A DNA stretch of 25,814 bases from a virus. Its lineage: Duplodnaviria; Caudoviricetes. This document shows, piece by piece, positions 1-25,814 of the stretch (the first letter of the stretch is position 1; each line of letters begins with the position of its first letter). A program made the position numbers and the translations under genes. Location of the stretch: positions 1 to 25,814 of IMG/VR virus record IMGVR_UViG_3300008116_000247. One strand, 5' to 3'. The notes under the pieces are model-generated. The model was not told the DNA's origin. It saw nothing but the letters and a program-made list of their open reading frames with translations, and did no database searches.

Positions 1-51
1 TCAAAATGGAACGGTTCTTTCCTCGGTTCCGTGAATGAACTTTTAAAATAA
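1..51 (+). CDS. 3' end of upstream gene (probable capsid scaffold/maturation protease), partial
   Basis: Frame 1 reads SKWNGSFLGSVNELLK-TAA(49-51) directly before the capsid RBS. Product is inferred from position only. Confidence 0.55.
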   Translation, partial: SKWNGSFLGSVNELLK

Positions 52-70
52 AAGGTAGGTGAAAAATATA

Positions 71-1123
71 ATGAGCAATGAAATGTTAGAAAAAGCAGTT
101 GCAGCAAATACAACAGTAACTGGAAACATGACAGGTTCAGCCACAGCCACAACAGGTATTCACGTTGCAGCTGAGGGAGAAGGAGGACTTCTCAACCCTG
201 AGCAGTCAGCACGTTTCCTCGATTACATGTTCGATGCAACAGTAATTGGTAAAGTAGCTCGTACTGTTCGCATGCGAGCAGACACTACTGAGATTGATCG
301 CATTGGTGTTGGTGAGAAGCTTATGGTTCTCGCTACAGAAGCAGACCAGACTGGTGGAAACGCCGCTGTTACCTTCTCCAAGATCTCTCTTACAACAAAG
401 AAGCTTCGCTTGGACTGGGAGCTTTCAACAGAATCACTTGAAGACAATATCGAAGGTCCAGATCTAGAAGATCATATTGCACGTATGATGGCAACACAGG
501 CAGGTAATGACATTGAGGATGTACTCCTAAATGGTAATACTTCGCTAACATCAGATAACCTTTATAAGGCATTTGATGGTGTAGTCAAGAAGGCAAAGAC
601 CTATGGTCACGTTGTAGATGCAGCAGGTGCTGGTATCAGCCGTGCTCTCTTCAACTCAGCTCTTAAGGAGCTTCCACGTAAGTACAAGCAGCGTCGTTCA
701 GACCTGCGCTTCCTAGCTGGTTCCAATTTGATTCAGGACTTCCTGTACGCAAATAGCATTGGAACAAACAACACAATCCCACAAGATATCGCATCAAGCG
801 TTATCCGTGGAGAGGGTGTACAGCCACTAGGTGGTCCAGCAGGATATGTCGCACCATTCGCATTCGGTATTCCGATTGTCGAAGTCCCACTTCTTCCAGA
901 AGCACAGGACGGCGATTATTCAGGCGAGACTGGCAACCACGGAGATGTCCACTTGACATTCCCAAATAACGTAGTTATTGGTATCAAGCGTGACGTAACT
1001 GTCTATCGCTTCTTCTGGCCAAAGAAGGATGCTATCGAGTACACAATGTATACTCGTGTTGGCGTTCAAATTGAGCAAGCAGACGCATGGGTTGTAGTTA
1101 AGAACGTTAAGGTCGCTTCCTAA
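71..1123 (+). CDS. Major capsid protein, HK97 fold (350 aa)
   Basis: GGLLNPEQSARFLDY N-arm, TLTTKKLRL/WELSTESLEDNIEG, LLNGN..FDG, FGIPIVEVP and YTMYTRVGVQIE motifs. Strong codon bias. ATG at 71 is preferred over GTG at 59 because AGGTAGGTG lies 9 nt upstream. Confidence 0.93.
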   Translation: MSNEMLEKAVAANTTVTGNMTGSATATTGIHVAAEGEGGLLNPEQSARFLDYMFDATVIGKVARTVRMRADTTEIDRIGVGEKLMVLATEADQTGGNAAVTFSKISLTTKKLRLDWELSTESLEDNIEGPDLEDHIARMMATQAGNDIEDVLLNGNTSLTSDNLYKAFDGVVKKAKTYGHVVDAAGAGISRALFNSALKELPRKYKQRRSDLRFLAGSNLIQDFLYANSIGTNNTIPQDIASSVIRGEGVQPLGGPAGYVAPFAFGIPIVEVPLLPEAQDGDYSGETGNHGDVHLTFPNNVVIGIKRDVTVYRFFWPKKDAIEYTMYTRVGVQIEQADAWVVVKNVKVAS

Positions 1124-1141
1124 TTAGGAATTAGATCTGCT

Positions 1142-1176
1142 GAAAGGCCCCCATTAATTTGGGGGCTTTTCCTTTT
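1142..1176 (+). terminator. Rho-independent terminator after major capsid gene
   Basis: GAAAGGCCCCCA (1142-1153) / TTAATT loop / TGGGGGCTTTTC (1160-1171): 12-bp stem with one G-U, followed by CTTTT. Confidence 0.88.
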
Positions 1177-1186
1177 AATGTACTAA

Positions 1187-1195
1187 TGCTATAAT
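1187..1195 (+). promoter_or_regulatory. Extended -10 promoter (TGcTATAAT)
   Basis: TG-C-TATAAT just after the terminator and upstream of the AAGGAG RBS of the 1222 gene. The -35 region is poor (TTTTCC). Confidence 0.7.
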
Positions 1196-1221
1196 TAAAT
1201 GACCTACAAAAGGAGAAATTA

Positions 1222-1617
1222 ATGTCATTTGATACATTGAAAGTTGCAGAGCTGAAGCAAATTGCCGAAGACTTTGCAGTAGATATTAAAGGATTGGGCG
1301 GTAAAAAAGAAATTGTAGCTGCTCTTGCAGAAGAAGGCGTGACCTGGGCTATTTATAAGAAAGCCAAGGGTATAGAGGAAGAAGAAAAAGAAATGAATGA
1401 TACATTGCCAAAGGTGGAAACAAAAGTAGTTAATAAAGAAGATATGGTTCTTGTTAAGATGATCCGCCCTAATTTCAGTTATGAAACACGAGGACATCGT
1501 TTTACCAAGGAGCATCCATTTGTTGCTATGGACAAAGATACAGCCCAAGCAATTTTTGATAAGGAGGAAGGCTTCGTAATGGCAACTCCAGCAGAAGTGC
1601 AGGAGTTCTACAGCTAA
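1222..1617 (+). CDS. Head-associated protein with N-terminal Rho-N/HeH-like helix-extension-helix domain
   Basis: FDTLKVAELKQIAEDFAVDIKGLGGKKEIVAAL matches the Rho_N/SAP-type pattern. AAGGAG RBS present. Position is right after the capsid gene. Confidence 0.7.
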   Translation: MSFDTLKVAELKQIAEDFAVDIKGLGGKKEIVAALAEEGVTWAIYKKAKGIEEEEKEMNDTLPKVETKVVNKEDMVLVKMIRPNFSYETRGHRFTKEHPFVAMDKDTAQAIFDKEEGFVMATPAEVQEFYS

Positions 1618-1626
1618 GCCAATTAA

Positions 1627-2622
1627 ATGGCAGAAATATACACAAAGAGTTATTCAACTGCAAAAACAAAAGTTTTTTTTAGAAACAATATAGTTGATGC
1701 AGACGGTTCAGTAGCTTGCAATATTTATGATATTACAAGCTATACAAACAAAACGGCAAATCAAATTTCTGGCGAACCAGACTATCCAAATGTTTCTACA
1801 ATTAAACTAGAAAACGATATTGGAACATATGAGCTGCCAGTCCCATATGCAATAACCAGTAAGGATAAAAACCTAAGATTGGTTTGGACATATCAGGTAG
1901 GCGGAGTGCCAGTAAATCATACATCATATTTGCAAGTAGTTACTCCATATTGTGATATAGCAAATGCCATAGAAGATTTAGACTGGGGAACAGACCCGTC
2001 AGATCCAAACGCTAAATCTTATCATGAAATTCAAATGGCAGAAAAATATGCCAGAGAAATTATAGAAGATTATACTGGTCAAGATTTTTTCTTATACGAC
2101 GATAAAGAAGTTGTGTATGGGGTAGATTCTGATATCCTCGTACTGTCTTCAAAGATTAACCAAATTCATAAGCTATATGCTGATGATGTTTTGCTTGTGG
2201 ATAACACAGCAAACCCACCAGTAAATAATTGGGGATATACTCCAATTGTATCTGAGAACGGATACGGCATAAGAATTGATAGAACAAACTTTTTAGATAA
2301 TACTGTATATCTTGCAAACGGAATGGTTCCTCCAACAATTAACGAATCATATTCTGGACAAGCATTTAGAAGAGGTGTTAGATACCGTGTCGAGGGCGAG
2401 TTCGGATGGGACAATGTCCCAGATGAGGTAGAGCAAGCTTGCATTCAGCTTATGGGTCATTACTTTGATAAGGACAGACATTGGAAGGATCAATATCTAA
2501 AGAAGGTGTCCTCATTTGACTGGAACTTTCAATACGGAGCTGAGATATCATCAGGTACAGGTTGTGCCTATGCAGATAAGCTGCTGGCAGACTATGTAAT
2601 AACACAAATGGTTGTGATCTAA
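1627..2622 (+). CDS. Head-to-tail adaptor (SPP1 gp15/HK97 gp6-like) with N-terminal Ig-like extension
   Basis: AREIIEDYTGQDF and GEFGWDNVPDEVEQACIQLMGHYF...ADKLLADY motifs are typical of connector proteins; synteny agrees. Confidence 0.78.
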   Translation: MAEIYTKSYSTAKTKVFFRNNIVDADGSVACNIYDITSYTNKTANQISGEPDYPNVSTIKLENDIGTYELPVPYAITSKDKNLRLVWTYQVGGVPVNHTSYLQVVTPYCDIANAIEDLDWGTDPSDPNAKSYHEIQMAEKYAREIIEDYTGQDFFLYDDKEVVYGVDSDILVLSSKINQIHKLYADDVLLVDNTANPPVNNWGYTPIVSENGYGIRIDRTNFLDNTVYLANGMVPPTINESYSGQAFRRGVRYRVEGEFGWDNVPDEVEQACIQLMGHYFDKDRHWKDQYLKKVSSFDWNFQYGAEISSGTGCAYADKLLADYVITQMVVI

Positions 2623-2623
2623 A

Positions 2624-3052
2624 ATGTTTAGCGTAATAGATGCAGTCCTTTCTATGAAGATTGACATTTATAAGCAAATAGATTCACAAAATGCAGATAC
2701 TGGAGCAATAGTAAAAGAGTGGATTTATTACAAGACTCTGCCTTGTCATGCAAAAGGAGTTATTAGTAATTCTTCTTCTACCCGCACAAATAGCATTCAG
2801 TCTTTTGGCACCAAGTATGAAAATCAAGAAATTTTGCAATTAAGAACTGTAGAGAAGTTGACCTTTAGGGAAAAGGTTACTAACGTAAGAGACTCAAAGG
2901 GTAATGTAATTTGGGTAGAGTTAAACTATCCAACTGAGACCCCCACCGTGTTTGAGGTGATTGGAAGCACACCAGTAACAGATGCATTTGGCGAAATAAT
3001 TGCATATAACTCTGTACTGAAGAGATCGGAGAATCAGACAATTGGACTATAG
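2624..3052 (+). CDS. Head-to-tail stopper / head closure protein
   Basis: IDIYKQ..Q..DTGAIVKEW...TLPC pattern of SPP1 gp16-like proteins; follows the adaptor gene. Confidence 0.7.
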   Translation: MFSVIDAVLSMKIDIYKQIDSQNADTGAIVKEWIYYKTLPCHAKGVISNSSSTRTNSIQSFGTKYENQEILQLRTVEKLTFREKVTNVRDSKGNVIWVELNYPTETPTVFEVIGSTPVTDAFGEIIAYNSVLKRSENQTIGL

Positions 3053-3821
3053 CGTTCCTTTGATTCAGGCATCAAGTGGGCTTAAGAACCTTATGGTCAA
3101 GTCCAGCGGCGGGGTATTAAAAGAAAGTCTAGTAGCACAAGTATCAGCTTACATGTATTATAATGTTCAAGTTATAAGTAAACTGACTACAAATGTAGCA
3201 TTTCAAAATAGATTTAATGAAGTTATATTTAATCAGATTAATAAAGACTTTGCAGAGTATGTAGATTCTCAAGCCAGAATAAAGCCAAAATCATTACACC
3301 ATGTATATGAATGGCGTCAGACTGGCGATCCTGGATCAAGACTATTTAAATTAAATAAATTAGATTCTTTAGGACTTGGGTTTTCAATGACCTATGATTT
3401 TCTTCCATCTAAGTCTTTTGCATCAGCAGAAGGAAATCGTAAACATGTATTTGTAAGTAAAGCGTCTGTGATGGAAGCTGGAATGCCTCTTAAAATTGCT
3501 CCACGCCATTCTAAGCGCCTTGTATTCGAAACTAATGGTTATACAGTCTTTATGCCAGAAGGGGCCTCTGTGGTCGTTAAAAGGCCTGGAGGAACCAGCG
3601 TAAAAAATTCTTTCATGATGACATATTCTAAATTTTTTAGAACTAATTTAGTTAATGTTTCTATTAAGAGGTCAGGATTCCAGCAATTGTTTAATAGGTC
3701 AATGACTAGAGCTCTTAATTTACCATCTGAAATAAAGACAGTCAAATATTCATTTAATCCTAATACAATCTCTATTCAAGCAGATGCAGCATTATCTGCA
3801 GCATTCGGAGGAGCCCTATAG
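3042..3821 (+). CDS. Neck/tail-completion protein (HK97 gp10-like position)
   Basis: 259-aa ORF between stopper and tail terminator, with a TTG start after GGAG. Contains LHHVYEW and KASVMEAG motifs. Confidence 0.55.
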   Translation: MDYSVPLIQASSGLKNLMVKSSGGVLKESLVAQVSAYMYYNVQVISKLTTNVAFQNRFNEVIFNQINKDFAEYVDSQARIKPKSLHHVYEWRQTGDPGSRLFKLNKLDSLGLGFSMTYDFLPSKSFASAEGNRKHVFVSKASVMEAGMPLKIAPRHSKRLVFETNGYTVFMPEGASVVVKRPGGTSVKNSFMMTYSKFFRTNLVNVSIKRSGFQQLFNRSMTRALNLPSEIKTVKYSFNPNTISIQADAALSAAFGGAL

Positions 3822-4336
3822 TGCCAGTTAATTATAAAATAGATGCAATGCTTGAACTTCGTAAATATGTTTGGGCTAAATTACAGGCGGCAGAAATATT
3901 TGATCCAGAAGATTACTATAGCGACAATATAGGAGAAACCCTAGTTCCGATATTCCCTGTTCAACAGCAGGCTGAAATGAGTCAATTCTTGAGCGGGAAG
4001 AAACATATAATCTATGACAAGATTGGGGTAGCTTATGATACCCTATGGCTTATATGTAATGAGCAGATATTGTTCACAGTCTATTCAACAGATGTTTCAG
4101 AGATCAATGAGATTAAAAATTTTATGATAGATGAATTTAGACGCATGGATGAATCGGCTGTTGATGTAAATCGTTCGTCTGGCTTTAATTCAGAGAAATT
4201 TAAATTCCACAGCATATATGTCTCAGATATGTCCCCAACAGAGCCCTCAGAGGAGCTACATGGCTTCTATTCGGCAGATATAATCATTGAGGCCAAATAC
4301 TCTCGTATAACAAATAGCTCTGGTAGATACGTATAA
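3821..4336 (+). CDS. Tail terminator protein
   Basis: Acidic 171-aa protein immediately before the tail tube gene, with a TAGTG stop/start overlap. Confidence 0.65.
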   Translation: MPVNYKIDAMLELRKYVWAKLQAAEIFDPEDYYSDNIGETLVPIFPVQQQAEMSQFLSGKKHIIYDKIGVAYDTLWLICNEQILFTVYSTDVSEINEIKNFMIDEFRRMDESAVDVNRSSGFNSEKFKFHSIYVSDMSPTEPSEELHGFYSADIIIEAKYSRITNSSGRYV

Positions 4337-4342
4337 TTAGGT

Positions 4343-4371
4343 TTGCCTTTTTACCCCCTATGGCCTAAAAT
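4343..4371 (+). promoter_or_regulatory. sigma70-type promoter for major tail gene
   Basis: TTGCCT (4343-4348), 17 bp, TAAAAT (4366-4371) in the intergenic gap. AGGAGGT RBS at 4431-4437. Confidence 0.65.
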
Positions 4372-4444
4372 TGGACATAGAGGAAAGAGGAAAGGGCCTA
4401 GCCAGCCTAACAATTTAATTTTTAAAAATTAGGAGGTAGAAACA

Positions 4445-5164
4445 ATGGCATTTAACAATGCTAAAAACATTATCGTCGGTGCTGCCCCTGTGTACATTAC
4501 GACAAAAGATTCAACTGATCCTACTTATGTAGCAGATTACGAAAACCTTTTGGAAGCTGGCCACATCAGCTTCACACCACGTACAGCAGCAGCTACCGCT
4601 CTCGATGCAAGTGCTAAAGTCCGTAACGTAGGTTTTACCAACAACGGTCTTCAGATTACTTACAACCCAACTTACGAAGATGTTACTGTAGATCAGCTTC
4701 TTGACGCAGCTAAGTTGTTCAAGTCTGCTATGCAGGTTATGATCATGACTGAAATGACTGAAGGAACACTACAGAACGTTCTTACTGTTTTCGGACAGGG
4801 AACAGACACTCTTACCAAGTCTGGTACAGAGTCAGGCGATCTTTATCCAACAAAGGGCGCAACTGGCGCACAGGATGCAGATTTGACTCTTGGATTCGAA
4901 GCAGGTGCTCTAGGTATTGCTCCGACTGAGCGTCAACTTATTGCAGTTGGACAGGCTCCAACATTCGCAAAGTCAGGCTCTTCAGAAGTAAGCGCATCAA
5001 CTGAGCGTGTATATTATGCTCGCCGTGTTCTCTCTGTTCAACAGACACAGTTCACATTGGCACGTAATACACCAACCACATTCCCAGTAACCTTCCGTCT
5101 CCTTCCAGATGCCCGCTATGCAGGTTCGGAATACGGTAAGATTATTGATCGAGTATTGGCTTAA
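4445..5164 (+). CDS. Major tail (tube) protein
   Basis: KNIIVGAA, VGFTNNGLQITYNPTYEDVTVDQLLD and TTFPVTFRLLPD motifs of actinophage-type tail tubes. Strong RBS and high-expression codon bias. Confidence 0.9.
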   Translation: MAFNNAKNIIVGAAPVYITTKDSTDPTYVADYENLLEAGHISFTPRTAAATALDASAKVRNVGFTNNGLQITYNPTYEDVTVDQLLDAAKLFKSAMQVMIMTEMTEGTLQNVLTVFGQGTDTLTKSGTESGDLYPTKGATGAQDADLTLGFEAGALGIAPTERQLIAVGQAPTFAKSGSSEVSASTERVYYARRVLSVQQTQFTLARNTPTTFPVTFRLLPDARYAGSEYGKIIDRVLA

Positions 5165-5182
5165 TTTAATTTAGGCTATTAG

Positions 5183-5215
5183 CAAAACCCCCATTTTTAT
5201 GGGGGTTTTGTGCTT
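5183..5215 (+). terminator. Rho-independent terminator after major tail gene
   Basis: Perfect 12-bp stem CAAAACCCCCAT (5183-5194) / TTTT / ATGGGGGTTTTG (5199-5210), followed by T-rich sequence. Confidence 0.88.
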
Positions 5216-5242
5216 GTATTAATAATATTGATTTGTTATAAT
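5214..5242 (+). promoter_or_regulatory. sigma70-type promoter with extended -10 for chaperone/TMP operon
   Basis: TTGTAT (5214-5219), 17 bp, TATAAT (5237-5242), with TG at 5234-5235. Confidence 0.78.
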
Positions 5243-5268
5243 GTTTATAACTATCCAAGGAGGATAAA

Positions 5269-5601
5269 TTGGCAACTACAGTATACGACGTAGAAGAAAT
5301 TAAATTACAAAATGGCGAAACAATCCAGTTGAAGCCACTATCAATTAAGCAGCTGCGTAAATTTATGGCAGCAATGAATAAGGCTCAAGAAGCCACAACA
5401 GAAAATGAATCATTAAGCGTACTTATTGATGCATGTGCTATTGCTTTGGAAACACAACTACCAGAATTGGTAAAAGATCGTGATGCCTTGGAAGAGGCTC
5501 TTGATGTTCCAACAATTAACAGAATTCTTGAAGTATGCGGAGGAATTAAACTCGACGACCCAAACCTAATAGCGGCGGCGGTTCTGGCTGGTCAGAACTA
5601 G
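5269..5601 (+). CDS. Tail assembly chaperone (gpG-like)
   Basis: Lies between tail tube and TMP. TTG start with AAGGAGGA RBS. IQLKPLSIKQLRKF motif. Slippery site near the 3' end. Confidence 0.88.
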   Translation: MATTVYDVEEIKLQNGETIQLKPLSIKQLRKFMAAMNKAQEATTENESLSVLIDACAIALETQLPELVKDRDALEEALDVPTINRILEVCGGIKLDDPNLIAAAVLAGQN

Positions 5602-5611
5602 ACCTTGCCGC
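5559..5611 (+). promoter_or_regulatory. Programmed -1 ribosomal frameshift signal
   Basis: In-frame C CCA AAC heptamer (5559-5565), 6-nt spacer, then stem-loop 5572-5611. The -1 frame is open to 5927. Confidence 0.85.
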
Positions 5612-5927
5612 ATTAGTTAAGGAAGTTTTTCTTTTAGGATCTTGGATAAACTACCAAGACCTAGAAGAAAGCCTCTCTCTTCCAGAGCTTTTGCAAACGT
5701 TAGAAACGATGCAAAAGAAAGAGAGGGAAAACAAAATATTCTTGGCATCTCTACAAGGAGTAGACCTAAGAGATGAGCAAGATCAAAAAGGTCCAACCTT
5801 CGATGATATCCGATTGAAGGCCATGGGGATAAATGCATCAACGGATGATGTGGTTTCTCTTCAAGGGTCATTCGCCGCAGAAGCGGGATTCGGAATCAAT
5901 GCAGGACTTGGATACTCTAAGGAGTAA
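5565..5927 (+). CDS. -1 frame extension of the chaperone (gpT part of gpGT fusion, ~219 aa in total from 5269)
   Basis: The -1 frame reads PNSGGGSGWSELDLAALVKEVFLLGSWINYQDLEESLSLPELLQTLETMQ...GLGYSKE*. It is open well upstream of the ORF-track start at 5691, which has no RBS. Confidence 0.85.
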   Translation, partial: PNSGGGSGWSELDLAALVKEVFLLGSWINYQDLEESLSLPELLQTLETMQKKERENKIFLASLQGVDLRDEQDQKGPTFDDIRLKAMGINASTDDVVSLQGSFAAEAGFGINAGLGYSKE

Positions 5928-5938
5928 TAAGCATATAA

Positions 5939-8900
5939 ATGGCTGATGAAAAAATTGTAACTAGTATAGTTGCTAATTCTGATTTTTCAAATCTTATTGC
6001 AGATGTGCAACGAGTTACGACCAGTCTATTTAAAATGCAGCAACAGTTTGCTGGAGCTAACAGATCTCTTGCAGGACAGATTGATGCAACGAACGCAATG
6101 TTCAAAGAGACAATGCTCAAGACTGGGCAGTTCTCTTCACACTTTGTTAGCTTAACTTCTGATGTAGAAAAGTTTGGTAGAAATCTAGATGGCGGTAGAC
6201 TAAAGCTAAAAGATTACTTTAGAACATATCAAGAGCATGCTAGAACAAGCGGCGGTCTTATAAGAGACCTAGCTAAACAACAGGTACAATTACAAAATGC
6301 TGTATTGCAACCCCTAGGAAGAAATTCCCAGGGGCTTATGCAATATAACGTGCATATCCCTCGTGGATTAGATTTAACTAAGAATAAAGCATCATTGTTG
6401 AAGCAAGAGCTTCAGATTATGAATAAGGTTATTCAGGATGGCGGAGTTCAACTTATTAACTGGGGTAAGAATACTCAATGGGCAGGTCGTCAGTTAACAG
6501 TAGGTTTAACTTTACCGTTAGCTGCATTTGGTAAAGCTGCGGCAGATGCATTTAAAGTAGCAGATCAAGAGCTAACTCGTTTGACTAAGGTTTACGGAGA
6601 TGTGGCAGGAACATCAGCACAAGAGCTAGGAAAAGTAAGAGAAGAAGTTTCAGCAACAGCTAAAGAACTATCTGCGGCTATGGGCGTTAACTTTGCAGAA
6701 ACTATCGGTCTTGCTGCAGATATTGCTGCTACTGGTAAAACTGGAAATGAATTACTTGGATCATTAAAAGAAACTACAAGACTAGCAGTTCTTGGTGAAG
6801 TTGATAGACAAGAAGCTATGAAAGCAACTCTTGCAGTACAGTCAGCATTTAGACAAGACACTGATGAGCTAGCGGACTCAATTAACTTTTTAAACGCAGT
6901 TGAAAACCAAACATCAACAACCCTTAATGATCTTGTAGAAGCAATTCCAAAAGCTGGGCCAGTTATAAAAGGTTTGGGTGGAAGCGTACAAGATTTAGCT
7001 CTTTATCTTACCGCTATGAGAGAAGGCGGAATTAACGCATCAGAAGGTGCAAATGCTTTGAAGTCTGCTCTAGCTTCTTTGATTAACCCAACAGATGTTG
7101 CGGTGGATAAGTTTAAAGGATTTGGAATTGATCTCCTTGGAATTGTAAAGAACAATGCTGGTGATGTTACAGCTACATTATTTGCTTTACAGGCAGCCCT
7201 AGATAGATTAGATCCACTACAAAAGCAACAGGCAATCGAGCAGCTTTTTGGCAAGTTCCAATTCTCACGTTTGAATGCTTTGTTTGAAAATCTAGGAAGA
7301 CAGGGTAGCCAGACTCTACAGGTTCTAGATCTAATGAGTGCTAGCGCAGGTGAACTTGAAGCCGTAGCAAGCCGAGAGTTAACAGCAGTTACTGAATCTG
7401 CTTCTGGAAGATTCCGCAGAGCATTGGAAACTTTAAAGGCAGAAATGGCAGGAATAGGCGATGACTTCCTAAATATTGGAACTAAGCTTATAAATGTATT
7501 AGGCAGCATTATAGATTTTGCACAAAAGCTACCAGATCCAATTAAAAAAGTTATAGCATTTGGAGGAGCATTTACTGCAATCATAGGTCCAGTAATTATG
7601 CTTACTGGTGTTCTTGCTAACTTCTTTGGATACATAATTAAAGGTCTTGGTCACTTCAAAGCTCTATTTAAAGGAGCAGAAGGATTTAAACTCCTTACGC
7701 CAGAGATCATGGCGGCTCGTGCAGCAAGCGAGCAATTAGGAAATGAATTTTATAGCGACGCTAGAGCAACAGATACTCTTAGATTAGCAATTGAAAAATT
7801 AAATGAAGATCTTTTGCTACTTCAACAAAATGCAGTAAAGGCAAAGTCTGCTACTGAAAGTCTTGGAAAAACAATTGTAACTGCTGCTGGAATGCCTATA
7901 TCTACAATGGGCGGGCCAAGAATAGTTGATCCTTCACACCCATTACTAGGCGGAACATCAAGAGCAGCAGCTCACCTAAATCCTAGAAATCCAAATGATC
8001 CTTCTTCAATATTTGGATTAACAATGCAGCCAATTCCTGTAAATAGAAAGATTGGCGCAAACCCTCAAATATTAATGTCTGAAAGATTGCCAGATGTTCC
8101 AGGTCTTACAACAATTGGCGGAGTTTCAACAGGCGTTGTAGCGGAAGAGCATGCAAGATATGCAGCACTTATGGGAACACTTGGAGTTCAAAGCAAGCAA
8201 GAAATTGATGCTCTAAAGAAAATTATTGGACTGGGAGGTCAAGTATCAAAAGAATTAATTGATACATTTGATGACATACTCCCTATTACTCAACAACTCA
8301 CAGCTAATGCTGCTAAGCAGTCTGCACAAATTGTTGCTGAATTAAAAGCTGGCAAATTAAATGTAGAGCAAGCACGTGCAGCAATTATTGCGGTAAACGC
8401 CGATCTTGAAAGATCCATGGGCATGCAGATATCATCTTATGCGGCAGCTCGTGGAAGAACAATTGATTTAACTAAGGCTCCTCTGATCGATCAGCCAGTT
8501 GTTGATGCCGCTGGAAAGCCAAATGTTCGTGGTCAATTCCGTCAAGGTATTTTCCAGGATGTTATGTCTGCGCTTGGCAAAGCTACAAGAACAAGAACAA
8601 TGGGCGGTCCATATAGCATTGAAACAACTAAGCCTCAGGGATTAAATGCTGGCGGACAAGTTTATATGTCTAGTGGAGCAATAGTTCCAGGACCAAATGT
8701 AAATGCAGACGTAGTTCCAGCAATGCTAACTCCAGGAGAATTTGTTGTAAATAGAGAAGCGACAGCTGCTAATCTTCCATTACTACAAGCAATAAATGGA
8801 AGCGGATCAAATGGTCCAGGATACAATAATGGAAGTAATGGCTCTATAAGAAGCACACAATATGAAGATATGGTGGAGCCAAGATTAACTGGAATAACTC

Positions 8901-11900
8901 CTGAAGAAATGTCACGACTAGCTCCTGGAAGATTTAGAGGAAGTAGATCCTCTTATAGAGTTAGAGGAACTGCTGGTGTTTATTTAAATGCAGTCACAGA
9001 CCCAGCAATTATTGCTAAGTATCCTTATCTAAGCACAGATGGAAGAACAATTAGTGTTGAGACTTTGAATGCCAGAATGGCTGCAGGAGGACTACATCAC
9101 GAAGTTTATGAAGCTGCGATGGCAGCATCAAGAAGCCAATATGCTGGCTCGTCAGATCAATTATTAAGATCGCTAGCACAAAATGGAATTATTACTGAAA
9201 GCGAAGCTAGCACAATTTCTCGTGATATTGATTCTCAGTTTAGAAGAAGTATACGTAGTCAAGTTGGAGTAAGAGATGCCAACAATAGATATTGGTCAAT
9301 ATCAAATAGAGTTATAAATAGAGCATTAGCTAATAACAGTAGAGCACTTGGATTCTGGAATGAATTTTCTAGCCAACCAGCATACATAGTGTCAGAGTCA
9401 TTGCGTTCAAGCGGAGAACCAATGAGAAGCCCAAGCATGGAATTGAGAAGACTAACGCATAATGGAGAGTCAATAAGCATACCTCCTCTTAGAGGCAGAA
9501 GAGGCGAATCATTTTTTGCACATTCAAAAACACCTACTCCATTACTAAATAGATTAATGAATGCTGGAATTACAACTCTTGGCCGCAGAGCCCTGCCATT
9601 CAGATTTACCAGAAGAAATTCTGGTGGAATAATTGGAATGAACCGTGGCGGAATGGTTCCTGGATATCAAGAAGGCGGGCAAGTAGATTGGTCAAGAACT
9701 CCTTTCGGCAGAGGATTTGGTCCATCATTCGCATTACCTGAAGAAACAACACAATCAGTAGCACCTCGTCAAAGATCTTTTGGAATGGGATCAATGCTTG
9801 GAACCTCCCTACTTTCTATGGGAGGATTTTCTGCAGGATCTGCATTAGGCTCTAGATTTGGACAAACAGGATCAATGGTTGGTGGAATGCTTGGAAGCAT
9901 GCTTGTTCCATCATTGATGGGTGGACTTGGAGGAATGGGACGAGGAGCGGATCCTCAGGTCTATTCAGAAAAATTAAATAAATCTGTAATGGCACAAAAA
10001 CAATGGGCTCAGTCAGCTGCTGCAGCGGCAGGACAAGGAAAAGCTTGGGGAAGAATTTTAACTGGCCTAATTGGTGGATTAACTAAAACAAACTTAATTA
10101 TTGGCGGAGTTACTCTTGCAATAACTGGAGCTGTTAAAGTATGGCAAAATTACAATGAAACTCAAAGACTAAGTGCTGCTGCATTTGGTATGACAGCAGA
10201 TTCTGCACAAAAAGCAGGACTTAAATTTACGGATTACGGACAAAAAATTAAAGATGCTGTGTTAGCACAAAAGCTTATGATAGATCAGAATAAGCTGACG
10301 TACGACAGCATGCAGTCTGCAGGCACACCATTTAAGATGACTATTGCAGAATATAAGAAGCTTCGCAAAGAAATAAAAGAAACTATGGAGGAGCAGATTA
10401 AGGTTATCAATGCTACCTCAAGGCCAGATGCAGCACGAGTTGCAGCTCAATTAAAAGAGCAATTGATGGCTGCTGGTCTATCTGCAGAAGAAGCTTCCAA
10501 GAGAATTTATACTTTGTTTAATCTTTCAAATAAAGCCAATATGGCCATCAATGTATTAAACACTGCAAAGTTTAGAGAAATTGTTGACGCACAAACAGCA
10601 GCAGCAAGCGCTGTGGATTCATTTAATTATTCTAGAAGTTTTGAAAATACAAAAGATCAAGCGTCAGCATTAAATACAGCTTTAACTGCTCTTAATACAG
10701 GCGTTGAAGATCTATTTACTAAGAGCGAAAAGGCGGCTAAGAAGAAAGGCGAAAACTTTGACGAGACTGCAGCAAGATATGAAGCAGAGCAAAAACAGAT
10801 AGATATAATTTCTAGCAAGGTTAAAAACCAGGAGCAAATAGGTCAAGGCGTTCTTAATAACTTAAAAAAGCAAAATCCAGAAATAGCTAAGTTCCTAACC
10901 TCATCAGATACGGTTGTTAGCATATTCCAAAAGCTAAGACTTGTTGCAATGGGTTTTACTGGAGACTTGTCTAAGTTAAACGCAGAACAAGCAGACCAAG
11001 TTTATAAACTTCAAATAGCAACAGCCAAGGCTGTAGAAACATCTAACAGGGGAGGGCTATTAAAGTCTCAGTATAAGATTCTTGGAGACTTAAAGAGTCG
11101 TAGAGATGCCTTAGAAAAATCTGCTAAGGGACAAAGTGTAAAAGAACAGATTGATATCAAGGAGAGGCTAAAGCTTCTTGATAAGGAAGTTAAAAAGATT
11201 TATGACAAAGCAGATGCCCGAAAGAAAGCTCTACGTGAGGAAGCTCAGGCAGAAGATGTAGCTCTAAGACTTCAGCAACAGAGAGCAGAATATGAGAAGC
11301 GTGTTGCTTCTGGAGACTTTGGCGGCGCAGCTGAATCACAAATTGAAATTCAAAGAACTCTTAATGAGCAGCAACTTGTAATAGCTGAACAGCAAATAGA
11401 CGCTGCTGCAAAGAGACAGGCAAAGCCATTTGAGCGTGAAAGAGAAAGAATACAAAATGCTCAAGAAGACATGGCTAATAAGGCTGCTCTTGCTGCTGAG
11501 AGTCTAGATTCTATAAATAAACAATACACAAAGCAAAAAGAAAAAATTGATAATGTTAATACTTCAATGACATCTTTGCACATGGCCCTTAAGTTAAATG
11601 CTAAAGACATAGAAAAATTTAAAACAACAAAAGAATTTAAGGGATTGGCTGCAGACTTTGTGGACGCTCTAAAGGGTGTAGGCGTTAATATGCCAGAGTA
11701 CAGCTATTCAGGTGGCGGAATGCCAACTAGAACAGATGTTGGGACATTTGCATTAGATCAATTAAATAAATTTGGCGCAGGTATAGATTCTATATTAGCT
11801 CAAAATGATGTTACTGTAACAGCTAATGGAGACATTATAATTGATGGAAAGAAATTAACTGACGGCAAAGATAGTGATCTAAGGTATACAAGAGAAAATC

Positions 11901-12520
11901 CATTGAAGGTTACTAGTGTTCCTGGCGCAAAATCTTATGAAACTCATAAAGAAGGAGATAAGGCTGGAAGATTAACAACTGAAGGTGGCAAAGCATTAAT
12001 TAAAGATAGAAAGCTAATGCCTGGAGAATTTGTTGAGTATAAGGGAGTCTTGTATAGAATAAAGCAGCCACAAGGAAACATGGACCCAAGTTCATGGTCT
12101 ACAGTTGCTCAGAAGGCATCTGGCGGACTACTACGTGGTCCAGGAACTGGAACCTCTGATTCAATAATTGGTATGTATGCAAATGGCGGAATGGTAAGAG
12201 TATCCAATGGCGAATACATCGTAAACGCAAAGACTGTATCTAAATTAGGAGTTCCATTCTTTGACCGTATAAATGGTATGAAAAATGGCGGACTTATGCT
12301 AAACTATGATATACCAAAGTATGGCAGCGGAAACGAATTAATTCAAGCAATGGCGTATCAGCCAGACATGGGCGGAACTGTATATAATGTTGGAAATGTT
12401 ACTATGCAATTCGCAGAAGCGCCAGCAAATGGCAAGCAGCTATTTGAAGAGTTTAAGACTGCTATGGCTTTGGAACAAAGAAAATCTGGTACACAGATTA
12501 ATATGAGCAGGAGATATTAA
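5939..12520 (+). CDS. Tape measure protein (2193 aa, TP901-family core) with internal cargo domain
   Basis: Follows the G/GT chaperone. Ala/Leu/Lys helical composition, TP901-type core (~aa 190-500), hydrophobic segments, and two copies of the GPG..D...GE[FY][VI]VN motif. Confidence 0.93.
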   Translation: MADEKIVTSIVANSDFSNLIADVQRVTTSLFKMQQQFAGANRSLAGQIDATNAMFKETMLKTGQFSSHFVSLTSDVEKFGRNLDGGRLKLKDYFRTYQEHARTSGGLIRDLAKQQVQLQNAVLQPLGRNSQGLMQYNVHIPRGLDLTKNKASLLKQELQIMNKVIQDGGVQLINWGKNTQWAGRQLTVGLTLPLAAFGKAAADAFKVADQELTRLTKVYGDVAGTSAQELGKVREEVSATAKELSAAMGVNFAETIGLAADIAATGKTGNELLGSLKETTRLAVLGEVDRQEAMKATLAVQSAFRQDTDELADSINFLNAVENQTSTTLNDLVEAIPKAGPVIKGLGGSVQDLALYLTAMREGGINASEGANALKSALASLINPTDVAVDKFKGFGIDLLGIVKNNAGDVTATLFALQAALDRLDPLQKQQAIEQLFGKFQFSRLNALFENLGRQGSQTLQVLDLMSASAGELEAVASRELTAVTESASGRFRRALETLKAEMAGIGDDFLNIGTKLINVLGSIIDFAQKLPDPIKKVIAFGGAFTAIIGPVIMLTGVLANFFGYIIKGLGHFKALFKGAEGFKLLTPEIMAARAASEQLGNEFYSDARATDTLRLAIEKLNEDLLLLQQNAVKAKSATESLGKTIVTAAGMPISTMGGPRIVDPSHPLLGGTSRAAAHLNPRNPNDPSSIFGLTMQPIPVNRKIGANPQILMSERLPDVPGLTTIGGVSTGVVAEEHARYAALMGTLGVQSKQEIDALKKIIGLGGQVSKELIDTFDDILPITQQLTANAAKQSAQIVAELKAGKLNVEQARAAIIAVNADLERSMGMQISSYAAARGRTIDLTKAPLIDQPVVDAAGKPNVRGQFRQGIFQDVMSALGKATRTRTMGGPYSIETTKPQGLNAGGQVYMSSGAIVPGPNVNADVVPAMLTPGEFVVNREATAANLPLLQAINGSGSNGPGYNNGSNGSIRSTQYEDMVEPRLTGITPEEMSRLAPGRFRGSRSSYRVRGTAGVYLNAVTDPAIIAKYPYLSTDGRTISVETLNARMAAGGLHHEVYEAAMAASRSQYAGSSDQLLRSLAQNGIITESEASTISRDIDSQFRRSIRSQVGVRDANNRYWSISNRVINRALANNSRALGFWNEFSSQPAYIVSESLRSSGEPMRSPSMELRRLTHNGESISIPPLRGRRGESFFAHSKTPTPLLNRLMNAGITTLGRRALPFRFTRRNSGGIIGMNRGGMVPGYQEGGQVDWSRTPFGRGFGPSFALPEETTQSVAPRQRSFGMGSMLGTSLLSMGGFSAGSALGSRFGQTGSMVGGMLGSMLVPSLMGGLGGMGRGADPQVYSEKLNKSVMAQKQWAQSAAAAAGQGKAWGRILTGLIGGLTKTNLIIGGVTLAITGAVKVWQNYNETQRLSAAAFGMTADSAQKAGLKFTDYGQKIKDAVLAQKLMIDQNKLTYDSMQSAGTPFKMTIAEYKKLRKEIKETMEEQIKVINATSRPDAARVAAQLKEQLMAAGLSAEEASKRIYTLFNLSNKANMAINVLNTAKFREIVDAQTAAASAVDSFNYSRSFENTKDQASALNTALTALNTGVEDLFTKSEKAAKKKGENFDETAARYEAEQKQIDIISSKVKNQEQIGQGVLNNLKKQNPEIAKFLTSSDTVVSIFQKLRLVAMGFTGDLSKLNAEQADQVYKLQIATAKAVETSNRGGLLKSQYKILGDLKSRRDALEKSAKGQSVKEQIDIKERLKLLDKEVKKIYDKADARKKALREEAQAEDVALRLQQQRAEYEKRVASGDFGGAAESQIEIQRTLNEQQLVIAEQQIDAAAKRQAKPFERERERIQNAQEDMANKAALAAESLDSINKQYTKQKEKIDNVNTSMTSLHMALKLNAKDIEKFKTTKEFKGLAADFVDALKGVGVNMPEYSYSGGGMPTRTDVGTFALDQLNKFGAGIDSILAQNDVTVTANGDIIIDGKKLTDGKDSDLRYTRENPLKVTSVPGAKSYETHKEGDKAGRLTTEGGKALIKDRKLMPGEFVEYKGVLYRIKQPQGNMDPSSWSTVAQKASGGLLRGPGTGTSDSIIGMYANGGMVRVSNGEYIVNAKTVSKLGVPFFDRINGMKNGGLMLNYDIPKYGSGNELIQAMAYQPDMGGTVYNVGNVTMQFAEAPANGKQLFEEFKTAMALEQRKSGTQINMSRRY

Positions 12521-12522
12521 TA

Positions 12523-13008
12523 ATGACAAACGGAAATAGAACTACCTATTTACCTAGAGGATCTGCAATTCAGGTATATGCTAGAGACCTTTATGCCAAC
12601 CCTGCCGATACTACAAAAGACTGGATTAAATTAACTGAGCATAATAGAAGCGAAATTTCTATTACCCCAGAAAGAATTGAGCAAACGCAAAGAATGGGCA
12701 ACGGATCTTTGCGTAAATTCTTTGTTGCAGATAAAAAACAATTTAGCGTATCCTGGAGAATGTTGCCAGGAACTAGAGGATATACTGTTGATGGACAATG
12801 GGGAGCTTTAGACCTAATTGAATTCTATAACAGTAGCGAGGGGCAATCAACTTTTGATATTAGACTAAACTTTGCTAAGAATGGCATGAATCAAGAATCA
12901 TCAGGATATGAGCAATACACAGTATCTTGTACTTCTTTTACCGCCACCCTTATTAAACGAGGCGAAGTTCCTTTCTATGATATATCATTCTCAATGGAGG
13001 AAGTATAG
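12523..13008 (+). CDS. Distal tail (Dit-like) minor tail protein
   Basis: First gene after the TMP. IEQTQRMGNGSLRKFFVADKKQFSVSW and terminal YDISFSMEEV are typical of this class. Confidence 0.72.
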   Translation: MTNGNRTTYLPRGSAIQVYARDLYANPADTTKDWIKLTEHNRSEISITPERIEQTQRMGNGSLRKFFVADKKQFSVSWRMLPGTRGYTVDGQWGALDLIEFYNSSEGQSTFDIRLNFAKNGMNQESSGYEQYTVSCTSFTATLIKRGEVPFYDISFSMEEV

Positions 13009-15254
13009 TGATTACAGCTAGTCCTTCCCTTAAAACTTTATTTTACGAATCTAATTCTGTAAAGAGTTCTATTGGATGTACTATAGAATACAACATGAAC
13101 CAAATGTTAGATAACATTTTGGTTTCTACAACAATTACAGACAATGATTACAAGTCTACTATAGAGCCTGTAAGTGGACAAGAAATTAGAATCAACCCGT
13201 TCAGAAAGCTATTTCCAATAGACTCAATTCTAAAACCTAATAGGCCAGTATACCCTGGTGTAAAATATTATATATTGAGAGACTCAGATCATACTGGCCC
13301 TAATGTGTTCTATGATTATAAGACAACACCATATCCATCAAACTCACCAAGAGTATATTATCCAGCAGTTGAAACGGCTTATAAGTATTGGGTGGCACCT
13401 GCTGGAAGCGGAATTAATTTAAATATAACTTATATTATTGCAACAGCTACTGTCAATGAAGCATATTCAACTGGAACAAAAGTTGTATATAAGACAACAG
13501 CAGACCATGGCTTTAAGGTTGGTAATAGAGTAACTATATCAGGAGCAGGGGCATCATCATTAAATTTGACTAACCAGTTGATCACATCTATTCCAGACTC
13601 TAAAACATTTGAAGTCTTGAATACCGTTGCTTCTACGCAGGCTACTGGCTTATCTAAAACAGCGACTCTAGTAAATTCTGCTGGAACTGCGACCCCTACA
13701 AAGCCAGCTCTATCAAATAAGATAATGGTTAAATTTGAAAAGTACCACTCGCTTCCAGCAACATGCACAATGGTAATTACTTATAGTGATAATACAACTG
13801 CATCTCCCTCCGCTTTTTCTGTGCCATCATCTGGCATATTAAATGTATACTACAATGGAACGACTTGGTCATCTAATCCACCATTTAACTCCACACAGCC
13901 AATATCCTATCCAGCACCTAAAGAAATTAAATCAATTGCTATCACAACGCCGTCGGCAGGCAGTGGTGGAATCATAGGAATTATAGAAGTATCCGCAAGA
14001 TGGATAAAGAATATATCCTCAGACCTTGTATCATTTAATATAGAAAAAGAATCCACGTCAAATCCAGAGGACATTCTGCCAGTAGGTAATATTACTGCAA
14101 ATAGCTTGTCTTTAGATTTAGTTAAATATGATCAAAGCAATTTAAAGGTTTTGGCATACAACAGAGATTCAACTTGGACAACTACACCAGTGCCAAATGA
14201 TGTAATTTATTTATATAAGAATGCTGAAATAAAGCCTCATATGAGAGTGTTTCATTCAAACGGATCTGTTGTTGAGGGATCTACGAGATATGACATTGTA
14301 GAGCAAGGAACATTTTACTTAGATTCATTTAATATATCTCAGTTCGGTGATGTATCAATAGATGCACTTGATGGCGCAAAGTACTTAATGGAAACAGTGT
14401 GCCCAGATCTAGTTTATGAGCTAACCCCAGTAACATCTATTTTAATGAGCTTGTTGGATTCAATAGGATTTACAAATTACAATATGAATGTTTTGTTAAA
14501 CAATTCAAATGTTTTAATAGATAAATCCATTCCAGTATTGACCACATGGTGGACGGAAGACTCAAAGACAGTCTGGGAAGCTGTCCAAGAGCTATGTAGA
14601 GATATTCAAATGAATGCTTTCTTTGACGAAAATAATATTCTTCAATTCTATACAAGAGACAAGATATACTCAGACCAAACTGTAGACTGGGAATTTTATT
14701 ACAATAAGACTGGAAACAAGCTTCCTAATATAGTTACATTTAACAAAAAAGAAATAATGTCTGCAAACCAAGTTAAGATATTATGGAAAGTTCCAAAGAG
14801 CTCTCTATACACACAAAGCGCAAGCGACCTGTGGTCGTCAGACCCATCATTTTTAATTGCGGCAGGCTTAAGATATGACATAGAATCCACAACACCAGCA
14901 GAGCTAGTTAATTTTCATTTAGACATTGATAGCATGGATCCATATGTAAAGTTTGAAACATCATTTAGTTACAATGGATACTTTTTGATAAATTCTGAAA
15001 TTTTTGAATATGATGCAATTGAGTTTGAATACGAGCCTTTAAATTCAACAACAAAGATACCTGTATTTGTAGCTAATCAAGGAGAGTGGGCACAGTACAG
15101 ATCTTTATCTAAAGTAGGCTCTGAATCATTTAAGCCAACTGGTAAATTTAGAATTAAACGTAGAGGGGTATTTCAGACAGAAAAAAGAACTCATAAAGCT
15201 ACCTCAATAGATAATACTATATGGAGTCAAATTGTAGAGGATGAGTGGAACTAA
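13008..15254 (+). CDS. Minor tail protein, N-terminal part of baseplate hub (Tal/gp27-like) with inserted beta-barrel domain
   Basis: LPVGNITANSLSLDL, QGTFYLDSFNI..VSIDALDGAKYL and TVWEAVQELCRDIQMNAFFDENNILQF are hub-type motifs. TAGTG overlap start. Confidence 0.75.
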   Translation: MITASPSLKTLFYESNSVKSSIGCTIEYNMNQMLDNILVSTTITDNDYKSTIEPVSGQEIRINPFRKLFPIDSILKPNRPVYPGVKYYILRDSDHTGPNVFYDYKTTPYPSNSPRVYYPAVETAYKYWVAPAGSGINLNITYIIATATVNEAYSTGTKVVYKTTADHGFKVGNRVTISGAGASSLNLTNQLITSIPDSKTFEVLNTVASTQATGLSKTATLVNSAGTATPTKPALSNKIMVKFEKYHSLPATCTMVITYSDNTTASPSAFSVPSSGILNVYYNGTTWSSNPPFNSTQPISYPAPKEIKSIAITTPSAGSGGIIGIIEVSARWIKNISSDLVSFNIEKESTSNPEDILPVGNITANSLSLDLVKYDQSNLKVLAYNRDSTWTTTPVPNDVIYLYKNAEIKPHMRVFHSNGSVVEGSTRYDIVEQGTFYLDSFNISQFGDVSIDALDGAKYLMETVCPDLVYELTPVTSILMSLLDSIGFTNYNMNVLLNNSNVLIDKSIPVLTTWWTEDSKTVWEAVQELCRDIQMNAFFDENNILQFYTRDKIYSDQTVDWEFYYNKTGNKLPNIVTFNKKEIMSANQVKILWKVPKSSLYTQSASDLWSSDPSFLIAAGLRYDIESTTPAELVNFHLDIDSMDPYVKFETSFSYNGYFLINSEIFEYDAIEFEYEPLNSTTKIPVFVANQGEWAQYRSLSKVGSESFKPTGKFRIKRRGVFQTEKRTHKATSIDNTIWSQIVEDEWN

Positions 15255-16960
15255 TGGCAGAATTAGAAACATTAGAAGCAACAGGAACTCCTAATTTAAA
15301 TATAAATCAGTTGTTTGCTCCTGAGGTTCAAAAGGCTTCATCCACATCAATTTTTGTTAACATGATTACTCTAGGAATGACTGGTGCAAATAGTATAACT
15401 ACTTATAGAGTTACACATCAAAGAATGGTAAACAAGTTAACATCTGCAGGTATTCCTCAAATAGTTAATTCTTCAACAAACCCAGTTACAATAACTGGAC
15501 TAGTTCCAGACGCATTGTATAAAGTAACAACTCAAGCAATTAGTTCAACTGGCGAAGGAAATAGAATGACTGTCTACTATAGACTAGCGTCATCCATAAA
15601 GCCAGTAACTAAAATTGGAACACCTAAAGCAATTGGAGTTTCAAAAGATCAAAAGTCATTTTTAAAGATAACTGGCGGGGCAAAGACAGACAATAAGTAT
15701 ACTTTTGCTTTTAGAAATTTTGATTCAATTCAACTGCCAACATATACTACAGACACAATAGGAGAAGGAGCTTTCGCAAGACAAGCTAAAAATTATAGTG
15801 TAGGATATTATTCATTTGGCACCATGGTATTAATGCCTTCATTGGTAACTGGGTACGAAGCTCAAGGGGCTGGCATAGGATTTTTTATGAACGAGGCCAG
15901 GGACTCTGGATATTTTATAACCATAGATACAGTAGGCACCTCAGCAAATTTAAATAGTAAGCCAGTAAAAATATTTAAGCTAAAAAATAAACAAATAAAA
16001 CAATTGCAAAATTCTCAAAAAGGAAATGCAGCAACTCTAGACTCTATCTTTGGAGGCAGGACATACAATATTGATGTTCGTGTAAAGATTCAAGGCTATA
16101 CATTAACAATAATAGCTTATATAAATGGATTTAAAATAACTGCAACCGACACAACTGGAGCAGCATCCAATAATCAGATACTTGATCCATCTAAAACAAT
16201 CTCATTGGTCGGTACGTCTGGAGTCAGCATGTTCGATTACGTATATGCAGACACTATTACGGCAACACAATACGACAGTGCTAATTCATTGAATTTTTAT
16301 AAAGGTCAGTTTACAAAAGATTTTATAGAAATAGCATACGGAGATATGATATATAATGCTAGCACAGAAGATACGGGCAATGACTCTATAGATGAAAAGA
16401 AAGAATCTTTTGATGAATTTGGAACAGTAGTTAGAGAGATTGCTAGAAGAAAAATTAAACTGCCAGCAAGACCATCAGTTCCTGTTGGATGGACAACAGG
16501 TGGAAATAACTTGGCACAAATAATGTCCCAATCTTATAATAGTTTTACTGGAGAAGTTATGGTTCTTAATAACAGCTCCATTACAGTTCCGCTTTCAGAC
16601 AAACAGGCAAATGATTTATCTATATTTGGTTACGACATAGGTTTTTCAGGAGACATAGAATATTCAACAGACCCAGTATCTGAAAACTCTTCAAGGGAAC
16701 CAGTAATTTTTGAATCACAATGGCTACAATCTGAAAATGATGTAAAGAAGCTGGCGGAATGGATCCAAAGCAAGGCTGTAAATAAATCTAATATTGTAGA
16801 GATGGAAGTGTTTGGAAACCCATTAATATCCGTAGGAGATATAATTACAGTAGATTACGCTTATCAAGGATTTACTTCTGACCAAAAAATTATAGTAGTC
16901 AAAGTATCTCATAGTTTTGAAGGGGGGCTATCTACTAGAATAGTAGGCAGGACGCTTTAG
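15254..16960 (+). CDS. Minor tail protein: FN3 + lectin-like domain + C-terminal part of baseplate hub (568 aa)
   Basis: ATG in a TAATG overlap at 15254. YRVT..VTITGLVPDALYKVTTQAISSTGEG is FN3-like. The C-terminus SQWLQS...EVFGNPLISVGDIITVDY..VKVSHSF is hub-like. Confidence 0.72.
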   Translation: MAELETLEATGTPNLNINQLFAPEVQKASSTSIFVNMITLGMTGANSITTYRVTHQRMVNKLTSAGIPQIVNSSTNPVTITGLVPDALYKVTTQAISSTGEGNRMTVYYRLASSIKPVTKIGTPKAIGVSKDQKSFLKITGGAKTDNKYTFAFRNFDSIQLPTYTTDTIGEGAFARQAKNYSVGYYSFGTMVLMPSLVTGYEAQGAGIGFFMNEARDSGYFITIDTVGTSANLNSKPVKIFKLKNKQIKQLQNSQKGNAATLDSIFGGRTYNIDVRVKIQGYTLTIIAYINGFKITATDTTGAASNNQILDPSKTISLVGTSGVSMFDYVYADTITATQYDSANSLNFYKGQFTKDFIEIAYGDMIYNASTEDTGNDSIDEKKESFDEFGTVVREIARRKIKLPARPSVPVGWTTGGNNLAQIMSQSYNSFTGEVMVLNNSSITVPLSDKQANDLSIFGYDIGFSGDIEYSTDPVSENSSREPVIFESQWLQSENDVKKLAEWIQSKAVNKSNIVEMEVFGNPLISVGDIITVDYAYQGFTSDQKIIVVKVSHSFEGGLSTRIVGRTL

Positions 16961-16969
16961 CCTCTATAA

Positions 16970-16978
16970 TGGTATAAT
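16970..16978 (+). promoter_or_regulatory. Extended -10 promoter (TGgTATAAT), probably leaderless
   Basis: TG-G-TATAAT ends 6 nt before ATG 16985. A second TATAAT is at 16965-16970. No Shine-Dalgarno is present. Confidence 0.68.
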
Positions 16979-16984
16979 AAAAAA

Positions 16985-17401
16985 ATGATGAAAAAGATCC
17001 CTGACGCCAATATTGTAAAAGGCTCTAAAAGAGTATTGCCTGCTGGGCACCCGCTTCTTGCTCTCTACGATCCATCGGAAGTCATTATTGTTGGCCAGGT
17101 TTCTGAATACGATCTTAATTATAAAAGCTTTCCAATAGGTACAGGAGCAGGCGGATTTAATGGTGGAAATTTAAGAGACGGCAAAGATGACGAAAAAGAT
17201 AAAAAGAAAGAAGAAGAAGAGGCAAAAGAAAAGCCAGACGTCCCACAACTTTCAGATATAGAAAATATTGAATATGTAAAATATTTTGACTCTGTAACAA
17301 AGGTTGAAAAAGTTAAAGCAATAATTAAAATTAGAAATTCTAGTATAAATAAAAATAAAATATCTGGTGTAGATGCTAGAATCGCACCGTTGGGAGCATA
17401 A
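16985..17401 (+). CDS. Hypothetical tail-region protein with Gly-rich and K/E/D-rich linker
   Basis: 138-aa ORF filling the gap, coupled by TAATG to the next gene. No family recognised. Confidence 0.6.
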   Translation: MMKKIPDANIVKGSKRVLPAGHPLLALYDPSEVIIVGQVSEYDLNYKSFPIGTGAGGFNGGNLRDGKDDEKDKKKEEEEAKEKPDVPQLSDIENIEYVKYFDSVTKVEKVKAIIKIRNSSINKNKISGVDARIAPLGA

Positions 17402-18333
17402 TGCTAAAAGGCACATATGTATTTTACGAAGACGGTAAAGAGATTTACAGGTCTGAAAATGTTATAACTAAATTTGGCAAAAGATTTTTAACAAACTTTG
17501 TGGCGGGCAATGTATTCGGATTTAGCAAAGATATGGCATTTGGCATAGACTCTACAGCAGCTACTCAAAATGACACTAGGCTTGGTTTTGAATTCTACAG
17601 GACTCCAGTATTATTTGGAACGCCAGATATACAAACTGTAAACAATTCTACATCATATTCTGTAGTATATAAGACAACAATCTCACAGGATATTGTTGGA
17701 GAAATATATGAGGTTGGTATATATCCATCAACAAGGTCTTCGATAAATGATTTTGACAATAAATACATATCAGATTTTGATGATGCATTAGACTGGGAAG
17801 ACTCTTCTGGGAACAACCCATCAATTGTAAATACTAACTATAGAATTGGCGGCAACCTTCTAAGAATGTATGCTACATCGGCGGCACCAAGAGAATATAA
17901 GTCAAACATTAATTCATTAGATCTTTCTGGCTATAGTACATTAGATACTATTAAGCTAGCGTATTATAGAGAAGATGCTAATCTGTCTAGTATTAAAATT
18001 AGATTGTATAGTGATCCAACCAGGTACTACGAGGCTACAGTTATACCAACTTCTGGGAATGGATACAAGATAACTGCCGATATTCCATTGTCGACATTCT
18101 TTTCTGGTTCTACCAGCCCAGGTCCAGATGTTACAAACATAAACCAGATTGGAATAATTGTTGCTGCTTCTGCTGGAACAACATATGTTGGCATGGATGG
18201 CTTAAGAATAAATGATGAGGATACTTTCGATCCTACATTTGGGATGATTAGTAGATCTGTTTTGGCTGTACCTCTTTCAAAAGTTTCTGGGCGGCAGGTA
18301 GACGTAGAGTATAGACTGAACTTAGGATTCTAA
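17401..18333 (+). CDS. Minor tail protein, tail-collar/baseplate-like with inserted carbohydrate-binding-like domain
   Basis: ENVITKFGKRFL..MAFG..TAATQNDTRLGFEFYR..IYEVGIY N-part and ISRSVL..PLSK..QVDVEYRL C-part flank a beta-sandwich-like insert (ISDFDD..W...LDLSGY...VGMDGLRIND). Confidence 0.62.
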   Translation: MLKGTYVFYEDGKEIYRSENVITKFGKRFLTNFVAGNVFGFSKDMAFGIDSTAATQNDTRLGFEFYRTPVLFGTPDIQTVNNSTSYSVVYKTTISQDIVGEIYEVGIYPSTRSSINDFDNKYISDFDDALDWEDSSGNNPSIVNTNYRIGGNLLRMYATSAAPREYKSNINSLDLSGYSTLDTIKLAYYREDANLSSIKIRLYSDPTRYYEATVIPTSGNGYKITADIPLSTFFSGSTSPGPDVTNINQIGIIVAASAGTTYVGMDGLRINDEDTFDPTFGMISRSVLAVPLSKVSGRQVDVEYRLNLGF

Positions 18334-18334
18334 T

Positions 18335-21199
18335 ATGAGCGGGCCATATCAAGATATACTAAAAGATTCAAGCGAATCATTTGAAAATGGAGATTACTTT
18401 TTAGTAACCATTTTAGATTTGGATCTTGGAACTCAATACCCATTAGAGTTTAGATGGAAATATAAAGATGGAACATTTGGTAAAGACTGGTCTGCCGTAA
18501 GGTATATTACGACTCCAGGCGGAACAGTTCCAGAAGAGCCTCAACTTCTTGTTACTGATGTAACAGCGGAACCTGGTATTATAAAAGTTACTTGGTCTGG
18601 TAAAGGTGCTTCTAATCAAAATCTACAAAATATAGATAGAGTAAATATTCATATTACTGGAACAAGTTTTGGAGACGGAACAAAGCCAGCTGGATTTTTT
18701 AAAGAGGCTGGAACTCAGACATTCTCAGTAGAAGCTGGTACATATTTTGTACAACTAAAATCAGTAACGGTTAACGGAGTAACGTCTTTCTTCAGCGAAT
18801 CAAGGACTGTAGTAGTACCAGCTATTGAAGAGCCTATCGAAGCTCCAGTAGCCCCAGTAGGATTTTCTGCAAGACCTGTTTTAAGCGGTATTGAAGTAAC
18901 ATGGAACGGTGCATACTCTGGCGGAGCAAGTTGGCTAGGATTTGAAGCTGTTAATATCTATGCTGGTACGTCAGCATCAGCCACAGGCGGGACATATATA
19001 AAAGTCGGTCAAATGACTGCTAATAAAACAGAAAACAAAATAATTATTCCTATAGACGGAACATATGTTAAATACGGCAGCGTTGCATATATTCATGCAA
19101 GCTCTTTAAATCGTGCAATACCACCAGTAGAGTCTTCTATATCTGCAAATGTTGCAAGCGCAACTCCAAGTCAAGTAGTAAATACAGATTTAATTAACGA
19201 GGTTGTTACGGCCACTAAAATTGCAACTGCAGCAATTACTGAAGTTAAAATTGATAATAACGCTATAACTGCTGCTAAGATTGCTACAGGAGCAATTACT
19301 GAAACTAAAATTGCCTCTGATGCGATTACTGCGCCTAAAATTGCAGCAGGTGCTATTGAGGCTGGTAAAATTGCTGCAGGAGCAATTACTGCAGATAAGA
19401 TTGCGGCAAATGCTATAGAAGCAGATAAAATTGCAGCAAATGCAATTACTGCTGTAAAGATACTTGCAGGATCAGTAACTACTGCAAAGCTAGACGCTTT
19501 AGCTATAACATCAGATAAGATTGCTGCCAATGCAATTATTGCTGGAAAAATCGATACCAATGCCATTACAGCAGATTTAATTAATTCTGGAACATTAAAA
19601 GCTACTACGTATATAAGAGTTGGAACTAAAAACTTGACTACTGGAGCTGGAGGCAGAATAGAAATATCTGGCTCTGCTGTAGAAGATGGAGCTTTTGATA
19701 TTCCAGCAGGATTGTACATATATAATTCAGCAGGAACTGCAGTTTTATCAGCGCCATTAGGTGGTGGTTTATCTGTAACTGGTTCTTTAACTGCTACATC
19801 TATATCTACATCTTCTGGAAGATTTACTGTAGGCGCTACTGGAATTATGAATGCACAAGACGCAACATTTTCTGGAACAATAACTGCAAGTGGAGGATCA
19901 ATAGGAGGAATAAGAATATTTGCTTCCTCTATTCAAAACAATACAGATGAAGCTGCATCTACATTTAAGTTAGATAATAGCGGTAGAGCACGTTTTGGAG
20001 CAACATCTGGTAATTCTATAATATTAAATCCTGTAAGCGGTACTGGAACCAATATTATATACCATTCAACTGACGGCGGAGCTACTGCATCTGGAAGCTT
20101 CTCGGTTACTGGAGGAGGCATTCTAACTGCGGTAGGAGGAAACTTCAGCGGAACAATTACAAATGGTACTGATTTTTGGAATGCAAACAATACATTTAGA
20201 TTAGGCGGAGCAAATGGAATCAATAAAGCTTCAGCAACATCTAATGCAATAACAATCGGATCAGATGTAACTATTAGCGGAGACCTGACAGCAAAATCTA
20301 TAAACATAGATACAAATAATTATTGGAATAATACAGGAAATGCTGGCAAATTTAGAGTTGGCGGAAGTACAAAATATGTTTATTGGGATGGGTCTACAAT
20401 AGACATTAACGGTAAAGTGACTGCAGATTCTGGACAAATAGGACCTTGGGTCATTAATAATGCTGGATACCTCTCAGATTCTGGGGGAACAGTTAGATTG
20501 TTGCCAAGCGGAACAATAGGTTCACAAGTATATACACTTTTAACAAACAGAGCTTTACTAGCAAATTCTATTACTCTTGGAGCAATTGCAGAAACTGGTG
20601 GACCAAACACTGGAGAAATGTATATTGCTGGTTCAAGTGCACCTTCTGGATTTGCATTAAATGTTTCTGGGTCCTGTCAAATAGGTGCACAAACACAAAT
20701 TTATAATGATGGATACGTTAGTTTTAGAGGCGGAAGCATAAGTATAAATGGATCTTTAAGCTTTGGCGTTCCTGCAAATGGATTATTTGAATTTTTAAAT
20801 ACCTCTGGCAACGTAAGAGTAGCTTCTACATATTCAAATAGCGTAAGCGGCAGAACTATGATTATATCGAATACTGGACTTTTCGGTACAGCAGCTTCTA
20901 CAATAAGAAAAAAGCATGAGGTAGAAGATTATGCGATAAATGAAGATGCCTTGTTGTCATTAGAATTAAAAACATTTAAATATAAGCCACAATATGATGA
21001 ACTCCAAGAAAATCAATACGGGTTTATTGCAGAAGAAGCGGAAGCCTTAGGGTTGGCTGAGCTTATACAATACGACAAAGATGGTCTTGTAGATTATTTC
21101 GATTACTCCAGATTACCAGTATTTTTATTTCAAATTATCAAAAATCAAAGACAAAAGATTAATGATATAGAAACAAGACTTGACGCCCTTGAAGGATAA
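18335..21199 (+). CDS. Tail fibre / receptor-binding protein with C-terminal peptidase S74 intramolecular chaperone
   Basis: N-terminal FN3-like domains, 13 decapeptide repeats and a Gly/Ser/Thr-rich beta region. C-terminus reads STIRKK..FKYK..YGFIAEE..DYSRL..coiled coil. Confidence 0.85.
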   Translation: MSGPYQDILKDSSESFENGDYFLVTILDLDLGTQYPLEFRWKYKDGTFGKDWSAVRYITTPGGTVPEEPQLLVTDVTAEPGIIKVTWSGKGASNQNLQNIDRVNIHITGTSFGDGTKPAGFFKEAGTQTFSVEAGTYFVQLKSVTVNGVTSFFSESRTVVVPAIEEPIEAPVAPVGFSARPVLSGIEVTWNGAYSGGASWLGFEAVNIYAGTSASATGGTYIKVGQMTANKTENKIIIPIDGTYVKYGSVAYIHASSLNRAIPPVESSISANVASATPSQVVNTDLINEVVTATKIATAAITEVKIDNNAITAAKIATGAITETKIASDAITAPKIAAGAIEAGKIAAGAITADKIAANAIEADKIAANAITAVKILAGSVTTAKLDALAITSDKIAANAIIAGKIDTNAITADLINSGTLKATTYIRVGTKNLTTGAGGRIEISGSAVEDGAFDIPAGLYIYNSAGTAVLSAPLGGGLSVTGSLTATSISTSSGRFTVGATGIMNAQDATFSGTITASGGSIGGIRIFASSIQNNTDEAASTFKLDNSGRARFGATSGNSIILNPVSGTGTNIIYHSTDGGATASGSFSVTGGGILTAVGGNFSGTITNGTDFWNANNTFRLGGANGINKASATSNAITIGSDVTISGDLTAKSINIDTNNYWNNTGNAGKFRVGGSTKYVYWDGSTIDINGKVTADSGQIGPWVINNAGYLSDSGGTVRLLPSGTIGSQVYTLLTNRALLANSITLGAIAETGGPNTGEMYIAGSSAPSGFALNVSGSCQIGAQTQIYNDGYVSFRGGSISINGSLSFGVPANGLFEFLNTSGNVRVASTYSNSVSGRTMIISNTGLFGTAASTIRKKHEVEDYAINEDALLSLELKTFKYKPQYDELQENQYGFIAEEAEALGLAELIQYDKDGLVDYFDYSRLPVFLFQIIKNQRQKINDIETRLDALEG
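19196..19585 (+). repeat. 13 degenerate 30-nt (10-aa) coding tandem repeats, consensus ANAITADKIA
   Basis: Runs from NEVVTATKIA/TAAITEVKID/NNAITAAKIA through to TNAITADLIN (aa 288-417 of the fibre). Confidence 0.9.
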
Positions 21200-21208
21200 T
21201 GGTATCCT
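21180..21208 (+). promoter_or_regulatory. sigma70-type promoter overlapping end of tail fibre gene
   Basis: TTGACG (21180-21185), 17 bp, TATCCT (21203-21208), with TG at 21200-21201. Confidence 0.55.
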
Positions 21209-21234
21209 TTAACTCTACCCAAAAGGAGAAACAA

Positions 21235-21396
21235 ATGGCTGATAAAGCTGAACTAGTAATCACCGCCCTGCAACAGCGCATTGGCGAAATCGTATCAAAC
21301 TATGAAACTCAAGTTGCAATTCTACGTGCAGAAATTACAAAGCTCATGGAGCAGAGTGAAGCTAAAGAAGAAACAGCAACAGTCGTTAATAATTAG
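21235..21396 (+). CDS. Small coiled-coil protein (53 aa), possible fibre chaperone
   Basis: AAGGAG RBS before ATG 21235 is better than the start at 21199. ELVITALQQRIGEIVSNYETQVAILRAEITKL shows heptads. Confidence 0.72.
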   Translation: MADKAELVITALQQRIGEIVSNYETQVAILRAEITKLMEQSEAKEETATVVNN

Positions 21397-21751
21397 TCCT
21401 ACTGTAATCCCATCTGGCCTTGCCGTCAAAACCGACAAGGCCAGTTATTGGGTTAAGGACAATAAACGATATAAGCTTATATCTGACCGTGCCGCTAAAT
21501 CATGGGCATTTACAACTGTAAACGCTACAGAGCAGGCTATTGCTTCTATGAAGATAGTTGGCAAGCTGGGCTTCCGTGATGGGACTTTGATAAAGAACAT
21601 AGCGGATGGTAAAATGTATTTAATATCGCAAAACAAAAAGCGACATATTGTTGACCCAGATTCGTTTGACAAGTATGGCCTGAATAGAAATTCAGTCATA
21701 GAGGTAAGCGAGGCGGAAGCAAATATGCATGAAATAGGAGAAGACTTATGA
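21356..21751 (+). CDS. Hypothetical protein with two tandem ~60-aa repeats (start uncertain)
   Basis: SGLAVKT..YWVKDNKRYKLIS and DGTLIKN..MYLISQNKKRHIVD repeats. GTG 21356 after GGAG minimises the overlap, but 21281 or 21302 are also possible starts. Confidence 0.62.
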   Translation: MKLKKKQQQSLIISPTVIPSGLAVKTDKASYWVKDNKRYKLISDRAAKSWAFTTVNATEQAIASMKIVGKLGFRDGTLIKNIADGKMYLISQNKKRHIVDPDSFDKYGLNRNSVIEVSEAEANMHEIGEDL

Positions 21752-22185
21752 CACTACCATATGATCCCAATGTAATATTTAACCCAGGGGCTCCTATTAA
21801 CCTTGATCAATTACGTAAGCTTCAAAATAATATTGCGGCGGTAAAGCTAGAGTCTGATAACAAGATTCAGAATGCCACATTAAGCATTGAGGGCGTACAA
21901 AAGTTTGTAAAAGTTAACCCAGTTATATTTGCTAAAACTGTTACTATATCAATTAATGCAAATAGAGGATACGATACAACCGATTTTGGCGGAACTGATT
22001 TTAGCGAAACCCCAATTATGGTAGCATCAATTTCCACAAATACTAGCCCTAATGATGGGGTTACTTTGAGAGCAACTGCTACCAGCAAAACTGGCGGGCA
22101 GATTGAAGTTTTTACAGCAGCTAAAAGTACTTTGAAAGAAATTAAAGTTAACTTTTTAGCTGTTCAGATGAAACAAGTAGAATAA
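21748..22185 (+). CDS. Small virion/tail protein with H-type-lectin/gp53-like C-terminal domain
   Basis: DFGGTDFSETPIMVASIS...TSKTGGQIEV...VNFLAV pattern. ATGA overlap and AGGAG RBS. Confidence 0.58.
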   Translation: MTLPYDPNVIFNPGAPINLDQLRKLQNNIAAVKLESDNKIQNATLSIEGVQKFVKVNPVIFAKTVTISINANRGYDTTDFGGTDFSETPIMVASISTNTSPNDGVTLRATATSKTGGQIEVFTAAKSTLKEIKVNFLAVQMKQVE

Positions 22186-22189
22186 CCTA

Positions 22190-22217
22190 TTGACAATATA
22201 AAACCAAATGCTACAAT
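22190..22217 (+). promoter_or_regulatory. Strong sigma70-type promoter of the replication module
   Basis: TTGACA (22190-22195), 16 bp, TACAAT (22212-22217), with TG at 22209-22210. Confidence 0.8.
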
Positions 22218-22247
22218 TCGTAGCATATAAGTTGCTGTTTGCAACTT
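22208..22247. repeat. Two tandem 7-5-7 inverted repeats (candidate operators)
   Basis: ATGCTAC-aattc-GTAGCAT (22208-22226) and AAGTTGC-tgttt-GCAACTT (22229-22247). Confidence 0.75.
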
Positions 22248-22266
22248 TCTATAAGTAAGGATTTAA

Positions 22267-23067
22267 ATGACAAACGATCTTAAGTGGATGCTATCGTCAG
22301 ATCAGCAGTTCCCATATCAAGACGACAAGATGATTGAGCTATGGTTTAAAGTTATGAAATGGTTTAAGCCAGATGTAGTAGACTATCTTGGAGACACAGA
22401 TGATCAGGCATGCTATAGCAAGTATACAGAAGGACGTTCAGCAGAATTCCTTAATTTGCATAAGACTGATAGTAAAGATTTGATTGTTCCTATGATGCGA
22501 CATGAAGCAAAAGGCGCAAGAGATTTTTATGCAAAGACTCGTGATATGTTGCCAGACGCACAGCTATTCTCAGCCTTAGGAAATCACGATGTTAGAATTT
22601 TTAATTATGTAGACGCAAAGCTTCCAGACTACATTAGCGAAGTTACCCCAGAAGCTTTATGGTCTTTAGATTCTTTAGGTTATGAATATATCTACTATGA
22701 TTCTTTGCCCAAGCGCAGATTCGGAGATATACATGTTCATCATGGTATTTCAATCTCTGCAACTGGTTCTGTAAGAAAAGACATGGAAGATATGCAGGTT
22801 TCCATCATCCGTGGACATTCACATAGAATTGCATCTCATATGGTAACTTATGAATTGCGTAACGGCGGAGAAGGAGAAACTCTTCGTGGATACGAAATTG
22901 GTCACATGTGTGATGAAAAGGGTCCAGGCATGAAGTATACACAGCATCACGATTGGCAAAAGGGATTTGCTATTGCACATATTGTAAATGATTACCCTCA
23001 TATTCAAATGATCCACGTAGCCCCAGACTACTCATGTGTTGTAGATGGCAAGGTGTTTAAGTTATGA
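22267..23067 (+). CDS. Calcineurin-like metallophosphoesterase
   Basis: SDQQ (motif I variant), LGDTDD, GNHD, HHG and GHSH metal-binding motifs occur in canonical order. Confidence 0.88.
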   Translation: MTNDLKWMLSSDQQFPYQDDKMIELWFKVMKWFKPDVVDYLGDTDDQACYSKYTEGRSAEFLNLHKTDSKDLIVPMMRHEAKGARDFYAKTRDMLPDAQLFSALGNHDVRIFNYVDAKLPDYISEVTPEALWSLDSLGYEYIYYDSLPKRRFGDIHVHHGISISATGSVRKDMEDMQVSIIRGHSHRIASHMVTYELRNGGEGETLRGYEIGHMCDEKGPGMKYTQHHDWQKGFAIAHIVNDYPHIQMIHVAPDYSCVVDGKVFKL

Positions 23068-23252
23068 TGCATTGTAAGAAGTGTGGCGGGAGAGTATTTG
23101 TAGATAGAGTATTTTCTCAAAAGTTGCATATAGAACTTTTCTGCATATTGTGTGGTAAGAGATGGATGCTAAACAAGGATAGAAACGCATTAGGACGATG
23201 GCTAGAACAAAAAGAGTTCAACCAGCTAAAAGACTACTCTATTTTTTCTTAG
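23064..23252 (+). CDS. Small C4 zinc-ribbon protein
   Basis: CKKCGGRVF...FCILCGKRW; ATGA overlap with the phosphoesterase gene. Confidence 0.8.
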   Translation: MMHCKKCGGRVFVDRVFSQKLHIELFCILCGKRWMLNKDRNALGRWLEQKEFNQLKDYSIFS

Positions 23253-23686
23253 ACGGAAAAATACACAAGACGTTGCGTATATCTCGTGCTAGAGATGAAA
23301 TAACGGCTTGGTGTTATCCAGATAGGCGTAGAGTTATGTATAGTTATACTCTTGTAAAAAAGAATATGAAGAAGGCCTATAGTATAAAAGAGGTTGGCTT
23401 ATTCTTAAATAGACATAAGGTGACTGTAGAGAATTATATTTTAGATGGTAAAATTCAACAGCCAGATAAAATATATCCAATTGGTAATCCTGATAATCCT
23501 GGATGGACAAAGTATATGCTGTCAGAAGAAGATATTCTGAAAATACATCAGTTTATTTTAGATGATGGATATACAACAGATTTTCCATCCCGCTCAGAAT
23601 TATTAGCTCTTCTCAGACACGATACAATATTGTATACTAAGACTACAGACGGGAGATTCGTTCCAGTGTGGAAGGCGGAAGAATGA
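23198..23686 (+). CDS. Helix-turn-helix DNA-binding protein (MerR/Xis-like wHTH)
   Basis: AYSIKEVGLFLNRHKVTVENYILDGKIQQP...YMLSEEDILKI. Confidence 0.75.
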   Translation: MARTKRVQPAKRLLYFFLDGKIHKTLRISRARDEITAWCYPDRRRVMYSYTLVKKNMKKAYSIKEVGLFLNRHKVTVENYILDGKIQQPDKIYPIGNPDNPGWTKYMLSEEDILKIHQFILDDGYTTDFPSRSELLALLRHDTILYTKTTDGRFVPVWKAEE

Positions 23687-23802
23687 CAGGTAAAGTTGTT
23701 GTTTGTCCAGTTTGTAAAAAAGAGACGGAAGTACGGTGGGGAATATTCGCACACGATACTCTAAGCAGGCATATGAAGGAGCACGGTGATGTCAGAGACT
23801 AA
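23683..23802 (+). CDS. 39-aa C2H2 zinc-finger microprotein (not in ORF track)
   Basis: MTGKVVVCPVCKKETEVRWGIFAHDTLSRHMKEHGDVRD*. Starts in an ATGA overlap with the upstream stop and fills the gap exactly. Confidence 0.78.
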   Translation: MTGKVVVCPVCKKETEVRWGIFAHDTLSRHMKEHGDVRD

Positions 23803-23998
23803 AGTAAAAATAGATCTATCATTTACTAGAAATCTTGGTAACTATGAAAGTATCAAGATTGGTATAGGCGTAGAGGATATTGTTCGTAGCGGGGAAAACG
23901 TAGACTCAGCTACAGAGCGTGTATATAAGTTTGTTGAGGATAAGCTTATCCAAAAGACTCGTGAAGTGGAAGAGGAATTAAGTGGCGGTAAAAAGTAA
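23789..23998 (+). CDS. Conserved phage hypothetical protein (TRNLGNYES motif)
   Basis: AAGGAG lies 7 nt before ATG 23789. I recall FTRNLGNYESIKI as a recurrent motif in small phage replication-region proteins. Confidence 0.72.
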   Translation: MSETKVKIDLSFTRNLGNYESIKIGIGVEDIVRSGENVDSATERVYKFVEDKLIQKTREVEEELSGGKK

Positions 23999-24305
23999 AG
24001 AGCCATATATACTCATATCTTTATACGAAACTTTGTATTTTGAGAAGTATAACAAGAAGCCACGCCTAAATAAATTTCGTGAGAAGTGGGCTATGCAAGA
24101 TGTCATAGATAGTGTAGGATATGATCGTGCCAAAGAACTATTGGAGTATTATTTCAAGACTAGCAAAAGTGGTCATCCTTTAACCTTTTTCTTTTATAAC
24201 TTTGACAAGATAGATCAATTGCAGGCAGAGATAGAGAAAGATAAAAAGAATAGAGAAAGACTTAGAGAGGCTACCAAAAGACTAGTGGAAGGCGGAGAAG
24301 AATGA
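23982..24305 (+). CDS. Helical protein upstream of DnaB, possible helicase loader / DnaD-like
   Basis: GTG start with GAGGA RBS, all-alpha pattern, ATGA-coupled to the helicase. Function is inferred from position. Confidence 0.55.
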   Translation: MAVKSKEPYILISLYETLYFEKYNKKPRLNKFREKWAMQDVIDSVGYDRAKELLEYYFKTSKSGHPLTFFFYNFDKIDQLQAEIEKDKKNRERLREATKRLVEGGEE

Positions 24306-25555
24306 ATATAGAGGCAAAGGTAATCACGTCAGTATGTCAGAATAAGGACATAAGCACTTTGCTCACAGCTAATGTTGATGAGCTATTTACTGCATATCGT
24401 GACGTATGGGAAAGCCTAAAGACATATTACTATAAGTTCAAGGCTGTTCCTGAGGTTGGCATTCTTATGGAGCGACATAAAGACTTTGAGCCAGTTGCAG
24501 ATGTTAAAGCAGAAACTGGTTATTATTTAGATCAATTAAAGAATGAGTATATCTCTAGCAGATTGAAGTCTATCATCTTGCAGGCTGGAGCTTCCCTAAA
24601 AGAAGATTCTGCTTCAAGAGTGCTTGCTGATATTCAAGGAAAGCTTGCAGGTTTAAGCAGGCATACAAATAATGTCCGTGATATTGATGTTACTGATTTA
24701 GAGGCAGCCGAAAGACATTTCCAGTCTGTAAAGGAAAGATCAGCTGCTATGGGCGGAGCCCCAGGTATTCTAACTGGCTTTGAGGCTATCGATAAAGCAT
24801 ACCCTACTGGAATGGCACCAGGACATTTAATTGTTGCTATTGGATGGCCAGGTCGTGGTAAGACTTGGTTTACTTCATATCTTGCATGTAAGGCATGGGA
24901 GCAAGGCTTTAAGCCAATGATCGTATCTCTTGAGATGTCTCCAGAAAATATGCGTGACCGTATCTATACAATGCTAGGTTCTGGTTTGTTTAAGGCAAGC
25001 GACTTCTCCAAGGGAGATGTTAACATTGATGACTTTAGGTCATGGGGTAAAAAGAAGTTTGATGGAAAGAATAGTTTTGTTCTTATATCTAATGAAGGTG
25101 CTGCAGAAGTAAGTCCAGCCACAATTCAAGGCAAGATCGACCAGCATAAGCCAGACTTAGTTATCCTAGATTACCACCAGCTATTTAATGATAATAAGCG
25201 TAGCAATTCAGAAGTAGAGCGAAATAGAAATATCTCTCGTGAGTTCAAGATGCTTGCTGTGTCAAACAATATTCCTATTATTGATATTACAGCTGCGACG
25301 GCAGATGATGTATCAGATCAAGATGAGCCACCAATGATGAGTCAAGTGGCATGGTCTAAGGCTATTGAGTATGATGCAGACATGGCTATGGCAATTCATA
25401 GATATCCAGGAACCAATATGATTGAAGTAGTAAGCAGAAAAAATAGACATGGACACGAGTTCGACTTCTATTTAGATTGGGATATCAACAGGGGTATCAT
25501 CAAGCCTATTTATGAGAATATGCCAGACTTTAAGAATGACTCATCGTCAAATTAA
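24302..25555 (+). CDS. dnaB: DnaB-like replicative helicase (SF4)
   Basis: Walker A GWPGRGKT, SLEM, Walker B VILDY, IEYDAD and KNRHG arginine-finger motif. Confidence 0.93.
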   Translation: MNIEAKVITSVCQNKDISTLLTANVDELFTAYRDVWESLKTYYYKFKAVPEVGILMERHKDFEPVADVKAETGYYLDQLKNEYISSRLKSIILQAGASLKEDSASRVLADIQGKLAGLSRHTNNVRDIDVTDLEAAERHFQSVKERSAAMGGAPGILTGFEAIDKAYPTGMAPGHLIVAIGWPGRGKTWFTSYLACKAWEQGFKPMIVSLEMSPENMRDRIYTMLGSGLFKASDFSKGDVNIDDFRSWGKKKFDGKNSFVLISNEGAAEVSPATIQGKIDQHKPDLVILDYHQLFNDNKRSNSEVERNRNISREFKMLAVSNNIPIIDITAATADDVSDQDEPPMMSQVAWSKAIEYDADMAMAIHRYPGTNMIEVVSRKNRHGHEFDFYLDWDINRGIIKPIYENMPDFKNDSSSN

Positions 25556-25814
25556 AAGGTTTCAGGTAAGAGTTCAATTTGCAGATGATTCTGATATGAT
25601 CAGGGTTAAAAATCTGTATGAGAATATGCTTACTCATGATATGAGAATAAAAGGATATGCTAGGGTACTTGACATAGACCCAGCATTTTCAGTAGAATTT
25701 ACAGGCGAGACATGGAAGTGCCTAATGACTATCCATGGAGTATATGTAGGAAAGAAGAAGGCATGGCAATCAGAGGGAATTACGCAGGGCAAGCTGATGC
25801 CTCGCTCTATGCAC
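25536..25814 (+). CDS. Hypothetical protein, 3'-truncated (not in ORF track)
   Basis: ATG at 25536 overlaps the helicase end. 93 codons are open to the window edge: MTHRQIKRFQVRVQF...GYARVLDIDPAFSVEF...TIHGVYVGKKKAW. Confidence 0.75.
   Translation, partial: MTHRQIKRFQVRVQFADDSDMIRVKNLYENMLTHDMRIKGYARVLDIDPAFSVEFTGETWKCLMTIHGVYVGKKKAWQSEGITQGKLMPRSMH

Follow-up and report, generated by a model that had tools for sequence, protein, structure and literature searches.

Enzymes carried by phage tape measure proteins (TMPs) are known as openers of the cell wall, and, to our knowledge, long-tailed phages lack large ejected head proteins. Several described systems come close to the locus examined here. 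In the T5 TMP pb2, an enzyme domain is freed by cleavage (10.1101/2022.09.20.507954). One variable domain of the Sle1-type effectors is presumed to act on nucleic acids (PMC13277306), and the authors describing the DNase Tde1 find its glycine zipper in TMPs too (PMC10240207). His-Me finger nucleases are defined by the succession strand-His, strand, helix-Asn; in the text of the review describing them, neither "permut" nor "tape measure" occurs (PMC5714182). Here we describe an exchangeable globular domain inside the TMP of a phage represented by a DNA stretch of 25,814 nucleotides (IMGVR_UViG_3300008116_000247; the whole stretch is called the window). A literature search found no published account of such a TMP slot domain.

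Results

The domain (aa 969-1226; 8843..9616) lies within a 2193-aa ORF (5939..12520), which was identified as the TMP by PF10145 (E 1.3e-29), the PHROGs TMP families and gene order; all features given here are on the plus strand. Tail genes stand directly on both sides of this ORF, and the gene order around it agrees with that of Streptomyces phage Elmer. By estimate, the TMP scaffold has matches in some 1200 stored IMG/VR stretches. The slot-bearing phages are a common group of lake phages. The presence of whiB in relatives, together with their likeness to Streptomyces phages, makes an actinobacterial host likely.

The slot is enclosed by recognizable motifs. Upstream stands an xNxGG...VPAM-TPGEFV motif (aa 902-953; 8642..8797), which is conserved across homologs and has similar counterparts in 29 GenBank phage records, mostly annotated as TMP; it is followed by a Gly/Ser/Asn linker containing YNNGS (aa 954-968; 8798..8842). 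Downstream, three xNxGG-type repeats (aa 1226-1247; 9614..9679) form candidate cleavage sites, and repeats of this type return downstream of the slot in homologs. Beyond them lie a glycine-zipper-like segment (aa 1280-1335; 9776..9943), with 8 GxxxG in aa 1280-1345 and a hydropathy peak at 1313-1331, and a hydrophobic segment (aa 1377-1402; 10067..10144) with Kyte-Doolittle peaks of 1.35-1.48, a candidate membrane helix. The GG...GE motif recurs towards the C-terminus (aa 2059-2118; 12113..12292), where it is free of cargo in the window TMP; in the homolog L002, CHAP and LysM stand after this C-terminal copy. This arrangement and the cleavage that frees an enzyme domain from the T5 TMP are precedents for a TMP cassette. 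The GG...GE motif also flanks cargo in the TMPs of Streptomyces phages Elmer and Muntaha.

Comparison of homologous TMPs bore out the suggestion, made in an earlier note on this DNA, of a swappable slot with conserved flanks and an exchanged interior. Between two relatives, L089 and L088, DNA identity is 94-100% in the 900 nt before the slot, drops to 36-45% within it and is 85-98% behind it. The scaffolds nearest to that of the window share 74% upstream and 76-77% downstream, yet their slots share 24-25%, global identities below about 25% being background in this comparison; conversely, the nearest slots (52-55%) occur in scaffolds of 37-43% and 26-29%. The 102 distinct slots, extracted with a required length of at least 190 aa, fall into 13 divergent groups. 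That the slot would be filled by unrelated domains held only in part: the exchange is real, but most of the inserts are distant, partly permuted members of a His/Asn family. The window slot recurs letter for letter in two other records, L001 and L087, and is therefore no assembly error. A constant carrier with an exchanged enzyme domain, one feature of polymorphic toxins, is thus present, and another, an adjacent variable immunity gene, is absent among the neighbours of the window TMP.

Such sharp DNA-level exchange beside near-identical flanks might also be produced by a selfish, in-frame homing-type nuclease, which would cut the rival allele in a co-infected producer and spread by gene conversion, using the TMP as a safe harbour; HNH homing genes have been reported within TMP genes of phages, where they sit in introns that are spliced out (PMC10055350). 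We regard this explanation as unlikely, since the frame is continuous with 0 Rfam matches within 5500-13000 at E<=1, the relatives (slots of at least 190 aa) carry other versions rather than filled versus empty alleles, and the brackets are protein-level motifs that also serve cell-wall enzymes. The first two of these observations, the continuous ORF and the empty Rfam search, lead us to reject a group I/II intron homing endonuclease.

The composition of the domain is unusual. As stated in the earlier note, aa 969-1226 hold 34 Arg and 2 Lys (K1027 and K1197), these are the only Lys in aa 899-1344 (8633..9970), and the surroundings are Lys-rich (8.1% Lys in the remaining TMP and 6.2% in 19 other ORFs); the motif positions quoted there are likewise all accurate. 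Among 5000 shuffles of the TMP residues, none had a 446-aa window with at most 2 Lys (minimum 9), and one had such a 258-aa window. Lys avoidance did not hold up as a defining trait of the slot: 17 of 21 homologous slots (those 45-58% identical) have 12-23 Lys, most orthologous slots have 10-27, and the median over the 102 slots is 13. Loss of Lys could be adaptive in certain hosts, as a protection from pupylation, acetylation or a protease specific for Lys, a view compatible with a nuclease function. It would fit the 13 of 102 slots, spread over 5 clusters, with at most 5 Lys, the far stronger depletion of the slot compared with the scaffold, and the absence of Lys also from aa 601-800 in the TMPs of two Streptomyces phages. 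This explanation appears as improbable as the homing one, however, because 67 of the 102 slots contain at least 10 Lys, the Lys fraction of the slot correlates with that of the remaining TMP (rho 0.46) and with GC (rho -0.32), and the low-Lys slots do not form a single clade in a midpoint-rooted tree. Low Lys is a lineage trait, largely a matter of Lys replaced by Arg-AGA, and no requirement.

The AlphaFold2 model agrees with the earlier description of the segment as globular. With a mean pLDDT of 90.8 and a pTM of 0.85 (the first 10 residues, on the linker side, have low pLDDT), it predicts a compact alpha/beta domain rather than an extended helix, and a reading as helical tape-measure scaffold was rejected accordingly. 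The window subfamily comprises 54 sequences with identities down to about 27%. Within it, Asn1044 (9068..9070; 53/53; model helix 81-89) is a predicted metal ligand, and the strand of aa 1192-1195 (9512..9523; DSSP strand 233-236) ends in His1195 (53/53), the predicted general base. The strand of aa 1013-1016 (8975..8986; DSSP strand 54-57; G1013 in 48/52) is predicted to be the second finger strand, Asp1113 (9275..9277) is invariant (54/54), and the conserved Arg1156 (9404..9406; 48/53) may contact phosphate. In a covariation analysis with an effective depth of 31, L1016-F1192, a pair that spans these two strands, takes rank 20 among 20746. Two features of His-Me nucleases, an invariant His closing a beta-strand and an Asn in a core helix, are thus present in the window, and their linear order (strand-His, strand, helix) is absent, His1195 standing 151 residues after Asn1044. 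In the sequences of the subfamily, the His is preceded by neither Arg nor an acidic residue and a second helix ligand at +4/+8 is missing, both being features of described His-Me nucleases (PMC5714182), and RGH or EH motifs were not found.

In the larger slot groups, His and Asn are invariant in a His-Me finger (HNH-like) pattern, with RGH or EH in many: RxH...N in group A1 (22/22), H...N in groups A2 (20/20) and A3 (11/11), and both residues across a hand-picked motif alignment (n=24). Groups A1-A3 have the linear His-Me order, and the A-type model predicts strand-His, strand and helix-Asn in that succession. Group Bp matches A1 at 97% (11-155 to 43-166), with a next match of 223-235 to 16-28 (E 0.024, weak alone); for group Bg, the match to A2 reaches 95% and the next one joins 205-227 to 90-112 (E 0.068, weak alone). 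These alignments show Bp and Bg to be circular permutants of A1 and A2 with the His strand moved C-terminal. For one C-type motif, the ESM Atlas neighbours were GH-E, AHH, Tox-GHH2 and Tox-SHH at 0.83-0.86, a lead that concerns a sister group only.

The profile of the window subfamily scored 25.0 with Bg, 28.0 with Bp and 22.5 with A3, above the maxima of 20 column shuffles per pair (20) and of each pair's own 4 scaffold decoys (20.9); a group A2 scaffold decoy reached 26.9, in the range of the true pairs. Slots outside the subfamily, when pooled, gave no score above decoys, and HHalign probabilities between the window subfamily and the RGH/EH groups were 0.7-12%. The Bg, Bp and A3 links are three weak matches in one register, and both models (window and A-type) predict six helices and then a strand after the Asn. 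We predict that the window subfamily has the same permuted order, N1044 followed by H1195.

Database searches gave no name to the domain. The window slot matched no Pfam or PHROGs family and nothing among 50,697 GenBank phages, 48 and 24 homologous slots gave no informative Pfam match, and the motif pieces gave none in Pfam, PHROGs, PADLOC or PDB sequences. With sequential aligners and a small finger, Foldseek returned 0 matches at E<=0.001 for both models, and the VIA fold search no useful match (best Z 4.8, 3.7 and 2.5). The ESM Atlas matches of the window slot (0.81-0.83) were unnamed, and three known His-Me families compared with the profiles gave no clear signal, the known-family controls also being weak or failing. 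A motif split by permutation would explain why profile searches miss the family. As the window subfamily shows weak sequence similarity to the RGH groups and the fold searches gave no match, a nuclease is likely rather than established.

The weak profile links and the absence of RGH/EH would also suit another enzyme fold sharing the slot, with His and Asn conserved by chance; we give this slightly less credence than the homing and Lys-adaptation explanations, given the common register of the three links, the agreeing order of secondary structure and the C-terminal His strand demonstrated in two sister groups. A catalytically idle nucleic-acid-binding pilot, escorting or shielding the incoming genome, is less probable still. 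It would accord with the missing second metal ligand and with the Arg enrichment, Lys/(Lys+Arg) in the slot falling below the upstream value in 79 of 102 TMPs; however, the strict conservation of His, Asn and Asp over the 54 sequences and the survival of His and Asn through permutation fit an active site. The R-S-E ADP-ribosyltransferase suggested in the earlier note is very improbable: YR, YLST and HHEV occur in order, but R1007 is kept in 27 of 54 sequences, S1032 in 8 (the stretch is deleted in 16) and E1055 in 25, and the largely helical model places this Glu at a helix start.

Discussion

With slightly better than even confidence, we favour the interpretation that the slot holds an exchangeable TMP cassette, which is likely a His-Me nuclease with a C-terminal His strand and an added helical bundle, and which is likely freed and injected into an actinobacterial host. 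In this nuclease, His1195 would act as general base and Asn1044 as metal ligand, and the helical bundle and Arg-rich surface might hold nucleic acid. The xNxGG repeats may be processing sites, and the glycine zipper and hydrophobic segment may pass the domain across the membrane before the genome; the delivered domain would then attack nucleic acid of the host or of a rival phage. Cassette exchange and permutation would both be products of an arms race, with substrates or inhibitors at stake. Against this proposal stand the weak profile links and the missing residues of the window subfamily; moreover, a folded domain of 250 aa has to unfold in order to fit the tail lumen. How such a nuclease would spare the phage's own DNA is not explained by the proposal.

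More tentatively, and somewhat short of even confidence, we speculate that the TMP of an abundant clade of freshwater actinophages is a polymorphic nuclease injector: a ready-made His-Me nuclease would be excised at GG sites, reach the cytoplasm ahead of the genome and be diversified by cassette exchange and by repeated independent permutation of its active site. If true, an exchangeable, cytoplasm-directed TMP nuclease would let long-tailed phages strike before any gene expression. L088 and L089, which have the same scaffold and permuted active sites, are a natural pair in which the evolution of circular permutation is directly testable.

The domain resembles the described His-Me nucleases (NucA/EndoG with DRGH, GH-E, AHH, Tox-GHH2 and Tox-SHH) in its strand-ending His, predicted second strand and helix Asn, and its sister groups share RGH/EH motifs with them (PMC5714182); it differs from these nucleases in the extra helical bundle and in a His strand about 150 residues after the Asn helix. 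The T6SS DNase Tde1 likewise has a nuclease beside a glycine zipper, but it is an Ntox15 nuclease of another delivery system (PMC10240207). In phage ICP1, an HNH homing endonuclease in the TMP gene is similarly exchanged between isolates, but it is intron-borne and spliced out (PMC10055350), whereas the window slot is in frame and has no intron match. Sle1-type effectors of actinobacterial contractile injection systems combine a TMP-like helical carrier with variable domains; they belong to bacterial contractile particles and have C-terminal cargo and an adjacent immunity gene (PMC13277306), whereas the phage of the window is a lytic-type siphophage, its cargo lies inside the TMP, and no small gene adjoins the TMP gene. 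The Elmer and Muntaha TMPs lack the slot. In these two TMPs and T5 pb2, an enzyme domain adjoins a hydrophobic stretch, as the probable nuclease domain does in the window TMP; their cargo consists of C-terminal cell-wall enzymes, whereas the window TMP has its polymorphic, nuclease-like cargo at an internal position on the N-terminal side of the hydrophobic segment.

Results

The 2193-aa tape measure protein (TMP; 5939-12520, + strand) lies within a siphophage tail block, where a tail assembly chaperone and then a short overlapping-style ORF (5269-5927) show the usual arrangement of a putative frameshift. Its slot, aa 969-1226 (8843-9616), lies between conserved GG motifs, with xNxGG-type repeats on the downstream side, and was found verbatim in two further records. 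An earlier note had called this segment globular, and AlphaFold2, using a 39-row alignment, indeed predicts a compact alpha/beta domain (pLDDT 90.8, pTM 0.85). The Arg and Lys counts claimed for it were also right: residue counting gave 34 Arg and 2 Lys, the latter being the only Lys across aa 899-1344, and this depletion was reached in 0 of 5000 shuffles. AGA, which is one transition away from Lys AAA, supplies 29 of the 34 Arg codons.

From 166 loci, 102 distinct slots were taken (short, truncated and duplicate slots were dropped) and sorted into 13 groups. Every full-length protein match to the window slot was TMP-like and at the same position; the scaffolds nearest to the window's carry slots at background identity, and the slots nearest to the window's reside in distant scaffolds. 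Between two comparison loci, L089 and L088, protein identity is 100% in six 40-aa windows upstream of the slot, 12-25% within it and 82-100% from 40 aa past the slot end region, and DNA identity is 94-100% before, 36-45% inside and 85-98% after it. The slot is exchanged between relatives, as had been proposed.

Lys avoidance did not hold as a defining trait: 17 of 21 homologous slots contain 12-23 Lys (the four closest, 3-9), and the median over the 102 slots is 13 (range 2-29). Five or fewer Lys occur in 13 of the 102, spread over 5 clusters, and 79 lean towards Arg; the slot's Lys fraction is correlated both with GC and with the Lys fraction of the TMP that carries it, across related and hence not independent sequences. 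The low-Lys trait is real and recurrent, yet not required. The suggested R-S-E ADP-ribosyltransferase was rejected because its residues are not conserved in homologs.

In each of the slot groups A1 (n=22), A2 (n=20) and A3 (n=11), a His and, after it, an Asn are invariant. A1 slots carry RxH; by eye, several have DRGH or QRGH, and C1 slots have ESEH. One C1 motif was placed among HNH/EndoVII toxin families in the ESM Atlas, at the level of a lead. The C1-like slot of locus L025 appears to lack the His motif and is possibly an inactive copy. In L246, a distant TMP of 1688 aa (45% N-terminal identity), what looks by eye like an RGH slot of type A1 follows the GE motif, so the slot family reaches past the window clade.

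Group Bp (n=4) aligns to A1 from the second strand onward (97%), and its next match pairs its own C-terminal RGH with the N-terminal RGH of A1; Bg (n=9) shows the same permuted pattern against A2 (95%). Both have an invariant Asn early and an invariant His late, and these two sister groups are circularly permuted. Groups C1, C2 and D have a common helical block before or after the motif (61-68%), a placement that faintly suggests further permutation.

In the window subfamily (54 sequences), N1044 (predicted metal ligand), D1113, N1116 and H1195 (predicted catalytic His) are invariant and R1156 is near-invariant, in the residue order of the permuted groups. Comparison with those groups gave probabilities of 0.7-12%, above shuffles and most decoys and equalled by one decoy. 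When slots and decoys from 85 TMPs were ranked against the window core profile by best-domain score, two Bp slots came top (E 0.012, 0.043), and slots overall did not outscore decoys. Beyond the Asn, helices and strands succeed one another in the same order in the window and A1 models, and in a shallow covariation test a cross-strand residue pair came 20th among 20746. These similarities link the window subfamily weakly to the permuted groups.

The GG...GE motif occurs in 29 GenBank phage records, most annotated as TMP. The slot is absent from both Streptomyces phage TMPs examined (Elmer, L242; Muntaha, L243), in which the motif stands on either side of a C-terminal region resembling, by eye, what we take to be cell-wall enzymes; both have 0 Lys in aa 601-800, the equivalent pre-membrane region. 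The window has a C-terminal GG...GE motif without cargo (12113-12292); in L002, CHAP and LysM follow the motif there, making it a second cargo site. Downstream, a second module adjoins the slot in L039, L049, L051, L054, L007, L009, L101 and others; in the stretch scanned, its motifs LFGxxGLxP and DPLHGP occur in 16 and 2 of 102, respectively. The TMP-like ORFs of L197-L241 are very long and contain the GG...GE motif several times, the intervals between copies being almost free of Pfam matches; they are possibly multi-cargo carriers.

Among cultured phages, the nearest TMPs belong to Streptomyces phages, at 37-40% across the N-terminal part, and of 373 records 127 are from Streptomyces and 105 from Gordonia. 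A search of four related virus records found whiB in two, those that are complete; the longer record to which the window belongs (35% complete) gave no whiB. Because of this kinship, a gene order identical to that of Streptomyces phages, and the whiB genes of relatives, the actinobacterial host proposed earlier is likely. The phage TMP contigs L244-L246 sit in Bacteroidia and Rhodobacteraceae MAGs, probably through binning contamination, and L247 sits in an Aquiluna MAG.

Discussion

We consider the slot a real, exchangeable TMP cassette that is probably nucleolytic. In full-text searches, which covered few subscription journals, none of the papers listed describes it in the title or at the start of the abstract. 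The main rival, that the slot is a selfish in-frame homing-type nuclease, is opposed by the continuous reading frame and by the lack of an intron signal. The slot would act through nuclease chemistry, its putative target being cytoplasmic nucleic acid. By analogy with T5 pb2 (10.1101/2022.09.20.507954), the cassette may be cut at the GG repeats. The window TMP has a glycine-zipper-like segment with 8 GxxxG, and such a zipper could aid membrane passage, by analogy with Tde1 (PMC10240207).

The His-Me finger identity was not confirmed by any profile or fold search, and the profile test failed to link even known families to each other. The A1 model (pLDDT 84.5) has a His-terminated strand, a second strand and an Asn-bearing helix, then further helices. 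Up to the Asn helix, this predicted arrangement is the core by which PMC5714182 defines His-Me finger nucleases.
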